From: a virus
DNA length: 64,000 bases
Direction: 5' to 3' (one strand)
IMG/VR virus record: IMGVR_UViG_3300002144_000477
Location: 96,001-160,000 of that record
A model generated the notes under the pieces. That model had not been told where the DNA came from and made no database searches. It was given only the letters and a program-made list of their open reading frames with translations. The stretch's first letter is position 1. Every line of letters begins with the position of its first letter. Positions 1-64,000 of the stretch are shown here, one piece after another. The position numbers and the translations under genes were made by a program.

Positions 1-1
1 C

Positions 2-97
2 GACGAGTTTTTAGTAGTTGCGAGAGAACGATATCATGCGGCTATGAACAGCTGGAATCATCAAAGCCAGGAAATTAAACGTGCCAGGAAAGTCTAA
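2..97 (+). CDS. 3' end of hypothetical phage protein, truncated by window edge
   Basis: Open frame DEFLVVARERYHAAMNSWNHQSQEIKRARKV* ending TAA at 95-97, overlapping the next start. Confidence 0.6.
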   Translation, partial: DEFLVVARERYHAAMNSWNHQSQEIKRARKV

Positions 98-845
98 AGG
101 CGTACTATTATTTGCGACAAATACAGCCGAAGTTGACTATGTTAGCATCGCTGAAACTAATGCAAAATTAATTGACAGATATCTCGGGTTGCCTACAACT
201 ATTGTTCAGGGCGATGTTGGTACAAATAAACGCTTAGTAAGTGGCGCAGTAGTAGAGTGGAATAACGGTGGTAGATGCAATGCATACGAGTTAAGTCCGT
301 ATGATCAAACGCTAGTACTCGACAGTGATTATTTAATCTTTGACAATAACTTACTAAAAGTATTAGATACTGTAGTTGATTATGCTATCCCAAACAAAAA
401 TGTATACATTAATTCAGCAAACACCATTGACACTATGGGGCAATACAGTGTTGGACCAATGCTGTGGGCTACTGCAATTGCATTTAATCGCACTGAAAAG
501 AGCAAGCAACTTTTTCAGCTAGTGAAAATGATACAGCATAATTACGGATACTATCGAGCACTATACAACATCTCCCCTGCAAACTTTAGAAATGATGTTG
601 CATTTACTATTGCAGATCGAATTGTTAATGGCTATGTTGACAATATTGAAAATAGAATACCCTGGCCGGTTGTTACAGTGTCTGGAAAAGTTAGCAATCT
701 TACATTAGATAACACTACTCGACGTATAATAGTATATACAGACACAGAGGCGTTTATTGTCCCTTGGAATAGTCTGCACCTACATGATAAAACAGTGTTG
801 CAGTCTGATGATTTTAAAAAGGCAGTTGCACATGTCGTTGCGTAA
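81..845 (+). CDS. GT-A-fold glycosyltransferase-like protein (GT8-like)
   Basis: SPYDQTLVLDSD (DxD motif), RNDVAF, LHLHDK; paralogous to next gene. Confidence 0.65.
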   Translation: MPGKSKGVLLFATNTAEVDYVSIAETNAKLIDRYLGLPTTIVQGDVGTNKRLVSGAVVEWNNGGRCNAYELSPYDQTLVLDSDYLIFDNNLLKVLDTVVDYAIPNKNVYINSANTIDTMGQYSVGPMLWATAIAFNRTEKSKQLFQLVKMIQHNYGYYRALYNISPANFRNDVAFTIADRIVNGYVDNIENRIPWPVVTVSGKVSNLTLDNTTRRIIVYTDTEAFIVPWNSLHLHDKTVLQSDDFKKAVAHVVA

Positions 846-1698
846 ACAAGCACATCAAGCCCAGCGAGGATTTATAACATTTGCTCAAAATACTGCGTCA
901 ACTGATTACCTTGAGCTGTCTTATCTCCAAGCGCTAAATATAAAAGCAACACAGCCTAACAGTCTATACGCGGTTATAGTTGATGTTGCTACTGAATCTC
1001 AAATAACTCCAACTCAACGCAGTGCGTTCGACTACGTTATTACCCTAGAACACGATGAAGCAACTGACTCTGAATGGAAATTGTCCAATGAGTGGCAAGT
1101 GTTTTGGTTGACCCCGTTTAAAGAAACAATTAAATTAGAATCGGATCTACTGTTTACTCGCGATGTAAGCCATTGGTGGCCAGTGTTACAAACTCAAAAT
1201 CTTGTTATGAGCCATGGTGTAGTTGATCATCAAGGTAAGCCAGCAACTAGTAGGCGATATCGTAAACTGTTTGATGAAAATAGTTTACCCGACGTATACA
1301 ACGGTATGATGTATTTTCGATTTAGTGCCGAAGCAACAACGTTTTTCTCTACTGCTAGGCAAGTTTATGCAAATTGGGATGATATCAAAAATAGCGGACT
1401 AGTTAATGTTCGGGACGATAACCCTACTACTGATGTAGTGTATGCAATAACTGCAATTCTAGTAGATTTTCCAACATATATTCCGACGCTTGATTTTTTT
1501 AAGTTTGCACATTTGAAACCCGGAATTCAAAATTGGTCCGATGATAAGTCTGTGTTTAGCCGGGTGCTGTTAGAAACAGAGATTCCGCATATTAGAATTA
1601 ATAATGTCTTGCAATTAAATCCTGTGCATTATTATGATAAAACAATTAACATTAAGGAATTAATAAATGAATACGAGCAATTTACAAGACCCGCCTGA
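832..1698 (+). CDS. GT-A-fold glycosyltransferase-like protein
   Basis: TPFKETIKLESD (ExD), TTDVVYA, VHYYDK; start moved to ATG 832, which overlaps the upstream gene end. Confidence 0.65.
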   Translation: MSLRKQAHQAQRGFITFAQNTASTDYLELSYLQALNIKATQPNSLYAVIVDVATESQITPTQRSAFDYVITLEHDEATDSEWKLSNEWQVFWLTPFKETIKLESDLLFTRDVSHWWPVLQTQNLVMSHGVVDHQGKPATSRRYRKLFDENSLPDVYNGMMYFRFSAEATTFFSTARQVYANWDDIKNSGLVNVRDDNPTTDVVYAITAILVDFPTYIPTLDFFKFAHLKPGIQNWSDDKSVFSRVLLETEIPHIRINNVLQLNPVHYYDKTINIKELINEYEQFTRPA

Positions 1699-2044
1699 GC
1701 TAGTTACTGCAATGCAAGAGTTTTTTGCAGACAATCAACAACCTGCGGTTACATCAAAAATTGAATACCGTTTGTATTATGATGCTTTGGGCAAGGTACT
1801 GTTTATGACAACTAACGACGAGCCCGGCAAATACATTGTAATTTCAAAAGAAGTGTATAACAAACCAAATTACTCATCTATGCGTGTAGTAAATGGAGAG
1901 TTAAAAATTGTAAACTTTGATGATCCAGACTTTGCGTTAGATAAAGCAGCCACCGGATACCAAACGGTAAAAGGCCACGCAGGTATTTTAGCAGACGATC
2001 AAACAACAACTGAGACACAAACATATGGCTTCAAACATAACTGA
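1667..2044 (+). CDS. hypothetical phage protein
   Basis: 125-aa ORF overlapping both neighbours, AAGGA SD upstream. Confidence 0.7.
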   Translation: MNTSNLQDPPELVTAMQEFFADNQQPAVTSKIEYRLYYDALGKVLFMTTNDEPGKYIVISKEVYNKPNYSSMRVVNGELKIVNFDDPDFALDKAATGYQTVKGHAGILADDQTTTETQTYGFKHN

Positions 2045-2936
2045 TGTTGCAGACCTTGACTGCATTTACTTAACTTACGATGAACCGCAGAAAGAAGAGT
2101 TTTGGATTAAAATCCAAAATATGGTTCCGTGGGCTAAACGAGTAGATGGAGTTAAAGGAAGCGATGCCGCACATAAGGCTGCGGCAGACGCAAGTGATAC
2201 CGAATTTTTTGTATTAATCGACGGCGACAATTTACCTGACCCGGAGTTTTTTAATTTACAAATTGAAACACCGGACCACGACTGTGCATTTCGGTGGAAA
2301 GCCCGCAATGAAATCAACGGTCTCATGTACGGCAATGGTGGTATGAGTGTGTGGAGTAAAGGCTTTGTGTACAATATGAAAACACATGAAGCTAGTGATG
2401 GCAGTGATGAAACTGCTGTTGAGTTCTGCTTCGAAGAAACATATTATCCTATGCATAACTGCTATTCAACTACATATCCAAATGGCGATCAATATCATGC
2501 ATGGCGTGCAGGATTCCGCGAAGGTGTTAAGATGTGCTTAGATAGAGGTCGTAAACCCACATTGCCGGAGTTCGACGATGCCGCCAAAAAACGTAACTTA
2601 GACCATTTACAAATTTGGCAAACAATTGGCAAAGACGTACAACACGGAGAGTGGGCAATTGCAGGCGCACGGTACGGCACGTACAAAACTATGCTAACCG
2701 ACTGGGACTACACCGAAGTTCAGGACTTTGATAAACTAAAAGAAATGTACGCAGAGTTTGACATAAACAATCTGCCTGCGATTACAGAAAAACTAACACA
2801 TCGGTTAGGACTTAATATTGTTGAACTAGATGCGGAGCAAAGTGCTTTCTTTAAGTATCATTATAGCACGGGACATAAAAATCTTGAGTTGATGACTAAA
2901 GAAATTGATGTCATTCGTAGAATTGAGGGATGGTAA
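2025..2936 (+). CDS. GT-A-like glycosyltransferase-family protein
   Basis: FFVLIDGD DxD motif, NGLMYGNGG, AWRAGFREGVK; homologous to the C-terminal module of 16347..18965. Confidence 0.65.
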   Translation: MASNITDVADLDCIYLTYDEPQKEEFWIKIQNMVPWAKRVDGVKGSDAAHKAAADASDTEFFVLIDGDNLPDPEFFNLQIETPDHDCAFRWKARNEINGLMYGNGGMSVWSKGFVYNMKTHEASDGSDETAVEFCFEETYYPMHNCYSTTYPNGDQYHAWRAGFREGVKMCLDRGRKPTLPEFDDAAKKRNLDHLQIWQTIGKDVQHGEWAIAGARYGTYKTMLTDWDYTEVQDFDKLKEMYAEFDINNLPAITEKLTHRLGLNIVELDAEQSAFFKYHYSTGHKNLELMTKEIDVIRRIEGW

Positions 2937-2937
2937 T

Positions 2938-3225
2938 ATGATTAAACGTATTAAAGAGTTTTGGGTTAACAGTTACCACAGTGATAAAACAGCATTTTAT
3001 TACGAGCTTATTAGCTTTGTTATCACGGTAGCGGCAAGCCTGACATTAGCACTTACAGCAGACGACCCTGACATGACACTGGTTTATCCTGGGTTCTTCA
3101 TTGGCAGTGTATTTGCAGTTATTGCATATAAGCGTCGACAGCTAGTTTGGCCATTCCTATTGACATTATACTTTGCATGTGTTAATATATTTGGATACGG
3201 AGTAGCAATGAGATGGTGGAACTAA
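2938..3225 (+). CDS. small membrane protein (about 3 TM helices)
   Basis: Hydrophobic segments; ATG 2938 just after upstream stop with GAGGG SD. Confidence 0.7.
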   Translation: MIKRIKEFWVNSYHSDKTAFYYELISFVITVAASLTLALTADDPDMTLVYPGFFIGSVFAVIAYKRRQLVWPFLLTLYFACVNIFGYGVAMRWWN

Positions 3226-3226
3226 T

Positions 3227-4636
3227 ATGAACAAAGGCGACGAGTCAGTAGGTAACAAGAGTAAGTTTATGGCTTCGGCTGAGTTCATGAAAGAGAACTT
3301 AGGCGAAGGACTGTGTCTGGCTAAATGGAAACAGGTAAGCCTACATCTCCCCACTGGTCTAAACAATAGTTGCTACCATCCGCCATTGCATAAAATCGAC
3401 TCAGCAACACTAAAAGACAACCCGGGCGCACTACACAACACTGAGCATAAAAAGCAACAGCGTGTTATTATGCTTAAAAACGAACGGCCCAGTGAATGTA
3501 GTTACTGCTGGAATATCGAAGACACAGGCAACCTAAGTGATAGACATTATCGTAGTGGTGAGCCCTGGGCCGCTAGCGATTACGAAACTATTGTTAGCAG
3601 TAACGGAACTGAAGACGATGTTATTCCTAGTTATGTTGAAGTAAATTTTAACCATGCGTGTAACTTAAAGTGTAGCTATTGCAGTCCGCAGTTTAGTAGC
3701 AGTTGGATGGCCGAGACTGAGAAGTACGGTGCATTTCCGACTAGCGTACCGCACAACGCACCAGAGCACTTTGCCGGTAGCAGACGCCCTATTCCGCATA
3801 GAGAAGCCAACCCCTATGTTGATGCATTCTGGGAATGGTGGCCTAGTCTTTATCCTCACTTAAAACATTTTCGCATGACAGGCGGCGAGCCGTTAATGGA
3901 TAACAATACATATAGGGTGTTTGATTATGTATTGGCGTTGCCTAACCCTGAGTTGCACTTAAATGTTACAAGTAATTTCAGTGTCGAAGACAAACTTTTC
4001 GAAAAGTATCTAGGCTATGTTAAAAAGTTATGCAAAACTCAAATAGAGCATTTTATGCAATATGTGAGTTTAGACACTGGGGTACCTGCACATGCTGAGT
4101 ACATACGCAACGGGTTAAATTGGGATCGCATGTATCACAATGTTTACCGGTATATGAATGAAGTCCCAGAGCGCAACAGTTTAACATTTATTATCACTAT
4201 GAATAATTTAAGTGTTAGTGGTATCAAGCGCCAGCTAGAGTGGATTTTAGATTTGCGAAGTAGGTTTAGTCAAACATATCAACGTGTTTGGTTTGATACT
4301 CCATTGCTTCGCCAGCCAACATGGCAAAGTTTACAAATACTACCGTGGCCCTACGCCGATAAGCTAGAGGATGTTGCTAACTGGATGGAACAACATCTAG
4401 AAACCCCAGACGATCCGTTCCATGGGTTTAAGGATTATGAAGTACAGCGTATGCGCCGTGATATTGCATGGATGCGCAAAGGTGCTGAATTAGGTGCAGA
4501 TTATTTGCAAGCACAGCGAGCAGATTTTTATAGATTTTTTAACGAACACGATAAACGCCGTGGCACTGATTTCTTAGAAACATTTCCTGATATGGAAGAG
4601 TTTTGGAAAGAGTGTAGATACCACGCTAACAGATAA
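3227..4636 (+). CDS. radical SAM protein with N-terminal twitch-like domain (1 of 5 in tandem)
   Basis: CNLKCSYC, TGGEP; N-terminal CLAKW..SCYH..CSYCW. Confidence 0.9.
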   Translation: MNKGDESVGNKSKFMASAEFMKENLGEGLCLAKWKQVSLHLPTGLNNSCYHPPLHKIDSATLKDNPGALHNTEHKKQQRVIMLKNERPSECSYCWNIEDTGNLSDRHYRSGEPWAASDYETIVSSNGTEDDVIPSYVEVNFNHACNLKCSYCSPQFSSSWMAETEKYGAFPTSVPHNAPEHFAGSRRPIPHREANPYVDAFWEWWPSLYPHLKHFRMTGGEPLMDNNTYRVFDYVLALPNPELHLNVTSNFSVEDKLFEKYLGYVKKLCKTQIEHFMQYVSLDTGVPAHAEYIRNGLNWDRMYHNVYRYMNEVPERNSLTFIITMNNLSVSGIKRQLEWILDLRSRFSQTYQRVWFDTPLLRQPTWQSLQILPWPYADKLEDVANWMEQHLETPDDPFHGFKDYEVQRMRRDIAWMRKGAELGADYLQAQRADFYRFFNEHDKRRGTDFLETFPDMEEFWKECRYHANR

Positions 4637-4646
4637 AGAGGACAAT

Positions 4647-6002
4647 ATGCCACGTAAAGATAACGAAACACATTTAGAATACAAACGCAGAGTTATTGAC
4701 ATTAAGTCAGATTCCTTCTGTGGGGCAAAATGGTACAATGCTACTATTTGGTTAGGCAGTGGTATGACTACCAGTTGCCATCATCCATTGCCTCACAAAG
4801 TAGACGTTGAGGACGTACTTAAGAACCCTAAGGCATTACATAATACTCAAAAGAAAAAGTTTGAGCGCGAGCAGATGCAAAAAGGCGAACGACCAAAAGG
4901 TTGCGAATACTGCTGGAAGATCGAAGACATTGGACGAGACAATATTAGCGACCGGGTTTACAAATCGGTAATTTACTCCGACGAGGATCTTGCCTATGCA
5001 GCCAGAATTCCGGCCAGCACCGATATTGATCTACAGACACTCGAAATCGCATTTGACCGTACCTGCCAGTTTGCATGTAGTTATTGCAATCCGGCATTTA
5101 GTAGTACATGGGTTAAAGATATTAAAAACAACGGACCGTACAATAATCTTGTAAGCGACGGGCGTAATCACTTTACTCACATTCACGATAGTGCTCAGTT
5201 ATACAAGTATGGTGACACAAATCCATACGTGGAAGCGTTTCACCAATGGTGGGAATCCGACCTGCATAAGACATTGCAAGAACTACGAATTACAGGTGGC
5301 GAGCCATTGATGACTGGCGGTACGTGGAAACTGATCGACTGGTTTAAAGCAAACAAAGGCAAAAGTACTACCCGTTTGGCAATCAACAGTAACTTGGGTG
5401 CTGATATTGATATTGATCGATTGATTTATAGTGTCGACGGTGTAGAAATTGACTTGTACACTAGTAATGAAGCAGTCGGCGCACAAGCAGAATACATACG
5501 AGATGGATTGGATTACACTGTTTGGATGCAGAACATGGTTAAACTAATCGAAAGTAAAAAGTTTAGAGGCATTCACGTAATGTGTACTATCAATGCCTTG
5601 TGCTTAGATAGCTTGCCAGAGTTTTTAGACCAATTAGTTGAATTGAAGAAACAGTACGGCAGAGATTATCCAAACTTTACCCTAAACATTTTGCGATTCC
5701 CTAGTTTCCAAAGTGCATTGGTGTTGTCCGACGAGCAACGAACGATATATAAGAATAAGCTAATTGGTTGGATGATGCATCATCGTGACACTGAGGTATT
5801 ACATGAACATGAACGCAATCACGTAACCAGGTTAATTGACTACTTGGATGTTGTTAAGACTCCGCATAGCGAAGCATTTGAAATGCCAAAGCTACACAAC
5901 GATTTTAAAAACTTTTATCAGCAGTACGACCAGCGTAGAAAAGATAAAGATTTTAATAAAACATTCCCTAACTTATCGGATTGGTATAATGGACTCAACT
6001 AA
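4647..6002 (+). CDS. radical SAM protein with N-terminal twitch-like domain (2 of 5)
   Basis: CQFACSYC, TGGEP; CGAKW..SCHH..CEYCW; AGAGGA SD. Confidence 0.9.
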   Translation: MPRKDNETHLEYKRRVIDIKSDSFCGAKWYNATIWLGSGMTTSCHHPLPHKVDVEDVLKNPKALHNTQKKKFEREQMQKGERPKGCEYCWKIEDIGRDNISDRVYKSVIYSDEDLAYAARIPASTDIDLQTLEIAFDRTCQFACSYCNPAFSSTWVKDIKNNGPYNNLVSDGRNHFTHIHDSAQLYKYGDTNPYVEAFHQWWESDLHKTLQELRITGGEPLMTGGTWKLIDWFKANKGKSTTRLAINSNLGADIDIDRLIYSVDGVEIDLYTSNEAVGAQAEYIRDGLDYTVWMQNMVKLIESKKFRGIHVMCTINALCLDSLPEFLDQLVELKKQYGRDYPNFTLNILRFPSFQSALVLSDEQRTIYKNKLIGWMMHHRDTEVLHEHERNHVTRLIDYLDVVKTPHSEAFEMPKLHNDFKNFYQQYDQRRKDKDFNKTFPNLSDWYNGLN

Positions 6003-7320
6003 AAAAGATTTCTACGAGAAGTACGATTATAATGAACGTTCTCCTCATTTTATTAAGCGTGAGGAATTAACCGATCAGCAATTTAACAGGTTAGTCAAAA
6101 GCGACAAGTTTTGTATGCTTCCTTGGGTACACATGCATGCATTTCCGGATGGCAGGGCATATCCATGTTGTTTAGGCGACTATTGGCATCCGGTTGGCGA
6201 TCTACGTAAGCACACAATGGAAGAAGTATGGAACCAGGACGCATATAAAACAATGCGTAAAAACATGCTTGAAGACAAGTCTTGTAAGGAATGCACTAAG
6301 TGCTACGAGCAAGAAGCCAATGGCTTTTTTAGTATGCGTAACGATGCGAATCGAAATTACGGACACTTGATTAACGAAGTAGATCAAACTGCTAGTGATG
6401 GCGAACATCCTGAGTTTAAATTGCGTTACTGGGATGTTCGATTTAGTAATATGTGTAACTTTAGATGCCGGTCGTGTGGCCCAATCTTTAGTAGCAATTG
6501 GTACAAGGATCATGTTAAACTATACGGTGTTAAGCCCGACGTGCTTAAGCGTGAAATGGCAGTAATCGAGTATACTACTGGCAATGAAGAAGACATGCTT
6601 AAACAGATGGAGCCGCACATCGAGCATTTAGAACAAGTCTACTTTGCTGGCGGCGAACCAATGATTATGAAAGAGCATTACTACTTACTCGAGCGCCTGA
6701 TTGATCTTGGCAAGACTGATGTGCGGTTAGTATATAATACTAACTTTAGCGAAATGCGATACAAAGATAAACACGTATTTGATTATTGGAAACATTTTAA
6801 AACTGTAAACGTTGGTGCAAGTCTTGATGGAATGGGATCACAAGGTGAGCTTATCCGCAAAGGACAAGATTGGGCACAAACAGAAGAAAACCGTATCCGT
6901 ATGAAAGAGGAAGTCCCGCACGTAGACTTCTATGTTAGTGCAACTGTTACTAGTCAGAACGTATTACATGTATTAGACTTTCATCGTGACTGGGTTGAAC
7001 GTGGCTTTATAAATCCACAAGACTTTAATGTTAATATATGTCAGAGCCCTGAATGGTATCGCATTGATATCTTTCCGGAGCAGTTTAAGCGTGAAGTAAT
7101 TGAACCTGCGTATCGCAAGCATATCGAGTGGTTGGACCCACAAGACAAGTTGCGTCGTGCTACAACAGGATTCGAAAGTGCTATTAATTTTATGATGAGC
7201 AACGACGGGTCCAAGTACTGGAACCGATTCGAGCACGAAATCAAACTACTCGATGATCTACGTAACGAAGACTTTTGGGCTACATTCCCTGAATTAGAGG
7301 CAGCACGTGGAAAACAATAA
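5989..7320 (+). CDS. radical SAM protein with N-terminal twitch-like domain (3 of 5)
   Basis: CNFRCRSC, AGGEP; CMLPW..PCC..CTKCY; start moved to ATG 5989. Confidence 0.9.
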   Translation: MDSTKKDFYEKYDYNERSPHFIKREELTDQQFNRLVKSDKFCMLPWVHMHAFPDGRAYPCCLGDYWHPVGDLRKHTMEEVWNQDAYKTMRKNMLEDKSCKECTKCYEQEANGFFSMRNDANRNYGHLINEVDQTASDGEHPEFKLRYWDVRFSNMCNFRCRSCGPIFSSNWYKDHVKLYGVKPDVLKREMAVIEYTTGNEEDMLKQMEPHIEHLEQVYFAGGEPMIMKEHYYLLERLIDLGKTDVRLVYNTNFSEMRYKDKHVFDYWKHFKTVNVGASLDGMGSQGELIRKGQDWAQTEENRIRMKEEVPHVDFYVSATVTSQNVLHVLDFHRDWVERGFINPQDFNVNICQSPEWYRIDIFPEQFKREVIEPAYRKHIEWLDPQDKLRRATTGFESAINFMMSNDGSKYWNRFEHEIKLLDDLRNEDFWATFPELEAARGKQ

Positions 7321-8518
7321 CACAATTTGTATGTTGCCCTGGGTTAGCCTAGAAACTACTCCAATGGGCAATACTCGTCCCTGCTGTTTAGCAACTGAGG
7401 AAGTATTAAAACCCGACGGTACTAAGTTTAACTTAAATGTTGATACACTAGAAAGTATCTACAAAAGTGAATATATGGTAGACTTGCGCCAGCAGTTTAT
7501 AGATGGTAAGAAACCTAAAACATGCAACAGATGCTGGGATGAAGAAGATGCAGGTCGTACTAGTAAGCGTATGCACACTAACGTTCGCTTTAAACACGAG
7601 CGTCCGTTAATTGACTTTACCGACACAAAACCCGACAGTTTGTGGTTCATTGACTTAAAATTAGGCAACATTTGTAACCTCAAGTGCCGCATCTGCGGAT
7701 CATGGTCCAGTAGCAAGTGGGCACAAGAAGAAATGGATTACATTAAAGTATACGGCAAAGATCCTAAAAGTCATATTGCGTACCAGTGGTTAAAAGACGG
7801 ACGCTGGCCAAGAGATAGCGAAGTGTTCTGGGAAAACATGAGTCAATTGTTGCCTAACGTAAAGTATTTTGAGTTTACTGGCGGCGAGCCGTTTATGATT
7901 AAAGAGCACTTTGAACTATTGCAAGAAGCAGTGGATAGAGGTTTTGCTAGTCAAATTGAAATACATTATAATACCAATGGTACGCAGTATCCTGCGGAGT
8001 ATGTTGACCTATGGAAGAACTTTAAGTATGTTGAGATTGCATTTAGTATCGACAACGTAGGTGCCCGGTTTGAATACGAACGATACGGAGCAAAATGGGA
8101 CGAAGTAGAAGATAACATCGCTAAATTCAGACAGCTACGTAGTGAAACAAACAATATTAAATTGCAAATTTGTTTAACTGTTAATATTCAAAATGTATAC
8201 TACTTAGACGACCTATGCAACTGGGCGCTAACACAGGATTTTGACTACCACCATTTTAATATGTTGCACGATCCTAGACATCAGAATATCGGCACAATGA
8301 CACAGGATGCAAAAGATTTAGTAATTAATAAGTTAACCACTAGCGAGTTTACTCCTAAGCATCGAATTGAAATTGACAATATTATACAGTTTATTAAGAA
8401 TGGCCCAACTAGTGATGGCAAGCAGTTTGTTAAGCTAATGAAACAGACTGATGAGTATCGCAACCAGTCGTTTTTAGACTCGCATACTGACATAGCAAAG
8501 CCAATGGGGTATATTTAA
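7307..8518 (+). CDS. radical SAM protein with N-terminal twitch-like domain (4 of 5)
   Basis: CNLKCRIC, TGGEP, YNTNG; CMLPW..PCC..CNRCW; GTG start with GAGG SD. Confidence 0.9.
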   Translation: MENNNTICMLPWVSLETTPMGNTRPCCLATEEVLKPDGTKFNLNVDTLESIYKSEYMVDLRQQFIDGKKPKTCNRCWDEEDAGRTSKRMHTNVRFKHERPLIDFTDTKPDSLWFIDLKLGNICNLKCRICGSWSSSKWAQEEMDYIKVYGKDPKSHIAYQWLKDGRWPRDSEVFWENMSQLLPNVKYFEFTGGEPFMIKEHFELLQEAVDRGFASQIEIHYNTNGTQYPAEYVDLWKNFKYVEIAFSIDNVGARFEYERYGAKWDEVEDNIAKFRQLRSETNNIKLQICLTVNIQNVYYLDDLCNWALTQDFDYHHFNMLHDPRHQNIGTMTQDAKDLVINKLTTSEFTPKHRIEIDNIIQFIKNGPTSDGKQFVKLMKQTDEYRNQSFLDSHTDIAKPMGYI

Positions 8519-8526
8519 TTTTTAAT

Positions 8527-9825
8527 ATGACTAAACCAGATAAGAAACCCGATACATTGTGCATGGCACCGTGGACACACACTTACTTAAGCCCGCAAAC
8601 GGAACGTAGAATGTGCTGTGCTAGCCGTGAACCAGCACAAAATTTTGAGCAATACATTGACACTAAAGCTGGTACTGGAACATATATTCCGTTGACTCTT
8701 GAAGAGCACTGGAACGGTGACCACATGAAGTCGGTGCGTAAACGTATGATGGCAGGAGAAACACTACCTGAGTGTGAAGTATGTAATGATAAACTTTTGA
8801 ATACGTCGGTATACCGGAGCTATTTTGGACACTTATTCAATCATAAATACGATAGCATATGGGAAACAACAGATGTCACTGGCTTTACAACTATGGAGCC
8901 AGTGAGCTGGGATTATCGGTTTAGTAACCTGTGCAACTTTAAGTGCAGAATGTGTGGCGATATGTTGTCTAGCGCATGGGAAAGCGAGCAACGTAAACAC
9001 AATATGATTAATTGGCACGATCCAAAAAACAGTTGGATGCGCCCTGAAATCAAGAAGCAAATCGAAACGTTCCAAACAACACAGATTGAAGAAGAGTTTG
9101 CGAAAGCAGTGGAAGAGCATCGAATTGAGGAAGTGTACTGGGTTGGCGGCGAACCATTGATGTATGAACAGCACTGGCGGTATATGCAACGTATCATTGA
9201 ATTAGGAGACGGACCAAATGTTTATGCTAGATACAACACAAACCTTAGTCGCATTGATTATCGCGGTGTTAATCTTTATTCTGATATTTTGGCTAGGATA
9301 CGTGACTGGCAAGTCTGTGCAAGCATTGATGGTACAGGAAGAATTGGAGAATATATTCGAACAGGTCTTAATTTTGACAACTGGCTTGAAAACTTCAGTA
9401 AGGGAGTTGAGATCAGCAAGCATTCGCGCCAAGTTCGTATTGACTTCACTCTTACACTACCGGGATTATTTGAGGTCCTCGAAATTCAAAGATTGGGAAA
9501 ACGACTCGGAGTAGACATACTTGCAAAAGTAGTGTTCAGTTTTAGTCCCGACATTATTATGTCGCCGCTAGCATTACCTAAGGAGGTATTGCACCCTATG
9601 TTAGACAGTTTGATTGCAGAGACCAGTGGCGAAATGCAGGCTATATTAAAGCAACTTAAACTACGCCCTACCTTTGCAGAACAGTGGCCGGACACCTACG
9701 AAGCCGGACTTCGCAAAGGAAAAGAGCGAGTACTACGATTAGAGCAAATACGTAAAGATACTTTTACGTTTGCTGATATTATTAGTGATAATATTGATAT
9801 TAAAAAATGGTGGGATAATATATGA
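8527..9825 (+). CDS. radical SAM protein with N-terminal twitch-like domain (5 of 5)
   Basis: CNFKCRMC, VGGEP; CMAPW..MCC..CEVC. Confidence 0.9.
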   Translation: MTKPDKKPDTLCMAPWTHTYLSPQTERRMCCASREPAQNFEQYIDTKAGTGTYIPLTLEEHWNGDHMKSVRKRMMAGETLPECEVCNDKLLNTSVYRSYFGHLFNHKYDSIWETTDVTGFTTMEPVSWDYRFSNLCNFKCRMCGDMLSSAWESEQRKHNMINWHDPKNSWMRPEIKKQIETFQTTQIEEEFAKAVEEHRIEEVYWVGGEPLMYEQHWRYMQRIIELGDGPNVYARYNTNLSRIDYRGVNLYSDILARIRDWQVCASIDGTGRIGEYIRTGLNFDNWLENFSKGVEISKHSRQVRIDFTLTLPGLFEVLEIQRLGKRLGVDILAKVVFSFSPDIIMSPLALPKEVLHPMLDSLIAETSGEMQAILKQLKLRPTFAEQWPDTYEAGLRKGKERVLRLEQIRKDTFTFADIISDNIDIKKWWDNI

Positions 9826-10013
9826 GCGAGACCATTGCATATTTTACGGCAAGGCCTGATTTAATTAAATATATACTAGGTGGCATATTAGTTGTAATGG
9901 CGCTCTCAGCGCACTGGAAAGTCGCAACACTAAACGACGAACGATTGATTCGGAAATACGGTAGTTACGATAAAATTCCCGAAGATGAAAAATTCCCACC
10001 TATAGGATATTGA
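9822..10013 (+). CDS. small single-TM protein
   Basis: ATGA overlap with upstream stop; one hydrophobic helix. Confidence 0.6.
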   Translation: MSETIAYFTARPDLIKYILGGILVVMALSAHWKVATLNDERLIRKYGSYDKIPEDEKFPPIGY

Positions 10014-10019
10014 GAATAC

Positions 10020-11087
10020 ATGAACAAAGTAAAAGTAGTTCTAGCAGATCCGTTAAACTCTACTAGAACAATAGACTACACCATTGAAGTTGCAGACCAT
10101 ACTATGGCTAATAATTGGTATGGGGCACTGAATAACCTACTAAGCAGGAACGCCTACTTAGAGAAAAACTTTTGCTTTATGGGTTTCCCGAACACTGCTC
10201 GAGATTTGTCTTACTTGTGTAACGAGCTTAAGTGGGCAACTGACACTATTAATAACTTCTTTGACGACTATAAAATCAATGAAGTTTATACACCGGATAC
10301 TCTACGCAATGGCCTAGAACCAAATCAGGATATCATGAATAAACTTCATAATCATTTTGAAGTTCTTCAGGGCACGGTGTGGGGACTAAGTGAATATTAC
10401 AAACGAGCAGACTACCAAACAAAATTTGCTATTAGGCAACTTAACAACATCTGCCACGAAGCAGAAAGTTTAATGTTAAGTCAAAAGAAGCAAGTAGAAG
10501 CACCGCAATGGATGCGCCCGAGCCAAATTACTACTTTTTTAAATGCACCGCGCTATGAGTATCCTGCAGAGTTTAAGCGCACATTTGACAAAAGCCGGTA
10601 CGATAGGACATTCGGCACAGTGTATCAACACTGGACTCAAATTGGGAAAACACTATACGAAGTGTTTATCGACGAAAACGGTAAAGACATAGATCAAGCT
10701 GAGTGCGAAGCAATTACACATTTGCGATACTACTCGGGTGAGTTTGATATCGAATGGAGCAGAGATATTACATATTCTGGAGATTATCCTTGGCACAAAA
10801 CACGAATGGACGAGTTCGAAGAATGGCTCTTGCGTAATCGATTTGATCTAACGGATACTGAGTACAATTTCGGTTACCACGATGTAGCACAAGTGAACTT
10901 ACTTGAAAGTTTTGGTACAACTGAACCAGAAGCAGTATGGGATATTCTCGGCAAGCATTTAAATATTGTTCGAATTGAAACACAGCAAACATCATGTGAC
11001 TTTAAGTACTCGTGGGCAGATGCAGACTACAAACAACAACAAATCGACATGCTGAAACCCGGATATGATTACAGTAGCAGGCGGTGA
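10020..11087 (+). CDS. hypothetical phage protein
   Basis: 355-aa ORF in operon; repeated LN/MNxLH-like helices, no recognised family. Confidence 0.75.
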   Translation: MNKVKVVLADPLNSTRTIDYTIEVADHTMANNWYGALNNLLSRNAYLEKNFCFMGFPNTARDLSYLCNELKWATDTINNFFDDYKINEVYTPDTLRNGLEPNQDIMNKLHNHFEVLQGTVWGLSEYYKRADYQTKFAIRQLNNICHEAESLMLSQKKQVEAPQWMRPSQITTFLNAPRYEYPAEFKRTFDKSRYDRTFGTVYQHWTQIGKTLYEVFIDENGKDIDQAECEAITHLRYYSGEFDIEWSRDITYSGDYPWHKTRMDEFEEWLLRNRFDLTDTEYNFGYHDVAQVNLLESFGTTEPEAVWDILGKHLNIVRIETQQTSCDFKYSWADADYKQQQIDMLKPGYDYSSRR

Positions 11088-11853
11088 TAGTTTTGTCTAC
11101 GGTAGCGAATTAGCAGACTGTAACAACACACCAAGCAACAACACATTTACAGCATTGCTAGCGCAAGAGCATACCTATCACTGTGCCGCGTATCCAGGAA
11201 ACAGTAACGAAGCCATTGCTAGGCAAACCGTTAATGCTTGTCACCGATACAATCCAGATCGTGTTATAGTCAGTTGGACATTTCCTGGCAGGTATGAATT
11301 TAGATTTGGTTACAATACTGGACAACGTTTAAGTCCATGGTATAGTATTAACAGTTGGACCGTTGAACAAAATGTTTCTGCAATTGAACAAGAGTTCATT
11401 ACCAAAGACGAGCATATTCTCAAAGCACAAATCGACACAATAGAACGTGCAAAGAAAACAGGTGTTGCAGATTTTGCAAGAACTTTTTACCAACACGTGG
11501 GGTCCACTGAATACTGGGAAGTGTATAGTAGCCTTAAAGAAATTGTATACCTCCAAAACTATTTAAAATCGAGAAACATTGCTTATTTGTTCACGCTAGC
11601 AGATTATTCTATATTTGACAATTACACAATACAACATTGCGATGCTACTATTGCAAGTTTAGTCGACTCAATTGATATGTCACGATTTTACTTTTTCCCG
11701 CCCGGAACACAAAACGGTGAAACAACCACACACAGAGGTTTCTACCAGTGGGCATTGGAAAATAAATACAAAGTGGGCACAACGCATCCACTAGAGGAAG
11801 CGCACTACGCCGCTTACTTATTATTACAGGACTACTTCAATGCAATGGATTAA
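11065..11853 (+). CDS. SGNH/GDSL-like hydrolase or acyltransferase
   Basis: N-terminal GGDSFVYG, GNSN, C-terminal THPLEEAH. Confidence 0.7.
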   Translation: MITVAGGDSFVYGSELADCNNTPSNNTFTALLAQEHTYHCAAYPGNSNEAIARQTVNACHRYNPDRVIVSWTFPGRYEFRFGYNTGQRLSPWYSINSWTVEQNVSAIEQEFITKDEHILKAQIDTIERAKKTGVADFARTFYQHVGSTEYWEVYSSLKEIVYLQNYLKSRNIAYLFTLADYSIFDNYTIQHCDATIASLVDSIDMSRFYFFPPGTQNGETTTHRGFYQWALENKYKVGTTHPLEEAHYAAYLLLQDYFNAMD

Positions 11854-11941
11854 AAACATAATCAATCGAATCAAACTCGAAATTCAATATCGTAAGAAAC
11901 TAAAAGAGTTAAGAAAACGTGATCCTTTTATTTACAAATGA
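11840..11941 (+). CDS. 33-aa basic peptide ending KRDPFIYK (not in the ORF track)
   Basis: MQWIKNIINRIKLEIQYRKKLKELRKRDPFIYK; fills the gap exactly, AGGA SD, ATGA coupling to the next gene. Confidence 0.75.
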   Translation: MQWIKNIINRIKLEIQYRKKLKELRKRDPFIYK

Positions 11942-12639
11942 CACGTAGACGAATTCTTACAGTAGGTGATAGTTTTACATTCGGGGAAGAACTCCCTGAC
12001 AGAGAACAGCATGCATTCCCTTATCTATTACGAGATTACCTCGGAGTCAACGAAGTAATAAATTTAGGGTTAAGCGGTGCAAGTTCTGACTATGTGTTCC
12101 GCACCACAATCGAAACATTAATCTCGGATCCTGATCCATTTGATTTAGTGCTAGTCTGCTGGCCAGAACAGAGTCGGTTTGAAGCAATACACAACCATCC
12201 ATCGTTTGTTCCAACTGAAAGTGCGCCTCATATTAAACCAATGGCGTGTTTGATACGCAAGCCAGGTAAAGCAACCCCCGGTTACGAACCAAAATGGGTG
12301 CAAGAGTATTACAAATACAGTTACGATACAGCATGGGGCTACCGTAAACAATTTAATCAAATGATTGCATTGCAAGCATTTTTAAAACAGCGTAAACAAC
12401 CGTATGCTATGTATAATGTAGCAGGACTACAGGGCGAGTACGGTAGATACAAAGTTTTTTTACAACATCAGTTTGCCGGGATAGATAGCAACAACTTTAT
12501 AGGATGGCCACTGGATGGATTATTAGAATGGCAAGGGGACTGCGTTAAAGCGCCAGGCGGACACCCTTTAGAATTAGGGCATCAACGAATAGCAAAGGTT
12601 ATCTATGAACATATTAGGAATAGCGGCTGGTTTTCATGA
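11938..12639 (+). CDS. SGNH/GDSL-like hydrolase or acyltransferase
   Basis: VGDSFTFG, NLGLSGAS, GHPLELGH. Confidence 0.75.
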   Translation: MTRRRILTVGDSFTFGEELPDREQHAFPYLLRDYLGVNEVINLGLSGASSDYVFRTTIETLISDPDPFDLVLVCWPEQSRFEAIHNHPSFVPTESAPHIKPMACLIRKPGKATPGYEPKWVQEYYKYSYDTAWGYRKQFNQMIALQAFLKQRKQPYAMYNVAGLQGEYGRYKVFLQHQFAGIDSNNFIGWPLDGLLEWQGDCVKAPGGHPLELGHQRIAKVIYEHIRNSGWFS

Positions 12640-14104
12640 CGCCGCAGTCACGTTAATTAACGATCAGGGCGATATCCTGTTTGCAAGCTCAAGCGAAAGA
12701 TACAGCGGAATAAAAAACGATCCTAAGTTAGCAAGAGATATGCTAGCTGAAATTGATCTCTCGGAAGTACACAACGTTGCGTATTACGAAAACCCGCTGC
12801 AAAAGCAATTACGACAATTGTACGCAGGTCAATGTGTAGAGTTAAACAAACTAACTACTCGGCAGGTCCTTCGCTCAGTTGGATATCCTGCTAAAACCGG
12901 TTTGTTTGGCACTAGGTGTAACGTAAAGTCGTATCCTCATCATATGAGCCATGCTGCTGCCGGGTTTCAAACTAGCCCGTACGATGACGCTACGGTGTTA
13001 GTAGTGGATGCAATCGGTGAATGGAATACCGCAACTATATGGGATGCCCGGTACGATAGCGAGGGCAAAGCAGTATACAAAAAGTTATGGAGCCAATCGT
13101 ATCCGCATAGTATCGGATTATTCTACAGTGCATTTACTAAGCACATCAATCTTAAACCTCTAGACGAAGAATACATTTTCATGGGCATGGCAGCGTGGGG
13201 AGAAAATCGCTGGTTTGATCGTATCTATACTGACTTCATTGAGAATTCGAGCGAATTAACATTTAAGAAAAATTTACATATTGGTATAGATCCAAATTAC
13301 TTACCCGACGCTCTTAATGTTGATATTGCCGCTAGTGTGCAAAGCATCACGGAACATCTATTAGATCGATTAGTAAATAAAGCAAAGCACATGAATACAA
13401 GTAAGAATCTTGTATTCATGGGGGGAGTCGCATTAAATTGTGTTGCCAATGCAAACATCGGAGCGCATTACGAGAATATTTGGATTATGCCAAATCCGGG
13501 CGATGCCGGTAGTAGCTTAGGTGCCGCCGCACTGATGTACGGAAAAAAACTGAACTGGGATGGGCCATTTCTTGGTTATAATATTCCGGGCGAGTACCCA
13601 GTTAACCAAATGGTTGATCAGCTATTAGCAAATCAAATCGTTGGAGTTGCTACTGGTCGCGCAGAGTTTGGGCCTAGAGCGTTAGGACACCGCAGTCTGC
13701 TTGCTGATCCACGCGGCTCAGAAATTAAAGATAGAGTAAACGAAATTAAACGTCGACAAAAGTTTAGACCATTTGCTCCAATGATTTTAGAAGAAATGGC
13801 AGACCAATATTTTAACATGCCGAAAAATTGGAAAGCCAGCCCATATATGCAAACTGTTGCAGTAGTTAAAGACCCATCACAGTTTCCAGCTATATGCCAT
13901 ATCGACAATACTGCACGAGTACAAACAGTAGGCCGTGAACCTCAGTTTGCTGGAGTAAGAGAACTACTCGAAAAATGGTTCGTGTTAACTGGATGCCCGA
14001 TGCTGCTAAATACTTCGCTTAATATCAGGGGAGAGCCCATGGTTAATACTCGCTCGGATGCTGATAGATTCGAGGATCAATACGGTATAACAGTAATATC
14101 ATGA
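12605..14104 (+). CDS. carbamoyltransferase, CmcH/NodU/TobZ family
   Basis: HDAA, HHMSHAA, DAIGE, MGMAAWG, GGVALNC, PGDAG, EFGPRALGHRS, FRPFAP, LLNTSLN. Confidence 0.93.
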   Translation: MNILGIAAGFHDAAVTLINDQGDILFASSSERYSGIKNDPKLARDMLAEIDLSEVHNVAYYENPLQKQLRQLYAGQCVELNKLTTRQVLRSVGYPAKTGLFGTRCNVKSYPHHMSHAAAGFQTSPYDDATVLVVDAIGEWNTATIWDARYDSEGKAVYKKLWSQSYPHSIGLFYSAFTKHINLKPLDEEYIFMGMAAWGENRWFDRIYTDFIENSSELTFKKNLHIGIDPNYLPDALNVDIAASVQSITEHLLDRLVNKAKHMNTSKNLVFMGGVALNCVANANIGAHYENIWIMPNPGDAGSSLGAAALMYGKKLNWDGPFLGYNIPGEYPVNQMVDQLLANQIVGVATGRAEFGPRALGHRSLLADPRGSEIKDRVNEIKRRQKFRPFAPMILEEMADQYFNMPKNWKASPYMQTVAVVKDPSQFPAICHIDNTARVQTVGREPQFAGVRELLEKWFVLTGCPMLLNTSLNIRGEPMVNTRSDADRFEDQYGITVIS

Positions 14105-14529
14105 AAATTTTAATATTTGGATTGCCAGGAAGCGGCAAGAGTACACTAGCAGAACCGTTTGCTAAATTAGTAGGCGGCATATGGCTTAATGCAGATGCAG
14201 TGCGTAAAGAATATGACGACTGGGACTTTACCCCCGAAGGTCGCATGAGGCAAGCACAGCGTATGAAATTTTTAGCAGATGGTGTAGTTAAAGCAGGCAA
14301 AGTTGCAATCGCAGACTTTGTTTGTCCCACTGTACAAGCTCGGGAGGAGTTTGGCGCAGACTTTGTTGTCTGGATGGATACTATCAAAGAGGGTAGATTC
14401 GAAGACACTAACAAGATGTTTCAAACACCTGCACATTATGACTATCACGTAAGTGCATGGTTTGATGATACGCATGAACAACTGGCAAAAGTAGTTTCGA
14501 AATATATGAAAGCTCAAAATGGAAAATGA
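14101..14529 (+). CDS. adenylylsulfate-kinase-like P-loop kinase
   Basis: GLPGSGKST, LNADAVR, DFTPEGR, DFVCP; shorter than typical CysC. Confidence 0.75.
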   Translation: MKILIFGLPGSGKSTLAEPFAKLVGGIWLNADAVRKEYDDWDFTPEGRMRQAQRMKFLADGVVKAGKVAIADFVCPTVQAREEFGADFVVWMDTIKEGRFEDTNKMFQTPAHYDYHVSAWFDDTHEQLAKVVSKYMKAQNGK

Positions 14530-14743
14530 AAAAGTATCACCAAAACGCCACTTAGCCAAAGCGGTTACCTGGAGAATTGCTGCCAGCACAATAACAGCAC
14601 TAATCGCTTTTGGTTTCGGTTTGCCAGCATCTGCAATAGGCGGCGTGTTCTTTGTTGACTTGGTACTGAAGTTTGTGTTATACTATTACCATGAACGCTT
14701 ATGGTATAAGCACATAACTTACGGAGTTAAAAAAGATGTTTGA
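14519..14743 (+). CDS. DUF2061-like small membrane protein
   Basis: RHLAKAVTWR ... YYYHERLW. Confidence 0.8.
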   Translation: MENEKVSPKRHLAKAVTWRIAASTITALIAFGFGLPASAIGGVFFVDLVLKFVLYYYHERLWYKHITYGVKKDV

Positions 14744-15146
14744 TAATCAACACCCCACAACACAGATGCTGGGAAGGTGGCAACCCTGGCATCCTGGACA
14801 TACCGCATTGTTTAAAAAAGCACTGATGGAAACTGGACAAGTTTGTATTCAGATTAGAGATGTTGGAGGCATTGTTGGCGCAGATGCAGGCGCAGGAAGA
14901 ACTGCTACACAAGCTGACAATCCTTTTAACTTTACCGAAGTTAAGAACAATATCATACAGGCATTGTTTGAAGAAGGTTTTACCTACAATGAGGAATACA
15001 TTATTATGCAAGTTCCTAATATTGTAGACATCAGCTATGGTCGTGGTGTAGGATATACATTTACACAGCACGACCTAGGTGAAGAAATACATGCTATCAG
15101 TGCAACTGAAATCAGAGCTAAGTTGCGAGCAGATGGAAAACTATGA
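14736..15146 (+). CDS. cytidylyltransferase-like (HxGH) nucleotidyltransferase
   Basis: GRWQPWHPGH, DNPF, ISATEIR. Confidence 0.8.
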   Translation: MFDNQHPTTQMLGRWQPWHPGHTALFKKALMETGQVCIQIRDVGGIVGADAGAGRTATQADNPFNFTEVKNNIIQALFEEGFTYNEEYIIMQVPNIVDISYGRGVGYTFTQHDLGEEIHAISATEIRAKLRADGKL

Positions 15147-15262
15147 TTTTAGATTTAGCAGTAGGTATCGCACATTCACTATTTTGGTTCGCAGTAGTAA
15201 TGCTAGAGCTGTTTGTTATTATACAAACATTGAAGTGGTTAACAGGCGATAAGTTAAACTAG
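15143..15262 (+). CDS. 39-aa hydrophobic peptide (not in the ORF track)
   Basis: MILDLAVGIAHSLFWFAVVMLELFVIIQTLKWLTGDKLN; ATGA coupling, GGA SD. Confidence 0.5.
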   Translation: MILDLAVGIAHSLFWFAVVMLELFVIIQTLKWLTGDKLN

Positions 15263-16348
15263 TAAATTATCTGTAAGCTCTTGCCATGCGCTGTCTAGGA
15301 ACGAAGATTGCTCAAACCATTTACGGTTATGAGTCAGCACTGGTTCCATTTGTTTAAGTAGTACTTCTAACTCGCTATTGCTACGAACACATAATTTAGC
15401 AATAGCATCATTTAATACTAGTATACGCTGTATTGGATCTTCAATGTCATCGTAGCTTTCGTCAATCCAGTCACTGAATGTTAAAAATCCATACGACCGT
15501 AGATACTTTAGGCTGTGTGCAGGACCTAATAACACAAATGGCATTTCACTAATTATAGGCTTAAACACTTTTTCAGTTAAGTGCTCTTTGCTACTCCAGA
15601 ATTCAGTTTCAGTGACAACAAACAGAAACGATTCCATGCATTGATCCACTGCACTTAATACCATACTGCCGTTTGGTATATGGTCCGACGAACTAGTATC
15701 AACTCGCAGTTCGGGTAACCCAGCAAGCTCATCGATTGCCCATTGTAGGTCTAGACCCTTTGTGCGTTCTGCCCATTGTAGTTGTTCAATATTGTTACCG
15801 TGCTCTGGACAGTCAACACTATAGCTAACGTGTCCTTGTTCTAATAGATTTCGACGCTTTAAGTCAGCTACTGCAATACTACGATAGCACCTTGCATTTC
15901 CAGTAATTCGGTTAAAGCTAATAAACTTTTTGTTGACTTTACGGTCGGATGGCTGTATAATATGAGGACTGTACCGGTAGCCACGGAACCAGTCGTGTGC
16001 GGCAAATATATGGTAGAAATAGTAACAATCGTCGAACTGGAATTTGTCTAAAAAATATTTTTTAGACTCACTCTGGCGTTCGGTGTTAAGTAGTATTATG
16101 CGCCTGTTGTCTGTACCAAAAGTGTTTTTAACATGGTTAAACAGTGCATCGTTGTACCCAGGTATAAGCGGTTCTTGATCATAACAAAACAATACTGGTC
16201 CTTCATCGTCGCCACCGGAGTTTAACATTTCTAGACTGTCGATACTGCTTGCACCAAAAGGAAAAGGATAAATGACCATAACCCCATTGGGCCACTTGTT
16301 GCAGGCCATGCGGAAAATGTTTTCATAATGCGAATGGATATTATACAT
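15254..16348 (-). CDS. GT-B-like (GT10/exostosin-like) glycosyltransferase-related protein
   Basis: VVTETE..LTEKVFKPI..PFV..GFLTFSDWIDESYD; paralog of 31496..32512. Confidence 0.6.
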   Translation of the reverse strand: MYNIHSHYENIFRMACNKWPNGVMVIYPFPFGASSIDSLEMLNSGGDDEGPVLFCYDQEPLIPGYNDALFNHVKNTFGTDNRRIILLNTERQSESKKYFLDKFQFDDCYYFYHIFAAHDWFRGYRYSPHIIQPSDRKVNKKFISFNRITGNARCYRSIAVADLKRRNLLEQGHVSYSVDCPEHGNNIEQLQWAERTKGLDLQWAIDELAGLPELRVDTSSSDHIPNGSMVLSAVDQCMESFLFVVTETEFWSSKEHLTEKVFKPIISEMPFVLLGPAHSLKYLRSYGFLTFSDWIDESYDDIEDPIQRILVLNDAIAKLCVRSNSELEVLLKQMEPVLTHNRKWFEQSSFLDSAWQELTDNLLV

Positions 16349-18965
16349 GTTTGATGTTTTCTACTTTGGGCCTAAGCCAAATTTATTTGCGTTTGAACGC
16401 CCTGCAAGTTCTCTTCAGGAAGCATTGCACAAGTCAAGGACTCGTTACTGTTGGTATTTATACGGCGGCAACGACTATACTGACTTTAATTTTAATATTG
16501 TGCCCGAACCATGGATGTCGCAGTTTGTACATACATGGCCTAGTCAGTGGCAAGCCGACGGTGGGGTGTACTTAGCAAGCAAGCATATTGTAGGTACACA
16601 GTATCATTTTCGTGCTGACCAAACAGTAGTTCGGATGAGTGATCCGACTAAGTGGGAAAACACTAGCAATGTCACTGACTTTGATTATAGTTGGCATCCA
16701 AGCGTACACGAACCAGATTACGAATATCATTTCCCTACACAGCACCAAAGCGCAGGCGGCCCAATCTATCCGGGTACAGCAGGCATTAAGTTGTGCAGTG
16801 ACCAACGAGCAACAGTAGGTAGCACCACCAAAAATTGGCACATACCAACTGGCATGACAGTTGATACTAGTTGGCACCCTAATCCGTTGGATCCAAGTTA
16901 CACTTATCACTTTCCCACTAAGTGGCAGAGTGCCGGCGGAGTAATGTACATTTCGACGCACTCTAGTACAACTGCTATTAAGTTTGCAGATTTTGTAACT
17001 AGCGAAGAGCCTAGCAACGAGAATTGGACGGTACCAGACGACATTGACGAGTCCACCATTGACTTTACCTGGCGCCCAAATGTATTAGACCCTTCTTACA
17101 TTTACCATTTCCCCATTGGTGATATACAAAGTTCTGGATTAGTCTATACAGCACCTGGCGCAACAGAAGTTAAACTGATGGATTACTTCCCTGGGCATGA
17201 TATAGGCACGTTTAAAGAAGTTGATGTGTTTTACGTAGACAAAAGCAACACTTTATCACAAGCAAGGTACAAAAAACTACTAAAAACTTACCCTAAAATG
17301 CAACGAATTCGGTATGCTAACAGTATGCTGGAAACTATACGTCGATGCGTTAATAGGTCTAGTACTACGCGATTCTGGGTTATCAGCAGTGAAAATGTCT
17401 ACGATGACTTTCAGTTTGATTGGCGCCCCGAGAGCTGGCAAAGTTATATGACTCATGTGTTTGGGTCGCAATGGAATAAGTGGTCCGATACTTTCTTAAT
17501 TAATAAATGGGAATTTGAACGTTCAAGTAAGTGGGCAACCGGTTTAGAACATTTTCCTAATCTAAACTTTGTAACGGATCAGCAGGTGCTAGTGCCCGAC
17601 GACCTACATGCAATAGTTTATGTAGATTGGGGGTATGATGACAACAATCAGTTTGCTAGCTTACAAACTGCTCACCCTAATATACAAAAGACAAGATTTG
17701 TTGACAACTATCTAGATACATTCAAGCGGATTATTAATAACCATCAAGGTCACGACTACATCTGGGTTATTAGCAGCCTCTGTGACTACAGTAAATTTGA
17801 CTTTAGTTGGCAACCCGAGCCGTGGCAGGCCGAGATGATACATGTGTTTCCTAGTAGCACACAGCGCCGAGGTGACACCTTTTACATCCACGTGCCAAGT
17901 TTTGCAAAACAAATGCACGATCTAGAAATACTAGATTGGTTTAATGTTATTAACTATTGTAACGAACAACAGGTGTCCCGTTGGCCTGTTAACATTGTAA
18001 CATACAATGGAGACAGTGCAGTTGATGTTGTTAACACTTTAGAGTTTAGTACCGGGCCATACGAATTAGTAATGCACCATACTACTCCGGAGCGGAATGC
18101 TATCAACTGGGCAACAACTCCTTGCTTATGGAGATCGAAAGATCGCATGGCAATAAGTTTGTCTACCAACAATGCAACAGTGCTAGTTCCACGAGATATA
18201 AAGTTACAGCAACCTATTAAACAGATTTATGATTACCCATTTGTTAGTAAAACGGAATCGAGAACAGTAGTAGCACCCCCATTGGATATTGTATATATTA
18301 GTAACGGCGAACCCGATGCTGAACGCTGGTATGAACATCTAAAGTATCAAGTGCCTAACTACAGTAACAAATTACATCGTGTAAAAAACATCAATGGCAG
18401 AATGGAAGCATACAAAGCGGCTGCAGAAGCAAGTACAACTGAATGGTTCTTTGCTGTATTTGCAAAACTTCAAGTAAGCGACACATTCGACTTTACATGG
18501 CAGCCTGACTACTTCCAGGAAGCAAAGCATTACATATTTCATGCACGTAACCCAGTTAACGGATTAGAGTATGGGCATCAAGCAATGATTGCATATAACA
18601 AAAGATTAGTACTTGAAACAATGAACAGCGGGCTGGACTTTACACTAACTAAAGCGCACGAAGTAGTTCCTATACTAAGTGGTACAGCACACTTTAATCA
18701 AGACGAATGGACTACTTGGCGTACTGCATTCCGTGAAGTGCTTAAGCTAAAACAGTTCCACGACACTAAGCCCAGCATAGAGAACGAAAGTCGTCTTAAT
18801 GTATGGCTTACAAAAGGAGCAGATGTAGAAAATGGAAAGTGGAGCATCCTTGGTGCAAAGGATGCTCTTGACTATTATGCTAGCGTTAACGGAAATCCAG
18901 AAATGCTACAGTTGAGCTTTGAATGGGAATGGTTAAGAAATAAGTTCAATGAACTGGCTAGCTAA
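16347..18965 (+). CDS. 872-aa multi-repeat glycosyltransferase-like protein
   Basis: About 7 copies of DFxWxP..(Y/W)..HxF; C-terminus (ARNPVNGLEYG, WRTAFREVLK) matches 2025..2936. Confidence 0.7.
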   Translation: MFDVFYFGPKPNLFAFERPASSLQEALHKSRTRYCWYLYGGNDYTDFNFNIVPEPWMSQFVHTWPSQWQADGGVYLASKHIVGTQYHFRADQTVVRMSDPTKWENTSNVTDFDYSWHPSVHEPDYEYHFPTQHQSAGGPIYPGTAGIKLCSDQRATVGSTTKNWHIPTGMTVDTSWHPNPLDPSYTYHFPTKWQSAGGVMYISTHSSTTAIKFADFVTSEEPSNENWTVPDDIDESTIDFTWRPNVLDPSYIYHFPIGDIQSSGLVYTAPGATEVKLMDYFPGHDIGTFKEVDVFYVDKSNTLSQARYKKLLKTYPKMQRIRYANSMLETIRRCVNRSSTTRFWVISSENVYDDFQFDWRPESWQSYMTHVFGSQWNKWSDTFLINKWEFERSSKWATGLEHFPNLNFVTDQQVLVPDDLHAIVYVDWGYDDNNQFASLQTAHPNIQKTRFVDNYLDTFKRIINNHQGHDYIWVISSLCDYSKFDFSWQPEPWQAEMIHVFPSSTQRRGDTFYIHVPSFAKQMHDLEILDWFNVINYCNEQQVSRWPVNIVTYNGDSAVDVVNTLEFSTGPYELVMHHTTPERNAINWATTPCLWRSKDRMAISLSTNNATVLVPRDIKLQQPIKQIYDYPFVSKTESRTVVAPPLDIVYISNGEPDAERWYEHLKYQVPNYSNKLHRVKNINGRMEAYKAAAEASTTEWFFAVFAKLQVSDTFDFTWQPDYFQEAKHYIFHARNPVNGLEYGHQAMIAYNKRLVLETMNSGLDFTLTKAHEVVPILSGTAHFNQDEWTTWRTAFREVLKLKQFHDTKPSIENESRLNVWLTKGADVENGKWSILGAKDALDYYASVNGNPEMLQLSFEWEWLRNKFNELAS

Positions 18966-18971
18966 GTGTTA

Positions 18972-20114
18972 TCATTTAAAAAACTCTATTACACTATTTA
19001 CAATATACTCAACTTCGGGATCTGTTAGCTCGGGATATATAGGCAAACTCAATGTTTGTTGGCATAAGTTGCGCCCTGCTTCGCTAGCAAATCCATCGTA
19101 GTCTGCGTACTCCGGATTAAAGATGTTAGATGCCGCTGACGAATACAATGGGTAATCGGCCAGCGGAGTAGTGTAATGAACTTTAGTCTCGATGCCCTGC
19201 TCTTTCAAGTGGTCAGCTAAACTATCTCTGTGAAACAAAAATATCGGAAACTTGTGCCATGCACATGTAACATTATCTTCAATTTCAAGTACACGCACGT
19301 ACGGTCTTAGTCTTTCTTGAAAGTATTTAGCAATTTCAGTTCTACGGGCTTGCCACGCATCGAAGTGATGTAGTTTAACTAACAACGATGCCGCATCAAG
19401 TTCGCTTAGTTTACTATTAGTTCCGCTTAGAACATGCCTTGATGTTTTACCGTTATCGCGTAACGACATAGCATTTAAGAACACTTCTTCGTTGTCGGTT
19501 AATAGCATTCCGCCTGACCCGTAGTTGTTTAAGTTCTTCATTGGATCAAAACTTAAACAACTAACATCGCCGAAGCTACCGCTTGGCATATCGTTGTAGG
19601 ATGCACCTAAACTTTGTGCGGCATCTTCGATAATCGGCAAAGAATCAATGTTACCAAAAAATTTAGTTAGCAGGTTTATCTTATCGTAGTCTACCATGTT
19701 ACCGTACAGGTTAACGGGCATTAGTGCATTAGTTTGGTATACGCCCAATTGGTCGGGCAAACTAGCTAAATCCATTAGCCCATGCAAGTCGGTGTCTACA
19801 ATATACGGTTTATGCCCTGTTTCGTATACGCAGTTAAGTGTAGCAACGAAGCTAACCGCAGGCACCATTATCCTGCTTTTATAAGGTAGTTTAAGGGCTC
19901 TTATTGCAAAAATAAGAGCCTGTGTGCCACTGTTTACAGCTACGGCATACTTACGCTTACAACGGAATGCTAATGCTTCTTCAAGCATTAAAGTGTAGGC
20001 ACCATCTAAGTGCCTACCCGAACTCCAAACTTGATCTGCTGTTTCTAGCAGTTCACTTCGTAAGTTTTTGTATTGCCTTTTGGTTCCAGTAAACGCTATT
20101 AGAGAGCCATTCAT
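18972..20114 (-). CDS. DegT/DnrJ/EryC1/StrS sugar aminotransferase
   Basis: NSGTQAL, IEDAAQSLG, SFDPMKNL (PLP Lys), GTNSKL, LSLPIYP. Confidence 0.93.
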   Translation of the reverse strand: MNGSLIAFTGTKRQYKNLRSELLETADQVWSSGRHLDGAYTLMLEEALAFRCKRKYAVAVNSGTQALIFAIRALKLPYKSRIMVPAVSFVATLNCVYETGHKPYIVDTDLHGLMDLASLPDQLGVYQTNALMPVNLYGNMVDYDKINLLTKFFGNIDSLPIIEDAAQSLGASYNDMPSGSFGDVSCLSFDPMKNLNNYGSGGMLLTDNEEVFLNAMSLRDNGKTSRHVLSGTNSKLSELDAASLLVKLHHFDAWQARRTEIAKYFQERLRPYVRVLEIEDNVTCAWHKFPIFLFHRDSLADHLKEQGIETKVHYTTPLADYPLYSSAASNIFNPEYADYDGFASEAGRNLCQQTLSLPIYPELTDPEVEYIVNSVIEFFK

Positions 20115-21063
20115 ATTGTTTTGCGAATCCTTCTTCAATGTCTACTTTAGGGTCAAATCCAAAATCTTCTTTTGCACGAGTAATATCTAATGCACCGCGA
20201 CTTGGGAAATCTGCATGTTTTTCTTTTACAGTAACAGCACCCTTGCCAACTAGTGTAATTGCTAAGTTTGCGGCTTCGAGCAATGTTTTACTATGACTCT
20301 TAGTAATGTTGTAGGTCTTGTTGACAGCATTTGGGCTTAGTCCTGCAAGGACCATACCTTCAGCGGCATCTTCAACAAAGGTGAAATCTAGTGTTTCATT
20401 TTCTCCGTTGACAGTAAGTTCGCTATTGCCCATTGCAGTAAGCAGAAACTTGCTAATAACACGGTCACTGACATCAAGCGGTCCGTATACGGCACTCGGG
20501 CGAATGATAGTATACTCTAGGCCATATTTGCGACAGTAGTCTTTAACTAGCATCTCGCCCGTTAGTTTAAGGATGCCGTACTCGCCTTGCGGGTTTAGAT
20601 CTGCATCTTCGTTGACATGGTCGTCAAAGTCACCGTAGACCATGCTACTACTGATATAGACAAAACGTTTAACCTCATACTTAACAGACATTTCTAACAA
20701 GTTAAGTAGTCCACCAATCATAGTGTTACTTGAACCACCGGGGTCTGCACCTACTACTTTTTGCCTAGGAGGACTAGCCAGGTGAAATACAATGTCTGGG
20801 CGCATGAATGCCATAGAGCTATCAACAAACTTTTTGTCAACAATGTCTTTATGTAGGTAGTTGGTGCTAACTAGATTAGGCGGCAATGACATGATAACTT
20901 TCATACGTTCGCCCAACAGGTACCCAACTTCTTTCATGCTGACAGCACCGTTGTAGTTAGTAAGGTTATCGTAAATACTAACGGGAATTTGATGGTCGTT
21001 AACTAATTTCTGTACCACGTGGTGACCAATTAATCCTAGTCCACCAGTAACAAGTGCTTTCAT
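20053..21063 (-). CDS. NAD-dependent epimerase/dehydratase
   Basis: LVTGGLGLIG, SSSMVYG, YGILK, RPSAVYGP. Confidence 0.92.
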   Translation of the reverse strand: MKALVTGGLGLIGHHVVQKLVNDHQIPVSIYDNLTNYNGAVSMKEVGYLLGERMKVIMSLPPNLVSTNYLHKDIVDKKFVDSSMAFMRPDIVFHLASPPRQKVVGADPGGSSNTMIGGLLNLLEMSVKYEVKRFVYISSSMVYGDFDDHVNEDADLNPQGEYGILKLTGEMLVKDYCRKYGLEYTIIRPSAVYGPLDVSDRVISKFLLTAMGNSELTVNGENETLDFTFVEDAAEGMVLAGLSPNAVNKTYNITKSHSKTLLEAANLAITLVGKGAVTVKEKHADFPSRGALDITRAKEDFGFDPKVDIEEGFAKQYEWLSNSVYWNQKAIQKLTK

Positions 21064-21383
21064 TTTCTGTTTCCCCATTTTAGTTCGTGAAATGTGTAAT
21101 TGACGTCTTCAAGCTCGCCGACAATGGCTATAGTATAGCTATAATTATACGAGTCAACGTCGGTGTAAAAAGTTATCTCTCCAATGGCATTTTCCATGCA
21201 CCATTTACCGTGCTCGGACTGTTGCCATTCGTAAATTGGGCCGGCAGCATACAATACCGGATCTTCGCAATCGCCAATTGAAAATTTATGCATTATGAGC
21301 TTTCGTGTTAACCCATTGGCAAGTTTTGGCATTTGGCGATGACTCCAAATCTTAGACGGCCATTGGTGCTTTAATTGTGCCAT
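21060..21383 (-). CDS. hypothetical phage protein
   Basis: ORF coupled between thyA and the epimerase; DCEDPVLYAA motif; start uncertain. Confidence 0.7.
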   Translation of the reverse strand: MAQLKHQWPSKIWSHRQMPKLANGLTRKLIMHKFSIGDCEDPVLYAAGPIYEWQQSEHGKWCMENAIGEITFYTDVDSYNYSYTIAIVGELEDVNYTFHELKWGNRK

Positions 21384-22263
21384 GGCTTTGGTATCCTACT
21401 AGCTTAATATCGTCCATTGTGAACTTATTAATGTCTGTGATGTCTGGGTTTAACCAAAGAGTTGGTTCAGGTAATGGTTCACGTGTTAATTGTTCTTTTA
21501 CCTGTTCAATATGATTTAAGTAGATGTGTGCATCGCCGAGAACGTGAACGAACTCACCGACCTTAAGGCCGCACACTTGAGCTATCATCGCCGTTAAGAG
21601 GGAGTAGCTAGCGATATTAAATGGGACTCCTAAAAACATATCACAACTTCTTTGATACATTTGGCAAGACAGTTTATTATCTTGACTAACGTAAAACTGT
21701 GCAAACATATGACAAGGCGGTAAAGCCATTTGGTCTAGTTCACCAGGGTTCCAAGCACTTAATATATGTCGACGTCCATATGGATCTATTTTAATTCCGT
21801 TAATTAAGTCTGCTAGCTGATCAGTTTCTTTGATGTGTATAGAGCCACCGCGATTGTAGTAGTTGCCGAAATCGTCTCTAAAAATTTCTTTACTGTGAAT
21901 AATAGGAGTCTGCCACTTGCGCCATTGCACACCATACACACGACCTAGGTCGCCTTCAGACTTAGCGTTAGGTTTCCAGTATGGTGCTAGTGCATTAGGA
22001 GTCCAGATAGTTACTGTGCCTTCGCTAGTACCGTGGGTAATCTCAGCAAGACGTCGTTCGTTACCACTGCCTTCGATGAACCACAATAGCTCACCAGTGA
22101 GCGCCTTCCATGCTAGTTTTTTAGTTGTTACCGCAGGAAATGATTCTTCTAAATTATATCGTTGTTGCATACCGAACAGACTGATAGTACCAGTTCCTGT
22201 GCGGTCGCCGCGAACGGAACCTTTATCAAGTACTTCTTTTAATGCGTTTAAATAAGTTTTCAT
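21352..22263 (-). CDS. thyA: thymidylate synthase
   Basis: DRTGTGT, TTKKL, YGVQWR, MALPPCH, YQRSCDMFLGVPFNIASY, GDAHIY. Confidence 0.98.
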   Translation of the reverse strand: MKTYLNALKEVLDKGSVRGDRTGTGTISLFGMQQRYNLEESFPAVTTKKLAWKALTGELLWFIEGSGNERRLAEITHGTSEGTVTIWTPNALAPYWKPNAKSEGDLGRVYGVQWRKWQTPIIHSKEIFRDDFGNYYNRGGSIHIKETDQLADLINGIKIDPYGRRHILSAWNPGELDQMALPPCHMFAQFYVSQDNKLSCQMYQRSCDMFLGVPFNIASYSLLTAMIAQVCGLKVGEFVHVLGDAHIYLNHIEQVKEQLTREPLPEPTLWLNPDITDINKFTMDDIKLVGYQSHGTIKAPMAV

Positions 22264-22741
22264 ATTTTACAAATGTTGCCTTGGAGTCTGGACTAGCACT
22301 GCATGTAACTGGATGCATTCCTAGTAGTAGTTCTTTTATATCAATTCTAACATCTATTTTATACGAACCCTTGACATGTGTCAAGTAACATCTGTCCAAT
22401 ACATCTTTAGCGGCAAGAACAATTTTAGGCCCACCGATAACAAATATCTGCTTAGTAGGATTAGCCTGTTCTAAAGTTAACAGTTCATCACCTAGGTTAT
22501 CGCCGTAAAGTGGTCTAGCATATACTCCTAACGTAGAAACTCTGTTAGTAACTACGTAACAAGTGCGCCCGCTCAATGGCTTAGGAAACTTATTGTCGTC
22601 CCATGTATTTCTACCCATAACAACAATGTTGTTCATGGTTAGTTTTTTAAAAAATTGTAGATCTTCGGGAAGGTGCCAAGGGAGGGAACCTTGGTATCCC
22701 ATCCCTCCCCGGCTGTCTACTGCTAATAATGCAGAAATCAT
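22226..22741 (-). CDS. folA: dihydrofolate reductase
   Basis: LPWHLPEDLQFFK, MGRNTW, PLSGR, VIGG; adjacent to thyA. Confidence 0.93.
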   Translation of the reverse strand: MISALLAVDSRGGMGYQGSLPWHLPEDLQFFKKLTMNNIVVMGRNTWDDNKFPKPLSGRTCYVVTNRVSTLGVYARPLYGDNLGDELLTLEQANPTKQIFVIGGPKIVLAAKDVLDRCYLTHVKGSYKIDVRIDIKELLLGMHPVTCSASPDSKATFVKYENLFKRIKRST

Positions 22742-23118
22742 TTTAAATTTCTAAGTATTTCGTCGGTAAGTGGTTGAACTGTATCAGCTACATAATCGAG
22801 GTTAATGTAAAAATCTACATCATCGATTATGTGATCAAGCGCTTCAAGTCTACTATTAATCATTAGCTCAACATCGTCTGGGTGAAGTCCTTGATCTACT
22901 AACAATTCAATCACGTCAATACGTACAATGGTGCCATCCTTAAGATTAACATCTAACCCTTCCAGGCAATGTACCGGCACTTGCGACTTATCGACGTCTC
23001 CTAAAATCTTCTCCCAGACTTCCTTCTTTGTTATCTTAAGCCGTTTGCCCCGCCTTGGTCCGGCCGGTTTTTTCGGTTCTTGTTTTTTTGCTGGCATTTG
23101 ATAAACCTTTGGCTTCAT
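22738..23118 (-). CDS. hypothetical phage protein
   Basis: ORF in minus-strand operon; start uncertain. Confidence 0.65.
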   Translation of the reverse strand: MKPKVYQMPAKKQEPKKPAGPRRGKRLKITKKEVWEKILGDVDKSQVPVHCLEGLDVNLKDGTIVRIDVIELLVDQGLHPDDVELMINSRLEALDHIIDDVDFYINLDYVADTVQPLTDEILRNLK

Positions 23119-23701
23119 CTTTTAGTCGTTTTGCCTCAGCCAGTAGGCCCTTTGCTTGGGCTTCCATGTCAGTGGCTTGTTTAGTTAATCCTTGTGCGAT
23201 ATCTGAATCAGATAACACGCTGTCCTGTGGCGCCACTATAGCCTCAGTAACAACAGGTGGTTCTCCAACATCGCGCCCTCTAGTAAACGGGGTAGCTGAC
23301 ATGCCAGCGTTAGCATCCATATCGGCAGCACGTTTAGCGGCAGCATTACCAGCTGCCATGTCTTTAAGAATTTTATTAACTTCGTCTAGACGTTGCCTAG
23401 TTTTGCTATTAGGAGTTAGCAACACTTGATTGTTAGGCACTTTCTTAATTCGATGTTCGCTATGCAAGACATCTAAGATTCGACGACCATCGCTCATTGT
23501 AGTACGGTGCAATACATCGGCTAAGTCGATTGTATTTTGTGCCAGCACACCTTCAACAGTTCGCATTAACTCGTCATGCACCAATTGCGGGAGCTCGTCG
23601 CTGTATGTGATCAATGCCATCCAGTCCTCGTCTGGCACTTCTCGGAATAGTACAATACATCTACGTTGGTTATGTATTGCAACATGTTTTGTGAAACTCA
23701 T
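23036..23701 (-). CDS. hypothetical phage protein with C-terminal coiled coil
   Basis: AGGAG SD; 221 aa. Confidence 0.8.
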   Translation of the reverse strand: MSFTKHVAIHNQRRCIVLFREVPDEDWMALITYSDELPQLVHDELMRTVEGVLAQNTIDLADVLHRTTMSDGRRILDVLHSEHRIKKVPNNQVLLTPNSKTRQRLDEVNKILKDMAAGNAAAKRAADMDANAGMSATPFTRGRDVGEPPVVTEAIVAPQDSVLSDSDIAQGLTKQATDMEAQAKGLLAEAKRLKDEAKGLSNASKKTRTEKTGRTKAGQTA

Positions 23702-23712
23702 TTTGCTCTCCT

Positions 23713-23973
23713 TTATGCTTCTAGCGAAGCAGTTTCTTCTGGTGTTTCGGCATTTGCTGTTTCGGCATTTGCTGTTTCGCGAGTGATAGCACCGCTTGCT
23801 TCCAGGAATGCTAATAGTCGATCGTGCAAGCCGCCAATGTTAACCATCTCGTCTGCACGGAACGCACCACGCTTTGCACATACTTGCACAGTTTGCAACA
23901 TTAGCAACAAATCGGTAATACCCAATCCGACGGGTGCGGCTGCCGCTTCAGTTGTTTGTTCTACTTCACTCAT
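23713..23973 (-). CDS. hypothetical phage protein
   Basis: AAGGAG SD; KRGAFRADEM motif; ETANA repeat. Confidence 0.8.
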   Translation of the reverse strand: MSEVEQTTEAAAAPVGLGITDLLLMLQTVQVCAKRGAFRADEMVNIGGLHDRLLAFLEASGAITRETANAETANAETPEETASLEA

Positions 23974-24053
23974 TAATAAAAACTCCTTATTGGTGTTGTA
24001 ATATATAGTTATATTTAAACTATAATACTCTGATTAAAAAATTATTTTTTGGA

Positions 24054-24353
24054 CTAAAACCATTCGTTAGATGGTTGATTTATTTGATTTAGCATAAGCG
24101 AGAAGTAAGTAGCTTCGCTATGCTCTTCAAATGCAACAGTAGAAAGTATGTCAAGTTTACGCTCAACACCGGATCGTACTTGAGTATCTCCAATCCAATA
24201 ACGACCTTCTAAATTCTCATATACCCAATTACTGATGTCGAGTTCGGACGCATTTTTACTAAATGAAACAGGCATAAAGTGAGGAGGGCAATGCGTAACT
24301 ACCCTCCTTGTACCCGATATGTTAAACCAATTTGGCTCAAGCAGTTTAAGCAT
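24054..24353 (-). CDS. hypothetical phage protein
   Basis: Coupled ORF, WVYENLEGRY..FEEHSEATYF. Confidence 0.75.
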   Translation of the reverse strand: MLKLLEPNWFNISGTRRVVTHCPPHFMPVSFSKNASELDISNWVYENLEGRYWIGDTQVRSGVERKLDILSTVAFEEHSEATYFSLMLNQINQPSNEWF

Positions 24354-24651
24354 TTACCGAATCTTGTTTGTTTGTTACCAGCACAATTTTAATTGGATCC
24401 TTGTCAACTTGCACAGGCATAATCTTAGTCTTTAGCACTTGCTCGGCACTGTCTTTAAAACTGTTAATTAGGTTCAACTGATTCATAGCAACTGCAATTT
24501 CAATACTGCGAGCCAAATCTTCTAGTACATGCTCGAGTGCTTTAATACGATCCACTGCTTCTTCTAGCGTTGCAGGCAAGTTAAGCCACGCATTATTATC
24601 TGAATCAATCTCTACATTCTCACTAGTAGCATTAACTACGATATCAGTCAT
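24346..24651 (-). CDS. hypothetical coiled-coil protein
   Basis: AAGGAG SD, ATGA overlap with upstream stop. Confidence 0.75.
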   Translation of the reverse strand: MTDIVVNATSENVEIDSDNNAWLNLPATLEEAVDRIKALEHVLEDLARSIEIAVAMNQLNLINSFKDSAEQVLKTKIMPVQVDKDPIKIVLVTNKQDSVNA

Positions 24652-25520
24652 TTAGTAACTCCTTGTTCTATAATTTTACGCATAAACTTTAGTGCGTCGT
24701 TGTAACTAGTTGCAGTAATTTCTTCGTCATAAATGTATGTTTCGCGCCCGTAGTATGTAGACTTCGAAAACCCGTTCAACCCACGACAGTCCCAGCAGTG
24801 TGATGCACCTTCGTAATCAATAAACTCGCTCAATGGCTGTTTAGATTTAATTTTGTTGTACAGCCGTGATACGCATCCAGTTCCGCGCTCAACATCGTTA
24901 GTGCCGCTCATCCAAATAATAGGGCGAGCAATGTCCGTTGACAACCAGGTATTATCAGTATATGAACACCCACCATAAAATGCAACTGCGGCAACTGGAA
25001 TGACATAGCCTTTTTCTTTAGCTTCTTCAATGATAAAATCTTGCAAGCCCATTGCAGATACCATTGCGCCAAGGCTTGTACCCGAAGTGAAAATCATATT
25101 GGGATTAACACCTGGGACTTTGGCCAACTCAGTTGCGGCTACATACATATCCTTAACAAGGCGTTCTTCGCCTAGTGGCTTGTCCTTGCCGCAATTTCTG
25201 CGAGGGCGACCTTGACCTGAAAAATCGGAAATAGCAACAGTATATCCTTCTTTTAGCATAGCCTTCACTAATCGCATAACATCAGTATCATTACGCTGAT
25301 GGATGCCTGCGCACGATGGCAAAAAGACTACCCCGGCACCATTCTGTTTTTCGGGCAAGTAAATCGGTGCACCATATGGCTCGCCGATTTCGGTAGTAGG
25401 TTGTTTAAACTTTAGATCTTCGTAGCCGTTGTCTTTAATGTAAGAGCGGCTCCATGCCATAGCAGAGCTAGCTACTAGAGACAAACTTACAATAACGGTT
25501 GCAGTTCTTAAAAATTTCAT
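24648..25520 (-). CDS. exported alpha/beta hydrolase, dienelactone-hydrolase-like
   Basis: Signal peptide MKFLRTA..SAMA, nucleophile elbow GTSLG, GTND, GASH; AGGAG SD before ATG 25520. Confidence 0.8.
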   Translation of the reverse strand: MKFLRTATVIVSLSLVASSAMAWSRSYIKDNGYEDLKFKQPTTEIGEPYGAPIYLPEKQNGAGVVFLPSCAGIHQRNDTDVMRLVKAMLKEGYTVAISDFSGQGRPRRNCGKDKPLGEERLVKDMYVAATELAKVPGVNPNMIFTSGTSLGAMVSAMGLQDFIIEEAKEKGYVIPVAAVAFYGGCSYTDNTWLSTDIARPIIWMSGTNDVERGTGCVSRLYNKIKSKQPLSEFIDYEGASHCWDCRGLNGFSKSTYYGRETYIYDEEITATSYNDALKFMRKIIEQGVTK

Positions 25521-25539
25521 GATAACTCCTGTGTGTATG

Positions 25540-25579
25540 TGTTGCTGTCTATGTATACTATTATACAGATCACCAACCA
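25540..25579. repeat. 40-bp promoter/leader repeat, copy 1
   Basis: Identical to 29114..29153. Confidence 0.9.
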
Positions 25580-25588
25580 AAAGGTCAA
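25560..25588 (-). promoter_or_regulatory. sigma70-type early promoter
   Basis: TTGACC-17-TATAAT. Confidence 0.85.
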
Positions 25589-25658
25589 CCGAAATATAAC
25601 ACTTTTTCCAGAATTCTACAAAAAGATCACCGGAAAAAGTGTGGTTTTATTGCAACAA

Positions 25659-26921
25659 TTAGCGTTTAGCTACTTCTTCTTCGTAATGTGCCCAAATACC
25701 AAACGGTGGCTCAGCAGTTGGATTACCTTTAATAACAAACACTGTATCGCAGTAATTTGCGTCACCCCAGCTATTCCATGGATAACCATCTGTGAACATG
25801 ATAAACTTCTTGGGTTCAATCCCATGCTCTTTCATGTATGTCCAGTTAGCGTCGAAGTCGGTGCCACCGCCGCCCTCAGGGTGATATTCAGTGATGTCTT
25901 GCATATTGTCCGAAGTAAACTCTTGTTCGTTGTATACCTCGGTATCAAAGCTCCATACACGAATTTTATATTCGTCGTATTGTTGCATAATGCCCTGGAT
26001 CTCGCCAAGGAAGTCTTTGATATCCTGTTCGCCAATTGACCCAGATGTGTCAACTGCAACGCAAACATCAATTTGAGTTCCCGGAATACTGCCCGGCATA
26101 ATAGCATCGGTGTGCCATCCTTTACGACTTGGACGAGTCCAAGTAAAATCGTTTTTAACAGTACTTTGAATTTGTTGGTCAATCAAATCACGCCAGTTAA
26201 TAACCGGGCGAGTCAGATCTTTAATAAGACGTCGGACTCCAGCTGGCAACTGCCCAGCTTCGGCACTCTTTGCGGCATTTAGCATAGCCTCTTTAATTTC
26301 GTCCCTCACTGCACGCCGCTCTTCTTCGGACATGGTAGGGCGTTTGCCTTTTCCGTCTTTGCTATCACCATCACCATCACCGTCACCATCACCATCAAGG
26401 TGTTCGTCTAACAGTTGGTCAAGAAGCTCTGCAATTTCTTGCTGGTCGGCATTCTCTAATAAGTCGTCGTATACTTCTTCAGCGGACCAGCCGCGGTATT
26501 TTGGACTATACAGGATAGGTACTGAAACAATTCGATCGCCGATATTTTGATCTAGCAAGTCAGAGTTAACGCAGTAGTCTGCCGCAATGTTAAAAATCTT
26601 CGGGTCACGTTCAGCACGGCGCCCAACATGATCGTATACACAATGCAATACTTCGTGCCCAAACAAAAACTCAAGTTGTCGCAACGGCAACGATGTTACA
26701 AATTTACTATTGTAATAGAATTTGCGTCCGTCTGTAGCGGCAGTTGGGCACCAATCGTCTGCATTAACTAATTGCAATCGTGTAGCCAAATTGCCAAAAA
26801 ACGGCGCACGTAGTAGCAAGCCGACTCGAGCAGTAACAAGAGCTTCGACAGCCTTAGCGTCAACTACAGGATCTGTATTTGATGTATTTTTTGATTTCTC
26901 AGCAAGAGTAGTATCAGTCAC
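25659..26921 (-). CDS. zincin metallopeptidase + VWA domain protein (DUF2201-like)
   Basis: TAATDG, HEVLH, DG-repeat linker, MIDAS DTSGS, GGGTDF, FTDG; GTG start with AGGAG SD. Confidence 0.9.
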   Translation of the reverse strand: MTDTTLAEKSKNTSNTDPVVDAKAVEALVTARVGLLLRAPFFGNLATRLQLVNADDWCPTAATDGRKFYYNSKFVTSLPLRQLEFLFGHEVLHCVYDHVGRRAERDPKIFNIAADYCVNSDLLDQNIGDRIVSVPILYSPKYRGWSAEEVYDDLLENADQQEIAELLDQLLDEHLDGDGDGDGDGDSKDGKGKRPTMSEEERRAVRDEIKEAMLNAAKSAEAGQLPAGVRRLIKDLTRPVINWRDLIDQQIQSTVKNDFTWTRPSRKGWHTDAIMPGSIPGTQIDVCVAVDTSGSIGEQDIKDFLGEIQGIMQQYDEYKIRVWSFDTEVYNEQEFTSDNMQDITEYHPEGGGGTDFDANWTYMKEHGIEPKKFIMFTDGYPWNSWGDANYCDTVFVIKGNPTAEPPFGIWAHYEEEVAKR

Positions 26922-26950
26922 GGGCTTCTCCTTTTGTACAGTATTTAACT

Positions 26951-26979
26951 ATTATACAGTTAACATCTCAATTAGTCAA
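26951..26979 (-). promoter_or_regulatory. sigma70-type early promoter
   Basis: TTGACT-17-TATAAT. Confidence 0.85.
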
Positions 26980-27000
26980 CCTAAATTTAGCTAAAGTATG

Positions 27001-27062
27001 CACGGGCAGTCTAATAAAGTTGGGGGACTTACGGAATAAATCCCGCCCCCATCGCCCGTGAC
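27001..27062 (-). other. GC-rich nested inverted repeat, candidate structured RNA
   Basis: CACGGGC/GCCCGTG outer stem and TGGGGG/CCCCCA inner stem in the intergenic gap. Confidence 0.55.
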
Positions 27063-27071
27063 AGCGAACTA

Positions 27072-28175
27072 TTATCGAGCGTTAGCGGCAGTAATGTACT
27101 TGCCGAATCGTTGATGAAACTCGTTGAAGTTTTTCAACTTACCTGGAATCAGTGGCAAGTTGTAAGTAGTTAAAGCAACCTTTGCGCCAACGACTACTAG
27201 TTCGGTAGTGAAATTATCCATCATAAAGCGGATAAATCTATCGGCTTGCGTATGCCACTCACCGATATTAGCAGGACCGAGCTTTTTAAATTGCTCTTGA
27301 AGTTCGTAGCACATGCCTGTAACCAAAGAGTACATAGCACTAATTTCTTTAGTTTTAAGTTCAGTGACTTTGCCATTGAGCACGTCTTCGGGGTTAGGCA
27401 TTTCGCCAGACACACGTCGGTGTGCCATAAACTTAACTGCAAGGCCCTCGCCTACAGTACCTGCGATCAAATCGGTTAGTTCGTCGTGACTAATATCGCC
27501 TTCTTGCAAAAACTCGCTAACAAACGCCCATGTACGCGGAGTAGCAAAACTACGACTTGGGCTACGTGGGTCAAAGTCGAACAAATCAGCTTTGGCAAAT
27601 GTCAAGTAACCGACTACATCTTTATGCAAACGATTATTAACAGCCCACGTCTGCCATGACTCGAAGTCGGGGCGGACTTCCAGGTGAACAAATCGATTGG
27701 CTAGAGGAGTAGGCATACGGTAAGTAACACCTTTATCGCTTTCTCGATTACCAGCGGCAACTAGCACCACGTTATCAGGCAACACATACTTGCCAACCCG
27801 ACGATTCAGGATGAGTTGGTATGCGGCAGCCTGTACAGCTGGCGCCGCAGAGTTTAGCTCGTCGAGGAACAAGATAATAACAGGGTACTGACTTGCCATT
27901 TCTTCATCGGGCAAGTCAATCGGTGGAGCCCAGTCCATCTTACCGCTATCGCGATTAAAAAACGGAATGCCTCGAATGTCAGTGGGCTCCATTTGGCCTA
28001 GGCGCAAGTCAATCATATGGCCACCAAGGTCTGTAGCCAAGCCAGCGACGAGGTCGGACTTGCCAATGCCTGGAGGACCCCACAAAAACACAGGGCGCTT
28101 AATGTTGAAACAGCGAAGTACACGCCCCCGGGCTTCGGAAGGGGTTACGGTACGGGTAGTAGTAATATCACTCAT
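27072..28175 (-). CDS. MoxR-like AAA+ ATPase
   Basis: GPPGIGKS, LFLDE, AAGN, LANRF, TPRTW; adjacent VWA partner. Confidence 0.9.
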   Translation of the reverse strand: MSDITTTRTVTPSEARGRVLRCFNIKRPVFLWGPPGIGKSDLVAGLATDLGGHMIDLRLGQMEPTDIRGIPFFNRDSGKMDWAPPIDLPDEEMASQYPVIILFLDELNSAAPAVQAAAYQLILNRRVGKYVLPDNVVLVAAGNRESDKGVTYRMPTPLANRFVHLEVRPDFESWQTWAVNNRLHKDVVGYLTFAKADLFDFDPRSPSRSFATPRTWAFVSEFLQEGDISHDELTDLIAGTVGEGLAVKFMAHRRVSGEMPNPEDVLNGKVTELKTKEISAMYSLVTGMCYELQEQFKKLGPANIGEWHTQADRFIRFMMDNFTTELVVVGAKVALTTYNLPLIPGKLKNFNEFHQRFGKYITAANAR

Positions 28176-28207
28176 GTCACGGGTTCCTTAAAAGTTACTA
28201 TGCTGTA

Positions 28208-28236
28208 AGTATATGACACTTTTTGGTTTGTGTCAA
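28208..28236 (-). promoter_or_regulatory. sigma70-type early promoter
   Basis: TTGACA-17-TATACT. Confidence 0.8.
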
Positions 28237-28247
28237 GCGATTTGTTA

Positions 28248-28592
28248 TTAATCTAAGCGTGAGCCAACATAAATGTCGATATCGTTAAACGAGTTTTTCA
28301 TCACTGTGACAAATGCCTTTGCTCCTACTTCTTTGGCGTCAACGCTTTGGGTAAACGTCTTGTCCGGACTCCAAAACTTCAGTGACTTACTGTACGAATC
28401 CTTGCGGAACCCATTTGCAATCAGCGCCTTGCCCAGTTTGCTGTTGGCACGAACACCGTAGATGTCAACCCAGGTAAAGCCACATCCGCCACGTTCGCCG
28501 TGCTGGGCAATATAGTTTTGCGTCTGACGAGTAGCTTCTACCACCGCTTGATTAACTGCGGCTTCTGCGAGAACATTGATGTCTGTAGTCAT
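28248..28592 (-). CDS. hypothetical phage protein
   Basis: CGFTWV..TQSVDAKE..GSRLD; AAGGA SD. Confidence 0.8.
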   Translation of the reverse strand: MTTDINVLAEAAVNQAVVEATRQTQNYIAQHGERGGCGFTWVDIYGVRANSKLGKALIANGFRKDSYSKSLKFWSPDKTFTQSVDAKEVGAKAFVTVMKNSFNDIDIYVGSRLD

Positions 28593-28604
28593 TTTTCAGG
28601 TTCC

Positions 28605-28811
28605 TTAAACAAAATCGTAAAATGTTGCTTCCATACCGGACTTGCCAAAGCAGATGCCAACTGTCTGATTGTTGACACTGAGCATACGGTAAACTTCAGT
28701 AGCAATCGCTGAGTCCTGTGTCTCCAGGAACATGGTGCCGTTGAAGAAAGAAGCATCAACATCAGTAACTGACTCGGTGATTGCCAAACAACGTTCTTCG
28801 AAATTCATCAT
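28605..28811 (-). CDS. small hypothetical protein, paralog of 28897..29100
   Basis: FFNGTMFLE...FYDFV; AGGAG SD. Confidence 0.75.
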   Translation of the reverse strand: MMNFEERCLAITESVTDVDASFFNGTMFLETQDSAIATEVYRMLSVNNQTVGICFGKSGMEATFYDFV

Positions 28812-28843
28812 CTTCAACTCCTGTTTTGCTTTGCTATGTATAT

Positions 28844-28872
28844 ATTATAACAAATTTGGTAATTATTGTCTA
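28844..28872 (-). promoter_or_regulatory. sigma70-type early promoter
   Basis: TAGACA-17-TATAAT. Confidence 0.75.
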
Positions 28873-28896
28873 CCAAAAACTTAGTTCTTGTTGTTT

Positions 28897-29100
28897 TTAA
28901 GCAACAAAATCGTAAACATATTCACCGCCTGCTTTGCTCTGTTGAACCTTACAGTTAGTGGATTCCTGCAACATTGTCAGCACCTGTTCAGCGGCATCAG
29001 AATCGCATTCAACGAACAGTGAACCGTTAAAGAAACATGCCTTACGCTCTTCCTGGATAACTTCTGCTACTTGATGTAAAACTACTGTTTCGAATCCCAT
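28897..29100 (-). CDS. small hypothetical protein, paralog of 28605..28811
   Basis: FFNGSLFVE...VYDFVA; AGGAG SD before ATG 29100. Confidence 0.75.
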   Translation of the reverse strand: MGFETVVLHQVAEVIQEERKACFFNGSLFVECDSDAAEQVLTMLQESTNCKVQQSKAGGEYVYDFVA

Positions 29101-29113
29101 ATCAACTCCTGTT

Positions 29114-29153
29114 TGTTGCTGTCTATGTATACTATTATACAGATCACCAACCA
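29114..29153. repeat. 40-bp promoter/leader repeat, copy 2
   Basis: Identical to 25540..25579. Confidence 0.9.
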
Positions 29154-29162
29154 TAATGTCAA
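29134..29162 (-). promoter_or_regulatory. sigma70-type early promoter, perfect consensus
   Basis: TTGACA-17-TATAAT. Confidence 0.9.
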
Positions 29163-29199
29163 CCAAAATCTACAAAAATATTGTAAAAAATTGTTGTGT

Positions 29200-29619
29200 T
29201 TACACCACAGATTCAGGCAATGCGTCGATTAAATACTGCTCCGAAATGCCATGGGTATCGTATCCTTGCAATACCATATCGTAGTAACCGTTTGATGGGT
29301 CAGTTAATTGCGCACCTTCGGTCATGTAATACATAAGTGCTTCGATAGTATCTCCATTCTCGGTAGTTACTGTAACAAATTTGCGTAGATAATAATCAGG
29401 AAACCCCTCGAATGCATCTAATGATTGCAAGCATTCATTACTAATTTGCCATAATACTCCGGGCGCTATATGTCCATTATATTGAATCATATCAGCATGA
29501 TATTTAAATACCATTTTGTAATCTTTAATATATCCAACACCAATGGCACGAGCATTGGGGCACCTTTGAGACATTGAATCAAGATTGGTATTCATTCCGT
29601 AGGCAAAATAGTATGTCAT
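29200..29619 (-). CDS. gamma-glutamylcyclotransferase-family protein
   Basis: YFAYGMN, GVLW, LDAFEG..YY, PS..Y. Confidence 0.85.
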   Translation of the reverse strand: MTYYFAYGMNTNLDSMSQRCPNARAIGVGYIKDYKMVFKYHADMIQYNGHIAPGVLWQISNECLQSLDAFEGFPDYYLRKFVTVTTENGDTIEALMYYMTEGAQLTDPSNGYYDMVLQGYDTHGISEQYLIDALPESVV

Positions 29620-29637
29620 TAATTGGTTTCCTTGCGG

Positions 29638-29826
29638 TTATTTAAATTTTACGTTGCGTAAATACTCAATTCGTTGTTTAATTTCAGCTACTCGTTCTGG
29701 AATTGTAACAGCAGATCTTACTGGCATATTAACTCTTTTAGGCTGTATTGGAGACTTAGGCCTAATAGGAAATATTGGTTTTACATCTTTTGCATTACGA
29801 AACATAACTATCAGAAACATCGGCAA
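29638..29826 (-). CDS. small basic hypothetical protein
   Basis: Fills the gap in a minus-strand early unit; start uncertain. Confidence 0.5.
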   Translation of the reverse strand: MPMFLIVMFRNAKDVKPIFPIRPKSPIQPKRVNMPVRSAVTIPERVAEIKQRIEYLRNVKFK

Positions 29827-29947
29827 GTTGGGTTACAATCTGATTTGTGATTACCACACCACCGTGTATTTGTTGGTATAACTCAGCAACCGATTTTACG
29901 TAGAAAGTATAGACTTTTCCAGTGCTAGTAATCAATGAAAATGGCAT
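29795..29947 (-). CDS. small hypothetical protein
   Basis: AAGGA SD before ATG 29947, directly behind a promoter. Confidence 0.65.
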   Translation of the reverse strand: MPFSLITSTGKVYTFYVKSVAELYQQIHGGVVITNQIVTQLADVSDSYVS

Positions 29948-29980
29948 GGTATTTCCTTGTTTGTTGCTGTCTATATATTT

Positions 29981-30009
29981 ATTATAGTGCCTGTGCCTTA
30001 AAAAGTCAA
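29981..30009 (-). promoter_or_regulatory. sigma70-type early promoter
   Basis: TTGACT-17-TATAAT with the same GACAGCAACA leader as the repeats. Confidence 0.85.
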
Positions 30010-30138
30010 CCAAAATCTGTGGGATTTACGCAACTCTTGTATCAGTACATTGATAAATAACTACAGTACACAGTAGTAACAAGGGCCCACTATCTACTAC
30101 TGTTCGTGCAGATTTATAAATCATCAGGAGATAAACAA

Positions 30139-31107
30139 ATGGAAAAACGTACTTTACGTTGGGTTTTAGCCCATGAGCCAATCGAAATTTTTATTCGTGC
30201 GGCAACCCGCTTTGCTAAAATTGTTACCGAAGCCACAGATGGCCAAGTTGATATCGAAATTCTTTCTACAGAAGAATACGCACAAAAATATCACGGTGTA
30301 GCCCGTGCCGATACACAATATCGCTACGAACTAATTAAGCACCTCGAAGCAGGCGAGTTAGAAATGAGCCAAATGTATACAACTACATTAGGCACTATGT
30401 TTGACAAAGACCTACTAGCACTAGATATGCCATTCTTGTTTAAGGATCACGATCACGTAGCTCGTGTACTAGATGGCGAAATTGGTACAGGTCTACGTGA
30501 CGGCTTCGCAGCTAAGACAAATGCACAACCATTGGCATTTACATACAGCGGCGGATTCCGCGTACTACCATCTAGCAAAGAAGTTGCAACACTTGCAGAT
30601 TTAGCTGGTGAAAAAGTTCGCACAGGTAGCGAAGTTTCTAAGGAAACATTCAAAGCCATCGGTTGTGAAGTAGTTGACGGTATTTTAATTGAAGAAGTTG
30701 GTGCCGCACTTGGCGACGGTCGCATCGTTGCTGGCGAAAGCACATACCCACGCTTATACGGCGGCGAGCAGTTTGTTAGCCCAAGTAAAACAGCTAAGGT
30801 TGTTGTAAACTCAGAGCACAGCTTGTTCCTAACAACTATCCTTATCAACAAGGATGTATGGGCTAGCTTTAGCGCAGAGCTACAGGAGATCATGCTCCAC
30901 GCCGCTAAAGAAGCAGCCATTGAAGAGCGCAAAGAAGCACTATTGGATATTGAGAAAAACCGTATCCGTTTAGCGCAAGACGGCGTTGAAGTGGTATATT
31001 TGTCCGATGCTGACATGGCTGAGTTCCGTGCCCGTACTGCACCAGTATACGAAACACTTGATTCAATGTTTAGCGAAGGCCTAGTAGGCAAGATCAAGTC
31101 TGCTTAA
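30139..31107 (+). CDS. TRAP-transporter DctP-like solute-binding protein, no signal peptide
   Basis: TDGQVDIEI, LDMPFLFKD..H, GGFR, DLAGEKVR; AGGAG SD before ATG 30139. Confidence 0.85.
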   Translation: MEKRTLRWVLAHEPIEIFIRAATRFAKIVTEATDGQVDIEILSTEEYAQKYHGVARADTQYRYELIKHLEAGELEMSQMYTTTLGTMFDKDLLALDMPFLFKDHDHVARVLDGEIGTGLRDGFAAKTNAQPLAFTYSGGFRVLPSSKEVATLADLAGEKVRTGSEVSKETFKAIGCEVVDGILIEEVGAALGDGRIVAGESTYPRLYGGEQFVSPSKTAKVVVNSEHSLFLTTILINKDVWASFSAELQEIMLHAAKEAAIEERKEALLDIEKNRIRLAQDGVEVVYLSDADMAEFRARTAPVYETLDSMFSEGLVGKIKSA

Positions 31108-31130
31108 TTTTTAATTAGCACACAAGAGTT

Positions 31131-31160
31131 AGAAAAAGGTACCAAACGGTACCTTTTTCT
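31131..31160. terminator. intrinsic terminator, potentially bidirectional
   Basis: AGAAAAAGGTACC-AAAC-GGTACCTTTTTCT. Confidence 0.85.
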
Positions 31161-31210
31161 TTGTCTACGATATGTTATGTGTAAATAATACTAAGGAGAT
31201 TATTTAAATC

Positions 31211-31495
31211 ATGTTTAACTTTTTTGTAAAATTTATCGAGCGCTTTTTCGGATCACTGCCTAAGGTTGATTCCGTTGGAGAGTTAGCCCCGTATAAAATT
31301 GAACCCCCAGCATCAGTTGAGGAACCGCCTGCAAAGGCAACTGCTACGCCGGCAATAAAAGTAGTCAAGCCAAAGAAGGCCAACGCACCAGCTACGCCTA
31401 AAGCCAAAGCACCAGCTACGCCTAAAGCCAACGCACCTAAAGCATCTTCTACGCCTAAAGCCAAAGCACCTAAAGCACCTGCATCTAAAAAGTAA
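31211..31495 (+). CDS. Pro/Lys/Ala-rich histone-H1-like protein
   Basis: Repeated (N/K)APATPKA units encoded by GCACCAGCTACGCCTAAAGCC repeats; TAAGGAG SD. Confidence 0.7.
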   Translation: MFNFFVKFIERFFGSLPKVDSVGELAPYKIEPPASVEEPPAKATATPAIKVVKPKKANAPATPKAKAPATPKANAPKASSTPKAKAPKAPASKK

Positions 31496-32512
31496 ATGAT
31501 ATACTGCTTTGACGAAGATGTTAGTTTTTTTAACTACATTCTAGAAAAAGATAGTATACCATACACTAGGTCTCAAAGTCCAACGAATTCGGTGGTATTA
31601 CTACATACACCGTATCCTTGGACTTTGTCTTGGGCAAATAAAGTTGAAACAGTGTTGCAGTCTAACCCTAGACGAGTTATAGTATTTGTAACCGAACTAC
31701 ACGAACCAGTGTCGAACTGGATAATTCAGCATCCTAATTTAGAGTACTACAGTGCCGGAATTGTATATAGACGCTCAACTATCAAACAGCACTACTACAT
31801 GGATTGGTTTGCTATTACCAGGGACTTTTATCAAAATCGCGAGCACATATTATCAGACGTATGGTCTAGCAAGGTCTGCGATACAGTTACAGTAAATGCA
31901 TTACTGGGTCGCAAAAAGCCGCACCGCGATATTGTTTATGCTGGACTAAAAGACAATCCTAATGTTGTTATGACCTACATGCATACGCAACATAGCATTA
32001 CTAGCAATGTGCAAGACCCTAATCAGTTTGTATGGGAGGGGAAGCCGCAGTCAGTTAACTGGACCATTGATAAAATTGATTACGACGGCGAACAAGTAAG
32101 TTTGAGTCAGGTAATTCCGACATCTATATATAAAAATACCAGCTGGTGTCTCGTAGCAGAAACAAACTATCACAGCGGCTATATTTTCTTTACTGAGAAA
32201 ATAGCTAAACCTATATTAGCAAAAAAGCCGTTTATCATTGCTGGCAACCCGCATAGTTTACCGGTACTACACGCACTCGGGTTTAAAACATTTTCTAATC
32301 TAATAGACGAGTCGTATGATTCAATTGAGGACATGGATGTTAGGATGAGTACAGTGGTATCTGTAACTAACTACCTAACATCCATGCCGCCTGCTAAAGT
32401 TCGTGCCATGCACGACCATATTCAACACATAGTTGAGCACAACTATCGTGTGATGATGGATACTGATTGGCAACGAACTAACCTAGATAAACTTAGCAAA
32501 ATGATCCTCTAA
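31496..32512 (+). CDS. GT-B-like (GT10/exostosin-like) protein, paralog of 15254..16348
   Basis: LVAETN..FTEKIAKPI..PF..GFKTFSNLIDESYD. Confidence 0.6.
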   Translation: MIYCFDEDVSFFNYILEKDSIPYTRSQSPTNSVVLLHTPYPWTLSWANKVETVLQSNPRRVIVFVTELHEPVSNWIIQHPNLEYYSAGIVYRRSTIKQHYYMDWFAITRDFYQNREHILSDVWSSKVCDTVTVNALLGRKKPHRDIVYAGLKDNPNVVMTYMHTQHSITSNVQDPNQFVWEGKPQSVNWTIDKIDYDGEQVSLSQVIPTSIYKNTSWCLVAETNYHSGYIFFTEKIAKPILAKKPFIIAGNPHSLPVLHALGFKTFSNLIDESYDSIEDMDVRMSTVVSVTNYLTSMPPAKVRAMHDHIQHIVEHNYRVMMDTDWQRTNLDKLSKMIL

Positions 32513-33031
32513 GGTCATGTTGGTATCAACAGGGATACCATCCCAGGTTTCGAACGCCCCAATTATATTAAAGCAATACTCGTAACGTTTCCAAAAATTG
32601 TAAATGTCTGGAGTATTGTTGTTCCACCCTTTTGCTTTAAGTTCATTATCAAGGGTTACACTCAGCTTACAAGTAGGCATATTGCATGCTTGCTCAGCAG
32701 TGATAACTTCTTGCAGTAGCAAATCACGAATAGTACTATTAGGCACCATATGTTCGAAGATGCCTTTGCCCTCAACTCCTACTTCAACATAGTGTGAACC
32801 AAAGTTTTCTTTAATACAATAGCCGTGATATCTGCGAAGGGCATTATCAATATCGTCTCTAATTAAACGACTAGTCTGTTCGTCGTTTAATGTAGTTTTA
32901 TATAGATTAACCAGTCGCGCTAAGTTATTAAACACATACTTGCTAGTCGCTTTATACGACTCGGTATTGCGCTTAGTACGTACATACACTGGCTGCCGGA
33001 ACGCAGTAATTGCTTCTTGCAACGTTGTCAT
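32483..33031 (-). CDS. hypothetical protein, possible HNH/DUF1524-like nuclease
   Basis: FEHMVP motif; TAATG coupling to the upstream DGQQR gene. Confidence 0.45.
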   Translation of the reverse strand: MTTLQEAITAFRQPVYVRTKRNTESYKATSKYVFNNLARLVNLYKTTLNDEQTSRLIRDDIDNALRRYHGYCIKENFGSHYVEVGVEGKGIFEHMVPNSTIRDLLLQEVITAEQACNMPTCKLSVTLDNELKAKGWNNNTPDIYNFWKRYEYCFNIIGAFETWDGIPVDTNMTLEDHFAKFI

Positions 33032-34104
33032 TATGCTGCCTTACGCTTTGCTAACACCCCACGAGGCATCAGTCCACGAACGGGATTAGTAGCTACCTGC
33101 ATCTTTGCACCTTCACCGTGGTATGGTAATACAATCTTGCCGTCAGCAATCATATAAACTTCTCGCAGAAAGTTGCTCATTGCACTCGGGGCACTCCATG
33201 TTGCACCAGGGTTAATATGTGCCCATTGCAATTTTGCCTTTGCATGCACTAGATCACTGCTAGAGTAAATTGTACTAACTGCTTTTAACACTTTACGCAT
33301 CCACCGTGCTGGCAGTTTCTGAGTTGAGCCAATACGAGCAAGTTCGTATAAGCCAATGAAAACACCTTGATCAATTTCTTCCTGGTCAGGGAAGGCATAC
33401 AAGATAGCATCAAGTATTTCAAATAAAATGCGTCCAGAATTATCAAGGTCAATTCCTTTGTACGCATACTTGAAGTGACTAAAGAAGTGCTCGTTAATCC
33501 CACATTGAGTGGGACTCTTACGTGCATTTTTATCTTGCAAGTCAATGCCTAATGCATCAAATTGATCTTGCAAGGTCCTTGCCCGCGCATTTCTGATATC
33601 GTGACTACCTAGTTTCCAGCGAGTGAGTGCATTGCGGTGCAGATCGCCGGGAGTTAGTTTTTTAACACCAGTCTCGTTTAGCATTTCAAATGCGTAACTA
33701 GGAAATGCTGGGTCGTTCGTTACAACTACAGTACAGGGTCCTGCGGGATAGCCCAAAATTGCCATAGCAATGCTTCGTTGCTGTCCATCATATATTGTTG
33801 TGATATTGGGATCTACTATGGTAGGGTAGCCGTCAACCTGACACGAACTAGCAGGCCCACATAGCCGCGGGTCAAAGTTTCTCATAATGTTGAGAATGTG
33901 TTTCGGAATGGCAGCTCGTTGTACTTCGTAGTCTAGCCATTGAGTGTCAAAATCAACGAAGTGTGTGCCTGTGGGGAATTGATGGCCGTTACCGTCCACT
34001 CGTTTTCTGAGTACAGATATAGCCTTAGAATCTACTCCGAAATCACTTTGGAGAATTAAACGAACTTCGTTTACGACGTCTGAGAATTTACGAGTTAATC
34101 GCAT
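33031..34104 (-). CDS. ParB/Srx-fold DGQQR protein (DUF262/GmrS-like)
   Basis: YEVQR, IYDGQQR, AFEMLNETG..LTPGDL; AAGGA SD before ATG 34104. Confidence 0.7.
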   Translation of the reverse strand: MRLTRKFSDVVNEVRLILQSDFGVDSKAISVLRKRVDGNGHQFPTGTHFVDFDTQWLDYEVQRAAIPKHILNIMRNFDPRLCGPASSCQVDGYPTIVDPNITTIYDGQQRSIAMAILGYPAGPCTVVVTNDPAFPSYAFEMLNETGVKKLTPGDLHRNALTRWKLGSHDIRNARARTLQDQFDALGIDLQDKNARKSPTQCGINEHFFSHFKYAYKGIDLDNSGRILFEILDAILYAFPDQEEIDQGVFIGLYELARIGSTQKLPARWMRKVLKAVSTIYSSSDLVHAKAKLQWAHINPGATWSAPSAMSNFLREVYMIADGKIVLPYHGEGAKMQVATNPVRGLMPRGVLAKRKAA

Positions 34105-34161
34105 GATATGTTTCCTTTTAAAATAAAAATAGCCTTCGGGACAATCCCTCAGCATGTATCT

Positions 34162-34191
34162 ATTATACAATAAAAAAAGCCGGCATGTCAA
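34162..34191 (-). promoter_or_regulatory. sigma70-type promoter overlapping a terminator hairpin
   Basis: TTGACA-18-TATAAT. Confidence 0.7.
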
Positions 34192-34201
34192 CCGGCTTTT
34201 T
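34172..34201. terminator. intrinsic terminator, potentially bidirectional
   Basis: AAAAAAAGCCGG-CATGTCAA-CCGGCTTTTT. Confidence 0.85.
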
Positions 34202-34232
34202 AATCTTTTTAATGTAAGTAGTAAGTATTACT

Positions 34233-34892
34233 TTACCTTGACGCTACTTCATAGTAAAACAAATGACTATCAATTCTGCCTATGTAATGTATACGTTTAC
34301 TCCATGATGGGTTTACGTAATTAGCATGATAGTGTGTAGCGCCACTTACTAGGCCATCCCACCGGTTATGTAACACAATGTCGCTCGCAATTGATTTTGC
34401 TTGACTATACGCATTAGTATCTCTAATTTCGTCTGGCAATCCATCGCAGTACCAACTAAATTGACATTTGTTTTTTACAGGAACCATTCTAGCATCTATT
34501 GTGTCAGGTGTGCCTCGGGTTTTCCAACTTTCTGTATAAACAGCATCTTTAACTACTCCGCAGATTGTGTTAGGCCATCTATTATCTCTGAGACGATTTA
34601 TAACAACACGACCGACTGCAATCATACCGTCGGTGCTTTGGTTGCGTGCCTCAAAATAGATATTGTCAGCTAGACATTCTATAGCGGCAGTTGGGTCTTT
34701 ACTAATTGGCGTAGCAGATAGGTACTGCTCTAGTAACAGATTTAATGTTGCAGCTTCGCTGTCGGATACAACTAAAATTGGGTGAGAATAGCTGTGTCTA
34801 ATTGGGCTGGCATCGGTTGCACTAGATGTCACCATAGTTCCTCCGAACGAAAGTGCAGTCACGATAGCAACAATAGCAAATATTTTGCTCAT
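34233..34892 (-). CDS. SleB/Hydrolase_2-family cell-wall hydrolase
   Basis: CLADNIYFEAR, VVINR, CQFSW, GATHYHA, HLFY; hydrophobic N-terminus. Confidence 0.92.
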   Translation of the reverse strand: MSKIFAIVAIVTALSFGGTMVTSSATDASPIRHSYSHPILVVSDSEAATLNLLLEQYLSATPISKDPTAAIECLADNIYFEARNQSTDGMIAVGRVVINRLRDNRWPNTICGVVKDAVYTESWKTRGTPDTIDARMVPVKNKCQFSWYCDGLPDEIRDTNAYSQAKSIASDIVLHNRWDGLVSGATHYHANYVNPSWSKRIHYIGRIDSHLFYYEVASR

Positions 34893-34967
34893 AGTTTCTT
34901 CCTTTTTTCAAGTGGGTTTACTATTTACTAACTGTATAACACCTAGTAAACAATATACTTTACAAGT

Positions 34968-35351
34968 TTAAGAATATTTCTCTAGATTGTCAAGATATTC
35001 GGCAATATTGCCAGCATGCAACTCTAGCATAAGATGGTCTTGTTCGTCGAGTATTGCCAGCCTGTGGCTTTGCTTGTATACGTAATACGGTCCGTTTAGA
35101 TACCGCTCGAGCTGTAACAGTGTTTTGCCGTTTAAAGGTTTACTAAACTCGTACTTATAAACCTGCATCTTTAATTTAGCAACCAGTGCCCAACCAGCCG
35201 TGGACAGGTGTAAGCTATTGGGGTTTGTTGGATTTTTCCATGCAAGTAGATGCAGTTCTCGTATGGTTATGTCAGTGGAGTCAGCAACAGAAAACAGTAT
35301 CTTTGTTAATTGTTGCTGACTATACTGCTTATGGGAAGATCTGATCACCAT
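34968..35351 (-). CDS. hypothetical phage protein
   Basis: Coupled ORF; LLQLERYLNGPYY. Confidence 0.7.
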   Translation of the reverse strand: MVIRSSHKQYSQQQLTKILFSVADSTDITIRELHLLAWKNPTNPNSLHLSTAGWALVAKLKMQVYKYEFSKPLNGKTLLQLERYLNGPYYVYKQSHRLAILDEQDHLMLELHAGNIAEYLDNLEKYS

Positions 35352-35616
35352 GCTTTAGTAATACAACCGAAAACTTGTTGGTCTTAAACAACAAATTGAG
35401 TTTTTTTGCTAAATTGATAGCATGCCCTGGGTTACTAAAGCTGACCTTTTTATATTTTGGCCCGGGGTAATGCACTAATATGTTATGCGTCTTAAGATTA
35501 ATCGGCATGTTATCGTGATACACCGCCCATATACCGTCGCTAATTAGCACTTGGTCACTCTTAAATGTTTTTTTATCGATATGCTCAATAACAATAGTTG
35601 GTTTAGGTCTTGACAT
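35329..35616 (-). CDS. hypothetical phage protein
   Basis: MSRPKP..YPGPKYKKVSFSNPGHAINLAKKLN. Confidence 0.8.
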   Translation of the reverse strand: MSRPKPTIVIEHIDKKTFKSDQVLISDGIWAVYHDNMPINLKTHNILVHYPGPKYKKVSFSNPGHAINLAKKLNLLFKTNKFSVVLLKHGDQIFP

Positions 35617-35669
35617 GTGATCTCTTATTGAAAAATAATATACTATTATTTACCTTAAGTTATAACGGG

Positions 35670-35894
35670 TTAAAACTTTCCGCCATCTAAATCGACTTGG
35701 ACGACTAACTGCTCTAAGTACAATTGATGCAACTCTACATTTAGCGACAGTAGTTTAACAATGTCACTTAGCATTGCTGTTGCTAGGTCAATGTCAATCA
35801 CAAGGTCTTTGCGACGCCCTTGTTGAGCGATTTTAACTCTTTCGCTAAATGTTTGTAGGTGTTGAGTTAGTTTGATTGGCGTGTTAGATTCCAT
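35670..35894 (-). CDS. hypothetical phage protein
   Basis: Coupled ORF ending LDGGKF. Confidence 0.7.
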   Translation of the reverse strand: MESNTPIKLTQHLQTFSERVKIAQQGRRKDLVIDIDLATAMLSDIVKLLSLNVELHQLYLEQLVVQVDLDGGKF

Positions 35895-36337
35895 GCATGT
35901 ACCATTTCTTTTTCAGTTTTAAACGGTCCCATGTACGGGTATCGTTTAACAGTAATTAGTTTTGGGCAGTAATGACTAATCCAGTTGCCCGGATCCAGTT
36001 CAATGCAGTAGTATCCTGCACAAAACATACTCTTGCTACCAGCACTTTTACTATAGATAGGTATGCCAGTTTGCACGTTGTACGTAATATTGTATGCACG
36101 TGAATCTACCGGATATCCGTACAGCTCATTACTATTGCTAGACTTTGTCTGCTTACCCTTAACTACAAGATTGTAGTATTTTGTAATATCAGTGATGCTA
36201 GGAAATTTTGCACGTGATCCGTCATCGACATAGGTAAACCCGCCACCCTCAATTGCTTGAATAGTGCCCACTTTATTACCTTCTTCTTCTACGATCCAGA
36301 ATTTGTTCTTAACTACTGGAGTTGCTACTTTGGTCAT
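35867..36337 (-). CDS. hypothetical phage protein
   Basis: KFWIVE..CAGYY..CPKLIT..GPFKT. Confidence 0.8.
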   Translation of the reverse strand: MTKVATPVVKNKFWIVEEEGNKVGTIQAIEGGGFTYVDDGSRAKFPSITDITKYYNLVVKGKQTKSSNSNELYGYPVDSRAYNITYNVQTGIPIYSKSAGSKSMFCAGYYCIELDPGNWISHYCPKLITVKRYPYMGPFKTEKEMVHAWNLTRQSN

Positions 36338-37326
36338 GTTGGTTTATACTCCGATGATAAAATATCTGCAAATTGCTTTGCATTCTCGCTAATGCGTGTG
36401 AGCTCGTATTTGCCGCAGAATTTTAAGAATTTACTTCCTATTTGCGATACTTGCTTTGGTACGCTATTATCAGCGATTGTTTGAGCAATCATTTCTTTGA
36501 TATGGTCTGGTTGTGCAGTTAAGTCAACTAGTATTCGATTGCGTTCATAGTCGTCGAGTACACGATGCTCAACGTCATTGTGATCCACCCAGCGTTGTAA
36601 CATCATGTTATTCCAGTTAAAGCCTTTAGTCAGGCGATCAGCAAATGCTTGCTCAAGCCCAATTTTATTCTTAGTACCTTTAGTTCTTACTCCCGGGTAT
36701 GCACTAAACACATTGTCACTAGTGTCGCCGCGCATGCATTTCTCAAAAAGTAACCATGCAGGCTCCGGAATCTTTTTAGGTTCTTTTGTTTTCTTATCAA
36801 GCACTGGCTTACCTTTTTTATCAAATATGCCATTGATAGTATGCAGTTCTTCTGAAATTCCGTTATACTGCTGTACATTGTCTGATAGGAGTTGATAAAA
36901 ATCGCTATCGCTACTAACAATAGTATGCTCGTCGGTTGGATGAGCTTGGATCCACCCTGCAATGAGATCGTCTGCTTCTAAGTTAGGATGTTGCAATACT
37001 GTGCAATTACTCTTGTTTGTAACAAAGTCCTTAAACTCATCAAAGGTTTCCCAAAAGAGTTTATCTTCTTCTTGCTCGGATACGGTTAATGCGGCACGAG
37101 CAACAGCACGATTCTTTTTGTAAGGCTCGTAAAAGTCTTTGCGCCAGCTTCGTCCTTCTAAGCAGAATACAACATGGTCTGCTTTTTGTTCGCGCCATAC
37201 TTTAGCAATGCCGTTAAGCGTTACATGCATAGCAAAGCCTAGTTTAGTCCATGTATCTGCCGCACGGAATGCCGCGTGTCTTGCTCTAAAGAATGTGTTT
37301 GCTGTATCGATTACCAAGTATTTCAT
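36334..37326 (-). CDS. rnh: 5'-3' exonuclease / RNase H (T4 Rnh, FEN family)
   Basis: LVID, SWRK..YKKNR, LEADD, SSDSDFYQL, GDTSDNV. Confidence 0.9.
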   Translation of the reverse strand: MKYLVIDTANTFFRARHAAFRAADTWTKLGFAMHVTLNGIAKVWREQKADHVVFCLEGRSWRKDFYEPYKKNRAVARAALTVSEQEEDKLFWETFDEFKDFVTNKSNCTVLQHPNLEADDLIAGWIQAHPTDEHTIVSSDSDFYQLLSDNVQQYNGISEELHTINGIFDKKGKPVLDKKTKEPKKIPEPAWLLFEKCMRGDTSDNVFSAYPGVRTKGTKNKIGLEQAFADRLTKGFNWNNMMLQRWVDHNDVEHRVLDDYERNRILVDLTAQPDHIKEMIAQTIADNSVPKQVSQIGSKFLKFCGKYELTRISENAKQFADILSSEYKPT

Positions 37327-37359
37327 TAAAATGTCCAAACTTATTACTAATGTGTAACT

Positions 37360-37388
37360 ATTATAACAGAAACAACTGCGTCTGTCAA
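37360..37388 (-). promoter_or_regulatory. sigma70-type promoter
   Basis: TTGACA-17-TATAAT. Confidence 0.88.
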
Positions 37389-38101
37389 CTGGTATCTAGA
37401 TTGTTTTTTAGTAATTCAGCCCATGCAACGTGACCATCTGCACCGAAATGATAACTATTTGGGTTTACCGTATTATAACCATTAGCTTTAAGCCATGTAA
37501 AATAGGTAGCAGATTCGTTGTATGGATTTATATAGGAGTTACCCCAATTGAATTTAGGAATGCTGTGCGCAACCACATTATTGAAATACAAATAGGTATT
37601 AAAAAATAGATGCGGTATCTTACGTTGTTCTAACGAGAGATGCCACTCCCAAATTCTGTTATGCCAATAGAACTCAATGTCTCTATGACGTTCGGGCGAC
37701 GATTGTTCTATTACCCAATGTTTATATTTATCTTTTAAATCTGCAGGTACACTGTCAACACCGCTTGCATTTACTTGGTAGTAGTTTTTATCTTGGCCGA
37801 TCCATTCTTCACGCTCCCACGTACTCCACCCTATTAGTACTAAGTTAGGTGTAGGGTTAGTTGCTAACCAATCTTCGGTTGTTCGGATAATACGATCGTT
37901 ACTACTAGCACTTTCGCTATTGTTAACCACTTGCCATCCAAGGTGTTGAGCAAGTAAGTTGCCAAAACTTGCTATTACATTATCAGGATGAGGTCGTCGG
38001 TCCGGCGGCGGATAAGTCCATGGATCATCTTCTGCAAATGCAAACGGAACTACAGCTTCGGCTCCAGCAGAGTGACTATCGCCGTTAACGTATAATACCA
38101 T
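37385..38101 (-). CDS. SGNH/GDSL-like protein
   Basis: NGDSHSAG, SSNDRI, IGWS, YHFGADGH. Confidence 0.7.
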   Translation of the reverse strand: MVLYVNGDSHSAGAEAVVPFAFAEDDPWTYPPPDRRPHPDNVIASFGNLLAQHLGWQVVNNSESASSNDRIIRTTEDWLATNPTPNLVLIGWSTWEREEWIGQDKNYYQVNASGVDSVPADLKDKYKHWVIEQSSPERHRDIEFYWHNRIWEWHLSLEQRKIPHLFFNTYLYFNNVVAHSIPKFNWGNSYINPYNESATYFTWLKANGYNTVNPNSYHFGADGHVAWAELLKNNLDTS

Positions 38102-38442
38102 TAGCTATCCTTATTATACTTGTTAGTGGCTTCCCATTGTTCGTGGTTTTCTTGCAGTATATTTCTGCAGATATCGTGAAACCAGCGATCAACAATTACA
38201 GACTCATCTTCGTTTGGTTTTTGTTGATAGCCAGCTCGAACTAAGTTTGTTACAAACTTCTCATTCCAGTCTAGTTCAAACGCACCGTTGCTTGGGCTAG
38301 CTTCATCCAGTTCCACTGATAGTACAGCGATGTATGGCTCTCCATTTGCTGTTGCAATGTCCTTTGCAGACTTCTTTGGTTTAGGAGCCTCTTTTTTATC
38401 TTCGGGTTTGGGCTTTTTCTTGCCCCAATCAAATAGTCCCAT
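38101..38442 (-). CDS. hypothetical phage protein
   Basis: GGAGG SD before ATG 38442; GAFELDWN..VDRWF. Confidence 0.8.
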   Translation of the reverse strand: MGLFDWGKKKPKPEDKKEAPKPKKSAKDIATANGEPYIAVLSVELDEASPSNGAFELDWNEKFVTNLVRAGYQQKPNEDESVIVDRWFHDICRNILQENHEQWEATNKYNKDS

Positions 38443-39134
38443 TAAATGTCCTCCATATCGCAAATGCATTTGGCAATTATTTTGCCATCCGACTCAATAA
38501 AAATATCACCATCTTCGATAATACAAATGCTATCGTATGGTTTTATATTTCCAAGAAAATCTATGTTTTTAATCCGTACCTTTTTATGTACATCGTCAGC
38601 ATACTGGTAAACAAATTTTAAATAATTTGCACAATATAAAATGCCTGCCGCATTGAAGTCTATGCTTGGGTACGTTGGGTATCTGTATTTTGTGACGCCA
38701 TCTTTGTAACGTGCGCCGCGTGACTGTTTGTGACTATCCCAAAATTCTCTGTTTCGAATTCCCGACGAGTTAGCTCGAAATATTTTCCCGTGGTCGACAT
38801 GAATTCCGATACTGAAAAGTTCGGCGGAGTTTCCGCCCCAAACATGTTTGGTTTTAAAGATGTAGTCATCGATGTAATTTCCTGTTGTTGTAATGTTCAA
38901 TTCGTTATCTTCCCTATTAGGTTCATTTAATGAATAGTTGGTTCTGAGAAAACTTTGATACACTCTCATGCCGTTTACTTTTACTTTGCTAGGCTCTTCG
39001 CTCATATAATGCCAGTGCAAATCTCCTAGAATTTTGCTGACTTGATTTAGATTCAATGATCCATCAGCCAAAAGGTGCGGCATCCCCAATACGATTTTTG
39101 TTTCAACGCTTTCTGTCATTCTGTCATATTCCAC
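38442..39134 (-). CDS. double hot-dog-fold protein (LnmK/Pnap_2097-like)
   Basis: LGMPHL..GDLHW and DFNAAGILYCANY motifs; family recalled from memory. Confidence 0.55.
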   Translation of the reverse strand: MEYDRMTESVETKIVLGMPHLLADGSLNLNQVSKILGDLHWHYMSEEPSKVKVNGMRVYQSFLRTNYSLNEPNREDNELNITTTGNYIDDYIFKTKHVWGGNSAELFSIGIHVDHGKIFRANSSGIRNREFWDSHKQSRGARYKDGVTKYRYPTYPSIDFNAAGILYCANYLKFVYQYADDVHKKVRIKNIDFLGNIKPYDSICIIEDGDIFIESDGKIIAKCICDMEDI

Positions 39135-39228
39135 TGCTTCTAATCTTGTTCATTGTTTCTTCGTCCCAAACTTTAGCCTTCATCGCACGTTCATGTTGGG
39201 CATTCTTATACTCAGGTTCCCCAGGCAT
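39124..39228 (-). CDS. possible 34-aa peptide after queE
   Basis: MPGEPEYKNAQHERAMKAKVWDEETMNKIRSSGI fills the gap between queE and the next gene. Confidence 0.4.
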   Translation of the reverse strand: MPGEPEYKNAQHERAMKAKVWDEETMNKIRSSGI

Positions 39229-40084
39229 TGCCGAATATGTCCACATGTAGTCGGGGTGTGTACCTCCAACCTCGCTCCATTGCCAAAGCGGCAACTCGTT
39301 GTGCGTTTTGTTTATATTCGTCGTACCTGCCTCCGAGTGGCATAGTATAGACTGGGCAGTAGACTCCTGCCTTGGTGTACTCTGTAACTGCCTTTGCAAC
39401 CTCGTCCACGTCATCCACATGAGCAACCACAAATTTAAGATACAAGTCAGCACCAGGAATGTCGTAATAACTACGAACAATTTCAGGCTTAATAGCATCA
39501 TCCCAAGACTCTCCCGAAACAGAGAGCTTTGGACTGCAACTGAATGTAACGGTAATTTGGTCTTGATTTGCGAGATAATCAGCAAGCTCCGGTCTAATAA
39601 CTTGGGTAGCATTTGTTTCAATAGTGACATTTTTTAAATCCTTCATGCGTGGATGGTTGAATAGTTCAACGTAATTACGTTGCCATCCCAGCATCGGTTC
39701 ACCACCAGTGATAATAAAATGAATGTCCTGCCCACTTGGTAATGTCCAGCTACCAGTTGGTGTCAGTGCAAGCAATTGCTCTACTATTTCGTCAGTTGTG
39801 ACATCCTGCATAAAGTGCTTAAACTCAGGGTAGATACTTGCATAGGTATCGCACCCGGTATGCACAATTGGCAAATCATTGAACTCTTTATAGTTATCAA
39901 TGTTTTGGATAATAATTGCAACTTCTGGATTTGGAGTCTTGCTGTCATATGCCTCAGACTTGTCTCTACCAAATTTTTTGCATCTAAAGTTGCATCCGTA
40001 CATGCGAAGGAATACGCTTGGCACACCTACGTATTTTCCCTCGCCTTGAATGCTATAGAATGCTTCTGAAAAACGCCATTTCAT
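39212..40084 (-). CDS. queE: 7-carboxy-7-deazaguanine synthase (radical SAM)
   Basis: FYSIQGEG..G.PSVFLR.YGCNFRC...CDT, TGGEP, ETN, SPK, RLHVDIFGN; next to queD. Confidence 0.92.
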   Translation of the reverse strand: MKWRFSEAFYSIQGEGKYVGVPSVFLRMYGCNFRCKKFGRDKSEAYDSKTPNPEVAIIIQNIDNYKEFNDLPIVHTGCDTYASIYPEFKHFMQDVTTDEIVEQLLALTPTGSWTLPSGQDIHFIITGGEPMLGWQRNYVELFNHPRMKDLKNVTIETNATQVIRPELADYLANQDQITVTFSCSPKLSVSGESWDDAIKPEIVRSYYDIPGADLYLKFVVAHVDDVDEVAKAVTEYTKAGVYCPVYTMPLGGRYDEYKQNAQRVAALAMERGWRYTPRLHVDIFGNAWGT

Positions 40085-40088
40085 ATTT

Positions 40089-40655
40089 TTATCCTTCGTA
40101 TGTTGCAGAGTTGGCGTCGTGCTCAAACACTTCAACACTGGTTAATTTAACATTAGCACCAACACGATACCTCTGTTCAAACACTCTACCGTCAGGATGC
40201 GTCCACCCACGGCCTTCTTGGTATGCTGTTAAGATTTCCAACATTGTTCTATATGCAAGTTCTGCAAATTTTTCACAGCCAACACCTTCTACAATACGCA
40301 AATCAATTACGCCACCACGTTCATGTGGGCGAAGTTTACTAATCTCGCCAGTCCCGCTAGGCATCATTGTGCCTAGATTTGCTAGACGTTTAAACTCATC
40401 TAAAAACGGATCGTCTTGTGCAACAATCGTAGTATGATCAAATTGCCAGTCAAGCCACTCTTTAAATGCTTTTAGTCCACCAAAGTCCATAACCCAGTGG
40501 CGATCGTCAAGTGTGGGACTTTCAAACACCAGCTTAACACCGATTGAATAACCGTGTAGCGTCGAGCAGTGACTATGACTAGAACGCCATTGCCTGAATG
40601 TACAACTCAGACCTCTGTCGTTGCCATACTTTTTAGTACTATAATATTTTGTCAT
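40089..40655 (-). CDS. queD: 6-carboxytetrahydropterin synthase
   Basis: HCSTLHGY, WVMDFG, FDHT, GCE, VFEHDANSA. Confidence 0.9.
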   Translation of the reverse strand: MTKYYSTKKYGNDRGLSCTFRQWRSSHSHCSTLHGYSIGVKLVFESPTLDDRHWVMDFGGLKAFKEWLDWQFDHTTIVAQDDPFLDEFKRLANLGTMMPSGTGEISKLRPHERGGVIDLRIVEGVGCEKFAELAYRTMLEILTAYQEGRGWTHPDGRVFEQRYRVGANVKLTSVEVFEHDANSATYEG

Positions 40656-40688
40656 TGTTTCGTTTTCCCTATGTATGTTATAGGTGGC

Positions 40689-40722
40689 GGAATGTTTTAA
40701 GAGGGACGACACTAAGGCCTCT
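40689..40722 (-). ncRNA. candidate preQ1-I-like riboswitch aptamer in queD leader
   Basis: AGAGG-CCUUAGUGUCGUC-CCUCU-UAAAACAUU; loop AGUGU can pair with tail ACAUU. Confidence 0.6.
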
Positions 40723-40727
40723 AATAT

Positions 40728-41309
40728 CTATTCTATAGTATACTGGTATTTAGGCAAGTTGTCAAATACTTTTTTAACTTTTTCGATATCCTCGTGCATG
40801 TGTATACTAAACCAAATCCTTGGATCGGTAATTTTTACTTCATGCTCTTTAGTAATATTAATAATTATCGGAGTATCAGCCTGTGTCTCATAAGTGTACA
40901 CTTGGTTACTGTCTGGTTCGTAGACTACGCCTGTCCCGCTGTTATCGTGCATTGGGTAGACAAAACTACATTGCCCGTTTTTAATACTGTCACGATGTCG
41001 TGGCACGTTACTACTACTCCAGCATATGGTTGCTGGTGTGAACGTTAACTCGGGAAACGTATGATTAAAAAATTTATCAAGCAGTTCAGTTTCGGGGATG
41101 CCACCTAGTACAAAAAAATCAACGCTAGGACCGCTTTTACTAATCCACCCACCGCTGGGTATTTCACAAACTACACTAGCACCACTTTCGTATATTAAGT
41201 GATTTAAGTATTTTCCGGTGTGTACAAAATCAGTCGCTACTGTTCTAACCATCGTAGTTAGTGCATCCCAATTGTGTGCAATTTTAAATTCTGGCTGGAA
41301 CCCTAACAT
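40728..41309 (-). CDS. 2OG-Fe(II) oxygenase-like cupin
   Basis: VPRHRD ... EHEV ... PRIWFSI (HxD..H..R). Confidence 0.55.
   Translation of the reverse strand: MLGFQPEFKIAHNWDALTTMVRTVATDFVHTGKYLNHLIYESGASVVCEIPSGGWISKSGPSVDFFVLGGIPETELLDKFFNHTFPELTFTPATICWSSSNVPRHRDSIKNGQCSFVYPMHDNSGTGVVYEPDSNQVYTYETQADTPIIINITKEHEVKITDPRIWFSIHMHEDIEKVKKVFDNLPKYQYTIE
40737..40765 (-). promoter_or_regulatory. sigma70-type promoter for queD-queE, inside the 3' end of the upstream gene
   Basis: TTGACA-17-TATACT, with TAAATA in the spacer. Confidence 0.8.
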
Positions 41310-41313
41310 TGCA

Positions 41314-41856
41314 TTAATGCTCCCACGGGAACACTACCCAGACATCATTTTCTGCTTTATTAATTTCTTTTACTGAATAGTCGGTATCAAACGCACTGGC
41401 TTGGTTATCAACTATACTTGCAAAGCGAACATTCTTATGCCAAACTGTATTCCACGTTTCTTCATTGGGCAAACAACTGCTTTGCCAATCTTGTTTAATC
41501 CAGTTAAATGTAGCACCGGTATCATTGATATCATCTAGAATAAGGATATTTTTGCGTAACGAAATATCCCATCGAGCCCCAGTGATTCCTGTCTCTTCAC
41601 TTCGGTTATAACCAAATGCATCTTCGGCCATCCATAGATTGCTCTCTAAGCCAGTAATAGACCGGTCTCGCAAACTAACATCAAGTGTGTACATAGGGAT
41701 GCCGAGACAGTGACTCATTGTAACTGCTGGTATTAGTCCTCCTCTGGTCAGTCCAACAATGTAGTCAGGCCGCCAACTGTCCTTATACATATCGAATGCA
41801 ATCCGGTGAACTGCATCTTTAACAGCGATATCACTGATATATAATTTATTATCCAT
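41314..41856 (-). CDS. purine phosphoribosyltransferase (Gpt-like)
   Basis: GLTRGGLIPA, ILDDINDTGAT, WVVFPWE. Confidence 0.9.
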   Translation of the reverse strand: MDNKLYISDIAVKDAVHRIAFDMYKDSWRPDYIVGLTRGGLIPAVTMSHCLGIPMYTLDVSLRDRSITGLESNLWMAEDAFGYNRSEETGITGARWDISLRKNILILDDINDTGATFNWIKQDWQSSCLPNEETWNTVWHKNVRFASIVDNQASAFDTDYSVKEINKAENDVWVVFPWEH

Positions 41857-41857
41857 G

Positions 41858-42316
41858 TTAATTTCCTAATTTAGTTGATAGGTATTGCTCCCATTGCACC
41901 CACTTATCTTTAACCATAAACCCCCACTCACGCTGTTGTGGTCCAGGCATAAACAGTGTCCAGCAAGTTACGTCCGGATCAAGTTCGATGCGATGAAAGC
42001 TGTTAGCACTAGATACCCGAAAGTGTCCGGGCTTACGCCAAACAGCCACTTCGCAAAGTCTTTTACCATTTTTGTCATAATTTGGAATCCATTCATAGTA
42101 TCCGCCCTTTAAAATAATTGTTGCATATGGCCAGGGATGATCGTGCAGATCGTCTGGGTCTGATTTTAGAAACTTGTGCAAAAATATATTTAACGGGAAA
42201 CTCTTCCTGTCTTTTAAAAACAAGTAGTAACGTTCTAGGTACGGTTCGTTACTAGCACGGTCTAGTACAATGCGCTTACGACCTACTTTATCTAAAACTT
42301 TTAGAAACCATTTCAT
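41858..42316 (-). CDS. cupin-fold protein
   Basis: LHDHPW..GGYYE..FHRIEL..WTLF..WGF. Confidence 0.75.
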   Translation of the reverse strand: MKWFLKVLDKVGRKRIVLDRASNEPYLERYYLFLKDRKSFPLNIFLHKFLKSDPDDLHDHPWPYATIILKGGYYEWIPNYDKNGKRLCEVAVWRKPGHFRVSSANSFHRIELDPDVTCWTLFMPGPQQREWGFMVKDKWVQWEQYLSTKLGN

Positions 42317-42371
42317 AGTATTGTCCTCTTAGAAGTTAAGTTTGTATCCTACTGTTGCACGTACATTAAGT

Positions 42372-43595
42372 TCATCCATTACATTCTTCCTTTAATTTTT
42401 GCGAGACATCACTCCACAACTCGTTAAATGTTGTTGTCTTTTTTAATTCTTGTTCAATTCGATTATTAAAACTTAAAATTCTCATTGCTCGTTGTTTATT
42501 TGAAACTTTTTCAACATTCACAACATCGTTAGAAATTGGTATGCCAGTATAGCACATTTCTTTATATTTTGCTAAAGTGTCGAGAGATAAATTTTTATAA
42601 TTTTCGTATTTTGTTAAAACTTTATCTATTTCTTTTGCAGCCATTAATCGTATACTTTCAGGTGCGAATCTAATGTCTAATTCATAAGGATTAATTAAAT
42701 CACACCAAAATATATCTAAATTTTTGGATAGGCAAAAATCATAAAAATCTAATAGATCAAATGCACTATATAAACAGTACGCCGGATGAGCAATAATGTG
42801 TTGATTATGTTGTTTTAGAATATCGATGTTGTTAACAAAGGTTTTCCATTCAGCTTTATGTCTGACGTATTCAAATCGTTTTTCTAAACAATCAAAACTT
42901 ATCATCCAATGTACATTGATATTTTTATTAGAAATAATAGATTTGAACATCGGGTTATTTGTCAAATCAACACTTAAATTAGTTGTTATATGAACATTTA
43001 CATATTTAGATAAATTGTTAAACAATTTATATATCGATTTCTGTAATAGAGGTTCACCGCCACCTACGGTAATACTAGATAAATGTTCTTGATTATCTAA
43101 TAGATAATTTACGGCGTTCTCTTCATCTACTTTTCCAAGTTCAATGATTTTACCTTTGACTTTTTGCCATTCTGTACTACAATCTGGACCACAATAAAGA
43201 CAAGTCAGATTACACAAATTATTCCAATTAATGCTACAACTGGTTAATACATTTTGATCGTTATTGTCTATTAGGGCACGAACGTCGGCATCTAAACTAT
43301 TAACGTGCATCAATCGTTCACTACGTCCACCGTATGTTTCTGAGTCTTTACAATAACTACAATGATCGTGCCATTCTTCGTTTTTAATACTAGTTTTGAT
43401 TTCGGATAATAGTTTATTTTGTAAAATTTTATCCACTGGATCTTGCAAATTATTGCCTACATTTTCGCTATAAGAACAGATCCCAGTTCCTCCATTTACT
43501 CCTAATCTCAGAGAAGTCCACGGACAGGGGCAAAATGTTTTACTTTGACTGGTTTCTATGATGATTTGTATGATGATTTGTATCCTGTTTGCCAC
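42372..43595 (-). CDS. radical SAM protein with N-terminal twitch-like domain
   Basis: CNLTCLYC, GGGEP, TTN; CPCPW..ICSY..CSYC; start uncertain, GTG 43595 is the first in-frame start downstream of the promoter. Confidence 0.85.
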   Translation of the reverse strand: MANRIQIIIQIIIETSQSKTFCPCPWTSLRLGVNGGTGICSYSENVGNNLQDPVDKILQNKLLSEIKTSIKNEEWHDHCSYCKDSETYGGRSERLMHVNSLDADVRALIDNNDQNVLTSCSINWNNLCNLTCLYCGPDCSTEWQKVKGKIIELGKVDEENAVNYLLDNQEHLSSITVGGGEPLLQKSIYKLFNNLSKYVNVHITTNLSVDLTNNPMFKSIISNKNINVHWMISFDCLEKRFEYVRHKAEWKTFVNNIDILKQHNQHIIAHPAYCLYSAFDLLDFYDFCLSKNLDIFWCDLINPYELDIRFAPESIRLMAAKEIDKVLTKYENYKNLSLDTLAKYKEMCYTGIPISNDVVNVEKVSNKQRAMRILSFNNRIEQELKKTTTFNELWSDVSQKLKEECNG

Positions 43596-43605
43596 TGCAT
43601 AATAC

Positions 43606-43634
43606 ATTATACGACAAAAGAGATCAAATGTCAA
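43606..43634 (-). promoter_or_regulatory. sigma70-type promoter, perfect consensus
   Basis: TTGACA-17-TATAAT. Confidence 0.88.
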
Positions 43635-43656
43635 CCGCAGTGTGTAGGATAATGTG

Positions 43657-43687
43657 GTATTAATACAACGGTTGTATTAATACAACG
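43657..43687. repeat. compound palindrome / direct repeat, operator-like
   Basis: GTATTAATACAACG twice, containing the 16-bp palindrome GTTGTATTAATACAAC. Confidence 0.8.
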
Positions 43688-43698
43688 CCGTAGTTTAA

Positions 43699-44238
43699 TT
43701 ACTTGGCTTCGTGTCTATTCAAGTATTCCAACACAGTTTCAGGACTTGAAACGCCGTATGGGTCCACTGTAGAATTGTCACAGCGGCCTGGCTCTTCAAA
43801 GAACTGTTCAATCACACCATTATACACAATCATAGCATAACGCCAACTACGCATGCCAAAGCCTAGATTGTCTTTGTCCACCAACATACCCAATTGACGA
43901 GTAAATGTACCAGAACCATCTGGGATGAACTTTAGTTTTTCAACCTGTTGATCCAACATCCATTTACGCATGACAAATGTGTCGTTTACACTCAACACGT
44001 AAATGTCGTCTACTGCTTTAGCACAAATTTCTTCGTGATGCTGTTCAAAGCCAGGCACTTGGTATGTTGAGCAAGTTGGTGTAAATGCTCCCGGCAAACT
44101 GAACACCACAACACGACGGTTCTTAAAGATTTCGTCTGTGGTCAAATCTTGCCACTTGAATGGATTGTCGCCGCCGATGCTGTCATCGCGGACTCGTGTT
44201 TTGAATGTCACACTTGGGACTGTGATTCCTTGCTTCAT
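43699..44238 (-). CDS. peroxiredoxin (Prx5/redoxin type)
   Basis: LPGAFTPTCS, SVNDTFVM..W, PDG, GFGMRSWRYAM; AAGGAG SD. Confidence 0.95.
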   Translation of the reverse strand: MKQGITVPSVTFKTRVRDDSIGGDNPFKWQDLTTDEIFKNRRVVVFSLPGAFTPTCSTYQVPGFEQHHEEICAKAVDDIYVLSVNDTFVMRKWMLDQQVEKLKFIPDGSGTFTRQLGMLVDKDNLGFGMRSWRYAMIVYNGVIEQFFEEPGRCDNSTVDPYGVSSPETVLEYLNRHEAK

Positions 44239-44376
44239 TATTTTACTCCTTGAAATGATCAAACTCAGTGTTTCCACTGATATGTTATTGTAACAGTATT
44301 TACTATAGAAATCTACTATTATTTCATTGTTTTTTATTGTATTTTCCTATGGCATCAATTGGTATTTCCATTGGCC

Positions 44377-44399
44377 AAAAGAAACCCGCCGAAGCGGGT
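44377..44399 (-). terminator. intrinsic terminator
   Basis: Minus strand ACCCGC-TTCG-GCGGGT-TTCTTTT. Confidence 0.85.
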
Positions 44400-44417
44400 A
44401 TATCTAATTGGTATAGA

Positions 44418-46094
44418 TTAAAACTTGACGTTAAATCCAGCAGTTATAGTGGTGTTATCACCTAATGCTGATGTTGACTTGCTCAATCTAGCTTCCCAAT
44501 TCACTTTCTCGTCTTCTTTAACTAAACCTATACTAGCTTGATTTACGCCATCAGAATGATGTAACATAGTAAAGTCCACTAGACCTAAATCTACTTTGGC
44601 ACCAACCGTGGCGTAATCATACATGGTGTTTGTGTTAGCAACAGCACGAGCAGTAATAATGTCACCAGTTTCAGTGTAAGCATCAGTTTTACGTTGTCCA
44701 CTGGTGTAACCAATCACAGAAGTAACTTTATCATTTAATTTTAATTCATATGATATTCTCGCGCTAGTATCTGTACCGCTGGTGGCTCCAGCATTTGCCC
44801 AAGAACCAATGGTACGAGATAACAAGTAGTCTGATGTGACATGTGTTAGTCCTACTTCGACGGTGCCTTTTTCCAGTTCTTTGCCAATCGAACCATTAAA
44901 TATACGTGTGTCAGCACTGGCACTGTTGCCTTGATTGTTAACATTAGTTGATAATTCTGCAATGCCGCCACCGATGATAATTCCATTTTCGATACGTCTC
45001 TTGCCACCTACAGTGATGCCTTTTGTGCGTCCTTCAAGACCATTTTTATAAACATGTGAAATGCCAATGGCTTTAATACCATCAAACTCTATACCTCTAG
45101 CCACGGAGTTTGTGATGTCTTGTGCTGTAGCAAGTTGATCAATGCGCCCAACTGCTTGTGCAGTTGCTATACTAGTTTGTACCAGATCAACAGTTGAACT
45201 TGAAGTTGTTACTGTGTTAGTAGTTGAAACAGAGCAAGATTGTGTTCCGTTTGCTGTAGTAGTCGAATTATCACTGTATGTAGTAACTGTTGTAGGAGTT
45301 GTACAAGTTGTAGTTGTCACTGGCGTTGTATTAGTTACAATAGTTGTTACTGGAGTTGTGTCTACAGTAGTAACAGTAGTGTCAACTGTTTGTGTTATGG
45401 TATCTTCGCTTACTGCGTGTGCTGTAGTAACTGCTCTTACAGTTGTGCCGTTAGTTACTGTATTTGTTATCACAGTTGCGCCTGTTGAACTAGAAGAAGT
45501 AACAGTCGGGGTTCCTGCTGTTGTGCTTACTACAGTTGGTGTACCACTATATGTTTGACCTGCTGCCAATGGCGTTGTGTTTGTGTATGTATAGTTGGAT
45601 AACTTGGTTGCATCAACGCTTCTATCCATGGTGGTAAATGACGCACTATCGTTTTTGGAATAGCCTCCTTCAATAGTAATAACAGTTCCCCAGCTACCAT
45701 TACCTAGATAGAATATAGCGCCGTCGCCTAACGCTGTAAATGTACCAGTATGGTTAATAACTTTGTAAAGTGTACCGTCTGACTCGTACAAGGCTAAACC
45801 ATATGTGCCGGGGTTAGTAGTACTGTCAAAGAAAGCAAAGTATCTTCCATTGGCAGATGCATCAGCAATTTGCGCATCTGTTAGTCGTGAGGCACTGGAT
45901 GCTTGTGTAGCATAATTAACGCTGGCATACAAGTTTTGAAACCAGCTGGCATTCAGTGTTGTGCCATTCCAGCTGTATTGTACATCCCAAATTTGTGCGG
46001 TACTGAATCGACCGTCTGTAATGGCAGCAAATGCGCTGGCCATTGTTAACATTGCGGCAGCGGCCGCAGTCACGAGTTTTTTTAACATTTTCAC
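44418..46094 (-). CDS. autotransporter-like outer-membrane beta-barrel protein
   Basis: Signal peptide ..ASAFA, Thr-rich stalk, amphipathic beta strands, YTETG, C-terminal AGFNVKF; AAGGAG SD. Confidence 0.8.
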   Translation of the reverse strand: MKMLKKLVTAAAAAMLTMASAFAAITDGRFSTAQIWDVQYSWNGTTLNASWFQNLYASVNYATQASSASRLTDAQIADASANGRYFAFFDSTTNPGTYGLALYESDGTLYKVINHTGTFTALGDGAIFYLGNGSWGTVITIEGGYSKNDSASFTTMDRSVDATKLSNYTYTNTTPLAAGQTYSGTPTVVSTTAGTPTVTSSSSTGATVITNTVTNGTTVRAVTTAHAVSEDTITQTVDTTVTTVDTTPVTTIVTNTTPVTTTTCTTPTTVTTYSDNSTTTANGTQSCSVSTTNTVTTSSSTVDLVQTSIATAQAVGRIDQLATAQDITNSVARGIEFDGIKAIGISHVYKNGLEGRTKGITVGGKRRIENGIIIGGGIAELSTNVNNQGNSASADTRIFNGSIGKELEKGTVEVGLTHVTSDYLLSRTIGSWANAGATSGTDTSARISYELKLNDKVTSVIGYTSGQRKTDAYTETGDIITARAVANTNTMYDYATVGAKVDLGLVDFTMLHHSDGVNQASIGLVKEDEKVNWEARLSKSTSALGDNTTITAGFNVKF

Positions 46095-46142
46095 AACTCC
46101 TTATTATTGTTATTATTGTGTGAATCTGTGTATTTATCAGTC

Positions 46143-46167
46143 AAAAGAAAACCCGCCTAAGCGGGTT
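46143..46167 (-). terminator. intrinsic terminator
   Basis: Minus strand AACCCGC-TTAG-GCGGGTT-TTCTTTT; near copy of 44377..44399. Confidence 0.85.
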
Positions 46168-46187
46168 ATCGTGTGCGTATGGTTGAG

Positions 46188-46487
46188 TTAAAATTTAAGT
46201 GATTCCATGGTGATAATTTTACTAATCTCTTCACCTAAATCAACATCATCGGTAATAATGTAATTGTCACCTGTGGATCTGTCAGTTCTATTATCGTAGC
46301 GTCTAGTGCTGACAATAAACCCACCATTGGCCTTGGTCAGTGTAAAACGCATGGGCTCGCCAAAGGTTTCAACATCGTCGCAAGATACTAAACTGCCCCT
46401 CGACAATTTCGATTGGTAGGCATCTGCATCTGGTTTTTCATTGGGATCACGAACCCAATCGCGTAGTTTTCTTTTAAGCCATTTCAT
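46188..46487 (-). CDS. hypothetical phage protein
   Basis: GGAG SD, coupled ORF. Confidence 0.75.
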   Translation of the reverse strand: MKWLKRKLRDWVRDPNEKPDADAYQSKLSRGSLVSCDDVETFGEPMRFTLTKANGGFIVSTRRYDNRTDRSTGDNYIITDDVDLGEEISKIITMESLKF

Positions 46488-46876
46488 GTTTTAATCTCCG
46501 TGATTAACAACGGGCCATACATAGTTGTTTCGCACTCCTCGAATGACCAGCCTGCTTCCTCGAATGCCGCAAACCCGTCGTTGTCCCACATTTCATCTAC
46601 TTCTGCAAGCAATAATTGATCACCGTCTGTATTAAAATCCAGTGAAATGCCATCATCCATTTCTTGGTCTTGGATAGCGTAGTCGTCTAGATCGAATCCA
46701 AACTCATTGGTTGAATTATATTCAACGTCGAACTCTTGATCGTCTTCAACTTCGATGATCGCATGTCCCCGCCGCCAAAGTTGATCTACATAAAAAATGC
46801 GACCGTCAGGGTGTGTCCATGTTTCGACTTGCTTAATACTTTTTTTATCTTTAGGTTCAATTTTGTATAATTTCAT
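46484..46876 (-). CDS. acidic hypothetical protein
   Basis: ATGA coupling to the folE stop. Confidence 0.75.
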   Translation of the reverse strand: MKLYKIEPKDKKSIKQVETWTHPDGRIFYVDQLWRRGHAIIEVEDDQEFDVEYNSTNEFGFDLDDYAIQDQEMDDGISLDFNTDGDQLLLAEVDEMWDNDGFAAFEEAGWSFEECETTMYGPLLITEIKT

Positions 46877-47559
46877 CGTGGTGCAAACTCTTGTTGTAGT
46901 TTGATGTTGTCAAAGAACTCTTTCTTTGTATTGCCGTCTGTATTAAATGCCCCTTTTAGTACAGTAGTCTGTGTTAACGAACTATGCGCCATAATGCCAC
47001 GATTTTCACAACAACCATGTGTTGCTTGAATGTAGACTGCTACGTTTTCACTGTCGGTTGCCTTCATAATCTCACGAGCAATGTCGTTACAAAGTTCTTC
47101 TTGTAGTGTGCCGCGACGAGCACACCACTGTGCAATACGTGTATACTTCGAAAGGCCGATTAGTTTTTCTGCCGCAATAATGCCAATATAAGCAACCCCA
47201 GTAACGGGTTGGTGATGATGACTACACATACTACGAAGTTCACTGCGAACCACGAGCATGCCTTCGTAACGGTCTGCCGAATCATTTGGAAATGCTGTTG
47301 CGTCTGGTGCTGGTTCATATCTTCCTGCCATTATTTCGTTAAAGTACATTTTAGCAAGACGTCTTGCAGTGCCTTGACTGTTAGGATCATTGTAACGATC
47401 AATTACTAGTGCATCTAGTACACTGTTAAATGCTAATGTAGCTTCGTCAATAAGTTGTTCTTTATCGCCTTCTTGTAATACTGTACTGATGTTATCACCA
47501 GCCCAGTGACGAATGCCATATTTTTCTAGTTTTGTTTTAATTTCTTGTGCTTTACTCAT
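46873..47559 (-). CDS. folE: GTP cyclohydrolase I
   Basis: TARRLAKMY, SMCSHH, IGLSKY.RI, LQE, HGCCENRG. Confidence 0.95.
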   Translation of the reverse strand: MSKAQEIKTKLEKYGIRHWAGDNISTVLQEGDKEQLIDEATLAFNSVLDALVIDRYNDPNSQGTARRLAKMYFNEIMAGRYEPAPDATAFPNDSADRYEGMLVVRSELRSMCSHHHQPVTGVAYIGIIAAEKLIGLSKYTRIAQWCARRGTLQEELCNDIAREIMKATDSENVAVYIQATHGCCENRGIMAHSSLTQTTVLKGAFNTDGNTKKEFFDNIKLQQEFAPR

Positions 47560-47564
47560 TTATA

Positions 47565-47592
47565 TCTCCGATGTTAAGGCAGTGGATTGCCG
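47565..47592 (-). ncRNA. candidate mini-pseudoknot sequestering the folE SD
   Basis: GGCA-AUCCAC-UGCC-UUAACAUC-GGAGA; loop UCC can pair with SD GGA. Confidence 0.4.
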
Positions 47593-47600
47593 TATTGTTT

Positions 47601-47629
47601 ATTATACAATCAACTAAGTCGATTGTCAA
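47601..47629 (-). promoter_or_regulatory. sigma70-type promoter for folE
   Basis: TTGACA-17-TATAAT. Confidence 0.88.
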
Positions 47630-47645
47630 TTCTATTTAGACAGCA

Positions 47646-48230
47646 TCAGCTATCAATCCAAATAAGTTCTTTCCCATTTGGGTATGTTTTATATTCAGGA
47701 ATAGGATTCACATAGGGTAGTTTATCTAGACCCAACTTAGCTAGTTCAGGTGTGGGCCGCATGTGGTACGCAATTTTAGGGATAGGATGATTCTGCCAGG
47801 GATTAACTGATAAATCTCTTCCGTCATACCGTTGCTTAATAACAGTACTATAAAACTGTTCGTCGTCGGTTAGTATAGCGCCACCCCAACCAAGCTCAAG
47901 GGGCTTACCGAATCCAAAACTTAAACATTGTAGGGTCCCGGCACGATACATGTTAGGTGCAAGTAGCCTAGCACTATCCCATATCCTGGTATTGTTAAAT
48001 TGATATTCACCGACCCATTCGTCGTCAGTTAACTCGTATACAATGCCTAGACGATGCATTAGTTGGTGTATGCTAAGGTAGGTATACTTAGAATAACTAG
48101 TCATACTAACTCCGTCGTAGCGCAAACACAACTCTAGTGCATTAGTGCAACAATCAGTCATAATTGCATACGGAGCACCAGTATGCTTTGCGAGAGTGTC
48201 TTCAAACGCTTTAATTAATTCAAATGCCAT
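47646..48230 (-). CDS. short (194 aa) DegT-like PLP-fold protein
   Basis: FEDTLA..DCCTNALEL, WDSA, LSFGFGKPL..GGAILTD, RYDGR. Confidence 0.75.
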   Translation of the reverse strand: MAFELIKAFEDTLAKHTGAPYAIMTDCCTNALELCLRYDGVSMTSYSKYTYLSIHQLMHRLGIVYELTDDEWVGEYQFNNTRIWDSARLLAPNMYRAGTLQCLSFGFGKPLELGWGGAILTDDEQFYSTVIKQRYDGRDLSVNPWQNHPIPKIAYHMRPTPELAKLGLDKLPYVNPIPEYKTYPNGKELIWIDS

Positions 48231-49206
48231 TTTGTACAGATTCTTCTGCAGAGATGTTATACCAATCCCACGCACTTGAAACAATTTGATCAACTGAGCT
48301 GTGCATTGGCATCCAACCTAACATTTTCATTGCTTTGCTACTGTCTGCAATTAGTAAGTCGGGGTCGCCTTCTCTACGTGGGCCGGCTTTGATGTTAACT
48401 GGCCCAATGTTGTTAACTACATAATCAATGATTTGTTGATTACTAATACCGGTATTAGTACCTAAGTTAAACGCCTCTGCACCATTTGCACTATACTTAG
48501 TAGTGGCAAGTAAGTATGCACTAGCAATATCGTTGACGCTAATGTAGTCGCGAATACAAGTCCCGTCCGGCGTATTGTAATCGTTGCCGTTTAATGTGAA
48601 GACACTGTCTTTTATTTTTGATTCTAGGATTCTAGCAATGATATGGGTAGCACCATGCGCTTGTCCTAAATCCTTACTAGCGCCTGCCGCATTAAAATAC
48701 CTAAAGCTAATACTATTCAATCCGTATGCACTATAATAGTCTTGCAAAATGCGTTCAATTATAGCCTTAGTTGATCCATATGGACTCATTGGGTTAATAG
48801 GCGAGTCTTCTGTAATAGGAGTTACTTTAGGATTTCCGTATACACTTGCGCTACTACTAAACATAAATGTCGGCAGTTGCCCTTTACATTGCTCAACGAT
48901 AGCACGTAAGAAGTTGATGGTTCCACGTACATTATTAGTATAGTATTCGTCGGGATTCATGACACTCGGACCTACTAAACTAGTACCCGCACAATGCACA
49001 ACAACATCTGGTTTTACCTGTGCTATGTATTTGGACACTAATGTATAATCACCGTAGTCTGCCTTCAATATCTCATCATGGTATTGCCTTGCATTGGTGT
49101 TAGTAGTTTCGCGGTCGATGCCATACACTTTCCAACTAATGCTATTAAATGCTTTAGCAATATTGCTACCAATGTAGCCGTTGCTTCCGGTGATTAGTAC
49201 GTTCAT
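48220..49206 (-). CDS. galE: UDP-glucose 4-epimerase
   Basis: TGSNGYIG, SSASVYG, YGSTK, RYFNAAGA, TPDGTCIRDYI, RREGDP. Confidence 0.9.
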   Translation of the reverse strand: MNVLITGSNGYIGSNIAKAFNSISWKVYGIDRETTNTNARQYHDEILKADYGDYTLVSKYIAQVKPDVVVHCAGTSLVGPSVMNPDEYYTNNVRGTINFLRAIVEQCKGQLPTFMFSSSASVYGNPKVTPITEDSPINPMSPYGSTKAIIERILQDYYSAYGLNSISFRYFNAAGASKDLGQAHGATHIIARILESKIKDSVFTLNGNDYNTPDGTCIRDYISVNDIASAYLLATTKYSANGAEAFNLGTNTGISNQQIIDYVVNNIGPVNIKAGPRREGDPDLLIADSSKAMKMLGWMPMHSSVDQIVSSAWDWYNISAEESVQNGI

Positions 49207-49208
49207 AA

Positions 49209-50384
49209 TTAGTATTTCTCTTCTGACACAAAGTCTCTATATCGATTACCTGCACGATTCCACTGCTCGCCGTTGCCTTGCATAATATCAACCATACGGT
49301 TAATAGTACCATCGGTCCAGTTACTAATTTTGCCTATGTTGGCATGAGGCTCGCTCAACAACTTTTCTAGTTTCGTTTCTGCATCTGACAGGCTCCATGG
49401 AATATAAAGTCGTTCTGCGTCATTTGCAAAAGTTTCCGGGAAACTGCGGTACGCAGGATATAACACGTTACAGCCAAGGGTGTCTGCTTCACTTACCGTA
49501 TTTGACACCCAGTCTTGTAATGCACAGTTAAACAACACCTTACTATCGTTGACGATATTATAGTAATCATTTTTTTGCAAGTCTTTATATATCTTTAACT
49601 TACCGTCGGCTTCCATCTTTAAAGCACGGTCCAAGTACTTTTGATTATTACTGCGTAACGGGCCACCACTTAGCACTGCAAATTCAACATCTGGACGAGC
49701 TTGCTTGAATCGTTCTATTAGATCCATAAAAAAGTCTGGTTGCTTTTCTTGATCAAACCGTGCGGCAAATACAACCCTATCGCTACGTTGATCCCACGGC
49801 TTAATCTTATTATCAACCCGACCTCGGACTTCTTCTTTACTAAAGCTCAGACCGCTAATGTTGTAAATCGGAGCAGTCCAGTTTGCAATTTTCATATGTG
49901 CTACCATTTCTTCGTTAGTAGCAAGAATATTAACATTAGGAATTTCGTTGCACATTTGCTCGTACAAACTCATCCACTTGCCCATACCCCATACGTGAAC
50001 AAAGTCGTCGGGATCGACTGCTTGTGCTAGACATCGCAAGTAAATAGTTGGGCGTTGTTCTTCGGGAATCTGGCACATGATGTACGGCAAAGATTCGATT
50101 CCCGGTTGAAACATATCCTCGAAGAATACCACATCGCCACCGCCGCATTCGCCGCTTCGCATCATCTGCACTAAATTCATTAACTGACTCATACCAAAGT
50201 AGCTACGTCCGTGTGCATCTAATACTTGACCGACACTAATTGCCTTAGTGTTGTCGATAGTGCTTCCGGGCACTACAACATAGTCGATTCCGCGTTGCTT
50301 AAACACACGCTCGCTCCACTCTTGTAGTTGCAAAGTGTATCGACCTTCGTACGGCTCAAGGCCCATATAAAAAAGTTTTTTCAT
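49209..50384 (-). CDS. GT-B (GT4-like) glycosyltransferase
   Basis: VVFAARFDQEKQP, FNCALQDWVSNTVSEA..LG..YP. Confidence 0.8.
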   Translation of the reverse strand: MKKLFYMGLEPYEGRYTLQLQEWSERVFKQRGIDYVVVPGSTIDNTKAISVGQVLDAHGRSYFGMSQLMNLVQMMRSGECGGGDVVFFEDMFQPGIESLPYIMCQIPEEQRPTIYLRCLAQAVDPDDFVHVWGMGKWMSLYEQMCNEIPNVNILATNEEMVAHMKIANWTAPIYNISGLSFSKEEVRGRVDNKIKPWDQRSDRVVFAARFDQEKQPDFFMDLIERFKQARPDVEFAVLSGGPLRSNNQKYLDRALKMEADGKLKIYKDLQKNDYYNIVNDSKVLFNCALQDWVSNTVSEADTLGCNVLYPAYRSFPETFANDAERLYIPWSLSDAETKLEKLLSEPHANIGKISNWTDGTINRMVDIMQGNGEQWNRAGNRYRDFVSEEKY

Positions 50385-50644
50385 TATTGTGATTTCCTAA
50401 CGTTGCTATTGTGGTTTTTAGTAGCGTATCTAAAATTAGCAGATTTTTTTCGGGCGGGATCAAACGGTGGACGTTGGAACCAGTGATTGCGAATTTGCCG
50501 ACCTTCTTTCATTGCGGTATAATCTTGGTAGTGGGGGCTACGCATGTTATACAGATCTTTTTCTCTAAACGGACGGCCAAACTCAACACAGAACTCTTGA
50601 TATTCTTCGAGATCTTTAAAAATTTGTGCAACTTGGGGTTTCAT
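50384..50644 (-). CDS. hypothetical phage protein
   Basis: AGGA SD; IFKDLEEYQEFC..FREKDLY. Confidence 0.75.
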   Translation of the reverse strand: MKPQVAQIFKDLEEYQEFCVEFGRPFREKDLYNMRSPHYQDYTAMKEGRQIRNHWFQRPPFDPARKKSANFRYATKNHNSNVRKSQ

Positions 50645-50693
50645 AAATCATTTTCCTGTTACAGAGATTAATATACAAAGTTATTTAGATTTA

Positions 50694-51140
50694 TTATACT
50701 ACCGCGTAAACATTTTCGCAACCATTTTCGTTGTCTTCGCTTACACTAATTTTTACAACACGGCCCGGATACTTTGTTGCAATTTTACGATACAAATCGT
50801 CTGCAATCATTTCGCAGGACTTGTGATTCAAATTAAGCACCGAAGTACCACCGTCGAGCTGTTGATATAGTCTTTCCATCCATCGCTTGAACTGGATGAA
50901 TTCGATGTCTCTATCGTTGTGGAACACTTCGATACACACCCGGAAATGAAAGATATGGCGGTGAGGAATACCAAGGAACGAAACGTCGTCCCAGCCGCCT
51001 GTTGCCAGTTTTGGATCACTGTCTGCTCCTGGATACATATGTACACCTTCTTTTTGAAAGGTAACCCAGATCATTTTTGATGCTTTGTTGATTGATTGAT
51101 CAATAGCAGTTCGTTCGGAATTAGTTATTGGATGCGTCAT
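50694..51140 (-). CDS. QueD/PTPS-like T-fold protein (second paralog)
   Basis: EGVH.YP, HRHIFHF.V.IEV, RDIEF, SCEMIA, VSEDNENG. Confidence 0.7.
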   Translation of the reverse strand: MTHPITNSERTAIDQSINKASKMIWVTFQKEGVHMYPGADSDPKLATGGWDDVSFLGIPHRHIFHFRVCIEVFHNDRDIEFIQFKRWMERLYQQLDGGTSVLNLNHKSCEMIADDLYRKIATKYPGRVVKISVSEDNENGCENVYAVV

Positions 51141-51678
51141 TATTTGGTATGCTCGTTGTTCGTGGTTGAAGTTTGGCCATTTTATCTCTGCCGTAGTCGT
51201 GCCAGCTAGTGTACGACTCCTTAGTGCGCAAGTCGTGCAACGTGTGAACCCACACGCCACCATTTACTCCGCCGACACCGACGTCGTCTAGTTTTAAACA
51301 AGCGTTGTAACCTGCTTGTTGAATAGATGGAAGCTCAATACTTAACATCATAATAAAGTTTGGGTGTTTAACTAATGAAGTTTCCATTAGGTCGTTATAT
51401 TGACTTAATGGTATGTCTAGTGTACACTGAAATCCTTGATGCAAAAACACCGTAATAGTATTAACCCACTTATTCCATTCCGCGGCACTTAATTTCTCCT
51501 TAGGGAAACTTTTATTAGCACCAAAATAAAGATGTGTGCAAAACTCCGGTCGAATCTTGCTGATAGTAACAGGATTAATCCATTTTGCAAGAAACAGCGT
51601 TTGCTTACCTTTTGCAGGAGTGTTTTCGATTTCTCTGCCGATCATGTAGTCGGCATCTTCGCGAGTAATTTTAGTCAA
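51121..51678 (-). CDS. hypothetical phage protein
   Basis: G.EIENTPA.G..TLF, HLYFGAN.SF, KLDD..GVW; TTG start. Confidence 0.75.
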   Translation of the reverse strand: MTKITREDADYMIGREIENTPAKGKQTLFLAKWINPVTISKIRPEFCTHLYFGANKSFPKEKLSAAEWNKWVNTITVFLHQGFQCTLDIPLSQYNDLMETSLVKHPNFIMMLSIELPSIQQAGYNACLKLDDVGVGGVNGGVWVHTLHDLRTKESYTSWHDYGRDKMAKLQPRTTSIPNNDASNN

Positions 51679-51714
51679 TGTAAAGCCTTGATGTTTAAAT
51701 GGTTCTATACAGTA

Positions 51715-51743
51715 AGTATACTATATTTTATAAGTGTGGTCAA
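51715..51743 (-). promoter_or_regulatory. sigma70-type promoter
   Basis: TTGACC-17-TATACT. Confidence 0.7.
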
Positions 51744-51751
51744 TGACTTTA

Positions 51752-51946
51752 TTAACCATTATGTCCTAGGTTCGATTCGAGTCGTCGAATTTCGTTTTTA
51801 ACTTGTAGTTTTTTCTGCTTTAGCGCACCAGCTCTTGCAATATCTTCTGGGATGTGGGATTTGTTGAGTTGATCTACTTCGTCATTAAGTACTTTGTGTG
51901 CTTGCTTTAAGCTCTCTAAGTGTGCTGTAGTTTTGGTATTATTCAT
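51752..51946 (-). CDS. DUF465/YdcH-like coiled-coil protein
   Basis: LKQAH..L..EV...LKQKKLQVKNEI; GAGG SD. Confidence 0.75.
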   Translation of the reverse strand: MNNTKTTAHLESLKQAHKVLNDEVDQLNKSHIPEDIARAGALKQKKLQVKNEIRRLESNLGHNG

Positions 51947-51948
51947 TG

Positions 51949-53484
51949 TTATGCTTCCTCAAAAAGTGAATTGAACATAGTGTTCGCGTTTTTAGTTTTC
52001 TTACCTTTGAATCCGCGAGTACCAATAATGTCCATCCAGTAATCATCATATTGTTCAATGATTGCTAGACTTTCTTCTTTAGTAGGTGCGGCAAAGATAG
52101 TTTCTACAATATCTTCAAAAAATGCAAAGTCGCCATTACTGTATCGCATCATTGCAGGATGCTCGCCTGCATCGAATCGTCGATTGGCTTCTTGCACAGC
52201 GGTTAAGTGCATCCATACATTATGGCCCATTAGCAATGCGTAACTAAAACTATCCCAGGAAGTTTTGCCCCACTTACCGTTCTTGTTTAAGTCTGGCATT
52301 ACGTCGTAGTTTTCTTCAATTAACCTATTTTCAAGAGTATCAGCAACTCCGGCTTTCAGTACACCCGGTTTGTAGATACAGATGTCTTTCATTGTTAACA
52401 TATCGCTAATAGGGCTGTCTTCCCAACGTGGGTAAATGCCATCAGCAACAACACCGTCTGCCCACTTGCGTGTATCTAGTGCATACTTCTTGTCGTCTGC
52501 ACTTGGAGCCATCCTATATGACCACTTACCATCTTGTGGGAACGCATTTTCAAAATACACTTGTCCGTTTGCAGTGGCAAGGAATGGGCTAGCACAATCA
52601 AAAGAGATAGTAAACGCAGGATTTACATACTTGCGTATTGCTCTTTGGATCACGGTGAGTAGTACTGCCCATTCCAACTTACTTGTTCCTAGGAAGTGCA
52701 TCCAGTCATGAACACCTTCTTGCAACAAATTATCGTAGCGCAATGCAACCAAACGCTTGAGTACCAAGTGTACATCACACATGTTCTGACCGCCCATTGA
52801 CCAACCATCGAAGTGCGTGTCTGGGTATACAGCAGGATCACAAAATGATTTCATTTCCTGGTACCATGCTTCGGCACTTGAATGATTGTCGCCTTGTAAC
52901 ACGTTTAAGTACTTGGCACCGCCATTCTTTTTACCTTTGCGGTTAGCCATAAAGTATTCGTTGTTGTACTTGGTGGCGTCAACTGCTTCTTGCAATGTTT
53001 TGATCCCACACTTGTCACTGGCGTTTTTGTCGTGTATAACCCAAGTTGGAATATCAAGAATCATGCCATAGTCGGCAATGTTATCTAACCATGTCAATAT
53101 TTGACTGCGTTTCTTTTGTGCTTTAGGGCACCCTGAATTAGCCTTCCAATCGCCTTCCCACAAGCCTTTGGCAATCTGGAAACCGCCCGAGTCGCCTAAC
53201 ATAAACGTATCCTCTGCACGATTACGAACCATGTCCTCGGACCAATCTTCTTTATTGAGATCTAGATTAGCATGTCCGCCGGAATATAGACTCCACCGAT
53301 ATGGAAATAGCCCTTTTTGACTATTAAGCCAATTCATTTGTTCCATATCAACTAACCCTTGCGGAAATCTAGATGGGTCTACGTATTCTTCGTTACGTTG
53401 CTTGCCTACGAATGTAGCATAGAACCCGCTGATGGCTGGCAAAAATACTGCGTAGTCTTTTTGTTTTTCTGTTAAGTTATCCAT
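51949..53484 (-). CDS. tRNA-guanine-transglycosylase-fold protein, DpdA-like
   Basis: GDSGGFQ, ILDIP, NVLQG, GWSMGG, MHFLG, SFDCAS, HN. Confidence 0.85.
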   Translation of the reverse strand: MDNLTEKQKDYAVFLPAISGFYATFVGKQRNEEYVDPSRFPQGLVDMEQMNWLNSQKGLFPYRWSLYSGGHANLDLNKEDWSEDMVRNRAEDTFMLGDSGGFQIAKGLWEGDWKANSGCPKAQKKRSQILTWLDNIADYGMILDIPTWVIHDKNASDKCGIKTLQEAVDATKYNNEYFMANRKGKKNGGAKYLNVLQGDNHSSAEAWYQEMKSFCDPAVYPDTHFDGWSMGGQNMCDVHLVLKRLVALRYDNLLQEGVHDWMHFLGTSKLEWAVLLTVIQRAIRKYVNPAFTISFDCASPFLATANGQVYFENAFPQDGKWSYRMAPSADDKKYALDTRKWADGVVADGIYPRWEDSPISDMLTMKDICIYKPGVLKAGVADTLENRLIEENYDVMPDLNKNGKWGKTSWDSFSYALLMGHNVWMHLTAVQEANRRFDAGEHPAMMRYSNGDFAFFEDIVETIFAAPTKEESLAIIEQYDDYWMDIIGTRGFKGKKTKNANTMFNSLFEEA

Positions 53485-54304
53485 ATTTGTATAATGCTTC
53501 TGATGCTACTTGTTGATTTGCGAATTGTATAGACTGCATAAAGGAAATATCTTCCCATAAGTACTCTAATAGCCGTTCTTTTAAAATTATAGAGTTTTCT
53601 AGCATGTGTAGTATAACTGCATGCAGTTGAGCCTTCATTAAATTGCTTCGTGCCCGTCCTTCCCCGTCGCCGTTACTATCACTATTTAGATTAGCAACAT
53701 TTTCGTGTTCTAGTGTAACTTCTGGAAAGCCGTACATGTTTAAAAAAGTATTTAGATTAGTTTCCAGGTGCTTATCAATAAAAATAAAATGGCATTGATC
53801 TACATTGTACCCGTTTAAGAAACTTGTTTGATTATCAGTATGATCGTCAAACACAAAACGATCAAAAATTATAGACAATGCTAATTCCTGACCATACAGC
53901 CCATTCATACCGTGTGTAAATCTGGTATCACCTATCCTGCTAATAATATCAGTGTGATACATGGTTAAGTATTCGCAGATTCCACTGATCCACCTAGTTG
54001 CTGGATCTCTTAATAAGACTAAATGGTGTTTTTCAGCTAACGACCCTATATTGTTAATGTTATGTACTTGCCATCCAAGCCTTCCGCCTAATGCATTTTT
54101 TACACTAGTGCTGGCATTTTTGGGGATGTTAACGTAGGTACAAGTACGACCTGGATCCACAAAACATTCATTAATATCGTGCCCTTTCATTAACCATTGA
54201 CGTTCTGGTCTTCTGACTACTCGCCGGGTCTCGTCTATAATGTTGTTACGACAATTGTCTAGTATGTCGCGAGTATTATTAGAATATCTTTTAAAATCTA
54301 GCAT
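53477..54304 (-). CDS. sulfotransferase family 2-like protein
   Basis: IPKNASTS (5'-PSB), LRDPATRWISG (3'-PB), DHTDNQ. Confidence 0.8.
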   Translation of the reverse strand: MLDFKRYSNNTRDILDNCRNNIIDETRRVVRRPERQWLMKGHDINECFVDPGRTCTYVNIPKNASTSVKNALGGRLGWQVHNINNIGSLAEKHHLVLLRDPATRWISGICEYLTMYHTDIISRIGDTRFTHGMNGLYGQELALSIIFDRFVFDDHTDNQTSFLNGYNVDQCHFIFIDKHLETNLNTFLNMYGFPEVTLEHENVANLNSDSNGDGEGRARSNLMKAQLHAVILHMLENSIILKERLLEYLWEDISFMQSIQFANQQVASEALYKYG

Positions 54305-54306
54305 AA

Positions 54307-55320
54307 TTATAACAACCTCTTTATAAACGACCCAATTGAAATGTGCGACATGGTGCTTACAATTCTCAGTTGGTCTAGTGCAAGTGTATATTCTGGCCCA
54401 GTTGTTGCCATAATATCCTGTTCGCTGAAATTATCAAACGTGCCCCAGTCTTCTACTTTAGTAATTTCTCCCAGAAATCCAAATTTACTACATAAGTTAG
54501 CAAAGTTTAGTATATCGGTATGATTGCTTTTACTTAGGCAAAACATTAGTCTAACAGTAGAATGAGCAGGACGGTTATCTGCTAGCCACTGTAGGTTATC
54601 TTGCAATATACTAAACTTGCCTGGACGTCTAACTACTTCGTATACTTCTTGAGTTCCGGCATCCACACTAATTTGAAATTCACTTATGTTATGAAGTATC
54701 GGACTGTTGGGCAACAGTTTCTTAATTAGTAAACCATTGGTAAGCAATTTAATTGTTTGATTACTTTTAGGTTCCCAATTAAGCACTAGCGGACGCATAA
54801 TCAAACTAGCCAATGGGTCTCCGTTTCCGCTCATAGTTAAGTGCAACGGCTTGTCAAATTGGTTAATTAAATTAACTAAGTGTAAGACCATGGCCGATTT
54901 CTGATCGAACACCTCACCATTGCTATGAGATATCTGTTCACGCCGGCATGACGGACATGCTAAGTTGCAACTTTCATCTATGTTAATAGACAAATAGTAA
55001 GAGGACGATTTTAGATCTTGATCTAAAATACCGCAGAGTTCGACCGCGCAATATTTGTATGTGCGATCAGTAATTGTTTTCTGTAGCTCAATTGCAGTTG
55101 AGTTATTCCAAACTTCGTTTAAGTCAGCGAAGTCTAATATATTGCCCACGCTTATTGGTAAATGCGCTTCGCACTTGCATAGAAAACAATTACCTGATAA
55201 GTCTACAGTCAGAACAGTAAACGGGCTATCGCAATGATTTGTTATAGTGCCAGACCAATCTTGGCCACGAGGATTCGGATGCCAAGCCAGAATCTGAGTT
55301 ATGTTGTCAGGCGATAGCAT
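54307..55320 (-). CDS. radical SAM protein with N-terminal Cys-rich domain
   Basis: CNLACPSC, GNGDP, TNG, ISVDAG; CDSPF..CFLCKC..CAVELC. Confidence 0.88.
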   Translation of the reverse strand: MLSPDNITQILAWHPNPRGQDWSGTITNHCDSPFTVLTVDLSGNCFLCKCEAHLPISVGNILDFADLNEVWNNSTAIELQKTITDRTYKYCAVELCGILDQDLKSSSYYLSINIDESCNLACPSCRREQISHSNGEVFDQKSAMVLHLVNLINQFDKPLHLTMSGNGDPLASLIMRPLVLNWEPKSNQTIKLLTNGLLIKKLLPNSPILHNISEFQISVDAGTQEVYEVVRRPGKFSILQDNLQWLADNRPAHSTVRLMFCLSKSNHTDILNFANLCSKFGFLGEITKVEDWGTFDNFSEQDIMATTGPEYTLALDQLRIVSTMSHISIGSFIKRLL

Positions 55321-55327
55321 TCTAAGA

Positions 55328-56047
55328 TTACTTAGTTTGTGCAGGCAAAATGTAGTTGTACTCAATTAACCCGCTGTCAACGGTAATCATAGTAGCACCT
55401 TCATCGCTGATTTTAAGAGTCTTATCTCCTGTTAGGCTCAGAATGTTAGTGATAGCTGTAACTGGCCAACTCCAGGCTTTAGTTAGTTTACCACTTACTC
55501 CGCTTTCGAATACAAATTCACCGCTGTGGCTACTTGGGTTGCCGAAGAAGAATTTGAGGTCGGATCCGTCAGTCTTAGCACTAAACGTGGTTTCATCGTT
55601 GTGTGCCTGGCTTTGGAATTTTAAACGTTGAATACCAATTACTGAAGGAACAATATCAATGTTCCAGTTAACTGCTTTAAATTTAAAATTCTTAAGAATA
55701 GCAGTAACTACATCGGCTTTCATGAAACGATAGTCGTTTTTAAAGTCGCCTTCTTTGTTTTCAAAGTGGATGTTAGTTGGTGCTTCTCCGTCTCGTGAAA
55801 CATCAATTTTAGCATTTTCTTTATATACTGGAAGATTTAAAATAGTGTTTAGCTTGCTTAAGTTAGGCATACCGAATGTGCCTACAAAATCAGCAACGGG
55901 ACCTTTAAACTTGCCTTCAACGATAACACTACGGTCTTCGCTAATACAGTTAATAGTTGTGCCATTTTCGTCTCCGGTAATCTTAATCAAATCAATGTTA
56001 CCAAGACCGTACGTGTGTTGAACGATGTCTAATAGATAGTCGCGCAT
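55328..56047 (-). CDS. DNA polymerase sliding clamp (gp45-like)
   Basis: 239 aa, FGMPNLSKL, KISDEGA..ITVDSG..YNYILPA; near the polymerase. Confidence 0.7.
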   Translation of the reverse strand: MRDYLLDIVQHTYGLGNIDLIKITGDENGTTINCISEDRSVIVEGKFKGPVADFVGTFGMPNLSKLNTILNLPVYKENAKIDVSRDGEAPTNIHFENKEGDFKNDYRFMKADVVTAILKNFKFKAVNWNIDIVPSVIGIQRLKFQSQAHNDETTFSAKTDGSDLKFFFGNPSSHSGEFVFESGVSGKLTKAWSWPVTAITNILSLTGDKTLKISDEGATMITVDSGLIEYNYILPAQTK

Positions 56048-56079
56048 GTGTTATTCCTTTAATTAAAGTTTATATTGAT

Positions 56080-56108
56080 ATTATAGCATCAATAGTGCTG
56101 TGTGTCAA
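56080..56108 (-). promoter_or_regulatory. sigma70-type promoter
   Basis: TTGACA-17-TATAAT. Confidence 0.88.
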
Positions 56109-57052
56109 GCTGATCGTTTATCCATATCGAGCACTCTGGCTAATGCCTGGTGTGCTTTAATGCTGTACAGGTCGCCCGGTTTCCGAATCTCTAACCAGCT
56201 AAATGCAGGATTGAAGTCAAAGTCGGTAATGATATCGTAGCCGAGACTACGAACCAATGGTATAAGTACGCTTTTGGGCATATAGCTCATAAAGTAACTT
56301 TCGGCATACGCAGCCGCCGGTGCCAAATCTGCATTGTTATATGTAAACATCATCACGCCACCGGGACGCAATAATGTAAATATCTCTCGCAAATAATCCT
56401 TAATGCTTTGCATGCTACGATAGTTAAAGTAGTTAAAGCTAAAAACAAATCCAAATTGATCTTTAGGTAACTCATCAAAGTTGATTGTTTCGTCGTCGAT
56501 TAAATATGGCCGAACTCTGTGCTTATAGTCATCGTTAAATTGATTAACGGTAACATCAAGAAACTCGTTAAAGTTGTCTACTACATACAACGGATCGCCA
56601 GCTACCAAATGCTTAGTCATGTCGCCATCGCGACAACCCATTTCTAGCATTGGATATTTCCAATCAACATATTTCCCGATTCGCGTGATGAATGTATCAA
56701 CGGCTCTCTCCGGGATATACAACTTACGAACTTCTCTAATACTCTGAGCGTCGGAGTACGCTAGTTCTAAATCGTAGTTTCTTACATAGAATTCACGGCT
56801 CATTCCTTCAATTTCTTCATTGGCTAGTCGTGTTTGATTAGCCAATGAAGATTGCAGTTGCTCAAGCTCGTCTCTAACTGCAACTAATCTGTGCATAATT
56901 TGTTGCACATATTCGTTGTGATGCATTTCTACATCACCAGTTATGACATTCCTTAAATCTTCATTTAAGTGATCAATCGCTTGCTGAATACCGTAAACTG
57001 ACAGTGTTTCGTTTAGACGATTTTTAAACTGTACTAAATCACTTAATTTCAT
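56105..57052 (-). CDS. class I SAM-dependent methyltransferase with N-terminal coiled coil
   Basis: LEMGCRDG, YVVD, QFGFVFS, LLRPGG. Confidence 0.8.
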   Translation of the reverse strand: MKLSDLVQFKNRLNETLSVYGIQQAIDHLNEDLRNVITGDVEMHHNEYVQQIMHRLVAVRDELEQLQSSLANQTRLANEEIEGMSREFYVRNYDLELAYSDAQSIREVRKLYIPERAVDTFITRIGKYVDWKYPMLEMGCRDGDMTKHLVAGDPLYVVDNFNEFLDVTVNQFNDDYKHRVRPYLIDDETINFDELPKDQFGFVFSFNYFNYRSMQSIKDYLREIFTLLRPGGVMMFTYNNADLAPAAAYAESYFMSYMPKSVLIPLVRSLGYDIITDFDFNPAFSWLEIRKPGDLYSIKAHQALARVLDMDKRSA

Positions 57053-57085
57053 ATATGAGCATCCATAATATACGTATATTTCTAT

Positions 57086-59752
57086 TTAGTCGTCCCAAGT
57101 GAACAGACTATCAAAAGTTGTTTTGATATCAGTTGCCTCAGGAATCCCCCATTCTAATACACCTAATAAGTTGTCTACCTTTTGATCAACAATAGTCGAT
57201 TCCATTAAGTTATCGTCAAACGGCAACTCTTTGTACCATGCAGGGATATGACTTTCGTCTGTGGGATATGCAACACTTGTATATCCCAGTGGGTTATCTT
57301 TTAGTTTACAGACGATGACTTTCATACCATCCATAATTTCAGTACTGTACCTATCTCCGTGCATTGCTTTTAACTTATTCCAGTTCATAGCTGCACGTAC
57401 ATGTCCTGGCATATTAGCTCTACCGAGTCGGGCTTCTTCGGCGGTATACTTAGTTAAGTTGTTAACTCGCTTAGGTGTACCTTTTTCCCATGCCGGGCGA
57501 TCAGCAAACGCCAATTTAAAATCACGCACTTTACGAATTACTTCGTCTCTAGGCAACTGTTCTGTCAATGTTGTTAACAGAATTTCGCTTAGAAAGTCCT
57601 GCACTACCCGTGGCGTGTCACTGCGCTTCAAATCTAAGCCCATAGCCTTAACTTTACCCAAGCTACCGTGGGTGTCAAGTCTGGTACCTTCGTTGTCATA
57701 GATCAATACCGCATACCGCTTCTTTTTAATAAAGAGACCCTTGCTTGCTACAAGTTCACGTCCAGCTTGGATAATAGAACCCATCGATCTTGGGCAGTGA
57801 CACGCCCGTTCCATAAACGCAGGAAACGATTCGTTTACTTGTTCAGCAATTGTATCATACAACTGTACACAAATATCGTTGTTCCATTCCATGCGTCCTG
57901 CCTCAACTTCATCCTTAATTGCCGGCCAAGCAGTAAAGTACACTGAGTCAGTATCACCGTAAATTATCGATTCACCCACGTGATCGTATTTGCCCATGAT
58001 ACATTCGTTAACAAACGCATCCATGTGTTTAGCAATAATACGACCTGTAAGCGTTGTACTCTGACCAATACGATGATCAAAGAATCTACAATGAGGATTA
58101 AGAATAGCACCATACAAACTGTTCAAATTAATCTTCTTAACTAACTGTCGTTTGTCCCAGAATGCTTTTTCTTCTGGCGTAGTTGCAGATTTCTTCTTTG
58201 CCTGCAATTCTTTACGTTCAGCATACCAGCGTTCAAGCAGGCCCGGGATAATACCTTTATGAGCAGTAGTAAAGATAGTTCCGTTAGCACTTACCGTCCA
58301 AGGTTGATTACTGTCGAAAATCAACCGCCATACATTGGCAGCACTAGTAACGTCAGACTCACCATTTTCCCAGTCAATGGTCAGTTCAGTACCAATGTCC
58401 ATATTCATCATTGCTTGATACTCAAGTGTACCAAACATATTTTCCCAAGCATCAGCAAAACTACTTCCCTTAGCCATTTTGTCACGGATGTAGTTATCTG
58501 TCATTATTGGTCGGATTTGTCCAACGACGGTTTCTGGACCCATGTTGAGGGCGCGAAGAGCCGAGGGGTACAGCGAGTTAAGGTCGATCGCGCCAATGTA
58601 GTCGTGCATGCCTTTTTTGGGGAAAGCAACATAGGCACCTGCCGCTTGCGTGTTATCGTCGTCATTTTTTCTAATCCTTGAAGGAACAACCATTCCGCGC
58701 AGATGCGCTTCGTTAATAATAGCCTGCTCAGTAACAGCCACTGCGCCCATTGTGGTAGGCAACAGCACAGTATTATCGTGTGCCAGCTCGTTTGCTAAAT
58801 CAATGAATCGTAGTTTTTTATCCATTTTAACTAACAACATAACGTCTTGTCTGTTGTAGTCTAAGAATGTTTCAAAGTTTTTATTGTAAAGTTGGTCAAG
58901 ACTTCCTTCATACTGAGTCTTGCGCTCGCCTAGTTCATACTCACCAATTGCATCTAAGCTGTAACTGTGGCGTTCTTCGTAAGTATACTTGCGGTACAAC
59001 TGCATGTAGTCTAAGTGTACACGACCAATCAAGTCAAACGTAACGTTCTCTGCGCCAAAGCGCTCGAACATACGTTGTTTAGGGAGTTGATCCCACAAGC
59101 AAAATCTACGAGTATCATTTTTGCTTAGTACACGAATAACACGGTTGACAGTATAGGGAATATCATATCCCTCACTGTTCCAGCCTGATAAAATATCAGC
59201 GTCGTCAATTAAATCTAAAAATACAACAAGCATTTCTGCTTCAGTGCGAAACATAAATGTGTTGTCAAACTTAGCGGCATGCTCCTCGGCCGTTTCCCAG
59301 CTCATGCTCTTAGGCGGGACCGCCAACGTAATAAGTTTGTCTAGCCAATCAAGGTATACGGTGATACTTGTAATTTTGTTAAACGGATCACCAGGTGAAC
59401 TGTAGCCGCGCTCTGGGTCAAAGTCTACCTCAATGTCAAAAAAGCATGTATGCAGTTTGGGCGAATCTACACCAAGGTAGTTGTCTGCAAGACACCGTAG
59501 CACTGGATTGATATCACTTTCGTGTACCTGCTTACTTGAGTTAACTCGTAGTTCTTTATGGAACTCTTTACTATTTCGTGTGCTGAATTTACTAACAGGC
59601 GCTCCGTGAATAGTACGATATTTTCCCTTAGGGTCTTCGTAGTAAAACACATAGTTAGCCGGATATGTTTTAAACTCTCTACGCCCATTAACCCTCTCCA
59701 CGACGTGGATAGTGTCTTTTTCTTTTTCAAATCTTGCGTCAATATAGCTCAT
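57086..59752 (-). CDS. B-family DNA polymerase (T4 gp43-like)
   Basis: ExoI DIE, ExoII WNSEGYD, ExoIII YNRQD; DLNSLYPS, KINLNSLYG, YGDTDS, KKRY. Confidence 0.97.
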   Translation of the reverse strand: MSYIDARFEKEKDTIHVVERVNGRREFKTYPANYVFYYEDPKGKYRTIHGAPVSKFSTRNSKEFHKELRVNSSKQVHESDINPVLRCLADNYLGVDSPKLHTCFFDIEVDFDPERGYSSPGDPFNKITSITVYLDWLDKLITLAVPPKSMSWETAEEHAAKFDNTFMFRTEAEMLVVFLDLIDDADILSGWNSEGYDIPYTVNRVIRVLSKNDTRRFCLWDQLPKQRMFERFGAENVTFDLIGRVHLDYMQLYRKYTYEERHSYSLDAIGEYELGERKTQYEGSLDQLYNKNFETFLDYNRQDVMLLVKMDKKLRFIDLANELAHDNTVLLPTTMGAVAVTEQAIINEAHLRGMVVPSRIRKNDDDNTQAAGAYVAFPKKGMHDYIGAIDLNSLYPSALRALNMGPETVVGQIRPIMTDNYIRDKMAKGSSFADAWENMFGTLEYQAMMNMDIGTELTIDWENGESDVTSAANVWRLIFDSNQPWTVSANGTIFTTAHKGIIPGLLERWYAERKELQAKKKSATTPEEKAFWDKRQLVKKINLNSLYGAILNPHCRFFDHRIGQSTTLTGRIIAKHMDAFVNECIMGKYDHVGESIIYGDTDSVYFTAWPAIKDEVEAGRMEWNNDICVQLYDTIAEQVNESFPAFMERACHCPRSMGSIIQAGRELVASKGLFIKKKRYAVLIYDNEGTRLDTHGSLGKVKAMGLDLKRSDTPRVVQDFLSEILLTTLTEQLPRDEVIRKVRDFKLAFADRPAWEKGTPKRVNNLTKYTAEEARLGRANMPGHVRAAMNWNKLKAMHGDRYSTEIMDGMKVIVCKLKDNPLGYTSVAYPTDESHIPAWYKELPFDDNLMESTIVDQKVDNLLGVLEWGIPEATDIKTTFDSLFTWDD

Positions 59753-59979
59753 GTATTGTAAATTAATCCTAGTATATAGACTATTGTAAGGCTTGTATTA
59801 AGAAAGATCAATGATCGTTCTTTCCATAATACACCGGTTGCCGCCCAAATGGCATTGCTTAGTATAAAAAATGCATGATGTAATAGCAACTGGGGCACGA
59901 AGCTAGCCAAACAAGCGGCAAGCACGACCCCAGTGGTTCCTACCCAGGCAAGCCATTGGTATGGCTTGTTTTCTGACAT
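59749..59979 (-). CDS. small membrane protein (about 3 TM helices)
   Basis: Hydrophobic; coupled to both neighbours. Confidence 0.75.
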   Translation of the reverse strand: MSENKPYQWLAWVGTTGVVLAACLASFVPQLLLHHAFFILSNAIWAATGVLWKERSLIFLNTSLTIVYILGLIYNT

Positions 59980-60233
59980 TACAGGGTGCGACCAACAGTC
60001 TCTAGAATATCGTTTAGCAATTCGTGATCGGCATTGTAGTCTGTTAACTTACTCTTGTGTGCAACATTGATTGCTTTTTTAAGAACAGCTGGTTTAATTT
60101 CTAGTTCTTCTGCTACTGCTTTGATGGTGTCATTTAGTCCAGCATTTAGATCTTCAATCTCTTGCTTTACTTGAATGCCCTCATTCATAATCTGTGTTAG
60201 TTTCGATTTCTGCTCGCCTGTAAACATAGCCAT
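59979..60233 (-). CDS. T4 DsbA-like dsDNA-binding protein
   Basis: 84 aa helical, EIEDL...IKAVAEELEIKPAVLKKA; TAAGGAG SD. Confidence 0.65.
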   Translation of the reverse strand: MAMFTGEQKSKLTQIMNEGIQVKQEIEDLNAGLNDTIKAVAEELEIKPAVLKKAINVAHKSKLTDYNADHELLNDILETVGRTL

Positions 60234-60263
60234 AATGCTATTCTCCTTAGTATAATATATAGT

Positions 60264-60292
60264 ATTGTACTATAAGTGTGACGTAATGTCAA
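60264..60292 (-). promoter_or_regulatory. sigma70-type promoter
   Basis: TTGACA-17-TACAAT. Confidence 0.8.
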
Positions 60293-61470
60293 CCCTTATA
60301 ATTTTCCAAATAGTAGGTAACAGCTTCAGTTACATTTGGTTCCCACGGAAAGTGTCCAACATTGTTATTGTCAAAGTAAAATGGACTAATTTCAACGGTA
60401 CGACGGTCTCGGTCAGTTGCAGTACTTGCTATTTTAACTTTGTGGTTATAATAACGTGCATTGTTATCGAACTTATACAAATACTCACGTGCCTGCCATT
60501 TTGTACCAGTTACACCTTGATCAATCTTAGCATAGAATGTTTGTAAATTGCTATAACTCCAGAACTGGAATCGCTCACTATGGAAGAATACCTCACTCAT
60601 GAATCGATCGTAACGATCCTGTGTAATACCTTTCTTGTAGTCTGCAACAGCGTGTTGCAACGGACGTTGCATAGAAAACTGGTACTTTAAATTAAAGTAA
60701 TGCCACCACCAGTAATCAGCAATGGAGTATGCATTTTCTAAATTTGCTTCTGCGAAGTTATCAGCTACTTTGTCAACATACCATTTGCTAAAGTCTGGGT
60801 GGCTCCACGGATTAGTTTGCTTATCGTAGAATACTTTAATAAGATCACGATTCTCGTTAGCAGGCAACATATGTCTTCCATCGGGAATTAGGTGTGCAAA
60901 TGCTCCGATGCTAGGTCCGTATATGCAATCGCCGGGATCACCGTGTAATAGCATAACTTTATCCAAGAACTCGTTGGTAACATCAATATCATTGATATGT
61001 ACAATTTTTAACTTGCCACTAATGTGCCGCTGATAGAAGTCCATATTTTCTAATAGACTATCAGTGTTCAACACTACAGTTAATATCTTTCTATCTGCTT
61101 CGCTTAAATTCTTAATAAAGCTAACTAGCACGCCGGAACTGTCGATACCACCAGACCACATGATATAAATTTCGCGATTAGTTTCGCTAGCAATTTTAAA
61201 TAACTCTAGCGCACGTTCGTCTAATATATCGTCGAGTGAGTCTGGTATATAACGTAGACTGGGCATACCCCATATAGCATTATCGTTCGGACTGTCCCAC
61301 GGGGTAGTAAAAGTTCCAGAACGAGGCCTTACATCTTTAACTCCAATGTTTAATTTACTGTACCTCTGCCAGTGTTGTCCCACTGGGTTCTTAATGTCAA
61401 GGTATTCGATTAACTGGTTATCGACCATGTTACCGTGTTTTATTTGATTAATGTGTTTTTCAATTGACAT
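60289..61470 (-). CDS. PP-loop ATP pyrophosphatase (asparagine-synthetase C-domain-like)
   Basis: MWSGGIDS, HGDPGDCIYGPS, WWWHYFNLK, FQFWS. Confidence 0.75.
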   Translation of the reverse strand: MSIEKHINQIKHGNMVDNQLIEYLDIKNPVGQHWQRYSKLNIGVKDVRPRSGTFTTPWDSPNDNAIWGMPSLRYIPDSLDDILDERALELFKIASETNREIYIMWSGGIDSSGVLVSFIKNLSEADRKILTVVLNTDSLLENMDFYQRHISGKLKIVHINDIDVTNEFLDKVMLLHGDPGDCIYGPSIGAFAHLIPDGRHMLPANENRDLIKVFYDKQTNPWSHPDFSKWYVDKVADNFAEANLENAYSIADYWWWHYFNLKYQFSMQRPLQHAVADYKKGITQDRYDRFMSEVFFHSERFQFWSYSNLQTFYAKIDQGVTGTKWQAREYLYKFDNNARYYNHKVKIASTATDRDRRTVEISPFYFDNNNVGHFPWEPNVTEAVTYYLENYKG

Positions 61471-62143
61471 TTAGCCACTCCGAAATCTTAGGATGTATAT
61501 ACCGTTGCAAATGACATTTAATTGGAATCTTATTAAACTCAACTCCAATTTGCTGTCTAATATCATCAACACTTTGTTCAATGTCAATATTGTTGTATAG
61601 CATTTGAAAAACTTCGCCTTTGTATGAACGCAAATATTTCATTATACTAAACTTATAATCGGTTTCCCATTTAATAAGATCTAGTAATGCCTGATCGTCG
61701 GGCATTACTAATTTAGAAAACTCAGCTAATTGTTCAAGATGCATTTTTTGATTGCGACTCTTTGTACGCATAGTATCTTGGAAATATCCATACTCTTTAT
61801 TAAACACTTTGATAAACTGATGAAAACAACTAACAACATCAACTAAATGCGTGTGGTATGAATCAATTGGGTCAGTGTTTGGTATAAGGCGAATGTACGG
61901 TTCGCTTTTTGGGTGAATATCGACCGCTATGTTGATTCGGTTTGAATCAGCTAATCCGATGTTTATTAATCGACCGCGATCAAGAATACCTTCGCGATAA
62001 TTTTCAATGTCGCTTACTCGCACACAGTACAACAGTATCTTGTGTGTTAATACGAACTGAATGCTTTTAAGCATTTCGTAACTTCTATCCGCGATTACAA
62101 ATCTGTTTGATCGCGGATTATATAATGCATATAATTCTTTCAA
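61460..62143 (-). CDS. hypothetical helical protein
   Basis: GAGG SD, coupled between the two PP-loop genes. Confidence 0.75.
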   Translation of the reverse strand: MKELYALYNPRSNRFVIADRSYEMLKSIQFVLTHKILLYCVRVSDIENYREGILDRGRLINIGLADSNRINIAVDIHPKSEPYIRLIPNTDPIDSYHTHLVDVVSCFHQFIKVFNKEYGYFQDTMRTKSRNQKMHLEQLAEFSKLVMPDDQALLDLIKWETDYKFSIMKYLRSYKGEVFQMLYNNIDIEQSVDDIRQQIGVEFNKIPIKCHLQRYIHPKISEWLNVN

Positions 62144-63345
62144 TTGAAATCCTCTAATAACTGTACAACACTTTCGCGTACACCTGGGTCAGACAAATTG
62201 CGTCCTTGCCAACTATCAGTAAAGTATACGGGTTGTACTCGAGACTGTCTGTCTAATACATTAGCCGGAGCACCGGGCGTTTTTACTTTAGTTTCGAAGT
62301 AAAGATCATTGCGATCTAACTCAAATATATAGCTACGTGCATCATGTTTGTGCATCTTTCGTACATCCCACCCTGTGCCTGCTGGCAATAGAGTTTGCAA
62401 ATTACTGTAGCTCCACTGTTGCCAATTTGGTGAATTAAAGTAGGTATTAGTTGCATAATCTACTAGTTCTTCTTTAGTGAACGATGTATTAAAGTCTGAC
62501 CTACTAAAGAAAAAAGGTCGCTGGCAACTAAACTCCCACTTAAAGTTGTAGTAAGTCCACCACCACCAATCAGCTACAGTAATTACATTTTCAGGATTAA
62601 TCTCTTCTAAATTAGCACTTACTGCGTTAACAAACCATTTGCCAAACCCTTCAGAATAATGAGGATGACTTGGGTGCGGCTGGACTGAATCAATGATTCC
62701 GCTAATATGATTACGCCAAGGATCCTTATGTGTTCCTTGTTGTATAAATTTAGCATACGCCGGTATACTAGGGCCTTGTAAACAATCGCCTGGGTCGCCG
62801 TGTATCACAATATATTTTTTAAGCAACTCAGGTGTAAGATCAAAATTTGAATAATGTAAACAATCAAGTTTGTTACTGATATGGTTAACGTAAAAATGAC
62901 TATTTTCTAATATGCTTCTAGAGCTTAATGTTATAGTTAAAATGTCTCTGTCAGCAGGTTCTAGATTTTTAATAAAGCTACTTAAGACCGCAGTGCTGTC
63001 AATTCCGCCGGACCATAAAATAAGTATCCGTCGATTAGTAGCCTTGGCAATACTAAACAGTTCGATTGCACGTTGGTCTGCAACATCGCTAAACGATAAA
63101 TTAGTAAAGGTAAAAGCAGGCGGCAAGTATTCAGACTTGCAACTAGCCCCCCAGGGGTTTTTAAATTCACCCAGTCTACTGCGCCAATCACTTACACCGA
63201 TTAACAATCGATTCATTTGAGTCCAATGGTTTGCATTAGGATTCTTGTAAGCAGTTAAGTTAGTAAAGTAGTCTGCCGCTACAAGTCTGGAACTTTGTAA
63301 CTCAGTTGCAGTTTTATTGTGCAGGTAGTCTTCTAAGCCATTCAT
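62140..63345 (-). CDS. PP-loop ATP pyrophosphatase, paralog of 60289..61470
   Basis: LWSGGIDS, HGDPGDCLQGPS, WWWWTYYNFK, WQQWS. Confidence 0.75.
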   Translation of the reverse strand: MNGLEDYLHNKTATELQSSRLVAADYFTNLTAYKNPNANHWTQMNRLLIGVSDWRSRLGEFKNPWGASCKSEYLPPAFTFTNLSFSDVADQRAIELFSIAKATNRRILILWSGGIDSTAVLSSFIKNLEPADRDILTITLSSRSILENSHFYVNHISNKLDCLHYSNFDLTPELLKKYIVIHGDPGDCLQGPSIPAYAKFIQQGTHKDPWRNHISGIIDSVQPHPSHPHYSEGFGKWFVNAVSANLEEINPENVITVADWWWWTYYNFKWEFSCQRPFFFSRSDFNTSFTKEELVDYATNTYFNSPNWQQWSYSNLQTLLPAGTGWDVRKMHKHDARSYIFELDRNDLYFETKVKTPGAPANVLDRQSRVQPVYFTDSWQGRNLSDPGVRESVVQLLEDFN

Positions 63346-63988
63346 TGGTAAGGTTCTCCGATAGCGCCGCTATCATAATTGATTTTAAATATGCAGTTGC
63401 ACCTGGACCGCCAAAGAGTGCATGGATTGTGTTAATTTCGTTCTTTAATAATGCTACTAACTTACTACGTCCGATTGATTTAATATCAGTTGTGCTAAAG
63501 AATGTATACAAACTCTTTTTAATTAACGCAGTTGAATCTTGAGTATTATGTAACTCATTACGCTCAGTCCTAACGGCCTCATCAACAAATGCATCAGGCC
63601 CTGTTAATACTTTAATATAGTTTTCAAATTCTGTAATGCCATTTAACCTCTGTTTTATTGCATTCTTTTTATTTTGTTCTGCAATTGCTAGTAATCTATT
63701 AAATCGGCTAAAAAAGTCGTACATTGTTTGGATATTTACAATTAGGTCCGGGCTAGCACTAAAGTCAGCTGGGCCCAGACCGTAATCAGGACGCAGTGAG
63801 TATGCATAGTCGTGCTTAATGGTAATTGGGCTAGCATCAAAATCTAAAAATTTATGTAGACGAAAGCTGCCTGCAAAATCTAATTTATTTTCTGTATTGA
63901 TTTCAATGTCGGATTTTTTATCAATCAGACTAAAGTCTACACACAAAGTAGTTAACTGAACGGTTAGACAAAATTGCACAGTCTTCAT
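63314..63988 (-). CDS. hypothetical helical protein, may extend beyond the window
   Basis: Frame stays open to the window edge; similar size and position to 61460..62143. Confidence 0.7.
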   Translation of the reverse strand: MKTVQFCLTVQLTTLCVDFSLIDKKSDIEINTENKLDFAGSFRLHKFLDFDASPITIKHDYAYSLRPDYGLGPADFSASPDLIVNIQTMYDFFSRFNRLLAIAEQNKKNAIKQRLNGITEFENYIKVLTGPDAFVDEAVRTERNELHNTQDSTALIKKSLYTFFSTTDIKSIGRSKLVALLKNEINTIHALFGGPGATAYLKSIMIAALSENLTNEWLRRLPAQ

Positions 63989-64000
63989 TGCACTATAGTC

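Follow-up and report, generated by a model that had tools for sequence, protein, structure and literature searches.

Genes and promoter around the queD leader

The DNA analysed here, referred to as the window, is a stretch of 64,000 nucleotides belonging to a 170,893-b IMG/VR virus record that is 49% complete according to CheckV. A queD-like gene lies on its minus strand (40089..40655, with its ATG at 40655) and encodes a 188-aa PTPS/T-fold protein of the SHCxxxHGY subtype (Pfam PF01242, 9.6e-15; phrog_2389 'QueD-like', 7.6e-34). It can be aligned with the proteins annotated as QueD in phages ACP17 and BUCT-ZZ01, and reaches 35 bits with the NCBIfam QueD model, for which the cut-off is 89. The QueD subfamily linked to the leader motif described below carries CxxxHGY in place of the signature CxxxHGH (alignment A4), and the QueD reaction is putative for it. 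A queE-like radical SAM gene follows on the same strand (39212..40138; phrog_2076 'QueE-like', 3e-52) and is matched by NCBIfam QueE models (1e-9 to 6.5e-14), none of which reaches its cut-off. The longest queE ORF overlaps the end of queD, and the true queE start is probably located further in. Just after queE, a 230-aa ORF (38442-39134, minus strand) exhibits a weak, below-cut-off match to the LnmK-family acyltransferase/decarboxylase model TIGR04098 (1.1e-10); speculatively, a decarboxylase beside a CDG synthase would fit 7-deazaguanine formation.

Upstream of the motif, a cluster on the minus strand (41314-47559) includes FolE (46873-47559) and a purine-type phosphoribosyltransferase (41314-41856). 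Its other members are a 558-aa protein of no assigned function, a peroxiredoxin, a twitch radical SAM protein and a cupin assigned to a 'cysteine dioxygenase' PHROG. NAD-dependent epimerase/GDP-mannose-dehydratase-like and glycosyltransferase genes are found near this deazapurine cluster (48220-50384, minus strand). Searches of the window's record for QueC, TGT and QueF gave no match, and QueC and TGT were likewise missing from three jumbo genomes that carry the motif and are near-complete (349, 358 and 283 kb). The absence of QueC, on which the preliminary description had relied, is therefore borne out both in the record and in near-complete relatives. QueE is present in all three jumbo genomes, and a phosphoribosyltransferase is located near it in two of the three as well as in one 59%-complete relative. 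No transglycosylase was detected here, in a search that could overlook divergent ones. A neighbour gene in ACP17 without annotation, phrog_10773, which at a guess might be the transglycosylase, had no match anywhere; since the controls were likewise without a match, this negative carries no information.

Since these phages are without QueC and QueF, preQ0 and preQ1 are not their own products, and the pathway gene content supports the earlier suggestion that preQ1 is unlikely to be made by the phage itself. Together with QueD and QueE, and given the lack of QueC and TGT, the cluster resembles a 7-deazapurine nucleotide route and not the usual preQ0/DpdA system. Tubercidin biosynthesis follows a nucleotide-level route through a phosphoribosyltransferase, and by analogy the phage pathway might do the same. 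Certain phages that encode FolE, QueD and QueE, and no QueC, make 7-deazaguanine DNA via DpdL and DpdA3 (Cui et al. 2023, PMC10516641).

The TTGACA-17-TATACT promoter proposed earlier for the minus strand is present, with a −35 box at 40765-40760 and a −10 box at 40742-40737 that together match 11 of 12 sigma-70 consensus positions around a 17-nt spacer. Judged from this promoter, the transcript should start at ~40730, 8 nt before the first helix (P1) of the motif, and at many related loci TTGACA/TATAAT precedes P1 by the same distance. The promoter itself is located inside the 3' end of a 193-aa ORF of no assigned function (stop at 40730-40728, minus strand). A scan of the window found no terminator-like site within 40000-41400, and transcription attenuation was rejected as the mode of control.

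A covarying pseudoknot upstream of queD

The leader contains a compact H-type pseudoknot of 39 nt (40684..40722, minus strand). The covariance model R1 scores it at 45.2 bits, which is a score on a training member, since the window sequence belonged to the R1 training alignment. P1 is formed by AGAGG (40718..40722) and CCUCU (40700..40704), and the hairpin loop between its strands comprises 13 nt (40717-40705) with C40705 as the last base; the A-rich tail after P1 reads UAAAACAUU. All of these elements are present as first described. The loop is divided into L1 (CCUUA, 40713..40717), the 5' strand of the second helix, P2 (GUG-U-CG, 40707..40712), and L2 (UC, 40705..40706). Following P1, the A-rich L3 (UAAAACAUUC, 40690..40699) leads to the 3' strand of P2 (CG-C-CAC, 40684..40689). 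In P2, the variable GUG (G40712, U40711 and G40710) pairs with C40684, A40685 and C40686, and past a conserved U40709.C40687 mismatch the helix is extended by the conserved CG, as C40708-G40688 and then G40707-C40689.

The pairing first proposed for the pseudoknot, AGUGU with ACAUU, is complementary in the window, but its columns are paired in only 53.5% of cells over 110 homologous leaders, and its middle pair forms in 1 of the 110. On these pair counts that register was rejected and the GUG-U-CG/CG-C-CAC register kept. Folded alone, the 96-nt leader has a minimum free energy of −8.7 kcal/mol (z=+0.54), no better than its shuffles. The structural significance of the element thus comes from cross-phage comparison only, the single-sequence fold being at chance level.

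Two kinds of sample were used for this comparison. In the QueD-first sample, IMG/VR was searched with the QueD-like protein, which returned 80 loci at 65-73% identity; 75 of them have the motif, in single copy and directly upstream of queD, and it was not seen upstream of queD in the other five. With two motif-first pattern scans of IMG/VR added, the total rises to at least 278 instances and at least 203 distinct sequences. The search patterns required several of the 'invariant' bases, so that the bias-free evidence consists of the QueD-first set and of the three A of L3, which are invariant in alignment A1, where the pattern left them free. C40705 is invariant in both A1 and A3; because the patterns required this C, its invariance is informative only in the QueD-first sample, where all 75 loci with the motif (of 80) have it.

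The resulting consensus joins strongly constrained and freely varying segments. P1 reads NGNGG/CCNCN. L1 begins with a conserved N-C-U followed by 0-8 nt, giving a variable length of 3-11 nt, and the 5' strand of P2 consists of 3-7 variable nt and then U-C-R. L1 and this strand together span 7-17 nt (203 distinct sequences, among the matches listed). L2 is N-C, L3 is N-W-A-N-A-N-A-Y-U-C with three invariant A at alternate positions, and the 3' strand of P2 is Y-G-C followed by 3-7 variable nt.

Covariation in the queD leaders of related phages had been proposed as a check on the structure, and both helices were found to covary. In alignment A3 (110 sequences), P1 plus P2 is paired in 91.3% of cells, compared with 70.1% in shuffles, and has a covariation score of 0.556 vs 0.171 for shuffles and at most 0.165 for slid registers; both-sided changes are seen at 8 of the 12 pairs. 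Three G-C pairs of P1 are invariant across the 110 leaders, and the middle pair is AU in 51, CG in 33 and UA in 26, with none unpaired. Five variable P2 positions show 4-6 standard pair types each (A3). For P2 alone, in the gapless alignment A2, 87% of cells are paired vs 60% in shuffles, with a covariation score of 0.758 vs 0.256.

One further covarying pair, unexpected and tertiary in appearance, joins the third base of the UC(A/G) before L2 to the base before the conserved GC of the tail. This pair, which flanks L2 and L3 and corresponds to 40707-40689 in the window, is G-C in 62 sequences and A-U in 47 (A3), and it is never non-Watson-Crick where the search left both positions free. It divides the motif into an A-U class (UCA...UCUGC) and a G-C class (UCG...UCCGC), to which the window belongs, and its covariation indicates that P2 continues through the invariant U.C mismatch. 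These results establish a conserved, covarying structured RNA in the phage queD-queE leader, tied to a gene of the 7-deazaguanine pathway, and in this respect the preliminary description was correct.

Association with queD and distribution

The link of the motif to queD is exclusive. A QueD-like ORF is located directly downstream in 156 of 157 copies of the first combined set and is directly next in 111 of 117 copies of the second motif-first scan, both among the matches listed. In every exception with enough sequence, again among the matches listed, one small gene separates the motif from QueD; the intervening genes encode a cupin, a methyltransferase-like protein, a canonical CxxxHGH T-fold paralogue or an unassigned protein. 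By comparison, QueD was found downstream of none of 38 chance core matches. With the covariance model R1, the window's record and each of five large relatives gave a single motif copy, and none of these six sequences has a second copy before queE, folE or the phosphoribosyltransferase gene. The other gene neighbours of queD vary widely, and queE is non-adjacent at most motif loci, which indicates that the RNA and queD travel as one module.

Individual loci illustrate this variety. At L002, L005, L013, L020, L023 and L295, queD lies not beside queE but beside genes for UvdE, DAHP/KDO8P-synthase-family proteins, cytidylyltransferase, or glycosyl- or methyltransferases, and in G012 queE and the phosphoribosyltransferase gene are 62-65 kb from queD. 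At two loci (L308:6231-7172 and L137:196-621) the first gene after the motif encodes a canonical CxxxHGH T-fold protein of 141 aa; in L308 the phage-type SHCxxxHGY QueD comes next, so that tandem paralogues lie under one leader.

The motif was also searched for outside uncultured phages. A class-specific pattern covering the class of the window was run on one genome per species for 185,579 bacterial and archaeal species (GTDB) and gave four matches, only one of which is real. This match (L206:1261-1308, 55.9 bits), with QueD downstream, is in a Haliscomenobacter sp. MAG (NZ_JBBAKG010000058.1), on a 39-kb contig that is a binned phage contig or prophage and that hints at a possible host. Among 50,697 GenBank phage records, blastn with two motif leaders returned chance matches only, and a megablast of the locus against GenBank phages gave no match. 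The closest cultured QueD genes, those of BUCT-ZZ01 and ACP17, are within operons in which upstream genes overlap or abut queD, therefore leaving little or no room for a leader, and the covariance model detected no motif copy at the BUCT-ZZ01 locus. The motif thus appears, from these database searches, to be confined almost wholly to uncultured phage contigs. Literature searches found no published description of it; the 'phage-encoded riboswitch' of PMC9004378 is a glutamine riboswitch.

Expression platform and interpretation

In the window, an SD-like AGGGA (40666..40670) is located 10 nt before the AUG, a spacing that is long for an SD. The hairpin CCUAU-AACAUAC-AUAGG (40668..40684), which had been proposed to cover this site, is present, with CCUAU at 40684-40680 and AUAGG at 40672-40668, but it covers the site only in part and is weak (−3.7 kcal/mol, z −1.42); 20 of 200 shuffles fold equally well. 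Some relatives have a stronger homologue of this hairpin, CCUAUG/CAUAGG, which is one of three unrelated platforms, the others being UGUCAUC with GAUGGCA over the AUG and ACUCC with GGAGU over the SD. In all three, the 5' arm starts inside the P2 3' strand or beside it. This strand is 15-35 nt upstream of the SD, and it overlaps the anti-SD arm or, depending on the platform, the anti-AUG arm. Riboswitches typically combine a conserved aptamer with varied expression platforms.

The P2 3' strand and the SD region are predicted to pair over 3.23 nt vs 1.57 nt in shuffles, and 99 of 116 distinct leaders exceed their own shuffles; these statistics come from simple folding without pseudoknots, and their p-values are inflated because the leader sequences are related. 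When the P2 3' strand was blocked in the folding models, the SD plus AUG opened up in 65 of the 116 leaders and closed in two. In the window, SD plus AUG are predicted to be mostly open either way (0.77 vs 0.87 with the P2 3' strand blocked), and C40684 is the sole base common to P2 and the occluding hairpin; the small predicted effect there follows from the weakness of this hairpin. Overlap of the P2 3' strand with the anti-SD arm indicates ON logic, and the models as a whole suggest a translational ON switch in which knot formation would free the ribosome-binding site. The switching direction, which we infer from the models, is the least secure step of the mechanism. An ON switch on a biosynthetic gene would be unusual and would need a feed-forward or demand signal.

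The queD leader thus combines a conserved, covarying aptamer-like core, a variable platform and a link to one pathway, the general marks of a riboswitch. We consider it most likely, with a probability of roughly 60%, that the leader RNA is a riboswitch of a new phage-borne class built on the preQ1-I plan. In the proposed mechanism, a small ligand with a guanine-like face would stabilise P2 by binding between its bottom and the top of P1. Candidate ligands are a 7-deazapurine or pterin intermediate of the route GTP -> H2NTP -> CPH4 -> CDG, or host preQ0/preQ1. The P2 3' strand also begins the helix that masks the SD or the start codon, so that formation of the knot would release the ribosome-binding site and turn queD translation on. 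A fuller version of this reading, to which we give somewhat short of an even chance, holds that the new class senses a 7-deazapurine or pterin metabolite other than preQ1 (e.g. CDG, 7-deazaguanine, CPH4 or dihydroneopterin triphosphate) and turns on translation of QueD, the committing enzyme, in phages without QueC or a detected transglycosylase, which may make 7-deazapurine nucleotides via the phosphoribosyltransferase.

To our knowledge, phage-carried riboswitches are rare, and the known ones are copies of bacterial classes; if the proposed riboswitch is real, its class is one seen almost only in phage contigs. 7-Deazapurine chemistry is used by phages to hide their DNA from restriction, and the candidate switch would govern entry to 7-deazapurine synthesis. 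Its small size (~40 nt), clear covariation and three natural platforms make it directly testable, and the identity of the ligand would reveal which signal is read before a GTP-derived pterin is committed to deazapurines.

Alternatives and comparison with known RNAs

The preQ1-I riboswitches (RF00522; e.g. B. subtilis queC, T. tengcongensis and E. coli yhhQ) are, like the motif, small H-type pseudoknots of ~35-45 nt. Types I-III have a G-C-topped P1, pyrimidines after P1, a C at the end of L2 and an A-rich L3, and the 3'-terminal cytidine of L2 is the specificity base that pairs with preQ1 (PMC10622847). The motif likewise has a 5-bp P1 topped by conserved G-C pairs, conserved pyrimidines that open L1, an invariant C (C40705) that ends L2, adjoins the P1 3' strand and has a putative role in binding, and an A-rich L3 suited to the P1 minor groove. 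As in preQ1-I, the gene under candidate translational control belongs to the queuosine/7-deazaguanine pathway. The preQ1-I-like layout given in the preliminary description holds up to this extent, and the motif could accordingly be a true but very divergent preQ1-I subtype that binds host-made preQ1 or preQ0 in the same pocket, formed by the L2 C, an L1 U and the L3 A. We regard this as unlikely.

Membership of the preQ1-I family, for which the Rfam PreQ1 model had been proposed as a test, found no support there, with no RF00522 match at E<=10 on leaders of 131-401 nt. At the gathering score, Rfam 15 gave nothing at the motif in a search of the whole window, and at E<=10 it gave nothing on 40500-40900, on the 131-nt leader of L005 or on the motif in ten related loci; no model of preQ1-II, preQ1-III, THF-I/II, SAM-II/V or other Rfam 15 families matched the motif in the sequences searched. 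Since no Rfam family matches, nothing ties the RNA to a known ligand. Its anatomy differs as well. In preQ1-I, 4-5 conserved A directly precede the P2 3' strand (PMC10622847), whereas L3 of the motif has A at positions 3, 5 and 7 followed by an invariant Y-U-C, with no poly-A run abutting P2. The P2 of the motif comprises 6-10 pairs (a conserved C-G, the R-Y pair, the conserved U.C mismatch and then 3-7 variable pairs) rather than 3-4, and L2 is only 2 nt. L1 starts with the conserved N-C-U but has a variable length of 3-11 nt; that of preQ1-I has 1-3 nt and a conserved, ligand-contacting U. While the P2 of preQ1-I includes or abuts the SD (OFF), the SD here lies outside P2, and the P2 3' strand overlaps the anti-SD arm. 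A further difference is the occurrence of the motif almost only in uncultured phages, to which the absence of QueC and QueF makes preQ0 and preQ1 foreign products. From its sequence, the leader RNA seems to work like a preQ1-I-type aptamer rather than being a demonstrated member of that family.

Proteins could also recognise such an element. The 5'-leader pseudoknot of T4 gene 32 mRNA, also from a phage, sets downstream translation via cooperative protein binding, and the queD motif could similarly be a translational operator for QueD autoregulation or for another phage regulator. Conserved single-stranded bases and a pseudoknot would suit protein recognition equally well, and the element always accompanies queD, whose product could be the partner. 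However, the core is kept across diverse phages and QueD proteins (down to 38% identity) while the platform changes, and the element is located upstream of the ribosome-binding site instead of covering it. No T-fold enzyme is known to us to bind RNA, and the T4 leader has no link to a metabolic enzyme and no sequence likeness to the motif. Such an operator is quite improbable in our view.

A structure that acts without a ligand, i.e. a constitutive translational enhancer that keeps the anti-SD strand away, a 5'-end stabiliser, an RNA thermometer or an ion sensor, would be consistent with the position of the element at the very 5' end of the predicted transcript and with the freeing of the SD by knot formation in the models. 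It would, however, leave the link to a single enzyme gene unexplained, and the ~15 unpaired positions that are invariant over hundreds of sequences are more than a passive structure needs; this explanation is still harder to credit. A functionless chance hairpin beside the promoter, for which the single-sequence fold at the level of shuffles might have spoken, is refuted by conservation and covariation in at least 203 distinct sequences.

The preferred reading, a new riboswitch class on the preQ1-I plan, can also be set beside other small regulatory RNAs. SAM-II, SAM-V and guanidine-III riboswitches are likewise H-type pseudoknot aptamers, comparable in size and acting at translation initiation, but they differ from the motif in conserved nucleotides, gene associations and ligands, and none matched it in Rfam. 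The THF-II (folE motif) riboswitch controls a neighbouring step of the GTP-to-pterin route and binds a ligand with a 2-amino-4-oxo face; it is a bacterial hairpin with internal loops found upstream of folE, whereas the queD motif is a pseudoknot, likewise without an Rfam match. With the preQ1-I riboswitches the motif shares its overall plan, and the identity of its ligand would reveal the extent to which the preQ1-I fold can be adapted.
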